A stretch of 64,000 nucleotides of DNA from an uncultured virus (IMG/VR IMGVR_UViG_3300021961_000033) (taxonomy: Duplodnaviria; Heunggongvirae; Uroviricota; Caudoviricetes), in IMG/VR virus record IMGVR_UViG_3300021961_000033, positions 1 to 64,000 of that record; one strand, written 5' to 3'. The position numbers and the translations under genes are program-made. The notes under the pieces are model-generated. The model was not told the origin of the DNA, did not search any database, and worked only from the letters and a program-made list of their open reading frames with translations. How positions within the stretch are numbered: the first letter of the stretch is position 1; each line of letters starts with the position of its first letter. Positions 1-64,000 of this stretch are shown piece by piece.

Positions 1-967
1 CAGCAAGCTCCATTGCTTCGTTGCCATCAATGCCGTTTTCTTCTGCCCACTTCATAATGTAGTATGAACGCTGGCTTCCTGGAACTCTTGCAAATTTTGC
101 TACAATCTTGGGATCTGCTTTTGCTTCAGCAATGCCTGCAAGTTTTGCTAGACTCTCTGGTGATTGCCAGTAGTCGAATTCTTCTTGAGACATCCTTTCT
201 TCCCTTGCTGGTTTCTTCTTCTTTTCCATACTACTATGGCCAAAAGTTTTGTGCACTAAATCGTCTAGTGCAACATGGAATTCATCTTCCTCTTCTTTGG
301 AAGCGCCTTGATCTTTGCCTTCTATCATTGTGTCATCCAATCCAAGAGCTTTACTTAGTTCCCAACCGCCACCTATTCTTCTATCTATATAAGGCTTCAA
401 CATTCTAGCCAAACCCTCTAAAGACATAGCTCCCGCTCTTCGGTCCATATCATCTTCGTCGTATGCGTTGTACTTAATGCCTTCTTTTTTAATAATGTAA
501 CCAGGAAATCTTCTTTTCTTACCGAATTCTCCACCTGTTGCAACCCAGTTTAAGTCATCTTTAGGGACTCTTGCTTCATCAAGCTCAACTTCTTCCTCGT
601 TCATTCTCTTATTCATAGCACGTTTTGCCATGTTGTCTACCACTTCTTCAGGAGGAATGTCGCCCTGTGGTTCGCCTAGTGTTTCGCCGTCAGCTTCGTC
701 GCCTTGTCCTACAAATATGATTTCCTCATCATTGAATGTTTGTATAACATTCTTAAGTTCTGGATGAGCATTGTAGTATGCTTTTAAGCCAGCGTAGGAA
801 ATAGGCAGTCCAGCATTGCGTAACTGCATTAGGAAAAATGGAATACTGGTTTTAGCAACCTCATTATCTGCATCCATATCCTTACGCATAAGTTCTGCAA
901 CGCTCATTATAATGGCTGCGGGATTTTCGTCTGCTTCTTTTAGATAGTCTGCAAACAGTTTAGCCAC
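1..967 (-). CDS. Acidic virion head/internal protein (3' end runs off the window)
   Basis: Absent from the ORF track. Hand translation from GTG at 967 (VAKLFADYLKEADENP...) stays open to base 1 and overlaps the stop of the upstream gene. Carries L-x-E motifs and SLAKLAGIAEA. Confidence 0.75.
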   Translation of the reverse strand, partial: MAKLFADYLKEADENPAAIIMSVAELMRKDMDADNEVAKTSIPFFLMQLRNAGLPISYAGLKAYYNAHPELKNVIQTFNDEEIIFVGQGDEADGETLGEPQGDIPPEEVVDNMAKRAMNKRMNEEEVELDEARVPKDDLNWVATGGEFGKKRRFPGYIIKKEGIKYNAYDEDDMDRRAGAMSLEGLARMLKPYIDRRIGGGWELSKALGLDDTMIEGKDQGASKEEEDEFHVALDDLVHKTFGHSSMEKKKKPAREERMSQEEFDYWQSPESLAKLAGIAEAKADPKIVAKFARVPGSQRSYYIMKWAEENGIDGNEAMELA

Positions 968-1757
968 GGCGTTCTCTGCCTAGCTCTTCGTCACCTGCTT
1001 GTGCGGCATCAGCAGCACCAAAGTCTTCTTCAGCTGGCTGTTCCATGTCCATGTCAGTTGTTGGTTCCATTGCTGGTTCCTCTTCTGGACCCATCATTGC
1101 TGGTGGTGCTTCGCCTTGTAGGATTCTACTTGCTTGGTCAGCAGCGTCGCGACTTGCTCTCATATTTTCAAGTGCGCTAACTACTACCTGTTCCATTGCA
1201 ACTTTAAATTGGTCTGCAACGTCGGTACCCATCTCGTCTCTAATAGCATCTGTAAGAGGACCTAATTGTTCGTTTTGCATCTCGCCTAGATCTTCTACCA
1301 TAGCCTGGATCTTGTCTACCATGTCTTTAGCAGCAAGCACTAGTTCTGAATTTTCAAGTGTGCCTTCAGTAACAACTGATTCTTCTAATTCTAGTGCACT
1401 GATCCAGTTGCTGCCATTAGCATTATGACCGTCATGTTTGCAGTCACAACCTGGCTTTGGATTATCAAATTCACAACCACAATCTTTACAAACCTTACCA
1501 TGCACGCCATGGCCTTCTGCAATAAACTTGTCAATAGCTTCTAAGAAGAGTTTGTTTTGCAAATAACTTCTGTTATTGCCAATCTTAGCACCTAGTTTCT
1601 TTTCAATATGTGCTAGTTTGCCTGCAAAAGATTCACGTAACTTTACCGCCTTGTCGTGATTCAATTTGTCTAAATCAAGTGTGTAGCCAAATGTCTTGCC
1701 TGCAATTTGTGCTACCTTCTTAGCATTGGGAGCCGGAATAAGGTCGTCTAAATTCAT
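960..1757 (-). CDS. Conserved head-associated/scaffold-like protein with a Cys/His insert
   Basis: 265 aa; VLAAKDMVDKIQAMVEDLGEM helical domain, acidic tail, CKDCGC..CDCKH insert; TAAATA promoter at 1781-1786. Confidence 0.6.
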   Translation of the reverse strand: MNLDDLIPAPNAKKVAQIAGKTFGYTLDLDKLNHDKAVKLRESFAGKLAHIEKKLGAKIGNNRSYLQNKLFLEAIDKFIAEGHGVHGKVCKDCGCEFDNPKPGCDCKHDGHNANGSNWISALELEESVVTEGTLENSELVLAAKDMVDKIQAMVEDLGEMQNEQLGPLTDAIRDEMGTDVADQFKVAMEQVVVSALENMRASRDAADQASRILQGEAPPAMMGPEEEPAMEPTTDMDMEQPAEEDFGAADAAQAGDEELGRERRG

Positions 1758-1783
1758 TGTAATTTCCTCAACTATTATTGTAT

Positions 1784-2206
1784 TTATGCTATTTTTACGG
1801 ATTTCAAAGTTAGATCCAGCTCTCGTTTTGTGGACATGAGTTTAGGCTTGAGATCTGATAATCTATTAAATAGATTTATTTTTTTAATTTTGTCTTTTGT
1901 GTTCTTTACACCATTGCTGTACCAGAAATAATCTTCATAAAGTTTGCCTAAATTACTGTCAAGCCGTTGTATTTTACTAGCCAGGCTGGAATTTTTATTT
2001 TCTAAACAAACTGCATATGCTACAGCAGACTTTTTTCTAAAGAAATACTCAGCATTATCTAAAACAAAAAAGTCACCTTCTTGTTTTATTGTTTTATTAT
2101 TAACAAAGATCTTATCTGATTTTTGTAATATTTTTAATGTTGTATTGTTTTCGATTATTTTATTAAGGTTTTGACTTAGAGCTTCTTTGGTATGTAATTT
2201 GATCAT
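1784..2206 (-). CDS. Hypothetical protein
   Basis: 140-aa ORF packed within the late minus-strand cluster. Confidence 0.65.
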   Translation of the reverse strand: MIKLHTKEALSQNLNKIIENNTTLKILQKSDKIFVNNKTIKQEGDFFVLDNAEYFFRKKSAVAYAVCLENKNSSLASKIQRLDSNLGKLYEDYFWYSNGVKNTKDKIKKINLFNRLSDLKPKLMSTKRELDLTLKSVKIA

Positions 2207-2381
2207 TGATTCTTTTCCTTAATAGCAAATCTCGGTTTACAAGTCTGTTTGCTATCTCTGCTTCACGTTCTGATAACTTCTTTTTATACAAAACACCATT
2301 TGCGTCTACATGGTGCAACAAATCTTGCTCTTCATTTGTTATATAGGTACTTGGTCCCTTGGAAAATTCTAAAAATCTCAT
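2163..2381 (-). CDS. Small hypothetical protein (possible winged helix)
   Basis: 72 aa, MRFLEF start, LSEREAEIANRLVNRDLL. Confidence 0.65.
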   Translation of the reverse strand: MRFLEFSKGPSTYITNEEQDLLHHVDANGVLYKKKLSEREAEIANRLVNRDLLLRKRINDQITYQRSSKSKP

Positions 2382-2382
2382 A

Positions 2383-2676
2383 TCAACCCCTCTCTGGAGT
2401 TCCTATGATTCTAGGCGTGCCCTGTATGTCAACAATACTGCCAGGTGGTAGACTACGATCTTTTTCTGCTGGGCTTTTAGGCTGTCTAAATACTAGACCC
2501 TGTGGACTAAATTCTAATACCCAGCCTGTTACATCAATTTTAATAGGTTGGTCTCCACCCTGCGGCACTGCGGTTAACACATTGCCTTCATAATTAATCA
2601 CTTGGTAAGGGGATTCGTTGATAACAACATTACTGCCCTTTTTTAGTTTGGGAGTTAAAACTTCTAAAATTTTCAT
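2383..2676 (-). CDS. Hypothetical protein
   Basis: 97 aa, MKILEV start, ATGA overlap with the upstream gene. Confidence 0.65.
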   Translation of the reverse strand: MKILEVLTPKLKKGSNVVINESPYQVINYEGNVLTAVPQGGDQPIKIDVTGWVLEFSPQGLVFRQPKSPAEKDRSLPPGSIVDIQGTPRIIGTPERG

Positions 2677-2942
2677 CTGCTACTCCTATTAAGGGCTGCT
2701 ACTCTCTTACTAGCAGGATTAACCTTTTTGGTCCTTTTAGACTTTCTGATCATCTTGCTACCTAAACGCATTTTAGTCATCTTTAACTTAATACGCTTTT
2801 GTATGTCAGGTGCAGCAAAACACTGAGCAGGTTTAGCAACAATACGCCCTTTGCGTCTGCCACTAGAACAACGGAACTTACGGACAACTGTATTGCCACG
2901 CTTTGCCCACGCCATAGCTTCTGTAATTTCGCTCGTTAACAT
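2673..2942 (-). CDS. Small basic (K/R-rich) virion or nucleic-acid-binding protein
   Basis: Likely start MLTSEITEA at 2942, 5 nt after a TAAATA box; FRCSSGRRKGRIVAKPAQC motif. Confidence 0.65.
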   Translation of the reverse strand: MLTSEITEAMAWAKRGNTVVRKFRCSSGRRKGRIVAKPAQCFAAPDIQKRIKLKMTKMRLGSKMIRKSKRTKKVNPASKRVAALNRSSR

Positions 2943-2962
2943 ATATGTATTTATGAGTTTTA

Positions 2963-3211
2963 TTAAAGGACTTTTAAAAGTAAAACGCCTACTGCCGCAG
3001 CAAGTGCAGCAATAATACCTGCACCCCAAGCCATTACTTGCTTGTTGCGTCCTTCTTCCATTTTGCTAATACTAGTAGCGATGTGAGTTAGTGTCTTGTC
3101 TTGTTTGTCAAGACGAAGATTTACTGCATCGAGTTTATCGTGCAATGCTTTATACCTTTCAGAGCACAACTCTACGTGTGCTTCTAAACTTTCTTTTTCA
3201 ATGTCTGCCAT
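2963..3211 (-). CDS. Coiled-coil protein with a C-terminal TM helix (XhlA/holin-like architecture)
   Basis: 82 aa: hydrophilic heptad region followed by WGAGIIAALAAAVGVLLLKVL. Confidence 0.6.
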   Translation of the reverse strand: MADIEKESLEAHVELCSERYKALHDKLDAVNLRLDKQDKTLTHIATSISKMEEGRNKQVMAWGAGIIAALAAAVGVLLLKVL

Positions 3212-3311
3212 TGATTACGGTCTCACCAACTCCTTTGGGTGATGCTTGATTGTATGCCTATTTTTTTGCCTATAATGAGCCTAGTTGTGCCTAATGCATC
3301 ATACATATTTA
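3212..3311 (-). promoter_or_regulatory. Late promoter plus leader with four UAGGC repeats and alternative hairpins
   Basis: TAAATA at 3311-3306; TAGGC copies at 3293, 3283, 3272 and 3260; UGAUGC/GCAUCA stem; AGGAG-loop hairpin at 3223-3242. Confidence 0.6.
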
Positions 3312-3312
3312 G

Positions 3313-3780
3313 TTACCGCCTAGTCTCACATATTAATAGCACATTTTGTAGTTTAGGGGATATACTAAACACAGGTGGTTGTAGTACTGCATTTTCTGTT
3401 AATCCAGTTATAACAGGCACATTTTCAAACGCATTAAGTAAATTTTTACCGTCAAATTTTTCATGTAAATCAAAAACACCTTCACGCTCTATACCAAAAC
3501 GCCACAACCACACATTTAAATCTGCAAGCATTTCCTGAGTAAAGTCATGGACCTCGCCCCATACCGTGCCTGTGTCTTTAAACCGTCTATGTACTTTACC
3601 CCACTTGTAACTAGAAGGAGGCCCTATTCCAAAAGGCTGTGTTAGCATACCTATTACTTGCTGAACAGTTTCGAAATTACGTTGTTGATTTCTTAATAGT
3701 CCGGTGCCTCTGGTATGTCCAGTTTCTGTAATGTCAACCAGTGTGAGCAGGTGCCATATTTCTTCATACTGTAACGGCAT
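3313..3780 (-). CDS. Conserved hypothetical virion protein
   Basis: 155 aa; TLVDITETG...RNQQRNFETVQQVIG and VPVITGLTE motifs. Confidence 0.6.
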   Translation of the reverse strand: MPLQYEEIWHLLTLVDITETGHTRGTGLLRNQQRNFETVQQVIGMLTQPFGIGPPSSYKWGKVHRRFKDTGTVWGEVHDFTQEMLADLNVWLWRFGIEREGVFDLHEKFDGKNLLNAFENVPVITGLTENAVLQPPVFSISPKLQNVLLICETRR

Positions 3781-4183
3781 TGTGTAGTGGATCCTTGTCT
3801 CTTAAATATACACCTAGCTCGATTAACTGTGCCTGGCCTTTGCATTCTATACAATCAACACTATTATACGACATAAACTTAAGACATTTCAATCTGTTTG
3901 TGCCCATATACACGCCCCATATCATACCATCTTCATTTACTTGGGGAGGATTTATATGCGTCCACATTTCGTGTGAACCTTTGCGTTTGTAGAAACTTGT
4001 GTTCCACCAGTCTAGTGTACATTTATAATATAGTAATGGATACCACAAACCGTCATCCATTATGCGTGGCAAATCTCGCCAGTACCAACGGTTATCTGCA
4101 TGCCAACTCATTGGACTTAGTTTATCGATATCTACTTTATGTATGCCAGGATGATCCTGCCATACGCTTGAACAATGTCTCAT
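3764..4183 (-). CDS. ParB/Srx-like hypothetical protein
   Basis: Probable start MRHCSS at 4183; GLWYPL...VYMGTNRL resembles the ParB G-x-x-R motif. Confidence 0.4.
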   Translation of the reverse strand: MRHCSSVWQDHPGIHKVDIDKLSPMSWHADNRWYWRDLPRIMDDGLWYPLLYYKCTLDWWNTSFYKRKGSHEMWTHINPPQVNEDGMIWGVYMGTNRLKCLKFMSYNSVDCIECKGQAQLIELGVYLRDKDPLHNAVTV

Positions 4184-4204
4184 ATTATTATGTATGTAGA
4201 ATAA

Positions 4205-4234
4205 AAAAGGGCGATGTAAAAACACCGCCCTTTT
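4205..4234 (-). terminator. Intrinsic terminator
   Basis: aaaagggcg...cgccctttt inverted repeat downstream of 4254..4559. Confidence 0.75.
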
Positions 4235-4253
4235 AACAGTTTATTTTTAAACC

Positions 4254-4559
4254 TTAGAGAAGGTTGTCAAAGTATGCAACAACTGCCGCTGTTACACCTG
4301 TTGTGCCTTCACCGAAGTCTGAACCTGCTGCTGGAGCAGGACCTTCTGAAAGTACATAAACAACATCACTAACACCAGCGTTAAAGCCACCTGCTGTGTC
4401 GTCACCGATACCGATAACTGTTGCTGTCTTCTGAATGAACTGGATTGCTGCGTCGAGCTCGTCCTGTGTCATGTTGCTCTTTGAGAGACTTGTTAGGGCT
4501 ACCTGACGGTCACCGCTATATGTTTGTGCGTTTCTTACGCCTTCACTTAAATCAGCCAT
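4254..4559 (-). CDS. Small acidic Gly/Ala-rich structural (capsid decoration-like) protein
   Basis: 101 aa, own RBS, followed by a terminator. Confidence 0.5.
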   Translation of the reverse strand: MADLSEGVRNAQTYSGDRQVALTSLSKSNMTQDELDAAIQFIQKTATVIGIGDDTAGGFNAGVSDVVYVLSEGPAPAAGSDFGEGTTGVTAAVVAYFDNLL

Positions 4560-4579
4560 TTGAACTGTTCCCTTTTATA

Positions 4580-5008
4580 TTATACTAGCTCGAAGCCAGG
4601 ATCTGTTACATCGCTGCTTGAGCAGTCGAGGTTGTTAGCGCCAGCAGCACTTAATGTACGAACTGCTGTTTGAAGTGTTGATGCTGTATAAGCACCTGCT
4701 GGGTAAATAGCAACACTAATTTGACCACTTGTGTCGCCCTCAACTTGGTAAATTTCAATGTTACCCTTAAGACCAATGTGACGTAGAATTGCTTCTACAC
4801 CTTCACCTGCGTCTAATTCGTTGCGTAGATCCTCTACGTTACCTGATACATCCTTAACAATGATCTTAAAGAAGTCTAACTGTGGACCATTAAGAATTAC
4901 TGTTTCGTCTGCACTAATTGCACCGCTACCGGCTTCGCCGCGGTCATTGGCTACAACGCCAAAAGCATTACCGTGAACTCTGGTAATTTCTGCCATTTCT
5001 TTCTCCAT
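4580..5008 (-). CDS. Structural (capsid decoration-like) protein
   Basis: MAEITRVHG N-terminus (the GGAG suggests the second Met is the start); TAAATA at 5034-5039. Confidence 0.55.
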   Translation of the reverse strand: MEKEMAEITRVHGNAFGVVANDRGEAGSGAISADETVILNGPQLDFFKIIVKDVSGNVEDLRNELDAGEGVEAILRHIGLKGNIEIYQVEGDTSGQISVAIYPAGAYTASTLQTAVRTLSAAGANNLDCSSSDVTDPGFELV

Positions 5009-5058
5009 TGCCCGATCATTTCGAGCTTACTGATATTTATCACGGAAAAGTAAAAGTT

Positions 5059-5733
5059 TTAGTCTAGAGCTCTAGAAATTGCATATCCAGCAGCAAAACC
5101 GCCTACAGTAGCAATAGCAGTCTTTGCAGCCAAACTCATTCCTGGCTTTTCTGTGTCAGGAAGTAGTTTATTGTTTTTAATTGTTTTAGCATATGGACTA
5201 AACATATCACTGCGATATTGGCCATCTTGTCTAAATGCATTTACCATTCTAGCACTTACATTAGTACGCTCACTGCCACTAGCCGCAGTATAATCACTCA
5301 TCATGCGTCTTGCCTGGTTGAGTAGACCATTTTTTATGCCTAGATTTTTTTGCATTTTATAAAAGAATGCACGGTCTTGAGCGGGCATATATTTGCCATC
5401 TTTAATATTGCGAAGGTAGCGTTTAAATCCTAGTTCGTCAAATTGTAAGCCACTTGTGCCCATTTTGTCTGCAAATCTAGTTGGATTATTAAGTATGCTT
5501 GCTAGATTGTGCAAATCAGTTGCGCCAGTTCTAACATTGTTAAAGCTCATGTAGCGTAACGTATCACTAGCATACTTCTGAGCATATGCTGGATTTTCAA
5601 AACGCATTTGTTGTAGAACTAATAAATGTTCAAAGAAACTTTCAGCAATACCTTGATCACTACGGCCTACTGTGTCGCGAGGAGATCTAATATACTTTGC
5701 TTCTGTTAATTCTTCTTTTAAAAATTCAAACAT
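5059..5733 (-). CDS. Putative virion internal protein
   Basis: 224 aa; MFEFLKEELTEA propeptide-like start; RTGATDLHN motif; hydrophobic C-terminal helix. Confidence 0.55.
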   Translation of the reverse strand: MFEFLKEELTEAKYIRSPRDTVGRSDQGIAESFFEHLLVLQQMRFENPAYAQKYASDTLRYMSFNNVRTGATDLHNLASILNNPTRFADKMGTSGLQFDELGFKRYLRNIKDGKYMPAQDRAFFYKMQKNLGIKNGLLNQARRMMSDYTAASGSERTNVSARMVNAFRQDGQYRSDMFSPYAKTIKNNKLLPDTEKPGMSLAAKTAIATVGGFAAGYAISRALD

Positions 5734-6981
5734 TTACCATTCCTTGGCAAGCATAAAGTTAGCACGGTTAAATTCCAATCTATCGTTGAATTTAACTGCA
5801 CCACCTTCATGGCCTATTGCCACATAGCCTTCAGGATTAGTAACCTTATAACCAGTATCAGTTTTAAGGAAAGTACCAATACCCTCTACCGTATTTAGTT
5901 TGCTTATTAGGGATAGTTTAGCACCAATTAATTGTCTATAAATGTCAAGCATACTAACAAGTGTACTGAAGTTATCTTTAACAAAGTCGTTCATGGCATT
6001 TATCTTTTCCATGCGACGTTGGCCTGCTGGTGAATCTGCGCCACCTTTTAGTTTCTCTACTTCTTTTTGCATACGGTCTTTATAAAATTGAAGGAATCCA
6101 TTTATAAATGCTTTAGGATCGCCTACCATTTCACCGCTACGCACTCGGCTGTTCATAAAAATATTAAGCATAGCACTTATGTCAGGTTCATTTAAGAACT
6201 TGTCAAAAGTAGCAGGATCTGTCTTTTTAAGTTGGTTGCTAATACCCTGTACCTTGGCTAGCATTTCCTTATTTTCAGCATCAGTTAGTGTGGCTGTGCC
6301 AGTATAATCTTTGTAGTAAGCATCCTCAACCCAAACATCTGAGCTGCCTTTTAAACTGCTTACATCAGCACCAAACTCTGCCTGCATGTCTGCTACACTA
6401 GGGCCTGAGTATGTTGTATGGAATACTACACCTAGTTTAGCACGTTTAATACGATTTGCTAAGTCTGTTCCATCTTTTACAGCATATGTAATTGTGTTAG
6501 GTCTAAAAGTAATATAACTTTCACCATCTATTTCAGATGTTTCAGGAGGCCTTAGTGGGCTAAACAATAGGTCGCCCTGTAGCACACCCTGTATGCCTAA
6601 CTTTTTTAAATAGGTAAAACTTTGTCCCAGTATATCGTGTAATGCTGTACCAGCATAATACTCGTCTAAACTTGCTTTGTCTTTAACTAATTTAGGAGAC
6701 TGAGCAAACACGCTCTTGGTGCCAACAAAAAACTTACCATCTGCCGGATCTGTGCCAGCAAATATAGCAGGTGCACCGTCCCATTTTACTGTTACTTTCT
6801 GCTTGCCGCCACCCTGTGCTAGCATGTCACGCACACCGTTTACATACTGTAGAGCTTTTTGTGCACCAGCATAGCCTTCATCAAACACTAGGTCTTCTAG
6901 ATGAGTTAAGTGGACATTCTTGCCCTCTTTACCCTCAACAAGATACCATGCTTGAGTGAATGCTACTTCATTTATTTTCAT
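5734..6981 (-). CDS. DUF6267-like protein with ligase-type KxDG motif
   Basis: HLTHLEDL, VTVKWDGAPAIFAG, FFVGTKS, LQGDLL, PEGYVA motifs. Confidence 0.6.
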   Translation of the reverse strand: MKINEVAFTQAWYLVEGKEGKNVHLTHLEDLVFDEGYAGAQKALQYVNGVRDMLAQGGGKQKVTVKWDGAPAIFAGTDPADGKFFVGTKSVFAQSPKLVKDKASLDEYYAGTALHDILGQSFTYLKKLGIQGVLQGDLLFSPLRPPETSEIDGESYITFRPNTITYAVKDGTDLANRIKRAKLGVVFHTTYSGPSVADMQAEFGADVSSLKGSSDVWVEDAYYKDYTGTATLTDAENKEMLAKVQGISNQLKKTDPATFDKFLNEPDISAMLNIFMNSRVRSGEMVGDPKAFINGFLQFYKDRMQKEVEKLKGGADSPAGQRRMEKINAMNDFVKDNFSTLVSMLDIYRQLIGAKLSLISKLNTVEGIGTFLKTDTGYKVTNPEGYVAIGHEGGAVKFNDRLEFNRANFMLAKEW

Positions 6982-7222
6982 CTGTGTCTGCTCGCTTCAT
7001 GCCCACTATAAAACGCTTGGTGTCACGATTGCGAATACTGTTAATAAATCTGCGCTCAAGATCGCCGGCAGTTTCAGCGTCGTAGTTTCTATAGATTTCT
7101 TCAATAATATTAATTGCACTTTCAATAATATTCTCGCCGCGAGTTTCAATAAGATGCTGACGATCTTTCTTATGAGCTGCTAAACTGAGCTCCTGCAATA
7201 TACTGCGGGTATGCTTTTTCAT
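6968..7222 (-). CDS. Conserved hypothetical protein
   Basis: 84 aa, TRSILQEL; TAAATA at 7244-7249. Confidence 0.65.
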   Translation of the reverse strand: MKKHTRSILQELSLAAHKKDRQHLIETRGENIIESAINIIEEIYRNYDAETAGDLERRFINSIRNRDTKRFIVGMKRADTDENK

Positions 7223-7283
7223 TCTACTACGCCTATTTTCATGTATTTATGTTAAATATTATTATAACAAAGGGAGAAGAGCA

Positions 7284-8057
7284 ATGTCTATCACTGAGCA
7301 GAATTTTCAAGAAAGAAGCCTTTTATTTGCAAAACTTGCACAAATAGCATATCTAGACGAGAAAGGCGCCAAAGCCGCTGCAAAAGTTCTAGGATTTACA
7401 ACAACAAAATTTTATAACAGAGATGGCGCACAGGCATATCGTTTTCAAAACAAAGACGATTGTGTTATTGCATGCAGAGGCACACAGCCAACAGAACTTA
7501 ACGACATTAAAGCAGACTTACAGGCAATGCCAGTTGTAGCAGAGACAGTTAGCCGTGTACACCGTGGCTTCAAAGCAGAGGTAGACGAACTTTGGCCAAT
7601 GGTGCTTGAAGATATTCAGAAAACAAAACAAAAACTATGGTTTTGCGGCCACAGTTTAGGTGCAGCAATGGCAACTATTATGGCTAGCCGCTGTCACTTA
7701 TACGAAGGTATTCCAGCAGTAGAAGAACTATACACATATGGGTCACCTAGAGTAGGTTGGAAAAAATATGTAGATAGTTTGGCAGTTACACACCATCGCT
7801 GGGTAAACAATAACGACATTGTTACTCGTGTACCGTTGAGAATTATGGGTTATAGACACCATGGCGAGCAGCACTACTTAAACACCTGGGGTAATGTTCG
7901 TAACCCAACTGGTTTCCAGATGGTTAAGGACAGATTCCGCGGCATGTGGAGAGGTCTACTAGCAGGTAAGATTGATAACTTCGGTGACCATAGTATGGTT
8001 GAATATGTTAAACATCTTGAGAAATATGCTAGAGGAATGGAAACTCTTCAGATATAA
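7284..8057 (+). CDS. Class 3 lipase (alpha/beta hydrolase)
   Basis: IACRGT, VHRGF, GHSLG nucleophile elbow, TYGSPRVG, NDIVTRVP, DH. Confidence 0.92.
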   Translation: MSITEQNFQERSLLFAKLAQIAYLDEKGAKAAAKVLGFTTTKFYNRDGAQAYRFQNKDDCVIACRGTQPTELNDIKADLQAMPVVAETVSRVHRGFKAEVDELWPMVLEDIQKTKQKLWFCGHSLGAAMATIMASRCHLYEGIPAVEELYTYGSPRVGWKKYVDSLAVTHHRWVNNNDIVTRVPLRIMGYRHHGEQHYLNTWGNVRNPTGFQMVKDRFRGMWRGLLAGKIDNFGDHSMVEYVKHLEKYARGMETLQI

Positions 8058-8058
8058 G

Positions 8059-8086
8059 TTGACTTAATATTGGCATCCGTTATATT
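8059..8086 (+). promoter_or_regulatory. Sigma70-type promoter
   Basis: TTGACT-16 bp-TATATT. Confidence 0.55.
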
Positions 8087-8095
8087 ATTATAATA

Positions 8096-8713
8096 ATGAA
8101 AATACTTATCATAGGTGATAGTTATGCGGCTGATTGGTCGGTAAAGTATAACGATGATTCAGGCTGGCCAAATCTGATAGCTAAACAACACACAGTTACA
8201 AATCTTGCACAAGCTGGCGTTGGTGAATATAAAATCCTACAACAAATTGAATCTGTTAAAAATATCAGCGACTACGATTGTGTTATTGTTAGCCACACTT
8301 CGCCATTGAGAGTTAATACAAAAAAACATCCAGTACACTATAGTGATAAACTACACCATAATGCAGACTTAATGTTAGCTGATATTGAGTATCATTACAC
8401 AAGATGGTGGAATCTTCTGAATCCATTTAATACTGCATTAAGAACTGCAAGAAACTTTTTCTTTTATCATTTTGATGAACAGTATCAAAATAATATTTAC
8501 AGGCTGCTCCGCAAAGAAATTAATCTTAAGATTGGCGCAGTACCTTGCGTTGTAGTAAATAATCTAAACGTAGATCCACAATTTATAACCGAAGATCATG
8601 CAATCAACTTAGTTAAAATACAAAAAAAATATCCTGGACTTATCAATCATTTGTCTACACAAGGCAACGCTTTAGTATTTGATATGGTCAGTAATAAACT
8701 TAAATCAATATGA
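8096..8713 (+). CDS. SGNH/GDSL hydrolase-like protein
   Basis: IIGDSY block I, NLAQAGVG block II, C-terminal NHLS. Confidence 0.8.
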   Translation: MKILIIGDSYAADWSVKYNDDSGWPNLIAKQHTVTNLAQAGVGEYKILQQIESVKNISDYDCVIVSHTSPLRVNTKKHPVHYSDKLHHNADLMLADIEYHYTRWWNLLNPFNTALRTARNFFFYHFDEQYQNNIYRLLRKEINLKIGAVPCVVVNNLNVDPQFITEDHAINLVKIQKKYPGLINHLSTQGNALVFDMVSNKLKSI

Positions 8714-9351
8714 AACAGATACCCAACTTTTTTACCCAAGAAGAATGCGAATGGTTTTTATGGTACGACTCAGTGCTTCCTAAAGAGTTAAGTCGTAACA
8801 ACGGCCTTCGTTATCAAACAATGTGCCACTATGCACAGCCTTTTTTTGCTCATAAACTTGAACAACTGCAAGCGAAACTACCTGATAATGAAGTTATTAC
8901 TACTGTAAATATCAATAGTGATTATGGTGCAGGTGGCGTACATAGTGATGGCTATATTGAACATGACAAAAATGACAATATAGCTACTAGTTATCTTATT
9001 CCGTTAACGCACGTAGATGAGGAATCCTATTATACACTGATTTTTGATCAAAGCAGTGACCGAGCTGTTTCGTTTAATGCTGAAACAGGTTTAGGAAATA
9101 AAGGTGTTACTACTTATAAACAAACTACTAGAGAAGAATACGGTCTAGACAACACACCATTTGACAAAACTGATTACACGTACCTTACACATTTAGACTA
9201 TAATAAATTATCAGGGTTTACTGTAGACTTTATACATCATTGGACTTTGGGTACAGCAATGACTTGGCCTAGAAACCGTTTTCACGTAAGTGCAAACTTT
9301 AGTGGTAAGTATCCTCGCAGAAGTGTTTTAATATTAACGAGATATAAATGA
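8710..9351 (+). CDS. 2OG-Fe(II) oxygenase-like protein
   Basis: IPNFFTQEEC start, HSD, distal FH..., terminal R-x-S. Confidence 0.6.
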   Translation: MKQIPNFFTQEECEWFLWYDSVLPKELSRNNGLRYQTMCHYAQPFFAHKLEQLQAKLPDNEVITTVNINSDYGAGGVHSDGYIEHDKNDNIATSYLIPLTHVDEESYYTLIFDQSSDRAVSFNAETGLGNKGVTTYKQTTREEYGLDNTPFDKTDYTYLTHLDYNKLSGFTVDFIHHWTLGTAMTWPRNRFHVSANFSGKYPRRSVLILTRYK

Positions 9352-9656
9352 TAGAATTTGAATTTGAAACTATAGGTCCATTTTATATAAAGCGTGAAGA
9401 AATATCACCTACTGAAGTAAAATTACATTTTTACGGAAAAAATTATAGAACACACTCTGATAGTTATATCAAAATAAACACTATCAGGTATAAAGATTTA
9501 ATATTATCTGAACTGTTTCAATACAGTACCATGACAACAGATAATAAAGACTATGCATATTTGACAAATGTTGATTATGTAACATTTAATGGCACTTGGC
9601 ATATTAAGTTTTCAGATGACGATGTGCGCCAAATCCTAAAAAAGAAACTATTATAA
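9348..9656 (+). CDS. Hypothetical protein
   Basis: 102 aa, overlaps the upstream stop. Confidence 0.6.
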   Translation: MIEFEFETIGPFYIKREEISPTEVKLHFYGKNYRTHSDSYIKINTIRYKDLILSELFQYSTMTTDNKDYAYLTNVDYVTFNGTWHIKFSDDDVRQILKKKLL

Positions 9657-9689
9657 ATCAAAAAAATTAAATTTGTTGGCCTTGATTGC

Positions 9690-9764
9690 TAAATAAAAAC
9701 GTCATTACTCAGTAATGACTTAGGCAAAAAACGAAAACTTTAGGCATTTAGGCAAACAAAGGCA
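9690..9764 (+). promoter_or_regulatory. Late-type promoter, hairpin and four AGGCA repeats upstream of the DnaE-like gene
   Basis: TAAATA 9690-9695; gtcattac-tca-gtaatgac 9701-9719; TAGGCA at 9721, 9741, 9749; AAGGCA at 9759 abutting the ATG. Confidence 0.65.
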
Positions 9765-11483
9765 ATGAAATTACCAAAAGACGCGAAGGCTCAATTAGAT
9801 AGGCTACTTGGCAGGTTTGTAAGGCACATACCAGAGGCTCCAGAGTACCACGATAGACTAGTCGAAGAACTTGAGATTATACTCAAACTTCGCTTTACTG
9901 ATTATTTCCTAACAATTTGTGACGTATTAGCTCTGACCGAGGACATTACACATATGACTCGGGGTTCGGCAGGGTCTAGTCTTGTCTGTTATCTTCTAGG
10001 AATAACAGACGTTGATCCCATAAGGTGGCAAATACCGGTTGCACGTTTCTTAAATCCACTGAGGGATGATCTACCAGACGTAGACATAGACTTTCCGCAT
10101 TGGCAACAGGACACTGTCATGCAACGTATCTTTGCAAATTGGCCAGAACGTTCAGCAAGAATCAGTAACTATGTGCTATACAAGGAGCGCAGTGCACGTA
10201 GAGAAGCGGCACGCCGTCTAGGTGCGTCTGGTAGACTTCCTCGCAATTTTCGTTATGAAGATTTAGACATTGACAAGGAAGAGGCCATGAGAATAGAAAG
10301 AAAACTAATAGGCAAAAAACGTAGTATCAGCAAACACTGTGGTGGTGTTCTTGTATTTGAAAGAAAACTACCCAAGAGTTTATTCAACAAAGACAATCAA
10401 ATATTATTAGACAAACGTGAAGTAGAAGATCTAGAGCACCTTAAAATAGACATACTGGCTAACCGTGGACTAAGCCAACTTATAGAAATAGACCCTGACA
10501 CACCACTGGAAGCATATCCAGAACAAGACTTTGAGACAAGTCAACTGCTATGCAGAGGCGATGTAATTGGTGTAACACAAGCGGAGTCCCCTGCAATGCG
10601 CCGCCTATTCCGTGCAATACAACCTCAATCAAAAGCAGACTGTGTATTTGCTACAGCACTTATACGCCCTGTTGCAACCACTGGCAGACAAAAGGCAAGT
10701 TTTTTCCAGGACTGGACAGAGAACAGACTGGAGGACACTATTGTATATGAAGACGATGCTATACGCAAAATAGCCAAACTCATAGGTTGTGACTTGTATG
10801 AAGCAGACATGTACAGACGGGCATTTGCTAAAAAAGATGAAGAGCGTGTAATGGAGTTTATGACTCGCATGGGCGAGCATGATGACAAGGAAGCAATTAT
10901 ACAAGAGTTATATGGGCTGGGCAACTTTGGTTTATGTCGTGCTCATGCTGTAAACCTGGGCAGACTTATCTGGGCACTGGCATATCAAAAAGCACACAAT
11001 CCTATGAAGTTCTGGCAAGCAGCACTCAAACATTGCCAGGGATCATATAAACGCTGGGTGCACAAACAGGAAGCAAAAACAGCAGGCTGGGACCTGCGTG
11101 AACTAGGATACGAAAACGGTGTATGTGAATCTCCCGTAACACAATACAAACGCAATGGCTATTGGTCACAGCCAGAGTTTATGCCCAATATGTTTGTACA
11201 AGAAACCTATCTGGACCGTGTAAACTTTGCAGGACTAGTAGCAAACGGCCGTGTATTCAAGGGGGAGCAAGGAAGATATGTTACATTTGTTACGCTAGGT
11301 GTAGGCAACAGTGAATATGTAGACGTAACTATTAAGAAGCCCTTTGGCTACAGAGACCACGATGTTATTGTAGGATCAGGCAAGATACGAATGACTAACG
11401 GCACACGCTATATTGACTGTTGGGAAGCAAAGGGCTATAGACTAGACAAGTATCTTAATGATACTTGTATGCTAGCCCAGTAG
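9765..11483 (+). CDS. dnaE: Compact family-C DNA polymerase (DnaE/DnaE2-like, no PHP domain)
   Basis: RGSAGSSLVCYLLGITDVDP, RFLNP.R..LPDVDIDF, KHCGG, KIDIL, TQAES, ALIRP, CRAHA and a C-terminal OB-like segment; 572 aa. Confidence 0.88.
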   Translation: MKLPKDAKAQLDRLLGRFVRHIPEAPEYHDRLVEELEIILKLRFTDYFLTICDVLALTEDITHMTRGSAGSSLVCYLLGITDVDPIRWQIPVARFLNPLRDDLPDVDIDFPHWQQDTVMQRIFANWPERSARISNYVLYKERSARREAARRLGASGRLPRNFRYEDLDIDKEEAMRIERKLIGKKRSISKHCGGVLVFERKLPKSLFNKDNQILLDKREVEDLEHLKIDILANRGLSQLIEIDPDTPLEAYPEQDFETSQLLCRGDVIGVTQAESPAMRRLFRAIQPQSKADCVFATALIRPVATTGRQKASFFQDWTENRLEDTIVYEDDAIRKIAKLIGCDLYEADMYRRAFAKKDEERVMEFMTRMGEHDDKEAIIQELYGLGNFGLCRAHAVNLGRLIWALAYQKAHNPMKFWQAALKHCQGSYKRWVHKQEAKTAGWDLRELGYENGVCESPVTQYKRNGYWSQPEFMPNMFVQETYLDRVNFAGLVANGRVFKGEQGRYVTFVTLGVGNSEYVDVTIKKPFGYRDHDVIVGSGKIRMTNGTRYIDCWEAKGYRLDKYLNDTCMLAQ

Positions 11484-12090
11484 TTATTTCATATTCTGCT
11501 TCATCAAATCTTAAAACACCCCATTTGTTAATAGAGCTATTAAACAAAAACTGATTTTTAGATTGCCAATCATTGAATCTTTCAACATTGAGATTTCTCT
11601 CAGTTACAAATTTTCCAGACACTATATCTGAAAACTCAACACATGGATAATCTTTCCATCCTGAGAATTCAATGAATACATTTTTTGCCATTTCTCTAAT
11701 TTTGTCAATGTGTTCTAAGTTATCATCTTCAATCCAATTGGGTTCAACACTATAAAACCACCCGTAGTAATACCTTAACCATCTATATAATTTACTGTCA
11801 CGACCAGTAGTTGTTATAATTAATACTTCTTCAAAGTCATTTAGATTGGGAATAGCACTAGGATGAACATGTGTTCCGTACCATTGGTTAGAGTTTTTAT
11901 ATTTTTTTGAAACTTTATTCCACATGTCAAGGTCTGATATCTTAGTAGATATAGTCGGAGTATCAGTTTGTTTAAAAACATTATGTTCTATATTTGAAAT
12001 TTTATAACTATCAGACCAAGTGTGCTTATGATTTAGTAAATCACAAATTAATCCGCCACCGGTGTTATTACTGAAACAAACTAGCTTCAT
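11455..12090 (-). CDS. Sulfotransferase-like/P-loop hypothetical protein
   Basis: N-terminal FSNNTGGGLI loop, THVH, VEFSDI. Confidence 0.4.
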   Translation of the reverse strand: MKLVCFSNNTGGGLICDLLNHKHTWSDSYKISNIEHNVFKQTDTPTISTKISDLDMWNKVSKKYKNSNQWYGTHVHPSAIPNLNDFEEVLIITTTGRDSKLYRWLRYYYGWFYSVEPNWIEDDNLEHIDKIREMAKNVFIEFSGWKDYPCVEFSDIVSGKFVTERNLNVERFNDWQSKNQFLFNSSINKWGVLRFDEAEYEITTGLAYKYH

Positions 12091-12601
12091 TTATTAAGTC
12101 TTTCCATTGTTGTTCTCTATCCCAGTAATAGGGTTCCCACTTGCCAAATTTTTCTATAGTATAGTATATGTTTGGGCTAATTAAATCAGGAAAGTTTTGC
12201 GTCAACCATCTAGCATGAACCACTGGCTGAGGTTGAGGTTCTTCTCCTCTGTCAGAAAATTGCCTACTCCACTTATCCATTTCTGGCACATGTAGTATGG
12301 TTACATTACGAAAGTTTTTATTTTTTAAATCCGTTAGAAGATTTTGATCCCTGGTATGAAGATTTCTATCTGTCTGTGCTGGCATCCTAACACCAATTAT
12401 TCTACCAAACTCAGGAAGTTGTACTAAAAATCTATCATAAAAGTTATAAGATTTATAAAACAAATCCAGTAGTTCAGGAACGCTAATGCTAACTTCACTA
12501 TAATTAACTACATCAAACCCACTTGCAGCAATCATCTGGGGCCACATAGGAAAAGCATGACCAGCACCGAATCCATCACTAAATGTGTGTATTTTAGTCA
12601 C
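12068..12601 (-). CDS. Degenerate SGNH-like protein
   Basis: TFSDGFGAG..WP...NYS pattern; C-terminal QP instead of HP. Confidence 0.4.
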   Translation of the reverse strand: MTKIHTFSDGFGAGHAFPMWPQMIAASGFDVVNYSEVSISVPELLDLFYKSYNFYDRFLVQLPEFGRIIGVRMPAQTDRNLHTRDQNLLTDLKNKNFRNVTILHVPEMDKWSRQFSDRGEEPQPQPVVHARWLTQNFPDLISPNIYYTIEKFGKWEPYYWDREQQWKDLINEASLFQ

Positions 12602-13991
12602 TTTGCTTTAAACTTGCTAACATGTCTTTAAGTTTACTGCTCTGCACATTTGCTGTAATCTTACTTACTTCAGCATCGCCCTCAGCTTCAGGAGTTTTGT
12701 CTCCGTTCTTTAGTTGCTCGTAGATTGAACTGCTTTGCTTCTTAAAGTTCTGATAGTCTTCATCTTCGCCAAGGTCTCTAATACGCAAACTTTCAATGTC
12801 AAACTCCAGGTCTACCTTTTGGCCAACACCGCTTGAACTTCTAGTTTTCATTAACTGTATCTGATAGCGTCCACGCTCACGCATTGCTCTACTCGTAAAG
12901 ATACCAAACACATTGTCTGCTGTATTAATCTTACTGATACCACCACTAATATGGCTGTGATCAAACTCAATCTCTTCAACTGCACTTCTGTTCAACTGCG
13001 ATGCTGTTACAAAGATTGTGTTAAGTTCTCTAGCCAAGTTGCGTAGTTCTTCACTCACATACTTGTCTTTAACAAACAAATCATTGGGACTTACCTTTGC
13101 ACTAACTGGCATCAACAAGTCCAGATAATCAATAAGCAGGAAGTCAATACGCATGTTCTTTGTAATCTCAAGTTCTTTTAAGTATGCTCTAACATCATTA
13201 ACTGTGCTCTGTGCTGGCAAATATTTAATCTGCAAGTTGCCTGCTTTTTTGCTAACCATCTTGACTTTCATCTCTACTGTGTCAAGATCCTTGAATATCT
13301 CTTTACTGGCAATGTTTGTGAGCATACTATCAATACGCATTGCACTCAGTTCTTCACTAAGTTCCAGTGTCAAATATACACCATTGAGTCCTGCCGTTGC
13401 CCAGTTAACAGCCAAGTTCTGCATAAACAAACTCTTACCACTACCACTACCACCTGCAAAAATGTTCAACTCACCTTTGTTCATGCCACCAAACAATTTG
13501 CGATCCAGCGCAGGCCAACCTGTGCTTACTTGGCCATTGTTGTCTTTTAACTTCATAAGTCTGCTGCGAGGATCTTCAAAATAGTCTGTGCCCATGTCCT
13601 TGGTTAGACTGATCTGCACTGCATCTTTGATTAGTTTTTCTACGGGATCATATGTTCCTTTTTCCAATAAGTCTGCTGCTTTAAGAATAGCACGTTCCAG
13701 TTCCTGCCGTTTAGTAAATGATTCAAACTCTTCCAGGAACCAATCGTTGTGCCCTTCTGCCATCTCTGGAATAGGCTTTGCATCTACCTGCGTTACTGCA
13801 TTTAACTGTTCATATGTAGGCATAGTACTATGCTTAGTAGCATGCTCTTTAATAAACTTTGCTGCATCACGCAAACTACGGTCAAAGTTCTCTGGATTAA
13901 AAATGTTCTGCACTCGCACATAATTCTGTGCATCCTGCATCATCATTTCTAAAAACAGTTTTTGTAAATCTGGTGTGTATTCTCTACTCAT
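12594..13991 (-). CDS. 41: Replicative DNA helicase (T4 gp41/DnaB family)
   Basis: STGWPALD, GGSGSGKS Walker A, LELSE, LIDYLDL, TASQLNR, MKTR. Confidence 0.95.
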   Translation of the reverse strand: MSREYTPDLQKLFLEMMMQDAQNYVRVQNIFNPENFDRSLRDAAKFIKEHATKHSTMPTYEQLNAVTQVDAKPIPEMAEGHNDWFLEEFESFTKRQELERAILKAADLLEKGTYDPVEKLIKDAVQISLTKDMGTDYFEDPRSRLMKLKDNNGQVSTGWPALDRKLFGGMNKGELNIFAGGSGSGKSLFMQNLAVNWATAGLNGVYLTLELSEELSAMRIDSMLTNIASKEIFKDLDTVEMKVKMVSKKAGNLQIKYLPAQSTVNDVRAYLKELEITKNMRIDFLLIDYLDLLMPVSAKVSPNDLFVKDKYVSEELRNLARELNTIFVTASQLNRSAVEEIEFDHSHISGGISKINTADNVFGIFTSRAMRERGRYQIQLMKTRSSSGVGQKVDLEFDIESLRIRDLGEDEDYQNFKKQSSSIYEQLKNGDKTPEAEGDAEVSKITANVQSSKLKDMLASLKQSD

Positions 13992-14817
13992 AAAAATCCT
14001 TTAATGTCTGGGCGTCTGGAAACTCGTTTAATCCATAACACTTTAATTCTATTCCACGTTCTCTTAAATTATACTGGATCATTGCTTCATGTACAATATC
14101 TCCTGTTAATTTTCCTTTACCATTTTTATATTCATTATATCTGTCCCAATCATTCCATATTTTATCTTGTCCCGTAAACCAGTGATTAACATGCTGCTTA
14201 TACATTTCATTATCAGTAATAGTACACCCAATTTGGTTTACTATGCTATCTACTACTGTTGGATAACAACTAAACAGTTCTAATGTATCTATACAAGTAA
14301 ACCCAAGATTGCTAGCAATTTGCCATTGTTCTATCATTTGTGGTACAAACCATTGCATAAAGTTTAGACTTATTGCTTCCCTAATTTCCCATTTATCAAG
14401 ACTACCAGTACTCCATTGAGCAGAATGCTCCAAATTTATAATGTTGTTAGGGTAAGAAGGTACTTTTTGTGTTGTTATTACTGCAAATTCACAACTACGT
14501 TTACATGATGGTCCAAGATAAAATTTTATTCCTGGTTGAATATAAATATGTTCTAAAATTTCCTTACCTTTGAGATCTGACATAGGAATTATAGGTGTAA
14601 AAATATTAACTTTAGCTTTTTTATATTTTGGATTAAATAACTCTTGGGAGGTGTAAGGATGCCATTGTTTGCCACTACCATGCCCTGTAACAAAATCTTT
14701 CCCCTCAACCCAAAAATCATCAACAGGTAATGTTTCCAAACTAGTGCAGTCAGACCGTAAAAGCATTTCTATACTAGTAGCACCGCTTCCAGGCAGAAAC
14801 CCTAGCCAGATATCCAT
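13984..14817 (-). CDS. Sulfotransferase-like/P-loop hypothetical protein
   Basis: FLPGSGATSIE N-terminal loop; inserted between primase and helicase. Confidence 0.4.
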   Translation of the reverse strand: MDIWLGFLPGSGATSIEMLLRSDCTSLETLPVDDFWVEGKDFVTGHGSGKQWHPYTSQELFNPKYKKAKVNIFTPIIPMSDLKGKEILEHIYIQPGIKFYLGPSCKRSCEFAVITTQKVPSYPNNIINLEHSAQWSTGSLDKWEIREAISLNFMQWFVPQMIEQWQIASNLGFTCIDTLELFSCYPTVVDSIVNQIGCTITDNEMYKQHVNHWFTGQDKIWNDWDRYNEYKNGKGKLTGDIVHEAMIQYNLRERGIELKCYGLNEFPDAQTLKDFYE

Positions 14818-15776
14818 TATAACTTTTTCCTCATTAAGTTTATTTTTAGTCTATTGGTTTGTTTTGCATCAATAATGGATTTTAAAGTAAAAAGTTTGCC
14901 ATATCGTACCACTGCGGCATTAATATCTTTTACATCTGGTTCCCATTCAGGAAAACTTACACTCCAGCCATGCTCTAGTGCATCATCTATTAGTGATTGT
15001 CCTGCCCTGTCTCTGTCAGGAACCAGCACAATTTCTCTACCCAACGTGTCTATTATCTGTGCTTGTATGTCATTACACCTGTTAGTTAGTATACTTATAC
15101 CACCAATTACTAGTGCATCCAAAATACCCTCGCACACTATGCTAAACTTTCCATCCTTTAATTGGCGATCTATTCCATAAACATAGTTGGCTTCATAGTT
15201 GTTAAAGTATTTGGGTTTTATATCGTCAGTAACCGCCCTGGCAGTTGACCCTATGACTCGATTGTCCCACGTACAAGGTACAATTATCCGACGATATAAC
15301 CCGCCTGCTCTAGTATTACTCCAGAGCAATTCATCTACTGGCAAGCATCTGCTGACTGCATACTCCTGTAACTCAGCCGGTGCTTCAGTTAATGGTACAC
15401 AATTTTCAGGAAGTTTTCTAACTGGAAACTCTATAGTAAATTCAGGCTCATCTTCCTCTTCAACAACTACAGTTTCCTTGATGCGTAGTGCTTCTACTAC
15501 AAGACGCTGACGCTCATTTTCTTCTACGCCTAACCAGGTTAGCAGTTTACGAAACTTGTAACTAACATGTCTGCCAGGACGCCAGCCAGTTTTAAATCCA
15601 CAGTTAAAGCAGTGATAGGTTATTGCCTCGCCATCTGTTATAGCACCGCCTCTACCACGCTTGTCCAGGCTCTCTCCATTGTGATGACAGCATACAGCAT
15701 TAAACGTATACCAGCCACCTGGACTACGCTTCTGCCTGGGCAGATTATCAATTACTGCTTGCTGTATAGAATTCAT
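14817..15776 (-). CDS. 61: DNA primase (T4 gp61/DnaG-like)
   Basis: Zn ribbon CCHH...HCFNC, TOPRIM EGILDAL, PDRD, KDIN. Confidence 0.9.
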   Translation of the reverse strand: MNSIQQAVIDNLPRQKRSPGGWYTFNAVCCHHNGESLDKRGRGGAITDGEAITYHCFNCGFKTGWRPGRHVSYKFRKLLTWLGVEENERQRLVVEALRIKETVVVEEEDEPEFTIEFPVRKLPENCVPLTEAPAELQEYAVSRCLPVDELLWSNTRAGGLYRRIIVPCTWDNRVIGSTARAVTDDIKPKYFNNYEANYVYGIDRQLKDGKFSIVCEGILDALVIGGISILTNRCNDIQAQIIDTLGREIVLVPDRDRAGQSLIDDALEHGWSVSFPEWEPDVKDINAAVVRYGKLFTLKSIIDAKQTNRLKINLMRKKL

Positions 15777-16336
15777 GTATTAATTATACTAAAAATGTCC
15801 GATTTAATCAAGTGGAAAATTCGTTCATGTCCTAGATCATTAGGATGCAAGTGGTCTGCTATGTATTTGGCTTGTTCATGCATTAAATAATCTACCATTC
15901 CTGGAACACAATCTACATGTAGATATTTTAGGTTATTAAGTTTACAGGTTGTGTCTACAATATGTTTAGGATACCAATCGTTGGTGTTTATAACATAATC
16001 ACATATTTGGTGTGTTATGTAATCTACCACACTTCCAGTTAACGGATCTCCCCGCTTTTTCTGTTGTATATAATTTAAATGTTCCCATCCCTGTGCATGT
16101 TTATTGTACCAACTTGATCTGCTAGGATGGCTCCAGCCAAATATTACTAGGTCTTCACTGTCAATTTTGGTATATAGTTCGCAAAACTTTAATGCTATAC
16201 TTGGATTGCTAGCACTGCTTTCGCTTTGCTGGATAAACTCATATCCAATATGTTCTGCAATCCAGACGCCATATGGCTTTGTTGCTTCTTCACCAAGGCT
16301 TACACTACATCCAAACTGCCAAAGTTTTTTAGACAA
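15773..16336 (-). CDS. SGNH hydrolase-like protein
   Basis: FGCSV, SASN, IFGWS..SR, DHLHPNDLGH. Confidence 0.75.
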   Translation of the reverse strand: MSKKLWQFGCSVSLGEEATKPYGVWIAEHIGYEFIQQSESSASNPSIALKFCELYTKIDSEDLVIFGWSHPSRSSWYNKHAQGWEHLNYIQQKKRGDPLTGSVVDYITHQICDYVINTNDWYPKHIVDTTCKLNNLKYLHVDCVPGMVDYLMHEQAKYIADHLHPNDLGHERIFHLIKSDIFSIINT

Positions 16337-16988
16337 GGTTGTTTCCCGTTATCCAGTCACACATAAATGTTGTCCATTCTTCATGACCACTTTCGTTGGG
16401 ATGATCGCCACTTGCAAAAAAGTTTTTTTCGAAATCAACTTGTTTACTTCTTAAATATTCATCCATACTGGATCCGTCAGCAAGGTATTTGTTATAGCCT
16501 GTTGTCCCATGTTTTCCAAGTGAATTAAACTGTAGTAGATTAACATCGTAAAACTTACACACACTATTAGCAATCAATTTAGCATTATCAGTAAACATAT
16601 CTAAACTTTGACTAGTGTGTCTAGTTACCCATTCCCGACAACTGTCTGTCCAGCCTGTTTTATCGCTGACAAAACCATTGTGTGTCCAGTGATCATCATA
16701 CCAGCTCATTCTTGGTCGCCCAGTCCATCCAATACAAATAGTAATATCTTGTAAATTCTCACGATTTGTTCGAACATATTCAGCAACTTGTTGACCTATT
16801 GCAAAGTTACTATTAGCAGGTTCACCTCGATTATCAAACTCGCACCCTAGTCGTTTAGCAAGTAAGCCTAACCAGGCATGACTTTCTCTATACTTTTTAT
16901 TTGTATGATGTTGATCCCATTCATTTATGTTGGGATCTATTAGTTCGCTTCCATATGTAAAACTACAGCCAAATCCTACTAACTTCAT
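16329..16988 (-). CDS. SGNH hydrolase-like protein
   Basis: FGCSFTYG, ANSN, IGWT..PR, DHPNESGH. Confidence 0.8.
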   Translation of the reverse strand: MKLVGFGCSFTYGSELIDPNINEWDQHHTNKKYRESHAWLGLLAKRLGCEFDNRGEPANSNFAIGQQVAEYVRTNRENLQDITICIGWTGRPRMSWYDDHWTHNGFVSDKTGWTDSCREWVTRHTSQSLDMFTDNAKLIANSVCKFYDVNLLQFNSLGKHGTTGYNKYLADGSSMDEYLRSKQVDFEKNFFASGDHPNESGHEEWTTFMCDWITGNNLV

Positions 16989-17743
16989 GGCCTATACAGC
17001 ACTTTACTAAGTGTTCCAGTTGTTGTACTGCGAACAAATTGTATAGCACTGTAAACACCATTCCAACTAAAAGCAACATTATCTGACTGTGCAGTGTAGG
17101 TTTGAGTTGTAATAGTAGTAAAGTCGTCTGCTGTAAGTCCACTACCTCCTGGACTTAAACTGCCTTTGACTGTTAGTGTGCCTGTAAATGCACTTGAAAA
17201 ATAAACTTGTGCGGTGTGTAACGCATTGTTCGAATTAACATATGGATCAATATAAATGATACTTCCATTATCGCCAGCACCAAAATCTTCTAGAGTACTA
17301 GCAGCAAATGTTGGATAAACGCCTTCTATAAGCTCAAGCACACCACCTGCACCATAGTTGTCATCACTATAACCAATTTGTGTTCTGCCTTCGCCGTTAA
17401 CAACTTTAAAAGCATATGTATAATATTTGCCGTCTAGGTTGTACATGTCAACATCTCTGAGTGTAAACTCTGCTGTACCAGCGGCTGGGTTTATACTTGT
17501 AACACTTCTTTGTAGGAGTGTTTTGTTTGTCTCTTTGTCTATCATAACAAAGGTAACAGTTTTATCAGTTAGGCTGACCTTCTTCTGATCCCTGTTAACA
17601 AAGTTTACTCTAACAGGATTATCGATCCCTCTGTAGACTTTGATGTTTGGTGTGTAAAACATACTCATAACATTTCCCACGGTTACATCAGTTGTGGTAA
17701 CCTTAATATTTTGCTCGTATAAGTAACTGGTAATAGTAGTCAT
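16985..17743 (-). CDS. Virion structural protein (BppU-like beta-sandwich N-terminus)
   Basis: VYRGIDNPVRVNFVNRDQK; Thr/Ser/Gly-rich beta strands; TAAATA at 17752-17757. Confidence 0.55.
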   Translation of the reverse strand: MTTITSYLYEQNIKVTTTDVTVGNVMSMFYTPNIKVYRGIDNPVRVNFVNRDQKKVSLTDKTVTFVMIDKETNKTLLQRSVTSINPAAGTAEFTLRDVDMYNLDGKYYTYAFKVVNGEGRTQIGYSDDNYGAGGVLELIEGVYPTFAASTLEDFGAGDNGSIIYIDPYVNSNNALHTAQVYFSSAFTGTLTVKGSLSPGGSGLTADDFTTITTQTYTAQSDNVAFSWNGVYSAIQFVRSTTTGTLSKVLYRP

Positions 17744-17768
17744 ATCACTACTATTTATAGTTTTTATA

Positions 17769-18143
17769 ATGGCAAGAATCAGCGACGAAATAAAAGAAAA
17801 ATATCCGTTTTTAAGCCTTGTTAGTTATGGTGGTGATGAGTATCTAGGAATAATACAAAATTCCGATGATACTGTTTGTAGCATTTACAATTATGAAGCA
17901 CTAAAGACTGAGGACGATAGACAAGAATTTTTGGAATTAGGTGAAACCTGGTGGTGGGAAAGTAACCAAAAAATTCCTATCAACTTATTTCTAAAAGGTG
18001 ATTGGGCAAAGTTCACTTATAGTTTAATTACTCTTAATATTAAAGATGTAGAAATAATATTTGGACCAAGTGTTAACATACTAGAGATGGCCAAAAGTCG
18101 CAGTAAGCGAAAAAATATTACACTAGTTAAGCGAGTCAAGTAA
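17769..18143 (+). CDS. Conserved hypothetical protein
   Basis: atggcaagaatc... reads on the + strand (the track labels it -); ELGETWWWESN..IPINLFL. Confidence 0.75.
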   Translation: MARISDEIKEKYPFLSLVSYGGDEYLGIIQNSDDTVCSIYNYEALKTEDDRQEFLELGETWWWESNQKIPINLFLKGDWAKFTYSLITLNIKDVEIIFGPSVNILEMAKSRSKRKNITLVKRVK

Positions 18144-18686
18144 ATTCATGTGCACGACTACAAGATGTGCATAACTTACACTGTGTGATTTCTTAAAAAA
18201 GTATTTGTCGTTTTCAGGTCGCTGCCAGACAGTTTTGGCAATTTCCGCCCAGGGTTTGTTACGCAAGTGTGCTTTACCTGGCCGCATCACTGCTAAAAAC
18301 ATAGCCATCCTGGGTATACTGTCTGGCTTCATTTGTTTAATTAAATCATAATGATTACCAATGTGTACAATTTGTTCACAAAACTCCCTATCTTCCCAGA
18401 GTCTATTCCACCGAGGTTCTGTAGTCATTAATTCTACTAAATGTACTTCGTCTCTTACCTGATCATATACGCTTACATTGAGCAAATCTAATTTAAAGTA
18501 ACCCAGTTGTTCCGCTTGCTTGTGATCAAAGGTACTCATACCATCACCTGCACTGGGTATGTCAGTAAAGTATACACCAGTGTTATGCTGCCTGCCAGTC
18601 TCTAATCTTGCAGGTGTATGCTCTATAAACTTTAAAATATCAGATCTATTTTTAAAGTCTATATCAATATCAGGCAAGTCAATCAT
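18123..18686 (-). CDS. Miniature/split family-C DNA polymerase catalytic fragment
   Basis: LPDIDIDF, HNTGVY, FKLDLL, AVMRPG and FKKSHSVSYA in only 187 aa; lacks the upstream RGS segment. Confidence 0.8.
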   Translation of the reverse strand: MIDLPDIDIDFKNRSDILKFIEHTPARLETGRQHNTGVYFTDIPSAGDGMSTFDHKQAEQLGYFKLDLLNVSVYDQVRDEVHLVELMTTEPRWNRLWEDREFCEQIVHIGNHYDLIKQMKPDSIPRMAMFLAVMRPGKAHLRNKPWAEIAKTVWQRPENDKYFFKKSHSVSYAHLVVVHMNLLDSLN

Positions 18687-19726
18687 GTGCTTATATACCT
18701 ATCAATAAAGGGTTTTACGCAACGTTCCACACTTAATAATGGATTATGGAAATTTTCATAATTTAATTCTAACATATTATGTGCTTCAGAACTATCAAAT
18801 ATGCTACTGTTATTAGAAATATATTCACAACATTTACTAATTTTTTCTATTCTAAGGATATGATCTTCGATACTGTCAAAGTCATTCATAGAATCTGGAC
18901 ATAGTTCTATAATGCTCCTTAATCCTACTTCACGCATTACTTCATAACTACCTGCACCTGCAAATATAATCCAGTGTGTTTTTGCTTTTACACATTTCCA
19001 TGTTTTTTCAGTAATAAATATTTCCCAGTTATAAAAGGTAGTTTCTGGATAAACCATACAACGACTTGTAAAATACTCTGGCAAAGGTTCATAACTTAAT
19101 CTGGTTTGACCAAATTTTCCAAAACTTATTATATTCGTACTAATATGATTGGTAGGTGAATTATCTATGTCATATAAATTGTTACAATAATTTGCAAAGA
19201 TATTATCAGCATTATTATAATATCCAGTTAGATTTGTTTTGATTGTTGACTGACTATTGTTAATTACTAAATCCATATATTTGCTAACTTGATCTAAAAA
19301 ATAATGTCGTACACTTCTGTTTTCGCCATTTATAAAAGTTAAATTTTTATCGCGATGTTGTTTTTTAAATAACAAACTAGTAAAATAAAAAGGACTTGTA
19401 TAAAAAATATTGGAAAGATTAGTACTTCCAGCCATACTAATAGTTCTATCAAATAAGGGATGCTTTTTATGCAGATAACTCCCATATAGTAAATCTGCTT
19501 TTTGTTCGTCTACTAGACGTTTTGCTTTTCCTAAGACAGATAAATGCTCATTTCCATTTTCAACAAAGTAATGATCATAGCCAGGGGGATAATCATCTGT
19601 AACATGATCTATTAGATAAAACTTTTTATCTGTATCAATATTGATATTATTTGCTTTTGCATATGCTGATAAAATGTCAAAAAATTGCATTGTAAAGCAA
19701 TCTTCTATAGTACCCGACACAAACAT
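18683..19726 (-). CDS. Glycosyltransferase-like (GT10-type TEK motif) protein
   Basis: PET...ITEKTWK...WIIFAG, final NY; paralogous to 31818..32807. Confidence 0.45.
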   Translation of the reverse strand: MFVSGTIEDCFTMQFFDILSAYAKANNINIDTDKKFYLIDHVTDDYPPGYDHYFVENGNEHLSVLGKAKRLVDEQKADLLYGSYLHKKHPLFDRTISMAGSTNLSNIFYTSPFYFTSLLFKKQHRDKNLTFINGENRSVRHYFLDQVSKYMDLVINNSQSTIKTNLTGYYNNADNIFANYCNNLYDIDNSPTNHISTNIISFGKFGQTRLSYEPLPEYFTSRCMVYPETTFYNWEIFITEKTWKCVKAKTHWIIFAGAGSYEVMREVGLRSIIELCPDSMNDFDSIEDHILRIEKISKCCEYISNNSSIFDSSEAHNMLELNYENFHNPLLSVERCVKPFIDRYIST

Positions 19727-20463
19727 TATATTTTTGCCTCACTTAGTATATGCTTTACCCATTCAGTATCAGCAACATAGTCCACAAACTTGCGTTTCCA
19801 AAAGTCTGGATCAATATAGGGAAACGCTATCTCAATTTGTTCAGTACTCAACTTGTCCAGCATTTCAATACCAGTACTACTGTTAAACACAACCCAACTG
19901 CTGATGCGTCCCTTGGTAATATCACTTACAATACGATTTTTACTAGCATATAGGAAATAATGATTGTATACACTTTCCTTTTCAGCCGCCCAATCTGCCA
20001 TGGTTTCCAGACTACGCTCCAGTGCATCCTGTACACTCTCTCGTTTTAGATGCATAAACAAGAAGTCCTGGTATACACTGTCCTTGGTCCAGTTATCCAG
20101 CTTCTTGTTTTCCTTAATTACATAGTCTATAAAGCCACTGATGTTTATTGCACGAATGCTCTGACAATGTCTGCCAAACTTCACGAAAGCATTATAGTAT
20201 GGCGATTCACTGAAGTCAGCATATGTTTTTAGTTTAGCACTGCCCTGTGTGAGCTCATAGAAACGCAAATAAGCCTGCATACCAATCTGTACACCAGGTT
20301 CGCGCTCCTGTTGTGCTCTACGTTTAGGCTCACATAGATGCGCTGCTAGAGTGCTTTCTTTACGATACGATCTGCCACAATACTTACATGTATAATCTTT
20401 AGGTTCCATACTATAATTAATTATAGCATCTTTTATAACACTTGTAAAGTCATTCATTTGCAT
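19726..20463 (-). CDS. Zinc-finger protein conserved in the replication cluster
   Basis: CKYCGRSY.....LAAHLC C2HC finger. Confidence 0.65.
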   Translation of the reverse strand: MQMNDFTSVIKDAIINYSMEPKDYTCKYCGRSYRKESTLAAHLCEPKRRAQQEREPGVQIGMQAYLRFYELTQGSAKLKTYADFSESPYYNAFVKFGRHCQSIRAINISGFIDYVIKENKKLDNWTKDSVYQDFLFMHLKRESVQDALERSLETMADWAAEKESVYNHYFLYASKNRIVSDITKGRISSWVVFNSSTGIEMLDKLSTEQIEIAFPYIDPDFWKRKFVDYVADTEWVKHILSEAKI

Positions 20464-21260
20464 TATACGACTTTATTGTTATCCATGGATATATCATATA
20501 CTTTTGTTTTCCATCTAGTGTAATAATATCGGATTTTTTCTGTATCAAAATCATCCAACTTCAGAGCATTATAAAGGGATTTTAGTTCAGTTAAAGTTTT
20601 TTCTACATTTGAAAACCATTGCACATCCCATATATGATCCATATGAACATCTTGTAAAAATGTATCGTTATAATGTTTTCTGTTTGTTATTGCATTATAA
20701 AATGTGGGAAAGTCATTTAGTATTTCCTGTTGAATTTCCTTTGGGAAATCGGAAAATTTTTTAGGTACTACCCTGGGCCAATTGTCACCTTTTATTTCAT
20801 TATATCCTTTTTTAATATTAAAAATTTCGTAATTTCGGCTTGCTGTAAAATTAAAACTATTCTGCAACCCAATTATTTGGCTGTTAGGAAAAATACCAAG
20901 GACATTTTTTAATTGTGCATATGTATGGCAAACAATTGGCATATATATACCACTTTGAAATAATTCTACTAATTTTTCATTATAAATTGCAGTACGATAA
21001 AAAGCAGGACTAAACCCTTTAAATGCATCTAATCCATAAAGTTGTACACAACCTAAATCTAAATCTGACCAATTATTGCTTATTTCATATTGATCTATTC
21101 GTGTTTTTATAAGATTAAACTTGCTAAGACTGTCTAGCGGCGCATCAATATCTTGTATACAAAAGTTTTTGCTTATTCCTAGACAGTTTAAGACAGTCTT
21201 TCCGCCGGCGCCCGGAGGATAGTAAGCAATTACAACTTTATCTGTGTTAAAGTCTATCAT
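20463..21260 (-). CDS. Sulfotransferase-like/P-loop hypothetical protein
   Basis: YYPPGAGGKTV loop; YNEIKGDNWP motif. Confidence 0.4.
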   Translation of the reverse strand: MIDFNTDKVVIAYYPPGAGGKTVLNCLGISKNFCIQDIDAPLDSLSKFNLIKTRIDQYEISNNWSDLDLGCVQLYGLDAFKGFSPAFYRTAIYNEKLVELFQSGIYMPIVCHTYAQLKNVLGIFPNSQIIGLQNSFNFTASRNYEIFNIKKGYNEIKGDNWPRVVPKKFSDFPKEIQQEILNDFPTFYNAITNRKHYNDTFLQDVHMDHIWDVQWFSNVEKTLTELKSLYNALKLDDFDTEKIRYYYTRWKTKVYDISMDNNKVV

Positions 21261-21691
21261 TGTCCACTAGCCTCAGCCAGTTGTTTTAATTCAGATGCTG
21301 TAGTAATACTGGCTAGTAAGTCTAGTTCATCCTCTTTGTAATTAGGATATAACTCTGCGAGTCTTTTGCGTATGTCCGTATTACTGGACTTTTTCTTTTT
21401 GTTGCCTATCCACTGATGGAACTGATTGCCCATGCCTGGGCTCACGGTACATAACAGTTGCCATACAAGTTTAGGATGCTTACTGAGTGCAAAATAGTTT
21501 ACATTCACACGCTGATTGGTAGCCATGAGATAATAAGCATGCAACTCTGCACTACCTTTCACAATACTCATATATCTGTTTAGTAGAAATGGAGCAATCT
21601 TCTTTTGCTGTTCAGGTGTGCAACGATCCCAGAACTTCATATCCTTTTTATCAAGAGCACCCAATACCTGATTAAGAGGCAGTTCAGTCAA
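21257..21691 (-). CDS. 62: Clamp loader small subunit (T4 gp62-like)
   Basis: PFLLNRYMS, N..VN, HP.L.W.LL, QFHQWI, L.ELYP..K. Confidence 0.65.
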   Translation of the reverse strand: MTELPLNQVLGALDKKDMKFWDRCTPEQQKKIAPFLLNRYMSIVKGSAELHAYYLMATNQRVNVNYFALSKHPKLVWQLLCTVSPGMGNQFHQWIGNKKKKSSNTDIRKRLAELYPNYKEDELDLLASITTASELKQLAEASGQ

Positions 21692-21953
21692 ATCTTACTC
21701 CTTTACTAGTAATATGTTCTGCTAGAGCCATGTAAAACATATTGCTGTCGTTTAGAGTTTCAAAATGAATCCACATCATACCCTTGCCCTGTGAACTGCG
21801 ATGTATATGTCTAGTTGCTTGAATATCTCTACTCGCAAAAAAATCATTAACCTTACGCTGTACTTCTGCAATAGCATCTCTGTGACTTCTGCTTTGCGGA
21901 TCCACCATATAATAATATACTCTATAATCTTCTCTTACGATAATTTTAGGCAT
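21684..21953 (-). CDS. Hypothetical protein
   Basis: 89 aa, overlaps both neighbours. Confidence 0.6.
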   Translation of the reverse strand: MPKIIVREDYRVYYYMVDPQSRSHRDAIAEVQRKVNDFFASRDIQATRHIHRSSQGKGMMWIHFETLNDSNMFYMALAEHITSKGVRFD

Positions 21954-22173
21954 TCTTCTTTAACCAAACACGAAAACTTCCACCATCTTTGTTTAACTCA
22001 ACTTCGCGAATTTTAGGATGGTTTCTTGCCCATGTTGGAAACTCATGCAGCATAAGTCCTTTACCTGTAATTACCTTCATGGACTTAACACCACGCCAAA
22101 AGGCCTGGTCTACTTCATTATTAAAATAAATCCAGCCTTCGTGTATTGTCATACCATGAAGATCTAAACTCAT
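21946..22173 (-). CDS. Stand-alone Smr (small MutS-related) domain protein
   Basis: LDLHG, VITGKG, GGSFRV. Confidence 0.85.
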   Translation of the reverse strand: MSLDLHGMTIHEGWIYFNNEVDQAFWRGVKSMKVITGKGLMLHEFPTWARNHPKIREVELNKDGGSFRVWLKKNA

Positions 22174-22673
22174 AACACCTTACTAATGTCTATTATTTCG
22201 TTCTGCTTGTTAATTTCTTTAGCACAATAGACACACCTTGGCTTGGGTCCAGTTTCAATAGGAATAGCTAGTATTTGGCCCTGTTTAATTTTAGGGAAAA
22301 ACCACTTAACATCAGTATACAAATCTACAATGTCAATAGGAAGATAGTCTGCTAAAAACCCGCTAATAGGATTAAAACTAAATGCTTTAAATCCTCTGTC
22401 ATTAAGGCTACTCAGGTTACACATTTCCAGGTCGCCATGCTCAGGTTCGCCAATTAGAATCTTCCAGTCCACTGGCATCTTAATAATATTTCCAGCTATC
22501 CGTAATACAAGTGCTGGCGCATTAAAACTTTCTAGAAATATAAGAGGAATAAAAAAGTAGTCTGGATTTACTGGATCTGAATTATCCAGTACAGCAAAAC
22601 GCAAATCATCTACCTCATCAGGTAGTTCATTCATTTCAAATGCTGCATCTTCAAGTGTTAATATTCTCACCAA
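22170..22673 (-). CDS. Conserved hypothetical protein
   Basis: DYFFIPLIFLESFNAPAL, KWFFPK. Confidence 0.7.
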   Translation of the reverse strand: MVRILTLEDAAFEMNELPDEVDDLRFAVLDNSDPVNPDYFFIPLIFLESFNAPALVLRIAGNIIKMPVDWKILIGEPEHGDLEMCNLSSLNDRGFKAFSFNPISGFLADYLPIDIVDLYTDVKWFFPKIKQGQILAIPIETGPKPRCVYCAKEINKQNEIIDISKVL

Positions 22674-23293
22674 TCTACCCTTTCATTTAATTTTGTTTTT
22701 ATATAATTGTCTAAATAATGCTTTAAAATTGTATATGACTCTGGCGCATAATGCCTAATACAAGGTTCCAAATTAGCGTCATTATCAAAACTCTCACCGC
22801 CATTGTCATACATATATTGATTGCCGCAAAACTCAAACAGTGGAACAATCCTTGGATTTTCCTGTATCCATTTAAGTTTTTCAAATGCTTTAAATCCGGT
22901 AATATGCACATTTTCAAACTTATTACACTGATCCCAGATCAAATATTTTATACCTTGTTGATCCAACCAACTAGCAAACATTATAATATTCATAAAAAGA
23001 TAGTCCCAGGATCTATAACAACTATCAGATAGTTGACCCTCTATTTTATAATGTTCAAACGGAGCAAGATCATATGCTCCTTCTATAGGTTGATCAACTA
23101 CTACTTTGCTTACTTCAAATCTAGTGCAAACTGTAATAGGTATAAAAACATAGACGGGTTTTCCGTTTACTGCTATCCATTCCATAGTAGTTCTTATACT
23201 TCTATAAAAACTGCCACCACCCCTACTAAGATTTACACCTGGGAAATCCTTCCATGCCGCGCCATAACTACACCCATTTAAAAATAAAGTCAT
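22667..23293 (-). CDS. SGNH hydrolase-like protein
   Basis: LNGCSY, NLSRGGGS, C-terminal RHY. Confidence 0.7.
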   Translation of the reverse strand: MTLFLNGCSYGAAWKDFPGVNLSRGGGSFYRSIRTTMEWIAVNGKPVYVFIPITVCTRFEVSKVVVDQPIEGAYDLAPFEHYKIEGQLSDSCYRSWDYLFMNIIMFASWLDQQGIKYLIWDQCNKFENVHITGFKAFEKLKWIQENPRIVPLFEFCGNQYMYDNGGESFDNDANLEPCIRHYAPESYTILKHYLDNYIKTKLNERVDW

Positions 23294-24747
23294 TTCCAGT
23301 CTACTTTCTGTACGTTAAATGGGTATTTTGCTTCAGTATAAAATGCTTTTCTTTTTGTTAGATGTCGTTTTGCAAATCTACAAGTACTTGTAATGTCCCA
23401 GATTTGAACAAAGTCCTTGTCTTCTGCTTTACGAATACCTCGCCCTATAGATTGTATAACTCTAACGAAGCTCTTACCAGGCTCCAAAAGTACGAGATTG
23501 AAAATGCGAGGGATATTAATACCCACAGCGGCAACACCATAAGTGGCCACAATAACCTTATCGCTAGAATCTGCGACTTCGTCATATTCTTGTTTACGAG
23601 CTTGTGCCTTCGTGCCACCGCTGACAAAAACGGCGCCCGGAATCCTCTGGGTAATTTTTGTTCCTGCATTTATCCTATCCACTAATACTAGGGTATTCCC
23701 TGTAAGTCTAATTTGTTCAATTACACCAGCAATGTAATCTATTCTATCTTCCTGCTCTAGTAGGTATTTTAGTTCACTCTGATAGTTTGTGTACTCTTTT
23801 AAGTCTATTAATTGTAACACATTCACTTCGCAATTTGCAAGTACTCCTTTTTCCTGTAAATCAGCAGCACTAATGTGATTAATAACTGGACCTAAACTGC
23901 ACACCAAACTGATCTTTTCAAAGTCTTCCTTGGGTACTGTTCCAGTTAATCCCCAGCGTATGGGTATCTGGCTCATTACGCCAGTGAGTAATGTCTTTAG
24001 TGCATCTGCTTTAGCCATATGCACCTCATCTACCATGATGCACACGACGCCCTCTAGAAACTCTTGTATAGTTATAGGAGCAACCTGGTTCTTTGTATTC
24101 TTAAGAAGTATGTTTAGGCTTTGCCAGGTACAGATGGTATGTGTATGCCCAAACTCTTTACGGTCTCCATAAAACACGCCCACATCTAACCCCATGTTGA
24201 TGTAGTCTGCTTCTGTTTGTGTCACCAAACTCTTGTTGGGCACAATAACAATAGTGCGTCCATGTGCTTCGCATCTGTGACTTAGCACTGCGGTTATAAG
24301 TGTTTTGCCAGCACCAGTTGCTACTTCTTGTAGGCTTTGTGGGTTAGTTAAAAAGTTATTAATAACTTCTACTTGATAGTCTCTGAGTATGATTGGCTGC
24401 CCTGCTGCTGGATGCTTGTCAGGCCATACTTTGTCAGCATAACTATTCTCATCCACTGGCTCCAGCGGATAATCCATCTGATAGTCTCTGACGTCATTAA
24501 GTGTAACATCATAACCGTCACTGCTAAGGATGGGAAGTATCTCAGGCAGCAAGTTAATATAGGTACTGCCGCCTAACTGGAAGAAAGCCATCTTGCCGTC
24601 CCAGCGTCCAAGTCTTACTGCTGGCATGTAACGAGCACCAGGTATCTCATACTTAAATTTATTACTCAACTTGCGGCGAGTATCCAAATCTAAGCCTTCT
24701 ATCTTAACATTAACTTCGTCTTTAACGTGTAATACGCAAGGCTTCAA
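23290..24747 (-). CDS. uvsW: SF2 recombination/repair helicase UvsW
   Basis: WDGK, LRDYQ, ATGAGKT, DEVH, GLTGT, QSIGRGIR. Confidence 0.93.
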   Translation of the reverse strand: MKPCVLHVKDEVNVKIEGLDLDTRRKLSNKFKYEIPGARYMPAVRLGRWDGKMAFFQLGGSTYINLLPEILPILSSDGYDVTLNDVRDYQMDYPLEPVDENSYADKVWPDKHPAAGQPIILRDYQVEVINNFLTNPQSLQEVATGAGKTLITAVLSHRCEAHGRTIVIVPNKSLVTQTEADYINMGLDVGVFYGDRKEFGHTHTICTWQSLNILLKNTKNQVAPITIQEFLEGVVCIMVDEVHMAKADALKTLLTGVMSQIPIRWGLTGTVPKEDFEKISLVCSLGPVINHISAADLQEKGVLANCEVNVLQLIDLKEYTNYQSELKYLLEQEDRIDYIAGVIEQIRLTGNTLVLVDRINAGTKITQRIPGAVFVSGGTKAQARKQEYDEVADSSDKVIVATYGVAAVGINIPRIFNLVLLEPGKSFVRVIQSIGRGIRKAEDKDFVQIWDITSTCRFAKRHLTKRKAFYTEAKYPFNVQKVDWK

Positions 24748-25381
24748 CTATCTTCTCCGCTACCTTTTGGTGACCTTCTTCAAGTGGATGACCACCAGGG
24801 CCTTGAGGAGTTCTGTAAGACCATTCCACAAGCCCTTCATATGGCCAACCTATAAAGTTATCGGTATCTATCATTTGAACATAGCCGTCACTATGCTTCA
24901 TATATCGTTTATTGCGGCGTTGATTGTCAAATGCTGATACAAATTTATAGTTTACATTATAACATTTTAAAAAGCTCTGTAAAAGAATAACTTGTCGTAA
25001 CCATCTACGGTATTCATGTTCTTCATTATTATAGGCTGTAATGTATTTTATTAATTGCTTACGGTAGGATAGTTTAGGATCTTGGTCAAACACACGACTG
25101 CTACATGCAGGCCAAATATCATATGCTCCCCATTCATCTGCATACTCGCAACGCCCAGCACTAGACCAGGATACTATAACCAAATCAGGCTTTATTTCGC
25201 CAACAGCCTGCATAGTTTTTTTAACCATAAACTCATTACCTACTCCTGGCCGGCCATCATTAATTAATTTATAATCAATGGCGTCTGCTACAAGTCTAGG
25301 CCAACAGGATTTCTCAGGATCGGTTAGTTCCTGTCCAAATGTAAAACTGTCACCTACCGTGTATAAAAGCATATCACTCAT
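24722..25381 (-). CDS. SGNH hydrolase-like protein
   Basis: VGDSFTFG, PGVGN, IVSWS..GR, GHPLEEGH. Confidence 0.82.
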   Translation of the reverse strand: MSDMLLYTVGDSFTFGQELTDPEKSCWPRLVADAIDYKLINDGRPGVGNEFMVKKTMQAVGEIKPDLVIVSWSSAGRCEYADEWGAYDIWPACSSRVFDQDPKLSYRKQLIKYITAYNNEEHEYRRWLRQVILLQSFLKCYNVNYKFVSAFDNQRRNKRYMKHSDGYVQMIDTDNFIGWPYEGLVEWSYRTPQGPGGHPLEEGHQKVAEKIVEALRITR

Positions 25382-25393
25382 ACTTTATTATAA

Positions 25394-25432
25394 TAAAAGA
25401 GTGGCGGTGTGTCTATTTCTAAACACACCGCC
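25394..25432 (-). terminator. Intrinsic terminator
   Basis: GGCGGUGUGUUUA-GAAA-UAGACACACCGCC then ACUCUUUU. Confidence 0.75.
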
Positions 25433-25500
25433 CAGTGTTAACTGCATCTGGAGGAGGAGAGGAGCAAGTGATACAGCTAACTAACTTGTAGTATACTACA
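25394..25500 (-). ncRNA. Candidate 3'UTR-derived small RNA with an anti-Shine-Dalgarno loop
   Basis: 12-bp stem 25437-25448/25470-25481, fully paired only on the minus strand (two G-U pairs), around loop ACUUGCUCCUCUCCUCCUCCA; followed by a GAAA-loop terminator. Confidence 0.55.
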
Positions 25501-26550
25501 TTATACTCGCTTCATGCAAGTACTTTCTGCAAGACTTTTCCACTTTTCTGATATTTTTTTAAGGTCACCAATCTTAAGAGCCATACGCAGGCTCATTTCG
25601 CGGAGTTTGTTGCGGTTAGCATACATAAAGTCTAGGATTTCCTGTTCTCCTTCTGGAGTAAAGCCATAGTCTGCACCCCACAACTTGCCAGTTCTAGCAA
25701 TCTGTTTGATGCGTAGGAACTTGTCACGCATTGTGTCTAGTGTAAGGTCCAGATAGTGGCAGCGTGATTGCAGTGCCTCTAAGTGATCCTGTAACCGTTT
25801 GCTCTTTACATTCTCGAACTTGATGTTTGTAATAAAGCAAGCAGTACCTTTAAACTCAAAGTCACTTGGAATGCCTTCACTACGCAATTTAGCACTGTCT
25901 GCATTCCAGAATATCTTACGCTTCTTTCCTGAGTCTAGTGCAGCCTTAAGAATGTTAAGTGCAAGGTCGTCCATAAGTACACTGTCACAGTCATCGAATA
26001 CCAGTACGCTACCTTTATCGCTGTACTCGTATAGTTTGGCATACAAGCCTAGTGCAGTCATTGCACCCTTGACAACTTCAAACTTACGCTTTTGACTGGC
26101 AACATCTTCAAAGATGCTTTGTGCTTCTAGTGTCTGTGTAACGCCATAGCTCTTGCCTACACCCGGAGGACCTGTAACAATCATTGCACGAATGTCACCG
26201 CTCTTAAGAGCACCTGTCATTTCGTTGAGGATTTCGAAACGCTCCTCAATCTCTTTCATGCGTTGCTCATCTTGAGCTTCTGTAAAGGTCGTTTGCTTTT
26301 TAGCTTTGATATCCCGATTAATGTCTAGTGCAGCCAGCTGACGCTTGTAAGCATCTGCTTCTACAAAGGTTAGATCCTTTTTGCTGCACTTAATACGCAC
26401 TGGGCGAGCATAGTCACTACCAAGGATGCTAGCATCCACAGTAATGTAGGACCCGCGGGCGCCAGTTTTAAAGCCCTTTACTACAGGGAACACTTTGTCT
26501 CTGATTTGCAGTTTTTGATACTGCCCGTCTGCGATAAGAACATAATCCAT
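25501..26550 (-). CDS. P-loop AAA-type ATPase (early gene)
   Basis: GPPGVGKS, VLVFDDCD, FITN, ALQSR. Confidence 0.85.
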   Translation of the reverse strand: MDYVLIADGQYQKLQIRDKVFPVVKGFKTGARGSYITVDASILGSDYARPVRIKCSKKDLTFVEADAYKRQLAALDINRDIKAKKQTTFTEAQDEQRMKEIEERFEILNEMTGALKSGDIRAMIVTGPPGVGKSYGVTQTLEAQSIFEDVASQKRKFEVVKGAMTALGLYAKLYEYSDKGSVLVFDDCDSVLMDDLALNILKAALDSGKKRKIFWNADSAKLRSEGIPSDFEFKGTACFITNIKFENVKSKRLQDHLEALQSRCHYLDLTLDTMRDKFLRIKQIARTGKLWGADYGFTPEGEQEILDFMYANRNKLREMSLRMALKIGDLKKISEKWKSLAESTCMKRV

Positions 26551-26702
26551 TAGTCTATCTCCACCTCTTCAACGGTGTAACGAACAATACTAGGATCACG
26601 AAGTAATTCAGTGCAGGCGTCGTTCATGCCTTTTACGGTGCCACGTGAAGTTTGGGAATAAGGGCCTTTTTCTGTGTAGGCTGTAATTACGAACTTTATC
26701 AT
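26550..26702 (-). CDS. 50-aa hypothetical early protein
   Basis: Not in the track: MIKFVITAYTEKGPYSQTSRGTVKGMNDACTELLRDPSIVRYTVEEVEID; strong GAGGAG RBS; TAATG overlap with the ATPase. Confidence 0.75.
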   Translation of the reverse strand: MIKFVITAYTEKGPYSQTSRGTVKGMNDACTELLRDPSIVRYTVEEVEID

Positions 26703-26727
26703 TTCTCTCTCTCCTCTTTATACCTTC

Positions 26728-26755
26728 ATAATAGCACGGATTGCTATTACGTCAA
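26728..26755 (-). promoter_or_regulatory. Early sigma70-type promoter
   Basis: TTGACG-16 bp-TATTAT with extended -10 TG. Confidence 0.75.
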
Positions 26756-26764
26756 CCATTTTTA

Positions 26765-26959
26765 TCAACTTTTATCCCATTCCCACAAATTTTCTAATTT
26801 GTCATATGGACTATAGTAACCAGCTGGTCTAGGACAGTGCGTACACCGAAAGCATCTGAATTTAGTGTCTATTCCTCCGTGTAAACAGTTAGAACAGTTT
26901 CTATCTGCCTCAACAGGCATACGCAATGCGTCCCAAAACTCTTGTTTTTTATCTTCCAT
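26765..26959 (-). CDS. Small Cys-rich (Zn-binding) protein
   Basis: CSNC...CFRCTHC. Confidence 0.6.
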   Translation of the reverse strand: MEDKKQEFWDALRMPVEADRNCSNCLHGGIDTKFRCFRCTHCPRPAGYYSPYDKLENLWEWDKS

Positions 26960-27181
26960 TTATGCTCGTGTGATGTCTATTTCACGCTTGTTAGCAAATG
27001 CCAGCAAATCATTTGCAAGTGTACGAGCTTCTTCACGGCTCAGTGTTACATACTGAAAGAATTCGTTACTAGCAAGATTACGGTAAGTGGAGGTGACCTG
27101 TACACAAACACCGCGGTTTTCTCCGCCCCAAAAACGAGTGAGCTGTAAACCTTCTGTGTTGCTTCTTAAATCGGTAGCCAT
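26960..27181 (-). CDS. Small early hypothetical protein
   Basis: LTRFWGGENRGVCVQVT; AAGGAGAG RBS. Confidence 0.75.
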   Translation of the reverse strand: MATDLRSNTEGLQLTRFWGGENRGVCVQVTSTYRNLASNEFFQYVTLSREEARTLANDLLAFANKREIDITRA

Positions 27182-27210
27182 TTGCTCTCTCCTTTTGTTT
27201 AACTATACCT

Positions 27211-27238
27211 ATATTAACACGAATAACGCAGTTGTCAA
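27211..27238 (-). promoter_or_regulatory. Early sigma70-type promoter
   Basis: TTGACA-16 bp-TAATAT with extended -10 TG. Confidence 0.78.
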
Positions 27239-27245
27239 CCAGTTT

Positions 27246-27437
27246 TTAAAGTGGCCTTACCTTATTAAAAGGGACAGGATACATTACACCGCCTAGTGCG
27301 GATTCAACTACAGCAGCCTTGTCTGTTACAGCAACTACTGTGCCACAAACGGTGCCTGTGCGTACATCAAACTTTACAAGGTTACCTACATTTGGCAGGC
27401 TTGCAAATAGCTCTTGTACACTAACTTCTTTGCTCAT
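27246..27437 (-). CDS. Small SH3/KOW-like early protein
   Basis: VGNLVKF...GTVVAVTDKAAVV; GGAGAG RBS. Confidence 0.65.
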   Translation of the reverse strand: MSKEVSVQELFASLPNVGNLVKFDVRTGTVCGTVVAVTDKAAVVESALGGVMYPVPFNKVRPL

Positions 27438-27466
27438 TGCTCTCTCCGTTTTCTTTAACTATGATC

Positions 27467-27547
27467 ATATTAACACGGATAGCCAGAAAGTCAACCAAAA
27501 TACAAAAAAAATATCCTGGTTGACACCATTAATAGGTGTGTTATCAT
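27467..27547. promoter_or_regulatory. Back-to-back divergent early promoters
   Basis: Minus: TTGACT(27494)-16-TAATAT. Plus: TTGACA(27520)-16-TATCAT. An A-tract lies between them. Confidence 0.78.
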
Positions 27548-27574
27548 AAGTATAGTTAATTAAAGGATGGACCT

Positions 27575-27820
27575 ATGAATACAATTATGATGGTCACTGC
27601 TGTTGCTGGCACAATAGTTGGCAATGCTTGGTTTACTGACATGGACGAATGTTTGGCTGCTCGCGCAAAGGTGATTTCGCAACCAGACGTAACTGCTAGT
27701 TGTATTATTACCCAGAAAGAAGAAGACAAAAGTGCTGTTATGTTTAGAATGTTTTCGGATATAATGGGCAATATGGCAACTGCACAAGAAGAAGCCCTTA
27801 ACAATAGCAAACCAAGATGA
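27575..27820 (+). CDS. Small, possibly exported protein with a Cys pair
   Basis: Hydrophobic N-terminus, F..MDEC...ASC. Confidence 0.65.
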   Translation: MNTIMMVTAVAGTIVGNAWFTDMDECLAARAKVISQPDVTASCIITQKEEDKSAVMFRMFSDIMGNMATAQEEALNNSKPR

Positions 27821-27957
27821 TAGCATTTTTACTATTAGTAATAATTGTTATACTCCTAGCACAATGGTTTCCCGGCGTGCTAGGATTTATCGGCTGGGTA
27901 ATAATTCTAGGCTTCCTAAGCCTGTTAGTATTATTGGTTATTGGATCATTTAGATAG
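27817..27957 (+). CDS. 46-aa hydrophobic membrane peptide
   Basis: Not in the track: MIAFLLLVIIVILLAQWFPGVLGFIGWVIILGFLSLLVLLVIGSFR; ATGA overlap with the upstream gene. Confidence 0.65.
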   Translation: MIAFLLLVIIVILLAQWFPGVLGFIGWVIILGFLSLLVLLVIGSFR

Positions 27958-29002
27958 TTTTCGCCCAGTTTTCGAATGCTACTAGGTTATTGATATACCA
28001 GGGCCTATTATAATCTGCTGGGTTACCTGATTCGTCTACATAACGAACTTTTCCTGGATAATTATCTATTTTTGCTTTTATAAAATCTGGATGGCAACAT
28101 ATATGTCGTTTGTGATTTGCTGAAGGAAAAGGAAATCCTGGCGTATGTATTCCGCCTACACTGCACGGGTTTGGCATTGTCCAGATTATATTAGTAACTC
28201 CAGCACCCGCAGTACTAATATATTTTTTCATTCCATTAAACAACACTATTTTTTCTGCTAGTGTATAGTTTTCCCCAAAAACTTCTGTATAGCCCAAACT
28301 TGATAAAATATCTACAACTTGATCTTCGTTTGTAAGACCGCGTTTTACAGTATTATCCTCGCCAATAATATCCTTTCGATTTTTTAAAGGATTTGCATGA
28401 GCACGTCTACTTAAATACACCCTTTCTATAGGTGGTAAATTTACTTTTTTATGTGCTAGTTGTATTAAATTATTAAGTTGGGTATATTGTTCTATACTGG
28501 GCCATATACGTTTACCAGTGCCGGGATCGTTACACATAGTATCACCAAAATATACTAATTCATATTGTGTATTTTCATCGGTTAGTTGGTAATCTATTCC
28601 TAACAATTCTAATAGTTCATAAACATAAGGAGGATGCTTTAGTGAACCTCCTTTGGGCGTTGGGCTCTGATTAAACATAAACTGCAAATCTGGTATACGT
28701 TCTTTTAACTCTAAATATCTACAAAGGCATCCAAAACTGTCCAGGAAAGTATGATAATAATTAAAAGTTGGTCTGGTATACCAATAAAAATATTTACCCT
28801 CTTTTTTATTAAACACTGGCTGGTGATCAGATATTTTTAAATGCTGAAGTGCTGCATTCTTATTCTTGCCCAACAATAGGGGATATATATCTTCGCCTTC
28901 TACAAATATTTCTTGTCCAGTTTTACCCAAGTCAAGTATTTGCACTTCCCTAAACAGCGCAATTCCCGTCTTGTCAAATCTTTCTCGTATATTTTGCATC
29001 AT
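27950..29002 (-). CDS. GT61-like glycosyltransferase (DUF563)
   Basis: NYYHTFLD, VYLSRR, RGLTNEDQV, E..TLAEKI.LF, STAGAGVTN. Confidence 0.78.
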   Translation of the reverse strand: MMQNIRERFDKTGIALFREVQILDLGKTGQEIFVEGEDIYPLLLGKNKNAALQHLKISDHQPVFNKKEGKYFYWYTRPTFNYYHTFLDSFGCLCRYLELKERIPDLQFMFNQSPTPKGGSLKHPPYVYELLELLGIDYQLTDENTQYELVYFGDTMCNDPGTGKRIWPSIEQYTQLNNLIQLAHKKVNLPPIERVYLSRRAHANPLKNRKDIIGEDNTVKRGLTNEDQVVDILSSLGYTEVFGENYTLAEKIVLFNGMKKYISTAGAGVTNIIWTMPNPCSVGGIHTPGFPFPSANHKRHICCHPDFIKAKIDNYPGKVRYVDESGNPADYNRPWYINNLVAFENWAKTI

Positions 29003-29682
29003 GAACTATAAAGGTTAATAACTTCTTTTTTCCAGATGTGATCGTATTCACAATCACGCATGTTTTCGAACCAGGGCCCACCTTCTGTATAGTGTAGGAC
29101 TTTGGGAGTACCATCAGTGCCTTCCTGATAGTGTCCTACTAACCAGTTCCATTCAGGGCCCAGTTCTCCTATTTCACTATCCGAACACCATTCAAAACGA
29201 TGCAAGTATGCACCTGTTTTACTATTAACCGTTTCTAAATCTAATCCCTTACAACTAGGATGCTCGCAGTTAAATATCATCATACTGCTCCAGTTCTTGC
29301 GAGGGTAGGGCAACTGTAACTGGCCGTCCATCTTTATACCTTCAGGAGGGTTGTAGTCATGTTTAACTACATACACTGCTTTAGACGGATCCAACCCTTT
29401 AATTAACTCACACGCATCTGTAAGCCACACCATGTCACTGTCACAAAACACTGCCCATCCAGCGTACTCGTTTAGGTAGGGTACTAAAAATCTTGTAAAG
29501 GTAAATTCAGTACTGGCAAGTTTGTCTATATCTCTCCAGTAGACTTTTTGTTCTCTTAATTCATGCTGTTTAAGTGGAATAACATTTACTTTTTTACGAA
29601 ATGTTCTTCTTAAGATACTATGCTCACATACCTGGTAAGCAATGTCTTCTCTGCTATCCCAGCCAACATATATATTGAACAT
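28999..29682 (-). CDS. GT-A glycosyltransferase (GT8-like)
   Basis: YVGWDSRED, STEFTFTRFLVP, FCDSDM, PRKNWSS, LHYTEGGPW. Confidence 0.85.
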   Translation of the reverse strand: MFNIYVGWDSREDIAYQVCEHSILRRTFRKKVNVIPLKQHELREQKVYWRDIDKLASTEFTFTRFLVPYLNEYAGWAVFCDSDMVWLTDACELIKGLDPSKAVYVVKHDYNPPEGIKMDGQLQLPYPRKNWSSMMIFNCEHPSCKGLDLETVNSKTGAYLHRFEWCSDSEIGELGPEWNWLVGHYQEGTDGTPKVLHYTEGGPWFENMRDCEYDHIWKKEVINLYSS

Positions 29683-29732
29683 TTTTGCGAATTACCTTAT
29701 AATATACACATATATTTATAAGGACAAATCTT

Positions 29733-30497
29733 ATGAAAATAGTTTTAGCAACTGGTGGATTCGATCCCATACATTCTGGCCATATTAGTTATTTTAAAGC
29801 GGCAAGACAGTTAGGCGATCGCCTAATTATAGGTGTTAACAGTGACGCATGGTTAGCAAGAAAAAAAGGCAGAAGTTTTATGCCCTGGCAAGAGCGTTCC
29901 ACCATTGTTGAAAGTTTAAGTGTGGTTGACGAAATTGTTGCCTTTCCTGACGATGATAACTCAGCTATTGGGGCAATACAGCGTGTAAAGGATAAATACC
30001 CTGACGCACAAATTGTATTTGTTAACGGTGGTGATAGGACTGCTGACAACATCCCAGAAATGGTGTTCGATGATGTTGAGTTTGTATTTGGTGTAGGCGG
30101 CGAGAATAAAGCAAATAGTTCAAGTTGGATTTTAGAAGAGTGGAAAGCTCCTAAAACCCAGAGACAATGGGGATATTATCGAGTAGTGCACGAGTATGGC
30201 AGTCATACAAAGTTGAAAGAACTGGCAGTAGATCCAGGCAGCAAACTATCAATGCAAAAGCACCAAGAGCGATCTGAACACTGGTTTGTAGCAGAAGGTA
30301 CTGCTACAGTTTATACAATTAATACAAGTAGTGATTACGAACTGTTTGGAGTTTATAATAAACACCAAAACCTTCATATACCTGTTGGCATGTGGCATCA
30401 GCTCGCCAATGAAACAGATAAACCTCTTAAGCTGGTTGAAATACAATATGGCACCAATTGTGTTGAAGAAGATATAGAACGTTTACCATTAGAATAA
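29733..30497 (+). CDS. Cytidylyltransferase/adenylyltransferase fused to a mannose-6-P isomerase-type cupin
   Basis: TGGFDPIHSGH (HxGH), NGGDR, RQWG, LSMQKH..RSEHW, EIQYG..EEDIER. Confidence 0.88.
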   Translation: MKIVLATGGFDPIHSGHISYFKAARQLGDRLIIGVNSDAWLARKKGRSFMPWQERSTIVESLSVVDEIVAFPDDDNSAIGAIQRVKDKYPDAQIVFVNGGDRTADNIPEMVFDDVEFVFGVGGENKANSSSWILEEWKAPKTQRQWGYYRVVHEYGSHTKLKELAVDPGSKLSMQKHQERSEHWFVAEGTATVYTINTSSDYELFGVYNKHQNLHIPVGMWHQLANETDKPLKLVEIQYGTNCVEEDIERLPLE

Positions 30498-30529
30498 ATA
30501 TTTAATCGACTAACAGAAAGGAATAGAAT

Positions 30530-30706
30530 ATGTCTAGTCATGACGATATTGTTGCTCAATTTGAAGCATATGTAAAAGAAAGCGAAGCATTCGAAACCAA
30601 AGGTGTAAAGGCTGCGGCTGCTCGTGCTCGTAAAGCACTTGGCGAACTAGGTAAACTAGCAAAAGCTCGCCGTGCTGAAATTCAGGACAAAAAGAACGCA
30701 ATGTAA
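30530..30706 (+). CDS. Histone H1-like (Hc1-type) small DNA-binding protein
   Basis: Not in the track: 58 aa, KGVKAAAARARKALGELGKLAKARRAEIQ; GAAAGGAA RBS; TAAATA at 30495. Confidence 0.78.
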   Translation: MSSHDDIVAQFEAYVKESEAFETKGVKAAAARARKALGELGKLAKARRAEIQDKKNAM

Positions 30707-31080
30707 TGTTGCAAGGTAAAGTATGGGGTACTACAGAGAGTTTGTTAGTTACCCCGATGATCGAACTACATCGTATAAATGTTGAGCCACACATGAAGTG
30801 TAGCGAACACAAACATGAGTTTAAATGGAATGCATTTTATTGTGTTAGTGGAAGCATGCAAATTCATGTAAGGAAAAATGCTTACGATTTAACAGACATT
30901 ACAGAAATAACCGCAGGTGAATTTACCACTGTTGCGCCCAATGAATACCATTGGTTTGAAACTGGCACTGAATTTGCACAGGTTTTAGAAATCTATTATG
31001 TAGAGCCCATAAGCACTGACATTGTTAGACGCACTGTTGGTGGGCCTGCTACACAAAAACAAACAATTATGGAAGCATGA
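30706..31080 (+). CDS. Cupin (sugar isomerase-like)
   Basis: GKVWG, CSEHKH..KWNAF, YHWF. Confidence 0.75.
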   Translation: MLQGKVWGTTESLLVTPMIELHRINVEPHMKCSEHKHEFKWNAFYCVSGSMQIHVRKNAYDLTDITEITAGEFTTVAPNEYHWFETGTEFAQVLEIYYVEPISTDIVRRTVGGPATQKQTIMEA

Positions 31081-31835
31081 TTGATATTGTTTGTGTCTGT
31101 GTTGGGGACAAATATCCCCCTGAAATATATGTAGGGCAGCTATACATCGCCGTAAAACGCTTTGTATCAAAGCCCTACATTTTTCATATTATAACAGACA
31201 AACACCATCCTTTTTACCCGACAATAGACGCTCGAGTACATATTGTGCCAGACTGGCCTGAAGCCAATGGCATGAGGAAATACTGGTGGTATAAAATACA
31301 AATGTTTAATCCAGCACACGGATTTAAAGATGTCTTTTACATGGATCTAGACGTTGTGCTTGTAAAAAATATAGACAAGTTCTTTGACTATCAACCTGAT
31401 AAGTTTGGTATATGTCAGGACTTTAATAGTCGCTGGATACCTAACTATAGTGTTAGCAATAGCAGCATTATGCGATACTATGCACCAGACTATACTGATA
31501 TCTATACTAATTTTATACAGGATATACCTGGATATATAAAAAGGTTTTTAGGCGACCAGGACTATATTACCAATTACTTTAAAGATAGATCTGACCTAGT
31601 ATGGTGGCCTAGGACCTGGGCGCAGAGTTTCAAGTGGGATGTTTTTAGGGGCGGTTTAATACAAAGTGGCACTGGATTAGATGAGCATGGCAAATGGCCT
31701 GCTGCTAAAAACAAATACTGTGATCCTGAACAACCCTGGGTAATAGATAAACAGTGTAGCATCGTTGTCTTCCATGGGCAGCCAGACCCTTATGATACTG
31801 ACTTTGGCAAGCAGCATCTACTCCCAAATGTTTAG
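31077..31835 (+). CDS. GT-A glycosyltransferase
   Basis: GDKY, WWYKIQMF, YMDLDVV, NSSIM, GDQDYI, VFHG.PDP. Confidence 0.85.
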   Translation: MIDIVCVCVGDKYPPEIYVGQLYIAVKRFVSKPYIFHIITDKHHPFYPTIDARVHIVPDWPEANGMRKYWWYKIQMFNPAHGFKDVFYMDLDVVLVKNIDKFFDYQPDKFGICQDFNSRWIPNYSVSNSSIMRYYAPDYTDIYTNFIQDIPGYIKRFLGDQDYITNYFKDRSDLVWWPRTWAQSFKWDVFRGGLIQSGTGLDEHGKWPAAKNKYCDPEQPWVIDKQCSIVVFHGQPDPYDTDFGKQHLLPNV

Positions 31836-32807
31836 TAACTGTGCTCTAAAGTAAGCAAGTCTATCTGGCCCAAATCTATTAAAGAAATAATCTCTATTAT
31901 AATCTATAACACTCTGATGATAATCTACTAGACCTTGCAACAGTTGCGGTTTTATTAGTGTCAGATAATTTCCATTTGACTCTAGCATTGCATCTATTCT
32001 ATGTGTATTTTGTGCATATTGATATTCTTCATCAAACATGCAGTCCCAGGTTTTAAATCCGAAACTTTTTATGTCATCTAAACAGCTCTGGTGCCCAGCA
32101 ACTAAAAAGGGATGGCCTGCTACAATAGCATTAAAAGTCTTTTCACTTATTATACCCCAGCGTTCCTCATATTGGCTTTCGGATATAATACTAAACATAC
32201 TAGTATTAAAGTTTTGTTTCAAACTTAACAGGTTGCTCAAATTATCATAGGTATTGTTATAGGTTTTGTAATCTAATCCTGGATATTTTAATTCATGGCC
32301 GTGTGTTTGTAAACTAATATTGCCTCTGCTTAGTGACATTAGTTTACTGTATAAGATCTTTCTATGTGGTTTAGATATCCTATTCATACACAGGAAATTA
32401 TACTGAAAGTCCTTGTGTTTTTTATCAAACGCTTCACGTAAAACCTCTTCGCCATTCTTATAGGACTGCCAAGTTTCATACTGATGTGTGCTAAATTCAA
32501 CAAGATGAAATTCTCCATCATACTCATCTGCAAGACGCAGTGGCCAGACTACAACTATTATTTTATTCATATCAGCCCAGGGCTTGTAAAAACTGTGTAT
32601 GCGAGTTAATTCATTTGGAATGCCATCTGGACCCATAGTAAGCATGTCCTGCAGATTAAGAACTAATTTAAAATCAGGTTCATTAAATCTACATTCTGAA
32701 CGTCCTGGCATTTCTACATCCCAGCCCTGTGGCGTTATAGGATACTTTAGAGCAGCATCAACAATTATGCTATTGGGAAATATTTGTCTGACGGTTTGTA
32801 TAAACAT
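31818..32807 (-). CDS. Glycosyltransferase-like (GT10-type SEK motif) protein
   Basis: Likely start MFIQTV at 32807; LCMNR..KPHR, SES...ISEKTFNAI.AGHPF, GFKT. Confidence 0.5.
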   Translation of the reverse strand: MFIQTVRQIFPNSIIVDAALKYPITPQGWDVEMPGRSECRFNEPDFKLVLNLQDMLTMGPDGIPNELTRIHSFYKPWADMNKIIVVVWPLRLADEYDGEFHLVEFSTHQYETWQSYKNGEEVLREAFDKKHKDFQYNFLCMNRISKPHRKILYSKLMSLSRGNISLQTHGHELKYPGLDYKTYNNTYDNLSNLLSLKQNFNTSMFSIISESQYEERWGIISEKTFNAIVAGHPFLVAGHQSCLDDIKSFGFKTWDCMFDEEYQYAQNTHRIDAMLESNGNYLTLIKPQLLQGLVDYHQSVIDYNRDYFFNRFGPDRLAYFRAQLLNIWE

Positions 32808-32811
32808 TGTA

Positions 32812-33678
32812 TTATGTCTTTTTAATTTTAACTGATGCCATAAAGTCCTTGAGCCACTGTGGTGCATTTTCATCACCACCTTGATCGACCCATTTTCTAT
32901 TTTCTTCTTCTCGTTTAACCATTATTGGTCTTACAACATTAAAGTCGTCACTTATTGTATATCCTAAACGTCTAAAATCTTCTACAAAATATTCGTGTAT
33001 AGCATCTTTAAGTTTTAAATTTGCTTTTCTACTGTACTGTTTAACTTTACTTCCGCCATAGGCTGTGCCCAGGTATTCAAAAATTTTCTGACTTTCTATT
33101 TTGAAACACTTAACATTTGCCTGAGGTATACCAGCAATCCAATCAACTTGTCGTTCAAACGCCCAGGTAAAATGATTTGGCTCTGGTTCTGCTCTGTACC
33201 AGGTATTATAAAAGTCTCGTCGCTTTCCCAAATTTTTTAAAAAATTAACAAATCCTGTTATTTCTAAGGATTCCAAAGCATCAAGTCTATCTGATAAAAA
33301 CTGTCTTTCCCCTTCATTAAGTTCTACTTTTCCTTGTTCAGCATGTACGAGTTTACGTCTGTCTATATCCTTAAGGAAATTATAGGCACTCATAAATCTT
33401 CCAATAGGATTTCTTACACTTACCAAAAAGTTATTTGTTTCTAAATCTATAAGTTTGCCTATTTCTGCTGATTTACTATGGTTACCAGTTTCTATTGTTT
33501 CCAGTGGTATTTTTGTTTCAAGATGTTTTAAAATTAATACATCTCTAACACTAGTACCTCCACATTTAGGAATATGTATAAAGTATTCTTTGCTTTCAGG
33601 AAGATACAAAACCTGAGTTTTTACTTTCATTAGCGCAGGGTTAGATTTTATTATTTCGTTTACTTGTGGGTGTGCCAT
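32812..33678 (-). CDS. Sulfotransferase family 2 protein
   Basis: FIHIPKCGGTS (5'-PSB loop), VRNPIGRFMSAY (3'-PB), EDF..LGY. Confidence 0.85.
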   Translation of the reverse strand: MAHPQVNEIIKSNPALMKVKTQVLYLPESKEYFIHIPKCGGTSVRDVLILKHLETKIPLETIETGNHSKSAEIGKLIDLETNNFLVSVRNPIGRFMSAYNFLKDIDRRKLVHAEQGKVELNEGERQFLSDRLDALESLEITGFVNFLKNLGKRRDFYNTWYRAEPEPNHFTWAFERQVDWIAGIPQANVKCFKIESQKIFEYLGTAYGGSKVKQYSRKANLKLKDAIHEYFVEDFRRLGYTISDDFNVVRPIMVKREEENRKWVDQGGDENAPQWLKDFMASVKIKKT

Positions 33679-34595
33679 TAGTCTACTGGCTCCTGATGCT
33701 CGAGTATATGCTGCCACATTTTACCTGACACTATTTCCTTATGTTTATATTGGCAATTGGCTAGCCAATGTAACAGTTTTGCTCTGTTAGGCTCATTGTC
33801 GAATATTTCACTGTCTGTACCTTTATACAAATCTTCTAAGTTAAAACTTATCGGATAAACACTGCAATGTTTGTTTGTTATAACTGGAATACCAAGCATA
33901 GTTGCCTGTAATGCCACACTACTATTATAAGCAATTACTATATTACTCCTAGCCAGATCATATTCTAGTGGTACTTGACTTTCATCTTTGTGTTTTTCTA
34001 ATCTTAATAGATTGCCTGCTTTATCTACAATAGGCTCATTAGGCTTAACTCTTACTTTAATATTTTGATGTTGCTCTGGTGGTAAAATTTCTTTAAGTTT
34101 ATCTACTATTTTTGTAGCCCAGTCGCCAGTGTTAAAATACCATTGCACTGCATGAGTTGGCGGTAAAACTAGGATATTATCGCCTCTCTGTTCTCTTGTT
34201 CGCCATGGATGCACTGGATTGGTTTCTGCAAAAAAGATTTTCCAGCGATCTTTGCTTATGTCTACCTCGGGCAAATAATTCATAGTATGTCTATTTTTAC
34301 TTACTCTTAGCCAACACTTGCCATCGTATCCTGGATTAAAATAACTATGGTCTACATAGTATCTGTCTATGCCTAATGATGCTGCTCTTTGCATTGCAAG
34401 TCCAGTGCCTCTTAGTATTCCTAATACAGCAATAGCATCTGTTGCTCTGGGTATACCTTTGCGTAAAAATTCTTCAATACCGTGATATTCAGCAATCCAA
34501 TTAGTGCCAGAATAATTTACGCCAGCAAAAAAGTCGCTCATTATTTGACTTGTTTTTGGTCTTCCTGTTCCATAAACTACTATTTTTCTTTGCAT
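33678..34595 (-). CDS. Capsule-biosynthesis (KpsC/KpsS-like) GT-B protein
   Basis: YVDHSY, ILVLPP, VRVKP, YNSSVALQATMLGIPV. Confidence 0.65.
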   Translation of the reverse strand: MQRKIVVYGTGRPKTSQIMSDFFAGVNYSGTNWIAEYHGIEEFLRKGIPRATDAIAVLGILRGTGLAMQRAASLGIDRYYVDHSYFNPGYDGKCWLRVSKNRHTMNYLPEVDISKDRWKIFFAETNPVHPWRTREQRGDNILVLPPTHAVQWYFNTGDWATKIVDKLKEILPPEQHQNIKVRVKPNEPIVDKAGNLLRLEKHKDESQVPLEYDLARSNIVIAYNSSVALQATMLGIPVITNKHCSVYPISFNLEDLYKGTDSEIFDNEPNRAKLLHWLANCQYKHKEIVSGKMWQHILEHQEPVD

Positions 34596-35365
34596 TCTAG
34601 AATCCCGTAGGCCAATCCTGATCTTATTTCTTGTTGAGTAAACTGACAGTAAGCAAGGTGATTAAACCATGATCTCGTGTTAGTCCGTTTAGGCTGTTCT
34701 ATATTACTTAGTAGTGTTTCAGATACTGGTGAAGCAAAACTTTTTACATCACAAAATACAGGCACACCTTCGCTTATTGCTTCTACTGCACACATACTAA
34801 CGCTGGTAACTACAGCCCAAGCATCCTGTATGTCTTCTTTAAAACTATTAATACCTGCAATTTGTGCTGCTACTGGGCCACTAGTTTTGCCTGCTCTAGG
34901 TTTGGGTCTTACTCTAATTGGTCTGTCAGTATACTTTTGTAATTCTGCTATTACACTGGCAGTCCATTCCTTTTCCCCCTGCCCAGTACAATAGCGTGTT
35001 ATGGTGTCACTACTTGGGCAAACAACTATCTCAGACCCACTGTTGCGCCAGGGTTTAACTTTTAAGTTCCATTGATTAAATCTATCATCGGGTCTATTTA
35101 CTATTTGTGTTTCGTGGATTGAGTTTTTACTAACACGCCAATAAAATACATCAGCACCAGGCCGCCAGCGTCCCCAGTAGGGCATATCCCAAAAGTACCA
35201 GTCAGCACCTTGTGCTTGTAAATAACCAATTTGTTTTTGGTTGTCGTTTATAAATCCCCAAAAGTGATGTCCATCACCAGCCCAGCCCACTGCTAGACTG
35301 TCCATTACCCAATTACACTTACTATTGAGACTTTGTTTGTTATAGTATAGAGATGGCAAAGTCAT
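34580..35365 (-). CDS. Capsule-biosynthesis (KpsC/KpsS-like) GT-B protein
   Basis: FWDMPY, VVCPSS, RVRPKP, VTSVSMCAVEAISEGVPV, LAYCQF..EI. Confidence 0.65.
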   Translation of the reverse strand: MTLPSLYYNKQSLNSKCNWVMDSLAVGWAGDGHHFWGFINDNQKQIGYLQAQGADWYFWDMPYWGRWRPGADVFYWRVSKNSIHETQIVNRPDDRFNQWNLKVKPWRNSGSEIVVCPSSDTITRYCTGQGEKEWTASVIAELQKYTDRPIRVRPKPRAGKTSGPVAAQIAGINSFKEDIQDAWAVVTSVSMCAVEAISEGVPVFCDVKSFASPVSETLLSNIEQPKRTNTRSWFNHLAYCQFTQQEIRSGLAYGILECKEK

Positions 35366-35936
35366 ACTCTTCTAGATGTTCTAGATCTGGCTTTTTTAAC
35401 CCATGCTTGTGTGCTATTGCTTTTTCCCATTCTCTGGGATAAAAAAATTCACTAGGAGAAAATGTAATTTTTAAAGTACGCTGTACTGGGCGTAAACTGC
35501 AAACATCAATAATACGCAAATCTGTAAAGTCAGGATTAACTAGTACATTGGTGCCAGTTCTGTCATCAAAATACCAATGAGTGTCAGCAATAAAGTCTTG
35601 ATGGGCGTTTATTACTCTTTTATAATAAGCAAGGATATTTTTTGGATCTTTAAAATAATCATTATACTCTTTTACCCGCAAGTCTTCATAAAAGTCGCAA
35701 CTACCTCTTATTATTACAGGCTGGAAATCTTCCAGATATTCTGTTAGTATCCATTCTCCACATTCGTATATAGGTATAATGTCATTTTGTTTTTGCGAAT
35801 AATCTAGTACTTGTTGAGGAAGTACTAGCCCGTCAACATTGTAAACTGCAAAGTAAGTTTTATCAGAGTCCTCAAGTATTTGGTAACGCCTGTCGCCTGG
35901 CTTATTCCAGTACTGGAGTTCCTTTATAACTTTCAT
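35340..35936 (-). CDS. Kinase-like (APH/LPS-kinase fold) protein
   Basis: LTEYL, D-x4-N catalytic-loop pattern (DRTGTN), RIID. Confidence 0.45.
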   Translation of the reverse strand: MKVIKELQYWNKPGDRRYQILEDSDKTYFAVYNVDGLVLPQQVLDYSQKQNDIIPIYECGEWILTEYLEDFQPVIIRGSCDFYEDLRVKEYNDYFKDPKNILAYYKRVINAHQDFIADTHWYFDDRTGTNVLVNPDFTDLRIIDVCSLRPVQRTLKITFSPSEFFYPREWEKAIAHKHGLKKPDLEHLEEYDFAISIL

Positions 35937-36130
35937 ACCTTGGCCCTGATGTCCTCTATGCTAGATGCAATGGCATCATGCAGAGCATTGTATGTGTCAT
36001 GATCAATATCAAATCTTAAGTTTTTTAAATGAACATGTACCATTGCATTGCTGTTGTCCTCTACAGTAAGAGTTTCATAACCTGGATCTTGTTCAACGTC
36101 GCCTATAATTTTTTTAACAATATGTCCCAT
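35933..36130 (-). CDS. Small hypothetical protein
   Basis: VEDN...VHVH..NLR. Confidence 0.65.
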   Translation of the reverse strand: MGHIVKKIIGDVEQDPGYETLTVEDNSNAMVHVHLKNLRFDIDHDTYNALHDAIASSIEDIRAKV

Positions 36131-36345
36131 TATAGTCTTCCTGCTTTTAGGATTTTGTCTGCAAACTCTACATATTCAGAATATGTAAAATGTAATCTTA
36201 CTAGCCATTTTTTAGGACTGCGTTGGCCAAAATGAATGTGTATAGGAAATTCGTCCCCCACATTATCCTCTATATGAAACTGACTATTACCCGGAACAGG
36301 AAAATTACATTCCCCTCTACCCAAACTTTTAACTACTAGTCCCAT
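36130..36345 (-). CDS. Small hypothetical protein, similar to its neighbour
   Basis: IEDN...IHIH...VRL. Confidence 0.65.
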   Translation of the reverse strand: MGLVVKSLGRGECNFPVPGNSQFHIEDNVGDEFPIHIHFGQRSPKKWLVRLHFTYSEYVEFADKILKAGRL

Positions 36346-36962
36346 TTTATATCACCATATTTTTCAGCAACAAGCAATTCATAAGTTTTATCAGCGTCTG
36401 GCAAAACTTCGCCTATAGTGTTTATTGCTGTTTGTTTATCTACTGTATTTAATAGTTCCTGAATTCGTGTCTTATGTTTTTCTTTCCAAGCACCCTGGTT
36501 GTCTAGTGCACCCCTGCATATTGTAAGAGCAATTTCGTCTTCTGGACTGATTAAATAGTAAAAGTTTTCCAGTCTGCGTCTGCTTAAAACATTATCATAA
36601 TAGCGTTTACTAACAGTCCAATTTGTAGTGTAATCTTCTAGAGGAGACTTAAAATATAAACTGTTGTAAAAATCCACTCTAAATGCCTGATGCTTGTTGG
36701 GTATCCTAGGATCTCGTGGTGCTGTAGTAAAATGTGGCCAGTATTGCATATCACACCATTCTGCATAACCATAATTTTGATGTGTGCCTGGCTTTAAGTA
36801 TTCCCTAGCAATCTTACAAAACTGTTCATACTGATCTGGTCTGACAGTTAAATCAACATCTGTATCAGGAAGGTCAGGCAGTCTTAAAAATCCTCTGAAT
36901 ATTACATAGTCAAAGTCTGCTACTGCTTGAATAAAATCTTTAAACTGTTGTTGATGTGTCAT
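36336..36962 (-). CDS. Nucleotidyltransferase-like (Pol-beta/LicD-like) protein
   Basis: YVIFRG..LP..DTDVDL, RVD. Confidence 0.55.
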   Translation of the reverse strand: MTHQQQFKDFIQAVADFDYVIFRGFLRLPDLPDTDVDLTVRPDQYEQFCKIAREYLKPGTHQNYGYAEWCDMQYWPHFTTAPRDPRIPNKHQAFRVDFYNSLYFKSPLEDYTTNWTVSKRYYDNVLSRRRLENFYYLISPEDEIALTICRGALDNQGAWKEKHKTRIQELLNTVDKQTAINTIGEVLPDADKTYELLVAEKYGDIKWD

Positions 36963-37564
36963 AACTCTCTTATTAGTTTAACTACGCTGTTGTTATTTAC
37001 AAATCTTTCTTCCATGTTTTTTTGTAAACATATCCACCATCCTACATGCCCAGGACATAAATCTATATCGTATGGATTCCGCATACGCTCCCTGCGATGC
37101 ATAATAACAAAGTCACTGGCAAATCTATCTTTTAGTCCTTGCTCTACACCTTGCCCGCTGCCATACCCGTAAAGTAGATCCTGCTCATATGCTGCTTGAA
37201 CATCTGCCTGCCAATCGTGCTCGTATAAAACTACATCAGGCCTTACACGAATAATCATGTCATATTCTTCAGGTACTTTGGCTAGACAATGCCAGTGATT
37301 ATACAATTGGTATACACGATCGTGTTGTGTTCTTCCACCATCAAACTTGCGGGAGAACCAAGTCTTGCTAGGATTTCCGTCTGGTAAAGACAGAATATAG
37401 GTATTAAATGCCCGTAAAAAACTTTCTAAATCGGGCAAATCAGGCTGTGGCGTTTCTGCCCAAGTGTGAGTAAACTGATCATAAGGCAAATATTTGCCTA
37501 TACTTTCCAGAACTAATTGTTCGCTGCCTCTATTTTCCCCACTTATGCAGACTGCTATTTTCAT
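36959..37564 (-). CDS. Glycosyltransferase-like protein
   Basis: MKIAVCISG..R, HTW, YDMIIRVRPD. Confidence 0.55.
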   Translation of the reverse strand: MKIAVCISGENRGSEQLVLESIGKYLPYDQFTHTWAETPQPDLPDLESFLRAFNTYILSLPDGNPSKTWFSRKFDGGRTQHDRVYQLYNHWHCLAKVPEEYDMIIRVRPDVVLYEHDWQADVQAAYEQDLLYGYGSGQGVEQGLKDRFASDFVIMHRRERMRNPYDIDLCPGHVGWWICLQKNMEERFVNNNSVVKLIREL

Positions 37565-37567
37565 TTT

Positions 37568-38371
37568 TTAATAAGCCGCACTAGTATGATTGCCCTGTCT
37601 AGTGTCTATGTTAGCATCACTATATTCTGATCTTAATTCAGCGACAACATCATTAACATATCGACCCTGCATAGGAATCTGGAAAGGTTGATCCTTAAGT
37701 TTCCTATATGCTGCTACTAAACTTATATTTTGTGCTCGGCTATCACGCTGATGTAGTTCATCATATGCTCGTTCCAAATCGCTTACAGGGGCTCTTGGTT
37801 TCTTTTGTTCAAAGTTTGCCCAGCCATCCATTGTGGTGGGCATTTCTATATAGCGTCCTGTGTTTTGTGCTAACCATAAAAACTGCCATTCATATCCATT
37901 AGCCGCTGCTATATCTCTAAATAAAGCAGGATGATAATTATAAAAGCCATGATTAATCCAAGGAGCAAAGGGCAGTACACATAACATTACTCCGCCAACC
38001 CTGCATAGATTGTGCATGTTTTCAAACACTGTACGCTGATCAAATATATGCTCTCCTGTACCATTATTGGTCACTAGATCAAATTGTTTAATGTAATTGT
38101 ATTTGTCCCGGAGAATAAAGTTTAAGTCCATGGCTACACTTCGCAACTCTGTGTTAATGTCTATAGCCAAATACTCTGGGAAGCCAATGTCTTCAAAGTA
38201 TTCCCAAACATAATTTACAGGCTTGCGTATAGGTTTACCTGCCCGCTCACTGCACTGTTGCACCCAACTCTCTGTGTAACGGAAACGTTGGTTACCCCAC
38301 TCTACTACAGTGCCTGATGTTGTTTTGCTTATCTCAGCACAGGCTAACTGCATAATATTGTTGAATGCCAT
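37568..38371 (-). CDS. Class I SAM-dependent methyltransferase-like protein
   Basis: VEWGNQ, IDIN, DLN, FDLVTNNGTGEHIFD, HGFYNY. Confidence 0.75.
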   Translation of the reverse strand: MAFNNIMQLACAEISKTTSGTVVEWGNQRFRYTESWVQQCSERAGKPIRKPVNYVWEYFEDIGFPEYLAIDINTELRSVAMDLNFILRDKYNYIKQFDLVTNNGTGEHIFDQRTVFENMHNLCRVGGVMLCVLPFAPWINHGFYNYHPALFRDIAAANGYEWQFLWLAQNTGRYIEMPTTMDGWANFEQKKPRAPVSDLERAYDELHQRDSRAQNISLVAAYRKLKDQPFQIPMQGRYVNDVVAELRSEYSDANIDTRQGNHTSAAY

Positions 38372-39603
38372 TATACTTTCCTAAAGTGATAGTATTCTCG
38401 CTGTCCACTTGGACGAGCCTGTCCATGTGCTTCCTGTGTAAACTTTGTTTTAAATGCTGCTAGCATCTTGTTTGTGTGATCTATATTGTTTGGGCGGTTT
38501 TCAAGTTTTTGTGTCTCGTGTACAACAACACCACCAGGCGCTAACAAGTCGTAATAAGCATCAACTATCTCTTGTTCTGTTAATCCGCCAAAGTCACGCA
38601 ATTGAATACTCACTGCTAAACTTAATACAATATCATAGTAGTCAGTTGCTTTGAACTTCATATAGTCATTGAATGTGCCTGTGTACCATTTTACATTGGC
38701 TGGCTTTTTATCATCACGTAACTTTACAAAAGGTTCTACGCCTGTTGCTTTTGCTACATGTGGTGCCATAAGTTTGGTAATGAATCCATCATTGCATCCA
38801 ATATCAATCAATTGTGCATTTCCGTTCCATTGTTGTGCTAGTTCAACAAGTTTCATACGTTGGACTCTATCTTCTGCATCAGCAATGCCATAACGCTTTT
38901 GATATTTGTTCCATTCTTTGACTACTTTTTCTGGTGGTTGTGTAAACATTGTCATATTATCCCATATTTCTCTTGGATTACCTTTGCGTAACTCATCAAA
39001 CTTAGACTTGTCAGATAGTTTAGCCATTAGCTCACTTTCCCAACTTTGTCTTGGATCATCTAGACAAATGTGTAGTGCTTGTCTAAACTCATCCTTGTTG
39101 TAAAAACTGTATAGATATCCTAACCTATCACTTAATCTTTCGTGTGCTAGACTGTTTATTGGACACGACATCTCAAAGTCTATTAAACTTATTTCGCCAT
39201 CCTGTATACAAAAGTTACTTAGCGGAAACTTTGCGAAGTCTTTTGATTTACTTGCTGGATCCATTCCTGGATAGAAATACATTATGTTAGCATGTTCTAG
39301 TTCATTTGCAATACAATCAATTTGATCATGATACTTGGTTAAATTGTGTTCATGCCATGTGTGAAATAAACTTTCGCCAACTAATGTCATTGCTAAACTA
39401 TGATCAGTTTTGTCTGCACCTATCATGTTAGGAAAATGTAGTTTTCCTTGTAGTCTTTGCAAACAAGTTGTTTCTCGTAACCAACAATCATATATGCTAC
39501 CGCGGGCAGGCTTAACACTTTTTTTATTTCTAGTACTGTAACTTTTTACAACATGCTCTCCTGTCATAAAACACCAGCTAGCTTTGCCCATAGTATACTG
39601 CAT
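38371..39603 (-). CDS. Kinase-like plus SAM-methyltransferase fusion
   Basis: N-terminal VVK..RE..L.RL..HFP...N...LIDFE; C-terminal LIDIGCNDG, YDIVLSL, LAPGG. Confidence 0.7.
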   Translation of the reverse strand: MQYTMGKASWCFMTGEHVVKSYSTRNKKSVKPARGSIYDCWLRETTCLQRLQGKLHFPNMIGADKTDHSLAMTLVGESLFHTWHEHNLTKYHDQIDCIANELEHANIMYFYPGMDPASKSKDFAKFPLSNFCIQDGEISLIDFEMSCPINSLAHERLSDRLGYLYSFYNKDEFRQALHICLDDPRQSWESELMAKLSDKSKFDELRKGNPREIWDNMTMFTQPPEKVVKEWNKYQKRYGIADAEDRVQRMKLVELAQQWNGNAQLIDIGCNDGFITKLMAPHVAKATGVEPFVKLRDDKKPANVKWYTGTFNDYMKFKATDYYDIVLSLAVSIQLRDFGGLTEQEIVDAYYDLLAPGGVVVHETQKLENRPNNIDHTNKMLAAFKTKFTQEAHGQARPSGQREYYHFRKV

Positions 39604-40376
39604 TAGTTTTTAATTTCTTTAACTTTCCACATACGACCTGTACCATTGAACTCGCCAATAATATTAATACTTCTACGAGTATGTTGTGGATTGATTCTTG
39701 GTGTAACACTATGTACACTGTTCTTTACATTAAGGAACATGCAAAAGGTATTGCGCTTATAGGGCACTTGCTTTACTGCATGATGTAAACTGTTGTCCAC
39801 TTGTCTGCCCAGTGTTTTGTTTACTTCAGTTATCTCACCTGTAACTTCATGTATAGTAAAATTACCGCCCACACTTTCGTCACCAGGCTTACGCATATAC
39901 AAGAGCCCAGCATAAATTTCTACTGGGTTGTCAACATGAGGTGTTCTGCTTGTGCCGGTCTCGTCTACTGGCTCATGTACTACAAACTGACAGTCTGTTA
40001 CAAAGTGGCCACTATTGTCTACATCCCTAACTGTCACAGGTTTAGCATATAGTTCTGTTAGCAGTTCAGGATATAGCCTTTCAAGGTGTGGCTCAAATAA
40101 ACTGATACATTCCCCAAAGTAATCAGCACTGGTATGATATTCAAAAAACTCTTGCCATATGGCTGGTATTTTGCCTTCTACTAGTGCTGGATTACTCTTG
40201 TATCTGTAAGTGATGCCACCATCATGTGCAGGTGTACTTGTAACTAGTTCTTCAGGAAAAGTTTCCTCAAGTTCTGCATAAATGTGATCAGGCAGCGCAT
40301 CCTCTACGCAAACATGCGGATAAGGATGAGCAAACACTGTCTTTACATTTTGCAGTACACTGAGAACACCGTTCAT
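39603..40376 (-). CDS. 2OG-Fe(II) oxygenase
   Basis: PYPHVCVEDAL, PHVD, LLY..GG, SVHSV..R...RRS. Confidence 0.85.
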   Translation of the reverse strand: MNGVLSVLQNVKTVFAHPYPHVCVEDALPDHIYAELEETFPEELVTSTPAHDGGITYRYKSNPALVEGKIPAIWQEFFEYHTSADYFGECISLFEPHLERLYPELLTELYAKPVTVRDVDNSGHFVTDCQFVVHEPVDETGTSRTPHVDNPVEIYAGLLYMRKPGDESVGGNFTIHEVTGEITEVNKTLGRQVDNSLHHAVKQVPYKRNTFCMFLNVKNSVHSVTPRINPQHTRRSINIIGEFNGTGRMWKVKEIKN

Positions 40377-41176
40377 GCTGGCAATTTACCTGTGCAACAT
40401 AGACTTGCTGTAACATAGCCAACAAGGCCGGCTACAACTAAACTTGCTGTTTGTGGACTTACATACGCCCAGGGTGCTTCACTAATTGCTAGTCCTAAGA
40501 GTGTAGCAAGAGCGCCAATAAGTGCGTCCTTTTCTCCGCCTACACCTTCTCTTACATCCGGAATAGCCCAAAGTATTTCAACAAAGTAAGCACAAACTGC
40601 ATGACATTCTGTGGCAATTACTGCTTGATCAACTGCACCTGCTGCTGCTGCGGCTGCTGTTTCAGCACACAATGGAGCAAACATTGCTGTTGTTTCTTCT
40701 TCGGTCGCAGGGTTGTTTAGTGTAGCAGCAAATGCGCCTGAGATAGCTGCACTAACAGTAATAGTACAAATATTCTCCGCTAGGTATTCACCCATTGCTA
40801 CAAGATCTTTGCCTACAGCTTCAGCACCTGCTTCAAATGCTTTTCCTGCTGTAACACAACCTGCTGTAAATTCATCACAGCCAATTTGTGCACCTTGTGC
40901 TGCTTTGTTCCAACTGTCTACTGTGCTTTGCGTTGCTGGGCGAAGTACTTGACTGTTAATTGTGTTAATAGCATCTGTGGTTGCTTGGGCGGTTGCATTG
41001 TATGCATCAGTTGCTGTTTTTGCTACTGTGTTAGCGGCATCAACTGTACCATCTGCTACTGTATTTGCTACATCTGTTGCAGTTTTTCCCACAGTGTTTG
41101 TTACTGTTGATGTTCCTTTGGCAATATCATTGCCTACTTTTTGCCAACTTGACTTTTTGAACGGATTCCATCCCAT
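40373..41176 (-). CDS. Ala/Thr-rich protein with 11-mer repeats and a hydrophobic Cys-rich C-terminus
   Basis: 267-aa ORF coupled to both neighbours. Confidence 0.7.
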   Translation of the reverse strand: MGWNPFKKSSWQKVGNDIAKGTSTVTNTVGKTATDVANTVADGTVDAANTVAKTATDAYNATAQATTDAINTINSQVLRPATQSTVDSWNKAAQGAQIGCDEFTAGCVTAGKAFEAGAEAVGKDLVAMGEYLAENICTITVSAAISGAFAATLNNPATEEETTAMFAPLCAETAAAAAAGAVDQAVIATECHAVCAYFVEILWAIPDVREGVGGEKDALIGALATLLGLAISEAPWAYVSPQTASLVVAGLVGYVTASLCCTGKLPA

Positions 41177-42066
41177 TATTTTAGACCTTTCGATTTGACT
41201 TGTTGTTCTGCATCGTATTCGTGCGGGTTTTTTAATTTTTCCTTACGGATGTCTGCTTTAGTAACATGCCTGAGATCCTGCCACCATTCGCCTGTAGCAA
41301 AATGATCATACTGCCTAGCATATACATCACCCACTAAACTTTTGCCCACTTCCTTGCGGAAGCCTTTTAGATGATCCATATACTTGCCTAGTACACTGTT
41401 AATAAAAACATGACCGCCCATACTTGGACCGCCTAGGTCACGATGCCCTGCATCTGCAAAGTCCTGTACCATTTCTCCAAATATAAAACTATCATGACTC
41501 TCTTCATGATTAAAAATATCGTCGCTTTCGTATATCCAACGCCACTGACTCATAAACTCTTCAAACTGTGGGTGGCGTCTATTAAACATCATCCAACCAC
41601 ATTCTGGCCAGGTTTTGCGTCCTAGGTGTGTAGTAAGTTGTTGTTCACTGGGAGCGATCTCTTGTAAAAATTCCATAGGCATTGGAGTATGTGTACGCAC
41701 ATCACCATCACACCAGATCATAATGTCTGCATCGGTGTGTTTAGCAAAGTGCCAGAGTGCAAACACCTTGTTTGCAAATCTACTTGCATCCCATAGAAAA
41801 CTTTTCTTTGACTTGTCAGCATTCCAACCGTGAGCATGTGGATTATCTTTATGACGTTCTTGCCAGGCTTTAAGGTCTGGCAGTGTAGAGCGTTGATCCA
41901 AAACTTCTATGTTGTCAGCATTGTATGTGTTTGGCTCGTGGTCCTCTGCATAAATTGTTAACTTTACTTCACTAGGCCAGTTTTGTAGGAAGCCCTGTAT
42001 AAAGTGGTTACCGTACTTTTTATAGCCTGTAGGATGCCACGTGGTAAATACTGATAATGTACGCAT
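41176..42066 (-). CDS. GT-A glycosyltransferase-like protein
   Basis: Start MRTLSV at 42066; WDASRFANKV, WCDGD (DxD), ECG, HDSF, DHLKG. Confidence 0.75.
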   Translation of the reverse strand: MRTLSVFTTWHPTGYKKYGNHFIQGFLQNWPSEVKLTIYAEDHEPNTYNADNIEVLDQRSTLPDLKAWQERHKDNPHAHGWNADKSKKSFLWDASRFANKVFALWHFAKHTDADIMIWCDGDVRTHTPMPMEFLQEIAPSEQQLTTHLGRKTWPECGWMMFNRRHPQFEEFMSQWRWIYESDDIFNHEESHDSFIFGEMVQDFADAGHRDLGGPSMGGHVFINSVLGKYMDHLKGFRKEVGKSLVGDVYARQYDHFATGEWWQDLRHVTKADIRKEKLKNPHEYDAEQQVKSKGLK

Positions 42067-42079
42067 ATTACTATTTACC

Positions 42080-42937
42080 ATGAAGATATCACACTTCCCA
42101 AATAACTTACCAACAAACCAAAATATGGTTTATCCCCAACTAATTGATGCAATAAAAAGCACAGATGAATTAGTTGAGGGGAACATGGATGCTGATGCTG
42201 CACTTATATGGAGTGTACTTTGGTTTGGCAAGATGAGTGGTAATAAGCGAGTATGGGATCATTATCGTGCACAGGGCAAGCCAGTAGTTGTTATAGAAGT
42301 TGGCGGCCTTATACGCAACGAAACTTGGAAACTAGGTATTAATGGAATAAATCGAGATGCTGATTTTGCACTGGACGTGGGCATAAATCCTGATAGGGTC
42401 AAACAATTAGGTGTCGTAAAGGAGCCCTGGAACTGTGCACAGAAGCCTTACATATTAATATGTGGTCAGCATGCTCATAGTTTACAGTGGGAAGGCATGC
42501 CAGACATGGACACCTACTTCCGCAACACTGTAACTGAAATACGCAAACAGTATGATAATCCTATTGTACTAAGAGCACATCCTCGTTTTAGAGAAAACTT
42601 ACATTTTAGTATAAGTGATCCTGGTTGGTATAAAGAGCAAAACTGTGAATGGAATATTGCAAAGCCTGTACAGAAAACTTACGACAGTTTTGACTTAGAA
42701 GACCAACTTAAAGAAACTTTTTTAACTGTAAGTTTTAGTAGTAACGCCGGCGTAAACAGTATTATAAAAGGTATTCCTAGCATAGTAAGTGAACACAGTT
42801 TAGCCTGGGATATGAGTAGTACTATGCAAGAAGTGCGTTGCTTTGCTCGTAGTGAATGGCTAATCAAGATGTGTAACATTGAATGGCGTGCTGATGAAAT
42901 AGGCACACAATGGCAGCGTTTAAGGACTAAGCTCTAA
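42080..42937 (+). CDS. Capsule-biosynthesis (KpsC/KpsS-like) GT-B protein
   Basis: Reads on + (the track labels it -); IEVG, ILICGQ, LRAHP, SSNAGVNSIIKGIP. Confidence 0.7.
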   Translation: MKISHFPNNLPTNQNMVYPQLIDAIKSTDELVEGNMDADAALIWSVLWFGKMSGNKRVWDHYRAQGKPVVVIEVGGLIRNETWKLGINGINRDADFALDVGINPDRVKQLGVVKEPWNCAQKPYILICGQHAHSLQWEGMPDMDTYFRNTVTEIRKQYDNPIVLRAHPRFRENLHFSISDPGWYKEQNCEWNIAKPVQKTYDSFDLEDQLKETFLTVSFSSNAGVNSIIKGIPSIVSEHSLAWDMSSTMQEVRCFARSEWLIKMCNIEWRADEIGTQWQRLRTKL

Positions 42938-43698
42938 CGCTCGTATCTATAATCGTAAACTTGACCATCCATCCAGGTTGTGACTAGGCCCTGATTGGAC
43001 AAGTAACCTTTTTCATATATAATTTCTGACATGTTTGTTGTTAGTAAATCTTTTTCCACTAAATGATACCAAGTTGTATTATAGTCAAGTGGTTCACTGA
43101 CTTTATAAGTCATAACCTCTATCCTGTCTACATATGCTTCTTTCTTCATATAGAAACTTTTAGTATCAAACCCGTTAAGTGCTAGCAGGTATAATAGTTG
43201 AGTAGTAGTAAATGTATTAAAACTAAGCGGCAGTGTATAGTTTGTAAACTGATGGTATAGTACATTTATTGTAGTTGGCACACACAAATAAAGCATGCCG
43301 CCGTCTGCTGTAACCTTATTAACATTATTTAAAAACCACAATGGACTCCAACTGTACTGCATGACATCATGGCACCAAACTACGTCAAACTTCTTTTCAA
43401 ACTCTCCCATGCCTTGTTCAGTATTAAAGTCATGTTTAACTGTTGTTATGTTTTTCTCTACAGGCTGTACTACATCAATTTTGTTAAGTCCAACACAGTC
43501 TATATTGAGGCGACGTCCTGGATTTTCCTCATCAAACTCATCAGTCATATTAGCCCAGTACTTTAGGTCTAATAATTCTTTACCGCAGCCTATATCTAAC
43601 ACACTACTTACACTAGTTTTGAACTCATAATGTTCATTTAACTTTTCTAGCGTTTCTAAACTATGCTCGTGACTTTCTTGCTCACTAGTAAATATCAT
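42934..43698 (-). CDS. Class I SAM-dependent methyltransferase
   Basis: VLDIGCG, FDVVWCHD, GGMLYL. Confidence 0.82.
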   Translation of the reverse strand: MIFTSEQESHEHSLETLEKLNEHYEFKTSVSSVLDIGCGKELLDLKYWANMTDEFDEENPGRRLNIDCVGLNKIDVVQPVEKNITTVKHDFNTEQGMGEFEKKFDVVWCHDVMQYSWSPLWFLNNVNKVTADGGMLYLCVPTTINVLYHQFTNYTLPLSFNTFTTTQLLYLLALNGFDTKSFYMKKEAYVDRIEVMTYKVSEPLDYNTTWYHLVEKDLLTTNMSEIIYEKGYLSNQGLVTTWMDGQVYDYRYER

Positions 43699-44015
43699 TT
43701 ATATAATACACCTATCATACTGTACTGTCTAGCATACTGCCAGGTTTCATTAAACATTCTCAAATGATTTTCTATGCTACGAATTTTACCGTCTGTTGGT
43801 CTTTTAACAGCATCTAAACATTCATTATGTGCACTATTTAACTCTCGTTTAGCGTTAGAATAGAACTTTTGGCAATCTCTATATTTGGCCCAGGTCTCTT
43901 TAGATGTTTCTTTGTTACGCATTGCTCTAAGCATTGTATGTTTTTCTTGTTCGAAATCTTCTAAGAACCGTTCTACTTGTTCAAGCAAGTCCATTATGCG
44001 TTGATGCTTATCCAT
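43695..44015 (-). CDS. Hypothetical helical protein
   Basis: 106 aa, coupled to uvsY. Confidence 0.65.
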   Translation of the reverse strand: MDKHQRIMDLLEQVERFLEDFEQEKHTMLRAMRNKETSKETWAKYRDCQKFYSNAKRELNSAHNECLDAVKRPTDGKIRSIENHLRMFNETWQYARQYSMIGVLYK

Positions 44016-44473
44016 TATACCTGGACGTCTTCCATACCAGCAGTGCGTAACCTAACTATGTGTCCGCTCATCCACTGCTTGGAATCCAATCCTTTCATTA
44101 TGCCCAACCACTTGTTGCGTAATAAGGCAACTTCATTAATAAGTGATTCGAAGTCTACCACTTCATCTTCACCATCCACATACTTTTCTGCATCTCTGCT
44201 AGTAAGTGCTCGTGGATAGTTTTCCAGATACTTTACAAAATGTTTACGTCTAATTTTGCGTAATTGTATGTTTAAAAAATTAAGAACGGCTTCAACTTCC
44301 TGCAACTGATTGAATCTAATTTCAGTAATTGCAGGAAGTTCTTTTATACTCTTTTCTACTAAGCCGTGTATGCCTACTTCACGCCTAGCTAATTCTAGCT
44401 CTGCTTCGTAGTAAGTTATGAAATCTGGTATGTTGGCCAGATTGTCTGTAACTTTTGTATACCAGTTTATCAT
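44015..44473 (-). CDS. uvsY: Recombination mediator UvsY
   Basis: RDAEKYVDGEDEV, helical 152 aa, near uvsX. Confidence 0.75.
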   Translation of the reverse strand: MINWYTKVTDNLANIPDFITYYEAELELARREVGIHGLVEKSIKELPAITEIRFNQLQEVEAVLNFLNIQLRKIRRKHFVKYLENYPRALTSRDAEKYVDGEDEVVDFESLINEVALLRNKWLGIMKGLDSKQWMSGHIVRLRTAGMEDVQV

Positions 44474-44480
44474 AATTATT

Positions 44481-44508
44481 ATTATATAGTATTTTGCAAA
44501 TTTGTCAA
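44481..44508 (-). promoter_or_regulatory. Consensus sigma70 promoter; uvsY mRNA probably leaderless
   Basis: TTGACA-16 bp-TATAAT, ATG 7 nt downstream. Confidence 0.75.
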
Positions 44509-44528
44509 GTGCGAAATTGTAGTCAGCA

Positions 44529-44565
44529 AAATACCAGGAAGTTAATTTCTAACTTCCTGGTATTT
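44529..44565 (-). terminator. Intrinsic terminator
   Basis: 16-bp perfect inverted repeat aaataccaggaagtta/taacttcctggtattt. Confidence 0.8.
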
Positions 44566-44590
44566 AAGTCCATACTTGTTTATTATTAAT

Positions 44591-45535
44591 TTAGTGTGTA
44601 TTACGAATGTTGGCAACAAATCCGGGTGTGAAGAATTCATCAACAACATCATATACTGACTGTGTTAGAGCTTTAAGATTTGTTCTATCTACATCTGTCA
44701 TGCTGGAGATTGTAATACCATTTTTATCACAATCTTGTTCAAACTTTTCACAATCTTCAATAGACCATTTACGTTCTATTGCTGCTGCATTAGCAGCCGC
44801 AACTTTAAATAGCTCTTGAGTTGTTTCATCAAGTTCGTTCCAAAACTTTTTACTGACTGCAATAGTAGTCATAAACATACTATGCTGAGTTTTAAGCACA
44901 TGAGTACCTTTGAAACGCAAATAAGTTGTTTCTGCTGCATCAAGAGAACCCTGTTCAATTTCATCATAGCCATAGCCTAATTCATTATGAGTTTTAGGCT
45001 GTGCGCCAATGTTTTGCATTGTCATAAAGTTTACTGGATTACCATTTACACGCACAGTTGAATCCTGTAAATCATTTAATGAAACAATTGGCTTATTTGA
45101 ACCGATAACACGATACCCGCCACTGTATGTAAATGCGAGACCACGTAATCCTGAACGTTCTGCTAAACTATCACATAGTATTTTACCAATCGGCCCATCA
45201 ACAACTGAGCTTACATGATCATGATCACGGAATAAGAATGGCAAATCTAAAGCATAAAAATCTTTGTTAATTTTGCCAAATGCTGAAACTACTGTTTGGC
45301 TCATTGATATGCGATTATCATCTAATGCATCAAAAATTGACTCATAAGTTCCGCCAGCATCACGCACTGCTTCATCATTGTATTTTTCTACATATTCTGG
45401 TACAGTTAATACTTCAATTTTTAATGCACCTTTTGTAGTTTCTTCGATTTCTGCTGCAAATGCTTCAGCAGTTCTTAGAAACAAATGAATAGGTTCGTGT
45501 GCAATTACCCATTTTACTATTTTTTGAGTTGTCAT
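44591..45535 (-). CDS. dctP: TRAP transporter solute-binding protein DctP-like (no signal peptide)
   Basis: LDLPFLFRDHDH, GYR, PI.SL.DL...VR, G.LDAAE, FWNEL. Confidence 0.85.
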   Translation of the reverse strand: MTTQKIVKWVIAHEPIHLFLRTAEAFAAEIEETTKGALKIEVLTVPEYVEKYNDEAVRDAGGTYESIFDALDDNRISMSQTVVSAFGKINKDFYALDLPFLFRDHDHVSSVVDGPIGKILCDSLAERSGLRGLAFTYSGGYRVIGSNKPIVSLNDLQDSTVRVNGNPVNFMTMQNIGAQPKTHNELGYGYDEIEQGSLDAAETTYLRFKGTHVLKTQHSMFMTTIAVSKKFWNELDETTQELFKVAAANAAAIERKWSIEDCEKFEQDCDKNGITISSMTDVDRTNLKALTQSVYDVVDEFFTPGFVANIRNTH

Positions 45536-45569
45536 AGTATGGAGACTCCTGTATATTAATATAATGTAT

Positions 45570-46187
45570 TTATGTATTTTTTCTCATTAGGTAGGAGTGT
45601 ACATAAGACTCGTCAAATTGTCTTTCTACTACGGCTGGCAAACTATATCTTGTTATATATGTTTTATCTACTTTTATATTACATGAAAGGTGCCCAGGGC
45701 TACCTAAATTTGTGATATGGTATTCCCAACCCCTATCCCTAGCTTCTATTGGATATCCATCTACAAATACATTAATTCTGTTTTCACTGTATTTATCAGA
45801 TTCAGTACAAAATCTTTTTTCAGAAACATATATCCCGCAAGAGCTTCCAAAGGTTATTTTAGGATCAGTGTAGGTATCAACAGAAGCAACTGTATAATTA
45901 CACTTAATATTAGAATATATTAATTTTCCTGGTGTATTTAGACATATCTCTAATGGTATATTGCCATGCATACTATAGGGCATATTAAACTCAGCCAGAA
46001 CTTTTCTATTAATTGAAATATCCCCCATGAGCTCGTTCCATCTAACATTATAGTCTTCAAATGAAAAGTCTGTTACAACGTTAAAGTTAAACTGACTAGT
46101 ATTAAATTTTACTGTTATATCAACATGGCTGTTGTCTGAAAAAATTGCACCAATAATTTGCCACGTGCGCTCTGAGGGATTTTTCAT
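45570..46187 (-). CDS. Hypothetical protein
   Basis: 205-aa ORF. Confidence 0.6.
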   Translation of the reverse strand: MKNPSERTWQIIGAIFSDNSHVDITVKFNTSQFNFNVVTDFSFEDYNVRWNELMGDISINRKVLAEFNMPYSMHGNIPLEICLNTPGKLIYSNIKCNYTVASVDTYTDPKITFGSSCGIYVSEKRFCTESDKYSENRINVFVDGYPIEARDRGWEYHITNLGSPGHLSCNIKVDKTYITRYSLPAVVERQFDESYVHSYLMRKNT

Positions 46188-46198
46188 ATACTTACTTA

Positions 46199-46417
46199 CT
46201 AATAATCCTCATCATCATAATCGTCGGTATCTTGGTCGTTATCGTTATATTCAACTGCTTTTGCTAGAAATTTGTCTTCTGCAGCCATGGCTTCTAGAGT
46301 TTCGTCGCTAACTCCTAAATCTATAAGCTCCCCTATCCAATGGTCGGCTGCATTCTGTTTGTCTTTGATGTACTCTCTTAAAATTATCCACGTTTCAATT
46401 AAGAGTTCATCTTCCAT
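46199..46417 (-). CDS. Small acidic protein downstream of uvsX
   Basis: 72 aa, TAATG-coupled, acidic tail. Confidence 0.7.
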   Translation of the reverse strand: MEDELLIETWIILREYIKDKQNAADHWIGELIDLGVSDETLEAMAAEDKFLAKAVEYNDNDQDTDDYDDEDY

Positions 46418-47493
46418 TATATTTCTTCCTCCACGAGTTCAGTTGTATTTTCTATAGGTTCAACTTCCATGGACTTATTTACCAATCCATTGGAAATGTC
46501 ATGCATGATAACTTCTAACTTTTCTCCATCCCAGCCCTTGCGGAACTCTAGGATTTCTTCACCAGCCGCAGTAGTATACTTTAGCCTGTTGCCTTGCTTT
46601 ACGAGTAGGCCTTGCTTTTCAAACATATCCATTAGGCCACTGTAAGGATCCATGCCTGTTTCGTATGGAATCTTAACCTGCACGCCTTCAAAAGGTTTTG
46701 CATAGCGTGTCTTCATAACCTTACACGCTGAACGGATACCATTTACTTCACTTGTCTTGTTGCCATCCAGATCTTCCTTTAACTTGAGCTTACGCATTGC
46801 AACTACAATACTTGAAGCATAGATAAAGCCTTGTCCACCAGAGATCTTGTCATCCGGATCAAACATGTCTTGTGAAGCGTATGTGTGGTTGGTACACACC
46901 ATGCCAACGTTGTAACTACCAATCATGTTTACAGTGTTACGCACAAGAGCAGTTAGTGCTTTGGGCTTACGACCCATGTCACCTTTCATATCACCCTTGT
47001 CAAACTGATCAACGTCTGTTGGTGTGAGTAGCATACCCAAACTGTCAATTACAAACAGGACCTTGGGACGATCCTCGTCAGCCATGCTCTTATAATCCTT
47101 CATGAATGTTGAAATAGTTTTAGCAACATCATCAATCATACTCATGCTCAATTTGAGCAGTTTGCTTTCATCGGTGTCAACACCAAGTGCGTGTAACCAA
47201 CTTTCATCCAGTGCGTTTTCACTATCAATAAGCACAACAAAGATGCCCTGCTCTTGTGCGTTCTTAACAATGTTAGCACTAGCAAAGTAACTCTTGCCTG
47301 CACCAGATTCCCCAGCAAATACTGTAACCTTGCCCATAGGCACACCTTTGTAAAAGTCGCCACTAATAAGGTAGTTTAGAGCATAGTTGCCTGTGCTAAT
47401 CCAATCAGTTGGATCATGGAACCCAATACTAAGTCCATCAATACTTTTAGTAATATCCTTTCGAAACTTACTTACGTCAAACGGTTTTCCCAT
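46417..47493 (-). CDS. uvsX: RecA-like recombinase UvsX
   Basis: GESGAGKS, IDSENA, VIDSLG, TNHTY, SGGQG, KTR. Confidence 0.95.
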   Translation of the reverse strand: MGKPFDVSKFRKDITKSIDGLSIGFHDPTDWISTGNYALNYLISGDFYKGVPMGKVTVFAGESGAGKSYFASANIVKNAQEQGIFVVLIDSENALDESWLHALGVDTDESKLLKLSMSMIDDVAKTISTFMKDYKSMADEDRPKVLFVIDSLGMLLTPTDVDQFDKGDMKGDMGRKPKALTALVRNTVNMIGSYNVGMVCTNHTYASQDMFDPDDKISGGQGFIYASSIVVAMRKLKLKEDLDGNKTSEVNGIRSACKVMKTRYAKPFEGVQVKIPYETGMDPYSGLMDMFEKQGLLVKQGNRLKYTTAAGEEILEFRKGWDGEKLEVIMHDISNGLVNKSMEVEPIENTTELVEEEI

Positions 47494-47508
47494 AGTAATT
47501 TCCTTGCC

Positions 47509-48333
47509 TTAATTAGTTGTTATTATACTATTCTTGTTAAGTTCTTGCAAGTTATTTTTTGCTTGAACTGTAGCCTCATATCCTCTAGTAAAAATTGTTG
47601 GTTCGTACCTGAATGCATTACTTATCCATATTAAACTATTATCCGGAAAGACAGGTGCATCATATAAATCTATTTTTTGAAAATTTACTTTCATTTTATG
47701 CCAATTTGGCCAATTTTCGTATAGATTTAGTGGTGGATTATAAAATCCAGACGTAGGCTGTGCTAAGTTAACAGTTTTAGGTAATTCTGGTTGACTGTGT
47801 AGATATTCAGCAAACTCTAATTGTCTAGCACAGTAATCATATACTGTAATTGTTTTGAAATCTCCCTGCAATGCATAAAGAGCTGTTTTCCAACCACTGG
47901 CTAAACCATAAAGATGAGCACAATTGTGGGTATGAGTTATAGGCGGTTCGTTGTTGTCTAAATACACCAATTTATTACTTCGTATACAAACCTTCAAAAG
48001 ATTTTCAATAATGTATAGTTGTTTAGATCCGGGTTGATAATACCTACGTTTAAAGTCAATCGGTATTTGTTTGTCAAATTTAATAACAAATTCACTATCT
48101 TTTGCATATTTGGTATAATTATGAGAACGAAAATCAGTGGTTAGAAAATCTCCAGTTTCTAAAATTACGTCATTACTGCCTGCTAATTTTTCTGCATTAT
48201 TATAGTCAGGAACAGTAACAATATGATCTACAAAGTCTATTGCTTGATTTTTGGCATCAAACAAGAGTTTTGTTTGCGTAAATCTTAAAAGACTTTCATT
48301 ATCACAATCATGTACTATAAAAGCTGTTCGCAT
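47509..48333 (-). CDS. Hypothetical protein (methyltransferase-fold-like C-terminus)
   Basis: GLASG, VYDY, WISNAF. Confidence 0.45.
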   Translation of the reverse strand: MRTAFIVHDCDNESLLRFTQTKLLFDAKNQAIDFVDHIVTVPDYNNAEKLAGSNDVILETGDFLTTDFRSHNYTKYAKDSEFVIKFDKQIPIDFKRRYYQPGSKQLYIIENLLKVCIRSNKLVYLDNNEPPITHTHNCAHLYGLASGWKTALYALQGDFKTITVYDYCARQLEFAEYLHSQPELPKTVNLAQPTSGFYNPPLNLYENWPNWHKMKVNFQKIDLYDAPVFPDNSLIWISNAFRYEPTIFTRGYEATVQAKNNLQELNKNSIITTN

Positions 48334-48940
48334 AACTATCCTCTAAAATTTTATTACTTATTGTAGTATGCAATATTATATGCAATCTATATTGATCACT
48401 GTTATTAAATACCATATGCCTGTTGCTAGTATCTATTATAAAAGCACTACCAACTTCAAAAGGTATCGTTCCTCTATCTAAAAATCTAAAACAACAACCT
48501 TCTGGTTGGGTAATTGCTACATTTATTTCTTTTAACCCCTGTTCAGATCTATCTGCGTGGGGGAGAATATAGCCGCCTGGTTCAAGCAGCATAAACCTAA
48601 TTCTTTTAGTTTCCTCATTTATTATAAAATTGTCTTTTATCCACTGTGTCGTTTTAGGACATTTATAGGAAAGATAAGTCCAATTATGAGGAAGGTCACT
48701 GTTTGTAGTGATATGAGTATCTACACCATATAATACTGCACTCTTCCAACCTTTATGCGACATATTAGCCCATGAATCCTGTGATCTATGGGAAACCAAA
48801 AATTCTGTATTTTGTTCATATTCTAATAGAATATCATTAACAGGAACATCTATATTAAGTCTAAGCCATGGCAAACCTGTATTATTACGAATGTAATCAG
48901 ATGAAGGTCTAAACTTTAATAATGATTGAATTGCTTTCAA
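48308..48940 (-). CDS. Aspartyl/asparaginyl beta-hydroxylase-like 2OG oxygenase
   Basis: CPKT, RFMLLEPGGYILPHAD, HMVFNNS..RLH. Confidence 0.85.
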   Translation of the reverse strand: MKAIQSLLKFRPSSDYIRNNTGLPWLRLNIDVPVNDILLEYEQNTEFLVSHRSQDSWANMSHKGWKSAVLYGVDTHITTNSDLPHNWTYLSYKCPKTTQWIKDNFIINEETKRIRFMLLEPGGYILPHADRSEQGLKEINVAITQPEGCCFRFLDRGTIPFEVGSAFIIDTSNRHMVFNNSDQYRLHIILHTTISNKILEDSYANSFYST

Positions 48941-49700
48941 GTTTAATATTCCTATGCAAAATGCTTTGTACTTGCTCTACAGATTGTTTAAAATTTCCTA
49001 AACCAACAGTATCACCAATCACAGGAAGACTATTTGCTTTACACCATTCATTATATTCTTTAGGAGCTTCTTGGGTATATGGTCTAGTAGTCTTTAGTAG
49101 TAGTTCTCCACTTAGTAAACTAAAGTCATTAGTGTCACTATCTAGTACATTTTGGTCATAAATTTCCCATTTATTGTAGGTATTTCTTCCTAAATTATTA
49201 AACTTAATGCTTACATTGTATCTGTTAAAATTAATAATCTTGTTGCCAAAAATATTATTGCAAAACCACATTCTATATGTATCAAAATTTTTAAACTTGA
49301 AATTTATAGTCTCTAAGTAGTGTATTGTATTATTAATGTCATTAAATTTTTTAAGTAATTTACTATCAGTCTTTGAGAGCAAAGTTGGTATGTGCTTGTA
49401 TTCTATAAGCAATTTTACCCATACCATATGTAAATTATTGAGAATATTCTGATTATATAAATCTATGTTTAGAAATTTACTAAAGGTAGTGTTCTTTAAC
49501 TTTGTGACAAAAAAACTGTCAACGTCAGCTAAACATTCCTGCAAATATTTTATATTGTCAAGTAATTTAGTATTGTCAATAGTAAACTTATTAGTGTTGG
49601 TTTTATTTACAGAGTCTACATAATAATTTACTAGTTCTTGATTAGTATCTATTAAATCTATATAATCGCCAGTATTTTCAAATACCAACTGTAAATTCAT
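48909..49700 (-). CDS. Hypothetical protein (Asn-rich, AT-rich)
   Basis: Likely start MNLQL at 49700 after GGAG; LNNLH..W, IN..IH.LE. Confidence 0.6.
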   Translation of the reverse strand: MNLQLVFENTGDYIDLIDTNQELVNYYVDSVNKTNTNKFTIDNTKLLDNIKYLQECLADVDSFFVTKLKNTTFSKFLNIDLYNQNILNNLHMVWVKLLIEYKHIPTLLSKTDSKLLKKFNDINNTIHYLETINFKFKNFDTYRMWFCNNIFGNKIINFNRYNVSIKFNNLGRNTYNKWEIYDQNVLDSDTNDFSLLSGELLLKTTRPYTQEAPKEYNEWCKANSLPVIGDTVGLGNFKQSVEQVQSILHRNIKLESNSIIIKV

Positions 49701-49718
49701 AAGTTTACTCCGTAAGAA

Positions 49719-49742
49719 TAAGGGCGGCAAAAGCCGCCCTTA
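49719..49742 (-). terminator. GC-rich hairpin after gp32
   Basis: taagggcggc-aaaa-gccgccctta. Confidence 0.7.
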
Positions 49743-49750
49743 CTTTTGCC

Positions 49751-50728
49751 TTAGGACTTTTGTCTTGCGCGAATCATTGCAAGAATGTCATCCGCACTCT
49801 TACCGCCTGACTCTGCTGGTGCTGTTGCTACTGGAGCTGGCTGTGGTGCTGCTTCTACAACTGGTTCAGGTGCAGTCGCAGGTGCTGGCGCTGGAGTTGC
49901 TGCTGGTGCAGGGGTGTCAGACACAGAGGATCCTGCAGGAGCATCAACGCCATATGGGCGATAGTATTGCCCAAAACGCTCAACATCATACGCATCGCCA
50001 TCAACTGATGCTTCAAACATCTCCTTGATAGCATTTAGTTCTACCTCACTAGGACGTTTGGGTAGAAAATCGGACAAATTGTATAAGCCGTGTTCATCAA
50101 TAGCAGCCTTTTGTGCCGCAGTTACAGCGGTTTCTTTGCGAGCCCATTTACTTGTGCTATAATCTGCATACTGACCCTTGGTAGTCTTTGTGATGCGGAA
50201 GTCAAGTCCTGCATCAAGATCAGTTGGTAGCTCCTGGATATCTGGATCCATAAGTGCATCTTTAATAATACCAAAAATGCTTGGACTAATTACAAACCTG
50301 CGAATTGGATTCTCAGGAGTTTCGTCTTCTACCATTGGGTTTTCGTTCACAAAGCCCTGGAAGATATAGCTACGTTTCTTCCAATATTTGCGGCCCATTT
50401 CTTCTAAACTGGAGTCCTTGAACCATCCACGTACTTCACTGAGTACTGGACAGGCATCGTTCCACATTTCTACGCAGGGTACCTGTACTACTACCTGCTT
50501 GCTGTCCATCTGTCCTTTTACACCATTAAATGGTAAACGGATCATTAGACGCTCTTTCCAAAAGAATGTATTGGAAGGATCGCCATCCGCAAGGAATCGA
50601 ACAACTGCTGTTGAGCCTTCTGGGATATTCCAATGTGGGAAAATTGCGTTGTCGCCGCCGCCGCTTGTACGCTCTGTGCGTGTTTCTTGTGCTTTTAGTT
50701 TTGCACGAATTTCTGCTAAAGATGCCAT
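49751..50728 (-). CDS. 32: Single-stranded DNA-binding protein (T4 gp32 family)
   Basis: VRFL, CPV, KYWKKRSY, G.DFRI.K...YADYSTSKW, Pro/Ala linker. Confidence 0.9.
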   Translation of the reverse strand: MASLAEIRAKLKAQETRTERTSGGGDNAIFPHWNIPEGSTAVVRFLADGDPSNTFFWKERLMIRLPFNGVKGQMDSKQVVVQVPCVEMWNDACPVLSEVRGWFKDSSLEEMGRKYWKKRSYIFQGFVNENPMVEDETPENPIRRFVISPSIFGIIKDALMDPDIQELPTDLDAGLDFRITKTTKGQYADYSTSKWARKETAVTAAQKAAIDEHGLYNLSDFLPKRPSEVELNAIKEMFEASVDGDAYDVERFGQYYRPYGVDAPAGSSVSDTPAPAATPAPAPATAPEPVVEAAPQPAPVATAPAESGGKSADDILAMIRARQKS

Positions 50729-50830
50729 AGTGCCTATTCTCCTTTGCCTATTGTTTTAGCCTTTGTTAATGCCTAAATCATACTCTACACTAACTCTTAT
50801 AGTGTATGACATTCGTATTTATCTTGTCAA
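50729..50830 (-). promoter_or_regulatory. gp32 leader: promoter, hairpin and four AGGC repeats
   Basis: TTGACA 50830-50825; TAAATA 50821-50816; hairpin 50778-50809; TAGGCA 50775, AAGGCT 50763, TAGGCA 50750 and 50736. Confidence 0.65.
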
Positions 50831-50863
50831 CAATTAAATTTAAGTTTTTTTGATATAAAAATT

Positions 50864-51967
50864 TTATAAGATTTTGAAATTTTTGTAATTTTTTTGATTA
50901 CTAATTTTATCTAATTTTTTTGAGTCTAATTTTCTTATTAGCTCTTTATTGATATGTGCACTTTTTGCTTGTTTTATTATTAGGTCTTTACTAGCAGATA
51001 ATATTGTTTCAGATAAAGTAATATCTTTAAAAGGAGTAAAAGTTAGTGTCCTATCTAAATGCCAATGTTGATGATCATTAATATTCATATCTAACACAGA
51101 GTGAAATACGTCATCATTGATGGAGGACGGTATGTCTATATTCTTTTTTTTAAAATAAGTGTAATGATAATCATCTGGAGTAAGAATGTCGTCTAAGGTA
51201 AGTCCCCAATGTTTCAATATCATCGCCAATGCAGTTGGGCCACGTAACATGTTTTCATCGCCGTTGCCGCCGGTAACTAATACACAATCTGCGTCCCATA
51301 AATGTATTTGATTATATGCCCAAAACTGTTTTAATCTCATAACGTTAGATTTATAAAACGGAGTTAATTTAATATAAATGTAATCTAGTAATTCATAGTT
51401 TTTAGTAAAATGATCTATATATGCCCATAAAGTTGTAGTGTCTATACCACCAGTTAAAAAAACTTTTAAAGGTAGTGTATTGTGTGTTAAAAACTGTTCT
51501 ACTGTTGTGCACAGTTTGTTATGTAGAGTTTCAATAACTTGCTCATTAGTCAGTGTATTGTTTGGATATGTAAAAGGTTTATACCATTGCTTGTTTACAG
51601 TCAAATCGGACTGTACTTCAACTATACAGTCAGCCCAAATTTGTTCTTCACTTTCATGTAAATTAGTTAAGTAATCACTTGACACCCATAGGGGAAATCC
51701 TCTATTAGTATCATGAATAAGTCTTACACTATTGCTATCTGCAATGAAAGCACAAAAGTTACCTTTAAAAGTAGGGAAAGACTGCTCCTGTAAATCTCCT
51801 AAACAATCCTCTAATCGACAATGATTTACATAGCCTTTGTATACAAATGTATACTTCTCAATAGTTTTTGTATTCCAGCCATCATCAGTGCTTAAAACCA
51901 AGTTATTTGGTAGCACATAATGGTTAGGAAAATTTTTATCTAATTTTTTAGATAGATTAAAAAACAT
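50864..51967 (-). CDS. Asparagine-synthase-like (Ntn-like plus adenine-nucleotide alpha-hydrolase) protein
   Basis: GNF..., VFLTGGIDT PP-loop, VTGGNGDE, TPF. Confidence 0.7.
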   Translation of the reverse strand: MFFNLSKKLDKNFPNHYVLPNNLVLSTDDGWNTKTIEKYTFVYKGYVNHCRLEDCLGDLQEQSFPTFKGNFCAFIADSNSVRLIHDTNRGFPLWVSSDYLTNLHESEEQIWADCIVEVQSDLTVNKQWYKPFTYPNNTLTNEQVIETLHNKLCTTVEQFLTHNTLPLKVFLTGGIDTTTLWAYIDHFTKNYELLDYIYIKLTPFYKSNVMRLKQFWAYNQIHLWDADCVLVTGGNGDENMLRGPTALAMILKHWGLTLDDILTPDDYHYTYFKKKNIDIPSSINDDVFHSVLDMNINDHQHWHLDRTLTFTPFKDITLSETILSASKDLIIKQAKSAHINKELIRKLDSKKLDKISNQKNYKNFKIL

Positions 51968-51973
51968 AATACT

Positions 51974-52001
51974 ATTATAACATATTTGTTCTAGTTGTCA
52001 A
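51974..52001 (-). promoter_or_regulatory. Consensus sigma70 promoter
   Basis: TTGACA-16 bp-TATAAT with extended -10 TG; ATG 6 nt downstream. Confidence 0.78.
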
Positions 52002-52003
52002 AT

Positions 52004-52027
52004 GAAGAGGCCCTTGCGGACCTCTTC
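52004..52027 (-). terminator. Hairpin with GCAA loop
   Basis: GAAGAGGUCC-GCAA-GGGCCUCUUC on the minus strand. Confidence 0.7.
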
Positions 52028-52049
52028 TAGTTTGTTATTTTTGTGTTGA

Positions 52050-54470
52050 TTATTTGCTTTCGATGTCTTGTAGTTTTCTCATTTCTCTAGCAACTATACT
52101 TCTTGGTGTTATTCGATAGCCTGGTTCGCCTTCTCTTAGCCCGTGATTGCTTCTTGCTGTTGACCCTATGCCTGACATGCGTTTAATCCAGTCTAGTTCG
52201 TCAGTGCCTTCCTGTGCTTGTTCTACGCTTTCCATTGGTTCCATATCGTCATAATATTTTTCATCAGATTCCATTCTCTTCTGATCTAGATATTCTTGTG
52301 TAACTACGCCTGGGTGCATTGCCATAATTTCTTCGTCACTTGCACCATCTTGAATCATTTCTTCAACATGCTGGTCAATGTCTCTCATTTTGCCTTCATC
52401 AACCTGGGTTTCGTCTTCTCTCATCTTTCTATGAGGCTTGCCGCAACCTTCGTCCATGCCTTCATCTATAGTGTTGCCTAGTTCTAGTTCACCTTTCCAG
52501 TAGTCTTCCATGTATGCTGCTACTTCACGGCGAACTGATGTATTAAAGATACGATTCCAATCTGTGCCTACACTGTGCTGTTGTGCATAACGCTTGGCAG
52601 CATCTGTTGCCCAGTACATCCAAAGTTTCTTAGCCAACTCGCTGTCGTATACACCCTTTGCCATTTTCCTTGCAAGGTTTTTAACAATTGGTGTAGTGCG
52701 TTGACGATACAAGTCACCATCGTTCTCGCCAAATAGTACTAGCTCATGAGCTTCATCGCTCATAGCAGAAGCATCTGATGAAGTTGCTTCGCCTACTTTT
52801 TTACCCATTGACTTTTTGATTGCCTTGTCACGAGCAGCCATGTAATCATCGCTGTCAATGTCTCCATCACCGTCATGATCCTTGCCTTTTTTCTCGCCGA
52901 TAAGTTCTGACATACTGTCTTCATATTCTGCAAAATAATCTCTGCTGCTTACGCCTGTGACTTCTTGTGCTTTCATATCAATACTCTCTTCTGCTTTTTT
53001 GTGCTGAGCCAAATACATTTTTGCTAATTCAATTGCTTGTTTCTTCTGGCCTTTAAATTCTGGTGTGTCTACCTGTCCAAATGGACCGCCTTGACTACCA
53101 ATTTTTTCTGCCATATCAGCAGCAAAAATACTTACTTCATCATCTACTGCTCTACTCGCAATGTCTACTAGAATCATCTGTAGCACTGCTTTGTTATCTC
53201 TAGCAGTAAACTTTGGCATCTCGCCTGGAATAAGTTTTAGATCACTTGGTACTGTAAATTCACGACCTGGAGCATCGCCACGGTCACTGTCATCCATGTT
53301 AAGTTCTCCATAGCCAGGATTTTTAAATCTACTAGCAACTTTCTGTCCTTCACGGTCCTGCTTGTCCTGTGTAAATGATCCAATCTCTTTGCCAGCTACA
53401 GTTGCAGTAAGTGTAATTGTACCTTTGTCGTCTTCGTCTCTCTGGATTTCTGCACCATTCTTTTTAGCAGCAGCAATGAAATCGTCCATATCGTAATAAT
53501 CACCGCTTTTCTTTTCTTGTAATTTCATTGCTTTACCCACAGCAGATAAACTGCCTTCTAGTCTGTCATCAAATACTGATCTTGTTAATTTAGATTTGAT
53601 ATCATTAATATCATCATCAGATACTTCAACAGCATCTGGTGAGTAGTTTTCAAAATAATCTGTATAGCCTTTTTGTTTGCTAATACTTTCTAGTGTGCTT
53701 TTTAAACCATAATATCTGCCAGTTGCTTTTTCAATAATGTCTTGTGCGTCTTCATTTACATAGTCATTGCGTTTAACACCACGAACAAAATCTTTTAGTT
53801 GTGACATTTCTGCCATGATTTCTGAAATGTGTTCGCCATATTGATCGTTTTGATAACCGCCATTGCTAATATGACGTGCCATTGCTCTAGCACCAGGTAG
53901 GTAGTTGTTTTCAAAACGGAATCGTTCGCCCTGGCCGTTTTCAATATAAATTGCTTTAATGTTTCTACTACGAGCGCCGTGACGTTCTTCATCAACAGTG
54001 CGAGTATGCTGAACAATAAGTTTTGCACCATTTAAATCCTGGTAACTCTTTTGCTTGCTGCCGTAAAGTCTGCTTTCCATAGCAAGTTCTTCCTCTGTCT
54101 TATTCTGATTGGCGAGATATTCGTAATCTTTTTTGTCAAGTCTAGTTTTACTAATGTTTTTTGCTTCATAGTTTAACATGTTAGCAGTAGCAAAATGTTT
54201 TAGTCCTGTAAGGAAATCATAAAATCCTTGTGTAGCGTCTGCATCCTGTTCGGTAACAATGTCGTTGTTAAAATAGACTTTTAGGGCACCTTCATCAACT
54301 AGACTTACTACTACACTGCCTAATTTTTGTCCCTGATTTGTATAATCAAATTCAAAAAATACTGCCTCTTGGGGCATGAGTGTTTGCTGGCCATCTGCTT
54401 TGCCCAGCGTTAGGTTTCCGAATTTTCCACGGAGTTTATTGAATAAGTCTTTTGATGTCGTGTCTGCCAT
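52050..54470 (-). CDS. Large acidic virion head protein
   Basis: 806 aa; IYIENGQGERF..GARAMARH motif, DHDGDGDIDSDDY Ca-loop, many L/V-x-E sites; TAAATA at 54478. Confidence 0.65.
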   Translation of the reverse strand: MADTTSKDLFNKLRGKFGNLTLGKADGQQTLMPQEAVFFEFDYTNQGQKLGSVVVSLVDEGALKVYFNNDIVTEQDADATQGFYDFLTGLKHFATANMLNYEAKNISKTRLDKKDYEYLANQNKTEEELAMESRLYGSKQKSYQDLNGAKLIVQHTRTVDEERHGARSRNIKAIYIENGQGERFRFENNYLPGARAMARHISNGGYQNDQYGEHISEIMAEMSQLKDFVRGVKRNDYVNEDAQDIIEKATGRYYGLKSTLESISKQKGYTDYFENYSPDAVEVSDDDINDIKSKLTRSVFDDRLEGSLSAVGKAMKLQEKKSGDYYDMDDFIAAAKKNGAEIQRDEDDKGTITLTATVAGKEIGSFTQDKQDREGQKVASRFKNPGYGELNMDDSDRGDAPGREFTVPSDLKLIPGEMPKFTARDNKAVLQMILVDIASRAVDDEVSIFAADMAEKIGSQGGPFGQVDTPEFKGQKKQAIELAKMYLAQHKKAEESIDMKAQEVTGVSSRDYFAEYEDSMSELIGEKKGKDHDGDGDIDSDDYMAARDKAIKKSMGKKVGEATSSDASAMSDEAHELVLFGENDGDLYRQRTTPIVKNLARKMAKGVYDSELAKKLWMYWATDAAKRYAQQHSVGTDWNRIFNTSVRREVAAYMEDYWKGELELGNTIDEGMDEGCGKPHRKMREDETQVDEGKMRDIDQHVEEMIQDGASDEEIMAMHPGVVTQEYLDQKRMESDEKYYDDMEPMESVEQAQEGTDELDWIKRMSGIGSTARSNHGLREGEPGYRITPRSIVAREMRKLQDIESK

Positions 54471-54489
54471 TATATTGTATTTATTACTT

Positions 54490-56055
54490 TTAAACTATTA
54501 CAAAGGGCATCGGAGCGATGTCTTGATCGCTTCCGTCCCTCATGTGATTATCTAGTTCTGGTAGATAGTTTTTAATTTCTGTAGCCATACGCACTGCTAG
54601 TAGTGTAGCCATAACTAAGTCATCAGTTTCGCCTATCTTTGCAGCATAACTTGTACCATTTGCTATAAAGTTTTTAAGTTCACTAACAAGAAGTTTACTT
54701 TTTACTTTAAGTCTGTCTGTTTCTACCATGGTTTTTAACTTGCTACAATAAGTTAACTTACTTCTCTGTGTGGTGTTAAAGCCTTTTCTGAACCTTCTAC
54801 TGTTGCCATGTGCTTTACTTTCACTTAAAAACACGCCAGTAATGTTTTCTTCGCCACGCTCGTATATGCTAATAAGAGCTGCTTCGCCAAGTGTATTGTT
54901 TTCCACACTGTAGTACACGCTGTTTGAGTCACCAATCTGATCACCTATAAACTTACATATACCTGATAAAATGTCTATTTGCTGTGGTATAGCACTCTTG
55001 TTATGACACCATTCTGCAACTTGTATCATGCTTGGTGCTTCAAATACCTGTATTGCAGCAGGATCACCACCTGTTCCTAAACTGGGATCCAAGGCAACAA
55101 TATATGTGCAGCCACGCTCGGGCATTTTATACCAACGCACTGTGCCCTGCTTGTGTATAGGATCTGTGCCAATCATATTTGTAAGAACAAGACTATCGAT
55201 TAAAGTTTCGTCATTAATAATAAACTCGCAATCATGTTCACGTCTAAAACGCTCCTCACCAATGCGTCCTAATTCTTCTTCTTTCCACTTTTCGTCTCTG
55301 TCAGGATGCTCCCACCAGTAACTGCGATATGCTTTAAAACCGTTTACGCCAATATCTGTTTCGTTACCGTGTGCATCAAAACACTTGTTTGCATCTCTCC
55401 AGATCATAGCAAACTGGTCTTCATCACTGTTAGGCGTGCTTGTAATAATTGCCTGTCCACCAGTAGCAAGTGTAGGAGAAATACTTGTCCAGAATTCTCT
55501 AGCAATACTTGGTCTCACAAACGCAAACTCGTCACAGTATAGCATACTAATACTTAAACCACGTCCGGTATTATCAGTAGTTGCCTGTGCTATAATTCTA
55601 CTACCGTTATCAAACTCTATACTACCCTTATTGTAACTGGTAACACCAGCACGGATATGATTAGGACATAGTTCATATCCATATCTAATACGCTGCATAA
55701 TTTCCTGAGCACCAGAATATTTGTGTGCTGCAATAAGGATAATACTATCTGGCACAAACATAGCACGCCATAACAAGTAACCCGCAGCGGTAGTTGTTTT
55801 ACCAGTTTGTCTAGGTAACATGTTAACATTAAATCTAAAATTATGATAGGTATCTAATAATTTTTGTTGATATTCAAACGGTGTGTATAACAACTTGCCC
55901 TTTGTAGGATGCTGTATATAAAAATAGTTCTCCAAGAAATGCATAGGTCCTGATCTACTATCAGCACATGCTGCAAACTCTTGGATTTGTTTATGGGTAT
56001 AACTTTCTTGTTTATGTGCTTTTTTAATTAAAACGCCATCTAAACTTTTAGACAT
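54490..56055 (-). CDS. 17: Terminase large subunit (T4 gp17-like)
   Basis: PRQTGKT, YCDEFAF, ITSTP, FRREH.CEF, LDPSLG, ENN, DDLVMA. Confidence 0.96.
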   Translation of the reverse strand: MSKSLDGVLIKKAHKQESYTHKQIQEFAACADSRSGPMHFLENYFYIQHPTKGKLLYTPFEYQQKLLDTYHNFRFNVNMLPRQTGKTTTAAGYLLWRAMFVPDSIILIAAHKYSGAQEIMQRIRYGYELCPNHIRAGVTSYNKGSIEFDNGSRIIAQATTDNTGRGLSISMLYCDEFAFVRPSIAREFWTSISPTLATGGQAIITSTPNSDEDQFAMIWRDANKCFDAHGNETDIGVNGFKAYRSYWWEHPDRDEKWKEEELGRIGEERFRREHDCEFIINDETLIDSLVLTNMIGTDPIHKQGTVRWYKMPERGCTYIVALDPSLGTGGDPAAIQVFEAPSMIQVAEWCHNKSAIPQQIDILSGICKFIGDQIGDSNSVYYSVENNTLGEAALISIYERGEENITGVFLSESKAHGNSRRFRKGFNTTQRSKLTYCSKLKTMVETDRLKVKSKLLVSELKNFIANGTSYAAKIGETDDLVMATLLAVRMATEIKNYLPELDNHMRDGSDQDIAPMPFVIV

Positions 56056-56058
56056 AAC

Positions 56059-56487
56059 TTATCCTATTATTATAGTTTTATGCTTCTTGTGTGTGCAAAG
56101 TGTTATGAAATCTGCAACAAAGTCAAAGTGTGTTGATAGCAAACTAAACACTTCATGACTCATTCGCATACTTGCAATATCATAACTGTTTGACCCTATC
56201 TCACGATAGTATCGTTTATTTAATCCATACCGCCTACCATATTTGGGAAACACCCCACTTAAAAATAGACATGTATCGCCTAGCTCTTTTGCTTGGCTTA
56301 AATCTTTTCTTCTAAGTTTGCTGTAGGCATCAGCAAAACTTCTTTCAGGGAGGAAGTCTGGTTTATCGATGAAACTGGCTAATAAAGCGCCTACATAAAC
56401 TGTAACATCCTCTGGTAATTCATATCCTGTCTCTGTCTGTGTGTTAAGAACTATCTCGTTCATTGGGACAAAATATTCATCACGCAT
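56059..56487 (-). CDS. Hypothetical helical protein
   Basis: AKELGDTCLFLSGVFP, YY..IG..SY. Confidence 0.65.
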   Translation of the reverse strand: MRDEYFVPMNEIVLNTQTETGYELPEDVTVYVGALLASFIDKPDFLPERSFADAYSKLRRKDLSQAKELGDTCLFLSGVFPKYGRRYGLNKRYYREIGSNSYDIASMRMSHEVFSLLSTHFDFVADFITLCTHKKHKTIIIG

Positions 56488-56526
56488 ATCTTACTCCTCA
56501 TATATGAATACTTATCACAAAGTGAA

Positions 56527-56547
56527 AGGGCGGCAAAAAGCCGCCCT
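56527..56547 (-). terminator. Intrinsic terminator
   Basis: agggcggc-aaaaa-gccgccct. Confidence 0.72.
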
Positions 56548-56576
56548 CTCGAGTAGTTGTTTAGGTATCTAAACTA

Positions 56577-56807
56577 TTACTTACTCTTGTAGATATGGTA
56601 CAAGACCCAGACTGCAACTAGACCAACAAGTCCTTCTGCTGATAAGCCTTTGATAATGCCTGTAACATTAGCAATTACACTCATGTCTGACCAAAACGGA
56701 ACTGAACCTTTGAATAGAACTTCAAGAACAATTCCTAGTGCGATTAGACTTACACCAACGTCTGTTAGTGATGCTGCCCAACCTTTTACTTTTTTAAGAG
56801 CGTCCAT
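56577..56807 (-). CDS. Small two-TM membrane protein (holin-like candidate)
   Basis: 76 aa, two hydrophobic helices, GAGGAG RBS. Confidence 0.6.
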   Translation of the reverse strand: MDALKKVKGWAASLTDVGVSLIALGIVLEVLFKGSVPFWSDMSVIANVTGIIKGLSAEGLVGLVAVWVLYHIYKSK

Positions 56808-56834
56808 TTATACTCTCCTCCTTAGAAAAGATTA

Positions 56835-57002
56835 TTAACCTTTTTTAATAATAGTCCAGATACCATAGGCTAAACCTGCCCATGCCACCCATTTAATTAT
56901 TGGACTAGCTATTAAGGCGAGTACGCTGACTGCTATAACTACGCCGCCGTCCCATGATGTACGTTCAGCGAAGCGGTCTTTTACCCAACTTACAATCTTC
57001 AT
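56835..57002 (-). CDS. 55-aa membrane protein
   Basis: Not in the track: MKIVSWVKDRFAERTSWDGGVVIAVSVLALIASPIIKWVAWAGLAYGIWTIIKKG; AAGGAG RBS. Confidence 0.7.
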   Translation of the reverse strand: MKIVSWVKDRFAERTSWDGGVVIAVSVLALIASPIIKWVAWAGLAYGIWTIIKKG

Positions 57003-57106
57003 AGTTTTTACTCCTTAGGTATCTGTATTGACAGTGACTATTATGTCACACGCCTGTTGATCCCCTACTTAACTTGAAAAGAGGCTACCTATAACTCGTG
57101 TGTTAC

Positions 57107-58579
57107 TTAATTATCCTTGTTGAGGCTTTCTAAGAAGGCATCATACTTCTTGTAAAAACTTGTAGTGAAGTCTTCTTCTGCTTCAGCTACTTCCTCAATT
57201 TCTCTTGGCTCTTGATCCATTGGATTGTCACCACCTGCCGCAGCTGGATACATTTTCTTAGGACCGTTCATGCCGCCACTTAAACCAATAAGTTGCTCTT
57301 CAGCGTCCATGTATTCTTCTGCTGGATCATTAGCATATTCTTCTACTTTTTCCTGGTAGTCTGTGTAGCCTGCAAGACGCATAAGATCTGCTAGTGTGCT
57401 TACTGGAACTTCTACTGTTTCTTCAACTGCTTCTTCTTCAACTGCATCACATTCCTGTACTTCTGCTTCGTCAATCTCACCATTTATAGCTTGCCAGAAC
57501 TCTTCAGCTCCTTCTTTGGACATACCAAATTCCTCTGCACTATATTCAATAAAATCTTTGAGCTCCATGTCTTCTGCGGCTGCATGCATCATGTCTTTCA
57601 TACTGCCTTCTTCAAGTTCTAAACTTTCAGCAACTATACTAACTGGCTTGTTCATGCCAAGAACGCCACTACGGCCTGCTAATCTTAGAATGTCTTCTAG
57701 TGCAGTATTTTCTTCTTCAGATTCGTATACTTCTTCAATTTCTTCCATTTTAATTGCATCCCTGTTGTATTTTCCTGCAGGCTTTCCCCCACGTTTGAAC
57801 ATTGGCAGTACTGGTTCTTCGCCTGTACCAATGTCACTGTTTGTGCCTGCATTACCGCCTGCTGCTGTAGTTGGTATACCAGTATAACCTTTTCCTGGAG
57901 GCGGAAGTTCTTCTTTATCTACTTTACCTGGAAAAATATTTGCAGTATTTACGGTATCATTGGGATCTTCGCCTGCGCCTATGTCGCTGTTTGTGTTTGA
58001 GTAATCAGCTGATGGTTTACTAGGTTTTGCAGGTTCTTCGTCTGATGCTTTACCTTTAGCTTTGTCATCTAAACCTAAAATGTCTCGCATATCTTTAGCA
58101 AGTTTAGGATTTTTACCAAATGGTAGTTCTGAAGTTACACTTGGTCTAGTAGGTCTACCAGAGTCAGGATATTCATAGTCTACTTTTAGTTTTGCATTAG
58201 ATTCTGCATCTTTTAATTGATCGCCAAATCTTTTTCTAACTACGTCAGGTAACAATCCTTTAGCGGCAAGTGCTTTAGCACTTTTCATATTACCATATCC
58301 TGAAATCTCAGGACCATCGTTGCCCATATAGACATAGTAACCACTTTCAGGATCATACATGCCTGGTAAACTGTGCTTGTCCATAAAATCACCAAGAAGC
58401 TTTGTTCTTGCACGTTCGTTTTTACCAGCCATTGACTTTAGCAAATCTTGATATTCTGATTGAACATCCTCTGTTACTTGGTGTTTACTGGCAGCAGTAA
58501 TACCGCGTTGGATGTCTTCGTTATCATAACCTTTTTCAGCAATCTCTTTTAGTTTCTGCACTACATCAATCATATGCAT
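57107..58579 (-). CDS. Acidic virion head/internal protein
   Basis: Likely start at 58579; ILRLAG/LMRLAG, EEYANDP, GGMNGPK, GGDNPM. Confidence 0.65.
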   Translation of the reverse strand: MHMIDVVQKLKEIAEKGYDNEDIQRGITAASKHQVTEDVQSEYQDLLKSMAGKNERARTKLLGDFMDKHSLPGMYDPESGYYVYMGNDGPEISGYGNMKSAKALAAKGLLPDVVRKRFGDQLKDAESNAKLKVDYEYPDSGRPTRPSVTSELPFGKNPKLAKDMRDILGLDDKAKGKASDEEPAKPSKPSADYSNTNSDIGAGEDPNDTVNTANIFPGKVDKEELPPPGKGYTGIPTTAAGGNAGTNSDIGTGEEPVLPMFKRGGKPAGKYNRDAIKMEEIEEVYESEEENTALEDILRLAGRSGVLGMNKPVSIVAESLELEEGSMKDMMHAAAEDMELKDFIEYSAEEFGMSKEGAEEFWQAINGEIDEAEVQECDAVEEEAVEETVEVPVSTLADLMRLAGYTDYQEKVEEYANDPAEEYMDAEEQLIGLSGGMNGPKKMYPAAAGGDNPMDQEPREIEEVAEAEEDFTTSFYKKYDAFLESLNKDN

Positions 58580-58580
58580 A

Positions 58581-59093
58581 TTACTTTTCCTTTGCAAACT
58601 CATACTTGCGAGTTTCTAAATCTTTCAACATGTTCTCGTTGTATTTGTCGCCGAAATGATCCTCTACTTTGACAGCGTCTGCATCTTTATAATCGGCATC
58701 GTCGAGTTTGGTAATGTATTCCGCACCTTCCTCTTGGAGTGCTTCTTCTCTAGCAATCTCTTCTGGATGATCTTTGTTTATTACTACTAATTGGTTGGCA
58801 GGTATACCAACTACTTGGCTAATGTATTCATATAATTGGTAAGCAGTTACTGGGTATGTAACTTCAGCATCCATTAAGTAAACTTCTGCATTACTTAATG
58901 TCTGGAAATCTGTTGGGTGCTCCTGGATAGGTGTGCGCTTTGGTTTACTTAAACTTTTTAGCTCATACTTTTCTAGGGCTGTTTCTAGTTTATCAAGTGT
59001 TTCTTCATTACACTCACAAGCAACCTTCAACCTAAACTGATAGGTTTTTTGTGCTTCCATTAGATATGTTTTTAAACTTTTCATAGCATTCAT
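58581..59093 (-). CDS. Conserved head-associated protein
   Basis: MKSLKTYLMEA.KTY.FR.KVA; TPIQE.P.DF. Confidence 0.6.
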   Translation of the reverse strand: MNAMKSLKTYLMEAQKTYQFRLKVACECNEETLDKLETALEKYELKSLSKPKRTPIQEHPTDFQTLSNAEVYLMDAEVTYPVTAYQLYEYISQVVGIPANQLVVINKDHPEEIAREEALQEEGAEYITKLDDADYKDADAVKVEDHFGDKYNENMLKDLETRKYEFAKEK

Positions 59094-59105
59094 CCTATTG
59101 TATAT

Positions 59106-59579
59106 TTAGCTATTTTTACTTAAAATTTCCTGTAGTAGTGTATTTCTGTCTAGTACCACGCCATCACCGTCACTTATGTCTTGACCATAACTTACATCAC
59201 TCTTTTTTAGGTCTAGATTTGCTTTTTTAAGCTGTAACTCTACCATTTTAAGTTTTTTGTTTATCTTGTTTGTTTTTGCAGTAAGAGCAGTGTCTAGCAT
59301 CTTACTTGCATTGTTAAATATTTCTCCAGCAAAGCGTGCTTCTACATTCATACCAAGATCCATTAGATCCTGAAATGTTTGCTTTGCTGTATCTGCTATT
59401 TCGTCTAGCTCTCTATCGCTTGTCTCAAGGTCTCTGATAGTTGGCAATGCTGCGTCTATTTTGTCTACAGCTTCTAGTGTATCTTTTAATACAGGAACAT
59501 CTTTTGCAGTTGTCTCTGTTTCTTTAGGTTCCTCGTCAATTTCTGGCAAGTCAAATAGGGATTCAAGTTTTTTTGTCAT
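59106..59579 (-). CDS. Probable terminase small subunit
   Basis: Helical FQDLMDLGMNVEAR and C-terminal VLDRNTLL; lies near the large subunit. Confidence 0.45.
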   Translation of the reverse strand: MTKKLESLFDLPEIDEEPKETETTAKDVPVLKDTLEAVDKIDAALPTIRDLETSDRELDEIADTAKQTFQDLMDLGMNVEARFAGEIFNNASKMLDTALTAKTNKINKKLKMVELQLKKANLDLKKSDVSYGQDISDGDGVVLDRNTLLQEILSKNS

Positions 59580-59587
59580 ACATTTAC

Positions 59588-60022
59588 TTAGCGTTTTTTA
59601 CCACTGTGGAAAATATCAGACTCATTAATAATCCTAAAATTAAGTCCTTTTAGTCTACACCATTTTGCTGCGGCTTCCCACTTGGCATGGTTTAGTGCAA
59701 TCTGTAGTTTTTCCTGTGGTCTTGTTTTGTCTGTAAGTCTAGTTTGACTTGCGGGTTTGACTTCTATAAGTTCTGCTCTTTTGCTGCCGCTTTTATTTTG
59801 GTATACAATAAGAAAGTCTGGAACATAAACACTTTGTTTGCCTGTAAGAGGGTTCCGGTAAGGTATTTGGACTGCTTCACTAGCCCAACTTACTACACTA
59901 GGGTGATTGTCTGCAAAACGCATAAAGGCATGTTCCCAACTACTTCTGTAGCGTGGCTTGCGATTACCTGCATATTTTTCAGCATTTACTACTTCATATA
60001 TGCCATTTGCCCAGTTAGCCAT
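59588..60022 (-). CDS. 4: Head completion nuclease (T4 gp4/TnsA-like)
   Basis: YRSSWE, WASE..IPY, YVPDF, IEVKP, N.AKWEAA. Confidence 0.9.
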   Translation of the reverse strand: MANWANGIYEVVNAEKYAGNRKPRYRSSWEHAFMRFADNHPSVVSWASEAVQIPYRNPLTGKQSVYVPDFLIVYQNKSGSKRAELIEVKPASQTRLTDKTRPQEKLQIALNHAKWEAAAKWCRLKGLNFRIINESDIFHSGKKR

Positions 60023-60390
60023 TAGGTTATAACCTGTTGTTTGACTCGTGAAGGTGTAATTTTTGCATTTTTATAACCTAACAAACTTACACCTTTTCTG
60101 CTTAGATTTAAGAACAATGGTATAGTATTAGGATCTGAATTTGTTTTAAATTGGTCTATAACATCTGTCGCATATAGATTTAATTCGTTTATACAATTAA
60201 TAATTGCTGCCGTAAGAGCAGCAGCACTGTCGGTATTACTAGTCCTGTTAACGCAAAAACTTTTCACAAGTTCATAATCGTTTTCATTTATTTTTGCGTT
60301 TGGAGAAAAGTAAGTATCAAAAAAGTCATTTACTTTTTTGTCTATATCATCATTAATGGTTATAAGTGGTAAACTAGTATCTTGAGCCAT
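60022..60390 (-). CDS. Hypothetical structural protein
   Basis: 122 aa, LNLSR..SLLGY. Confidence 0.6.
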   Translation of the reverse strand: MAQDTSLPLITINDDIDKKVNDFFDTYFSPNAKINENDYELVKSFCVNRTSNTDSAAALTAAIINCINELNLYATDVIDQFKTNSDPNTIPLFLNLSRKGVSLLGYKNAKITPSRVKQQVIT

Positions 60391-60401
60391 AGAGTAATAC
60401 C

Positions 60402-61796
60402 TTATATGTTAAATTCTAAATTCCTGCGTTGAATTAGATCGTCTCTTTCTTTTGTTACAAAGGTAACATCTTGCCCAGCACTAGCATTGTTTATTTGTGT
60501 GTTTAATTGATTTATACGATCTGTTAAGAAGGAAAGTTTTTTATCTTTTGATTCAGATACTCCTGGCGCTGTATTTGCTGCTACTCCGTCGCTTAAAAAT
60601 CTAGGACTGCCAGGACTTCTAGTAGTGCTTGGATTAAATATACCGCTGCCAAAACTAAGAGGATCGTTTATTATATTGCTAACGCCACTAAACAAACCAC
60701 TAGTAACATTACCACTATTACTGGTTACAATAGATGAAGTTCCGGCATTAACATTTCTATCCACAGGAGCACCTGTACCACCTATTCTATCACCCCCTAT
60801 ACCAACAGTGTTTCTTATAATATTATCTGCACCAAATATAGTAGGTAGTATTACATCACTAAGTGGATTATTTCCACGCAAAACGCTACCCAAAACTCTT
60901 GTAAGGTCTTTTTCCAAAACTTGACCCAAGTTTGCATCTTTGGTATTATTAAAGATTATAGCACCTTTTGCTATTGCTCCGAGTATGTTTCCACTAGCAA
61001 CATCTCGGGCAACAGTGTTGATTGCTTCTATTAGTCCACCTCTAAAGAATATGCTATCTTCAAATCCAGCACCAAATACTCCAAGTGGACTAGGTGTTTT
61101 ATCATAATGTACTTCCCCAAAGCCTTTGGGTGTAACATTGTTAACAAAACCTGTTGCATACTTTACAGTTTCATAGTTAATTTGCATCGTATGTTGCATA
61201 AATCCGCTATTTGCATAACTATGGTTGTCATGGCCAAATGCATTAATAATAGGATTAATTAGAATATACTCTGCAAATCTTTTTTGCAACATACTATATA
61301 CTCTAATATCTTTAAAAAATCTTTGCTGGCCTGTTGCTAAACCATAACTGTCACCGTTATGATTAAAGTACCTGTCATTAGTATTGTAAGACTTACCGCC
61401 TAGGGCATATCTGGAGTCTGCATAGTGATAACTTGCATAAGTGTGTAACAAACTTCTTATAATATCCTTTTGATCATCATGAAATGTTACAGTTACAGGA
61501 TTATAATTTAATTTATGTTGAGTATGTACTTGTCTGTTATATTGATTATGTGTTTGCACATCAAAATTAAAACTAGGCAAATCAATGCTTTTTACTAGCA
61601 TGTTAATTTCAAGTTTTTCTTGATTATCAAATAGTGCTGCTGCTTGAGGAGTTAAATTAAAAACAACATGAAATAGATGAGAATATCGTGGTTGCAACTC
61701 ATAGTTATTATCCACAAACAATCTAGATGCATGTTGGAAATCTCTTATGTGATCTCCTTTAGATATAGCATTTAATAAAACATTGACACTAGCCAC
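60402..61796 (-). CDS. Tail-tube-fold baseplate/tube initiator-like protein
   Basis: VKSIDLPSF, NQYNR, VTFHDD, INP.I..F.HD. Confidence 0.6.
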   Translation of the reverse strand: MASVNVLLNAISKGDHIRDFQHASRLFVDNNYELQPRYSHLFHVVFNLTPQAAALFDNQEKLEINMLVKSIDLPSFNFDVQTHNQYNRQVHTQHKLNYNPVTVTFHDDQKDIIRSLLHTYASYHYADSRYALGGKSYNTNDRYFNHNGDSYGLATGQQRFFKDIRVYSMLQKRFAEYILINPIINAFGHDNHSYANSGFMQHTMQINYETVKYATGFVNNVTPKGFGEVHYDKTPSPLGVFGAGFEDSIFFRGGLIEAINTVARDVASGNILGAIAKGAIIFNNTKDANLGQVLEKDLTRVLGSVLRGNNPLSDVILPTIFGADNIIRNTVGIGGDRIGGTGAPVDRNVNAGTSSIVTSNSGNVTSGLFSGVSNIINDPLSFGSGIFNPSTTRSPGSPRFLSDGVAANTAPGVSESKDKKLSFLTDRINQLNTQINNASAGQDVTFVTKERDDLIQRRNLEFNI

Positions 61797-61847
61797 AGAT
61801 TTACTCCATATAATGTATTTATCCTAAAAAATATATGCTATTATAAC

Positions 61848-61869
61848 AAAAAACCTCCCTTGCGGGAGG
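61848..61869 (-). terminator. Intrinsic terminator
   Basis: CCUCCC-GCAA-GGGAGG-UUUUUU. Confidence 0.85.
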
Positions 61870-61895
61870 CTTAATGCGTAATGATTAATTAGTAA

Positions 61896-62513
61896 TTAAC
61901 CTGTTACTGTTTGTCCTAGGTTTCTTGCAACTGTCGCACCTACACCATCACCAATTGGTGTTTGCACTGCGTTATCAAAACGTATACTTGCAGTAATAGT
62001 TACTGGTTCGTTGCTTGCATAAGCAAGGGTGTTATAGTTAACATTCTGAAGGAAGCAACCATATAGTTCCCAAGTTTCTAGAACGTTGGCTGCACTTGCT
62101 CCATTACCACCATCAAGTATTTCGAATCTTGTAATAAATTTGTAGTCAATACCTGCTGCGGCACTGGCTTGTTCCATAACATCAAATTGCTTTTGAATCT
62201 GTTCACCAAGTAGTCTTGTTACACTACCATTTACATCATCGCGGAAATTGACTGTGCACATATCCCATACATGTTTGCCTGCTAGGTAAACACGGCTATT
62301 GTAAACTGGTATTTCCATTTCTTCAAATGTTACGCTAGGGCGAGTAATATCCATTACCTGCTTTGTTAATTCTGTACGTGGAGTAGACACGCCAAGATTT
62401 TCAAACATTGCACGGAAGCGATATTGGAGCTTAGGCATTAACAAGCCTTGTGCATTTGCTGACTGATCACTGTCTAAAGGTACAGTAAATTTTAATAGTG
62501 ATGAAACTGACAT
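61896..62513 (-). CDS. 19: Tail tube protein (gp19-like)
   Basis: PKLQYRFR, YLAGKHVW, RDD, WELYGCF, IRFDNA; directly after the sheath. Confidence 0.88.
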   Translation of the reverse strand: MSVSSLLKFTVPLDSDQSANAQGLLMPKLQYRFRAMFENLGVSTPRTELTKQVMDITRPSVTFEEMEIPVYNSRVYLAGKHVWDMCTVNFRDDVNGSVTRLLGEQIQKQFDVMEQASAAAGIDYKFITRFEILDGGNGASAANVLETWELYGCFLQNVNYNTLAYASNEPVTITASIRFDNAVQTPIGDGVGATVARNLGQTVTG

Positions 62514-62612
62514 ATGTCTGCCTCCTTAATATAATAATATTTATCTGAAAGTGGTCATGAAAAATGGGGCAAACTTTGAGTCTACCCCATAATTTCATGC
62601 TTTTCTTATGCC

Positions 62613-64000
62613 TTAAACAGCATTTGCACTGGCTACGTTGCCGCCTTCTATCTCGCCTGTATTCTTAAGTCTAATTGGAATGTAAATAAATTCCGCAGCC
62701 TTAACTGGTTCAATAGCAATGTCAACATATAGTTCGTTACGATCAATTCTTGTTGGTGTATTGTTTGTTTCATCACAAACTACCAAGTAATCGTAAATGC
62801 CACGCTTTTGTACAAGATCATTCATTAACTGCTCAACTTGTTGTTTGAGTTCATCGCGTGTAATTTTGTCGTTTGGTTCAAACACAAAACCTATAGCAGT
62901 TGCCTGTAATTGTCTACGGAGATATGCTACAAGTCTTGCTACATTAATGCGGTCTAGTGCACTTGCTGTAGTTGCTCTAGTCTTGTTGCCGTAGTTTAGG
63001 ATTCCTGTTCCGTTAAAGAAAGTAATTGGGTTAACTTTATTGCTATAAAGTGTATCACGCAAACTTTCTCTAATGTTATCAACTACAAACTCGCCTGTTG
63101 CACTATTAATGTAACCAATACTGCTTACATTGTCTACAAGGCCACGTCTGCTACCAGCTGGTGCTAACCATGGGAAGCTCTGATCATCACTTCTGCTAAT
63201 AGCTCTTAGCATCATGTGACTTGCTGGAACTGTAATAGTATTACCACTTAGGTCATTTGTTTGGCCTGCTGGATAAAATACACCAAGATATGGATCAGCA
63301 GTTACTAAGCCGTCTTCTCCATCTCCGCCTGCATTACCAGCATTACTTGCCCAGTTTTGTATTGCGGTGCCTGTAGCAGCCAATCTCATGCTTGTATCAG
63401 CAACAACAAATGCTGTATTGCGTCTGTCATTGTTTAGGCTTACCATGTTGCTAATGAGCTCTGGATAACCTGGTGCTGCAATAATGTTGAAGTTTCTTGA
63501 GTCTTCTCTAAGCTCTTCACTACCGTCAATAGCTGCTTTCATTGCTGCTGTTACAACTTGGCGAACTGCTTTGCGGCCCATATATGCACTACCGTCGTTG
63601 CGGTTACCGCTTGCTGTTACCCATGCATCCTTTTCTGTTGGAAGTGTTGGGTAAAGTGTTGTATCGCTAAAGTTCGTTCTACTAAAGTAATTTTTGCGGA
63701 ACTGCTTAACATTGTAACTGCTTCTGCGTGTGTTGAAAAGTAGCATACCTCTTGGATATAATGTTGCGTCTGGTGCATCAATATCAACAGTATTGCTTGT
63801 TAGCAAACTCTTTGTTGTTGGAATAGTACCTGTTACAACATCAGTTGATGTGTCGCCCATAAAGCGAGCGTCAGCAAATAGTATACCATTTTCTGTTGTT
63901 TGATCTGTATTATCTATTAATACCCAACGATTTTCACCGCTTACTGTTTGGTAACGATAAAGTTTTGGATAGTTTTCTAAATCACTAGTGTCAAGCCACA
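62613..64000 (-). CDS. 18: Contractile tail sheath protein (5' part outside the window)
   Basis: Frame open to 64000; PWLAPAG.RRG, RDTLY.NKVNPI, DRINVARL, FEPND, IEPVKAAEFIYI. Confidence 0.95.
   Translation of the reverse strand, partial: WLDTSDLENYPKLYRYQTVSGENRWVLIDNTDQTTENGILFADARFMGDTSTDVVTGTIPTTKSLLTSNTVDIDAPDATLYPRGMLLFNTRRSSYNVKQFRKNYFSRTNFSDTTLYPTLPTEKDAWVTASGNRNDGSAYMGRKAVRQVVTAAMKAAIDGSEELREDSRNFNIIAAPGYPELISNMVSLNNDRRNTAFVVADTSMRLAATGTAIQNWASNAGNAGGDGEDGLVTADPYLGVFYPAGQTNDLSGNTITVPASHMMLRAISRSDDQSFPWLAPAGSRRGLVDNVSSIGYINSATGEFVVDNIRESLRDTLYSNKVNPITFFNGTGILNYGNKTRATTASALDRINVARLVAYLRRQLQATAIGFVFEPNDKITRDELKQQVEQLMNDLVQKRGIYDYLVVCDETNNTPTRIDRNELYVDIAIEPVKAAEFIYIPIRLKNTGEIEGGNVASANAV

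Follow-up and report, generated by a model that had tools for sequence, protein, structure and literature searches.

The window, i.e. the whole stretch of DNA analysed here, covers the initial 64 kb of an IMG/VR virus record of 117,201 bases; since this record is estimated to be about 32% complete, it stems from a large phage. The minus strand carries, in the direction of transcription, several small ORFs, an ATPase gene, a gap of 119 nt, a GDSL/DUF6071 gene and the gene of a UvsW-like helicase. The genes and the promoter surrounding the gap are as follows:

26550–26702, minus strand: 50-aa ORF, the first gene behind promoter P3 (see below); its stop codon overlaps the ATPase start codon (TAATG).
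25501–26550, minus strand: gene of an AAA-type ATPase (349 aa, from the ORF list), the final gene of the early operon.
25387–25415, minus strand: sigma-70-type promoter of the GDSL gene, with a −35 box TAGACA (25415–25410), a 17-nt spacer and a −10 box TATAAT (25392–25387).
24722–25381, minus strand: GDSL/SGNH-like gene (DUF6071), downstream of the element studied here.

The ATPase matches phrog_1250 (1.3e-78) and, weakly, AAA_16; its best named relatives are found in PA5oct-like Pseudomonas jumbo phages, with 47% identity. It is a homologue of the T4-type NrdC.10 protein, as tblastn matches include the annotated nrdC.10 genes of RB51, PP01 and Aeromonas phage 31. To our knowledge, NrdC.10-like ATPases occur widely among T4-like and jumbo phages, with no known function.

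The gap harbors a noncoding element (25500–25393, minus strand) composed of a small palindrome, a hairpin with a C/U loop and a terminator:

25487–25500, minus strand: 14-nt palindrome immediately 3' of the ATPase stop codon, containing the −10-like sequence TATACT.
25437–25481, minus strand: hairpin, referred to as the anti-leader hairpin, with a 12-bp stem (25481–25470 paired with 25448–25437) that includes two G–U pairs.
25469–25449, minus strand: 21-nt loop of this hairpin, made of C and U only apart from its first bases, ACUUG, and its last A.
25393–25432, minus strand: intrinsic terminator, with a 13-bp stem and a GAAA loop (25432–25403) followed by the U-rich tail ACTCTTTTAT.

The loop thus lies 34–50 nt 3' of the ATPase stop codon, ahead of the terminator. 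The palindrome, the 12-bp stem and the GAAA-loop terminator, which a preliminary description of this DNA had reported, are all present on the minus strand, and RNAfold returns exactly this structure for the minus-strand RNA, with a minimum free energy of −41.4 kcal/mol (z-score of −5.79, none of 200 shuffled sequences being as stable), as compared to −32.2 kcal/mol for the plus strand (z-score of −1.76, 13 of 200 shuffles being equally stable). Seven of the 13 pairs of the terminator stem are G–C pairs and a U-rich tail follows, as expected of an intrinsic (rho-independent) terminator. Note that the −35 box of the GDSL promoter sits in the 3' arm of this stem, so that terminator and promoter overlap, a layout that recurs in the relatives described below. 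The C/U run is the single one of its kind associated with a stem in the whole 117,201-base record, and a search of Rfam with positions 24000–28000 (E-values up to 10) yielded no family match, with one chance-level snoRNA match elsewhere (E-value of 8.2).

A 68-aa ORF on the plus strand (25278–25484), which overlaps the element, is most likely spurious, given that the element does not code for protein and that its conservation concerns the opposite strand. We also discarded a coding reading of the hairpin itself, since the variation in loop length does not preserve a frame and, as judged by eye, an ORF runs through the hairpin in loci L008–L010 only, as well as the idea that the tract is a ribosome-binding site of the opposite strand, since the plus-strand tract precedes a GTG codon followed by a stop codon seven codons on (again by eye). 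A mimic of the 16S rRNA tail or a decoy binding S1 was likewise set aside, as we found no testable support for either.

To examine the conservation of the element, we collected relatives of the ATPase gene from viral contigs, keeping the best 80 of 290 loci (designated L followed by a number), and a wider sample, in which the best 80 of at least 595 relatives were kept. In many of the best 80 of 290 loci, the DNA following the ATPase stop codon displays the same layout with different stem sequences. The preliminary description had suggested such a comparison as a check for covariation of the stems, and covariation is what an alignment of 21 distinct copies of the element reveals: eight of the nine hairpin pairs scored show changes on both sides, 98.3% of the cells being paired, and the covariation score was reached by none of 500 shuffles, with 33–43% of the cells paired in slid controls. 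Compensatory changes were also found in six of the 13 terminator pairs. In the hairpin stem, cells with a G–U pair outnumber unpaired cells, and these G–U pairs exist on the transcribed strand only. Together with the difference between the strands in folding stability, this covariation bears out the earlier proposal that selection acts at the RNA level on the minus-strand transcript. A covariance model derived from the element matched 23 of the 80 related loci (E-value < 1e-6), always on the ATPase strand; the remaining 57 gave no plus-strand match at E-values up to 1.

Weaker second matches to the covariance model were obtained in L027, L029, L030 and L075. In these loci, tandem hairpin–terminator units lie behind the ATPase gene (L027, 3776–3978; L029, 866–1140; L030, 2216–2490; L075, 680–860), the first unit of each pair having another loop (…CUCUCUCUUCUUCC…) and another terminator. 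Besides, an A-rich motif with TTGAC(A/G)G at its end is located directly 5' of the stem in L024, L082, L029, L030 and L027, and is doubled in tandem in L029 and L030; no −10 box is found at the usual spacing from it. As to named phages, a near-identity DNA search gave no match, nothing comparable is present at the homologous place in PA5oct and Atu_ph07, and the nrdC.10 region of the T4-like phage PP01 is devoid of it. In a quick tree of the ATPases, the feature is wholly absent from one clade of 25 rows and from several rows elsewhere.

The pyrimidine loop contains repeated CCUCC and is an anti-Shine–Dalgarno (anti-SD) tract, as previously noted. Its potential partners in the window are found behind early promoters upstream of the ATPase gene:

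27494–27467, minus strand: promoter P1; its leader contains GGAGAGAGCAA at 27447–27437, the predicted loop partner on the longest transcript.
27238–27211, minus strand: promoter P2; its leader contains GGAGAGAGCAA at 27192–27182.
26728–26755, minus strand: promoter P3, with TTGACG, 16 nt, TATTAT, and TG ahead of the −10 box.
26703–26716, minus strand: purine tract GAGGAGAGAGAGAA of the P3 leader, which ends at the start codon and is the predicted loop partner on the P3 transcript.

P1, P2 and P3 belong to a common promoter–leader cassette (TTGAC...TG.TA...T, ...AGTTAAA..., a GGAG-type tract, ATG), which occurs in many related contigs. In the present record it is found at 27494–27435, 27238–27179 and 26755–26700, and again outside the window, at about 69.9 and 69.3 kb. 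From P1 down to position 25432, the minus strand has no predicted terminator-like site; judging from this arrangement of sites, it is plausible that the leaders of P1–P3 and the 3' hairpin are carried by one transcript. The ATPase gene of the window has no leader of its own and the partner of the loop is the leader of the upstream small gene, with eight perfect pairs and bulged extensions.

The matches to ribosome-binding sites quoted in the preliminary description exist: GGAGAGAGCAA at 27192–27182 and 27447–27437, GAGGAGAG within 26716–26703, and GGGAGAAGAGCAA ahead of the plus-strand gene at 7284. The duplex predicted between the loop and the P3 leader amounts to −19.2 kcal/mol, a value equalled at one of the genome's 65 other SD-led starts, and that with the P2 leader to −18.1 kcal/mol; altogether, at least three early leaders of the window share the complementary motif (−17 to −19 kcal/mol). 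The claim that the loop fits the early leaders of the phage beyond the GGAG core also stood up in 15 loci, in which the energies of the duplexes between the loop and the leader of its own operon range from −10.5 to −22.6 kcal/mol: of the 171 other SD-led starts in these loci, 161 score worse than the own-operon leader and 10 are as good. Composition-preserving shuffles of the loop were as good in 0–15% of 300 trials per locus; the match is partly compositional because low-complexity C/U repeats can pair in several registers. In the relatives, the 3 kb around the element yielded no consistent long purine target other than the leaders. In the L206/L207 clade, the hairpin and its C/U loop are kept, yet only 6 nt match the ATPase leader.

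Does the loop act on ribosome-binding sites in general? That the element is a generic anti-SD sponge shutting off host translation would be in keeping with the CCUCC repeats and with the fact that the loop reaches a pairing energy of −12 kcal/mol or better at 19 of 138 start regions, versus 6.5% of intragenic control windows. However, the specificity of the loop extends past GGAG into leader-specific bases, one clade uses a non-GGAG pair (see below), there is one copy per genome, and the stoichiometric titration of all host mRNAs by a single RNA would be implausible. We consider this explanation most improbable, and the part of the earlier proposal that invoked a shut-off of SD-led translation in the host is left unsupported by these data.

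In many more distant clades, some of which lack the C/U hairpin, the segment exposed behind the ATPase gene matches the leader of its own clade. Leader and 3' segment differ between clades yet remain complementary:

L204, L205, L208 and L209: leader GGAGGAGCAA, 3' segment UUGCUCCUCC.
L221 and L284: leader AGGAGUAACUA, 3' segment UAGUUACUCCU, with a G–U intermediate in L219/L223 and the C–G form in L220.
L303: leader CUAGGAGAA, 3' segment UUCUCCUAG.
L310, L316, L323, L331 and L345: leader AGGAGCUA, 3' segment UAGCUCCU.
L344: leader UAGGAGUUCA, 3' segment its complement.
L341: leader AGCUAGAC, 3' segment its complement.
L358: leader UGUUGAAAGGC, of a non-GGAG type, 3' segment GCCUUUCAACA; 10 nt pair in L353.
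L318 and L325: pairing over 13 nt, interrupted by one bulge.

The exposed segment follows the leader in at least 10 sequence-distinct forms. In several of the distant clades it is again located in the large loop of a 7–13-bp hairpin ahead of the terminator, and in others it forms a single-stranded stretch flanked by hairpins. In operons with additional genes after the ATPase gene, the segment is found once, at the end of the operon (at +629 in L218, +242 in L234 and +1217 in L236–L238); no segment was found in L258, which also has inserted genes, and the match in L233 occurs in another context only. The nrdC.10 region of PP01 contains no such segment.

When the search was anchored on the SD sequence (GGAG/CUCC), a perfect complement of at least 8 nt was present in 23 of 39 cognate leader–segment pairs versus 245 of 1482 (16.5%) non-cognate pairs; when only the longest perfect complement was considered, at least 8 nt were reached by 30 cognate pairs of 84 unique loci versus 769 of 6972 non-cognate pairs, both non-cognate rates being inflated by shared ancestry. 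An unanchored test of the longest complement against dinucleotide shuffles of the 3' region gave p ≤ 0.01 in 14 of the 84 loci only and, by class median, in 7 of 59 leader classes; this test is weak, as long chance matches arise from A/T runs and from the U tracts of terminators. A cross-group matrix of energies was uninformative because single-linkage grouping had lumped unrelated leaders.

These data bear on the idea that the element is a mere 3' stabiliser or an accessory of the terminator–promoter junction, the complementarity being a by-product, for instance of inverted repeats in a cassette shuffled at the DNA level. The terminator does overlap the next promoter, and the junction stays together as a module when the neighbouring genes change. 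A stabiliser, however, needs no particular loop sequence, whereas the segment tracks the leader in all the forms listed above; moreover, the G–U pairs of the stem, which exist on the transcribed strand only and are more frequent than unpaired cells, the G–U intermediate of the leader pair in L219/L223, and the poor folding of the plus strand all speak against it. We regard this explanation as very unlikely.

In L219–L225 and L279–L286, which lack the hairpin, the first letters of the segment are the stop codon UAG, whose partner in the leader is CUA, so that a terminating ribosome would open the duplex. This arrangement would suit a protective or activating role of the 5'–3' pairing, either as a nuclease shield of the 5' end or as a means of handing terminating ribosomes back to the start, and a 5'/3' UTR interaction linked to mRNA stability is reported for hbs of B. 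subtilis (PMC5737220). Yet pairing over the SD sequence, and often over the AUG, normally blocks initiation, the loop of the window lies, at its distance from the stop codon, outside a terminating ribosome, and distant anti-SD-like sequences lowered expression in one systematic study (PMC12697547). A positive role of the pairing thus appears unlikely to us.

We then computed partition functions of whole predicted transcripts of 1.1–1.3 kb. In these calculations, which describe an equilibrium without ribosomes or co-transcriptional kinetics, the SD bases pair with the 3' segment with a probability of about 0.9–1.0, and also in the minimum free energy structure, for the window, L209, L282, L344 and L318. 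More specifically, the purine tract of the 1326-nt P3 transcript of the window pairs with the 3' UTR with probabilities of 0.88–1.0, a pairing present in the minimum free energy structure, and in the 2067-nt P1 transcript the loop is predicted to pair with the P1 leader (probability of about 0.9). The predicted pairing covers the SD sequence and often the AUG too. In controls without the motif (L243, L266 and PP01), the pairing probability is 0.09 at most; for L207, in which the hairpin is present, the predicted 5'–3' pairing is about 0.02.

The reading that we favour, and to which we assign a probability of roughly 0.55, is that of an interaction between the 5' and 3' UTRs, similar to that of the icaR mRNA, which would hide the ribosome site of the NrdC.10-like ATPase operon once the transcript is complete. 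Host RNA polymerase would (i) start at P1–P3 and read to the sole terminator (25432–25403); (ii) the 12-bp stem ahead of this terminator would display the 21-nt pyrimidine loop, the predicted complement of the stretch from the SD sequence to the AUG in the operon's own leader; (iii) ribosomes would load while the transcript, of about 1.3–2.1 kb, is still unfinished; (iv) once the 3' end is made, the loop would pair with whichever free leader lies closest to the 5' end of that RNA, so that the ribosome-binding site would be hidden and initiation would stop, with the leader–loop duplex possibly cleaved as well. Since initiation would stop upon completion of the 3' end, the output per transcript would be a limited burst of protein. 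We infer that the leader and the 3' end are on one RNA in vivo, that their pairing represses translation and that this repression is timed as described.

The same loop could in principle pair in trans with the sister early leaders carrying the motif, and the preliminary description had proposed an sRNA derived from the 3' UTR. According to this possible, though tentative, alternative, a trans-acting small RNA of about 90 nt, arising from its own promoter or from processing of the 3' UTR, pairs with several early leaders and ends the early phase. The succession of an accessible seed in a large loop and a terminator is the usual layout of sRNAs, the motif is shared by several early leaders of the window, the tandem second copies in L027, L029, L030 and L075 would suit an independent sRNA gene, and folding predicts no cis pairing with the ATPase leader in the L206/L207 clade. 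A −10-like box (TATAAT, TATACT or TACAAT) is present 17–18 nt past a coding TTGCAT in the window, L004/5, L007 and L008–L013, the relatives carrying TAGTATAAT or TACAAT at the position of the palindrome; it would place the start of transcription 0–12 nt before the stem. However, the −35 box of this putative promoter is weak (3 of 6 positions) and lies inside the coding sequence, the promoter scan makes no call there, and the −10-like box is absent from L002, L003, L006, L026 and others. A phage precedent exists in the c4 antisense RNA of phages P1 and P7, which blocks translation through loops that pair around a ribosome-binding site (PMC12197685); c4 is processed, acts in trans, belongs to temperate phages and serves antirepressor control, and it differs from the present element in both sequence and structure. 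Importantly, it is with the leader of its own operon that the segment co-varies, and in the folding of whole transcripts these two pair in cis; pairing within the transcript therefore fits the data at least as well as an sRNA acting in trans, and needs no extra assumption.

Going further, pairing within the transcript might be a completion timer common to a large family of phage early operons and might have a second role, in which a nuclease-resistant hairpin–terminator fragment would accumulate as a small RNA closing all sister early leaders; we consider this extended scheme doubtful. If true, it would constitute an RNA-only counterpart of the RegB/RegA early shut-off of T4, and in the clade whose segment starts with a stop codon, terminating ribosomes would gate the switch.

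We know of very few experimental cases in which a bacterial or phage mRNA is controlled by pairing of its own two ends. Exposed C/U-rich loops also serve as seeds against purine-rich ribosome-binding sites in RsaE and similar sRNAs of Firmicutes; the phage element shares with them the exposed C/U loop directed against the SD sequence, but these sRNAs are chromosomal, trans-acting and found in Firmicutes. The closest system is the icaR mRNA of Staphylococcus aureus, in which an anti-SD motif of the 3' UTR was shown experimentally to pair with the SD sequence of the same mRNA (PMC3868564). The likeness consists in a pyrimidine motif of the 3' UTR complementary to the SD region of its own transcript, with a block of initiation and possibly cleavage of the duplex predicted for the phage; unlike icaR, a bacterial regulator gene, the phage system concerns an early operon, its motif is placed in the loop of a covarying hairpin adjacent to the terminator, and the pairing often reaches the AUG. 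The evidence is experimental for icaR and consists of co-variation across many clades for the phage element, and the two are unrelated in sequence. Long-range repression has a further precedent in B. subtilis, where pyrimidine-rich anti-SD-like tracts (8-mers), hundreds of nucleotides away, pair with the ribosome-binding site and inhibit initiation (Gill et al., PMC12697547). According to that study, such tracts are depleted from genes, whereas the phage tract is conserved, forms part of a structure and matches its leader, so that the same physics seems here to have been put to use by selection. As for early phage genes, the RegB endoribonuclease of T4 inactivates early mRNAs via their GGAG SD sequences (PMC1702504); RegB is a functional analogue as regards early-gene switch-off, but it is a protein, a nuclease with many early mRNAs as targets, whereas the phage element is an RNA, present in a single copy and predicted to act on one operon.

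Our literature searches found neither a phage anti-SD RNA nor a phage 5'–3' UTR interaction, and nrdC.10 came up in a single paper. If the favoured reading holds, control by end-to-end pairing would exist as a conserved module behind the NrdC.10-like ATPase gene in many uncultured large phages, with natural compensatory changes as evidence for the pairing of leader and tail. It also suggests that the NrdC.10-like ATPase must be held to a short early burst, and would provide a design principle for the timing of phage genes, that of a transcript turning itself off when finished.

Finally, the region downstream of the element calls for some remarks. The TAGACA-17-TATAAT promoter of the GDSL gene is the top promoter match within 22000–30000 (11 of 12 positions), and the conservation of the top of the terminator is explained by its containing the −35 box of this promoter. 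When the terminator-top 14-mer was searched against viral contigs, at least 118 stretches were retrieved, mostly unrelated, among which three new element loci (L082, L105 and L171). The hairpin behind nrdC.10 of PP01 (L359, 2160–2195) contains AGAAATAGA, also present in the top of the terminator of the window, which may be due to chance or to a common promoter element. The −10 box of this promoter is separated from the GDSL start codon, ATG, by 5 nt in the window and by 5–7 nt in the relatives (by eye), so that the GDSL mRNA is probably leaderless and independent of SD pairing; judging from these sequences, the GDSL/SGNH-like gene probably lies outside the regulated operon. In the window, the GDSL-like and helicase genes are two ORFs (24722–25381 and 23290–24747) that overlap by 26 nt; in the relative L016 (3332–5431), the GDSL-like domain and the UvsW-like helicase are fused in one 699-aa ORF.
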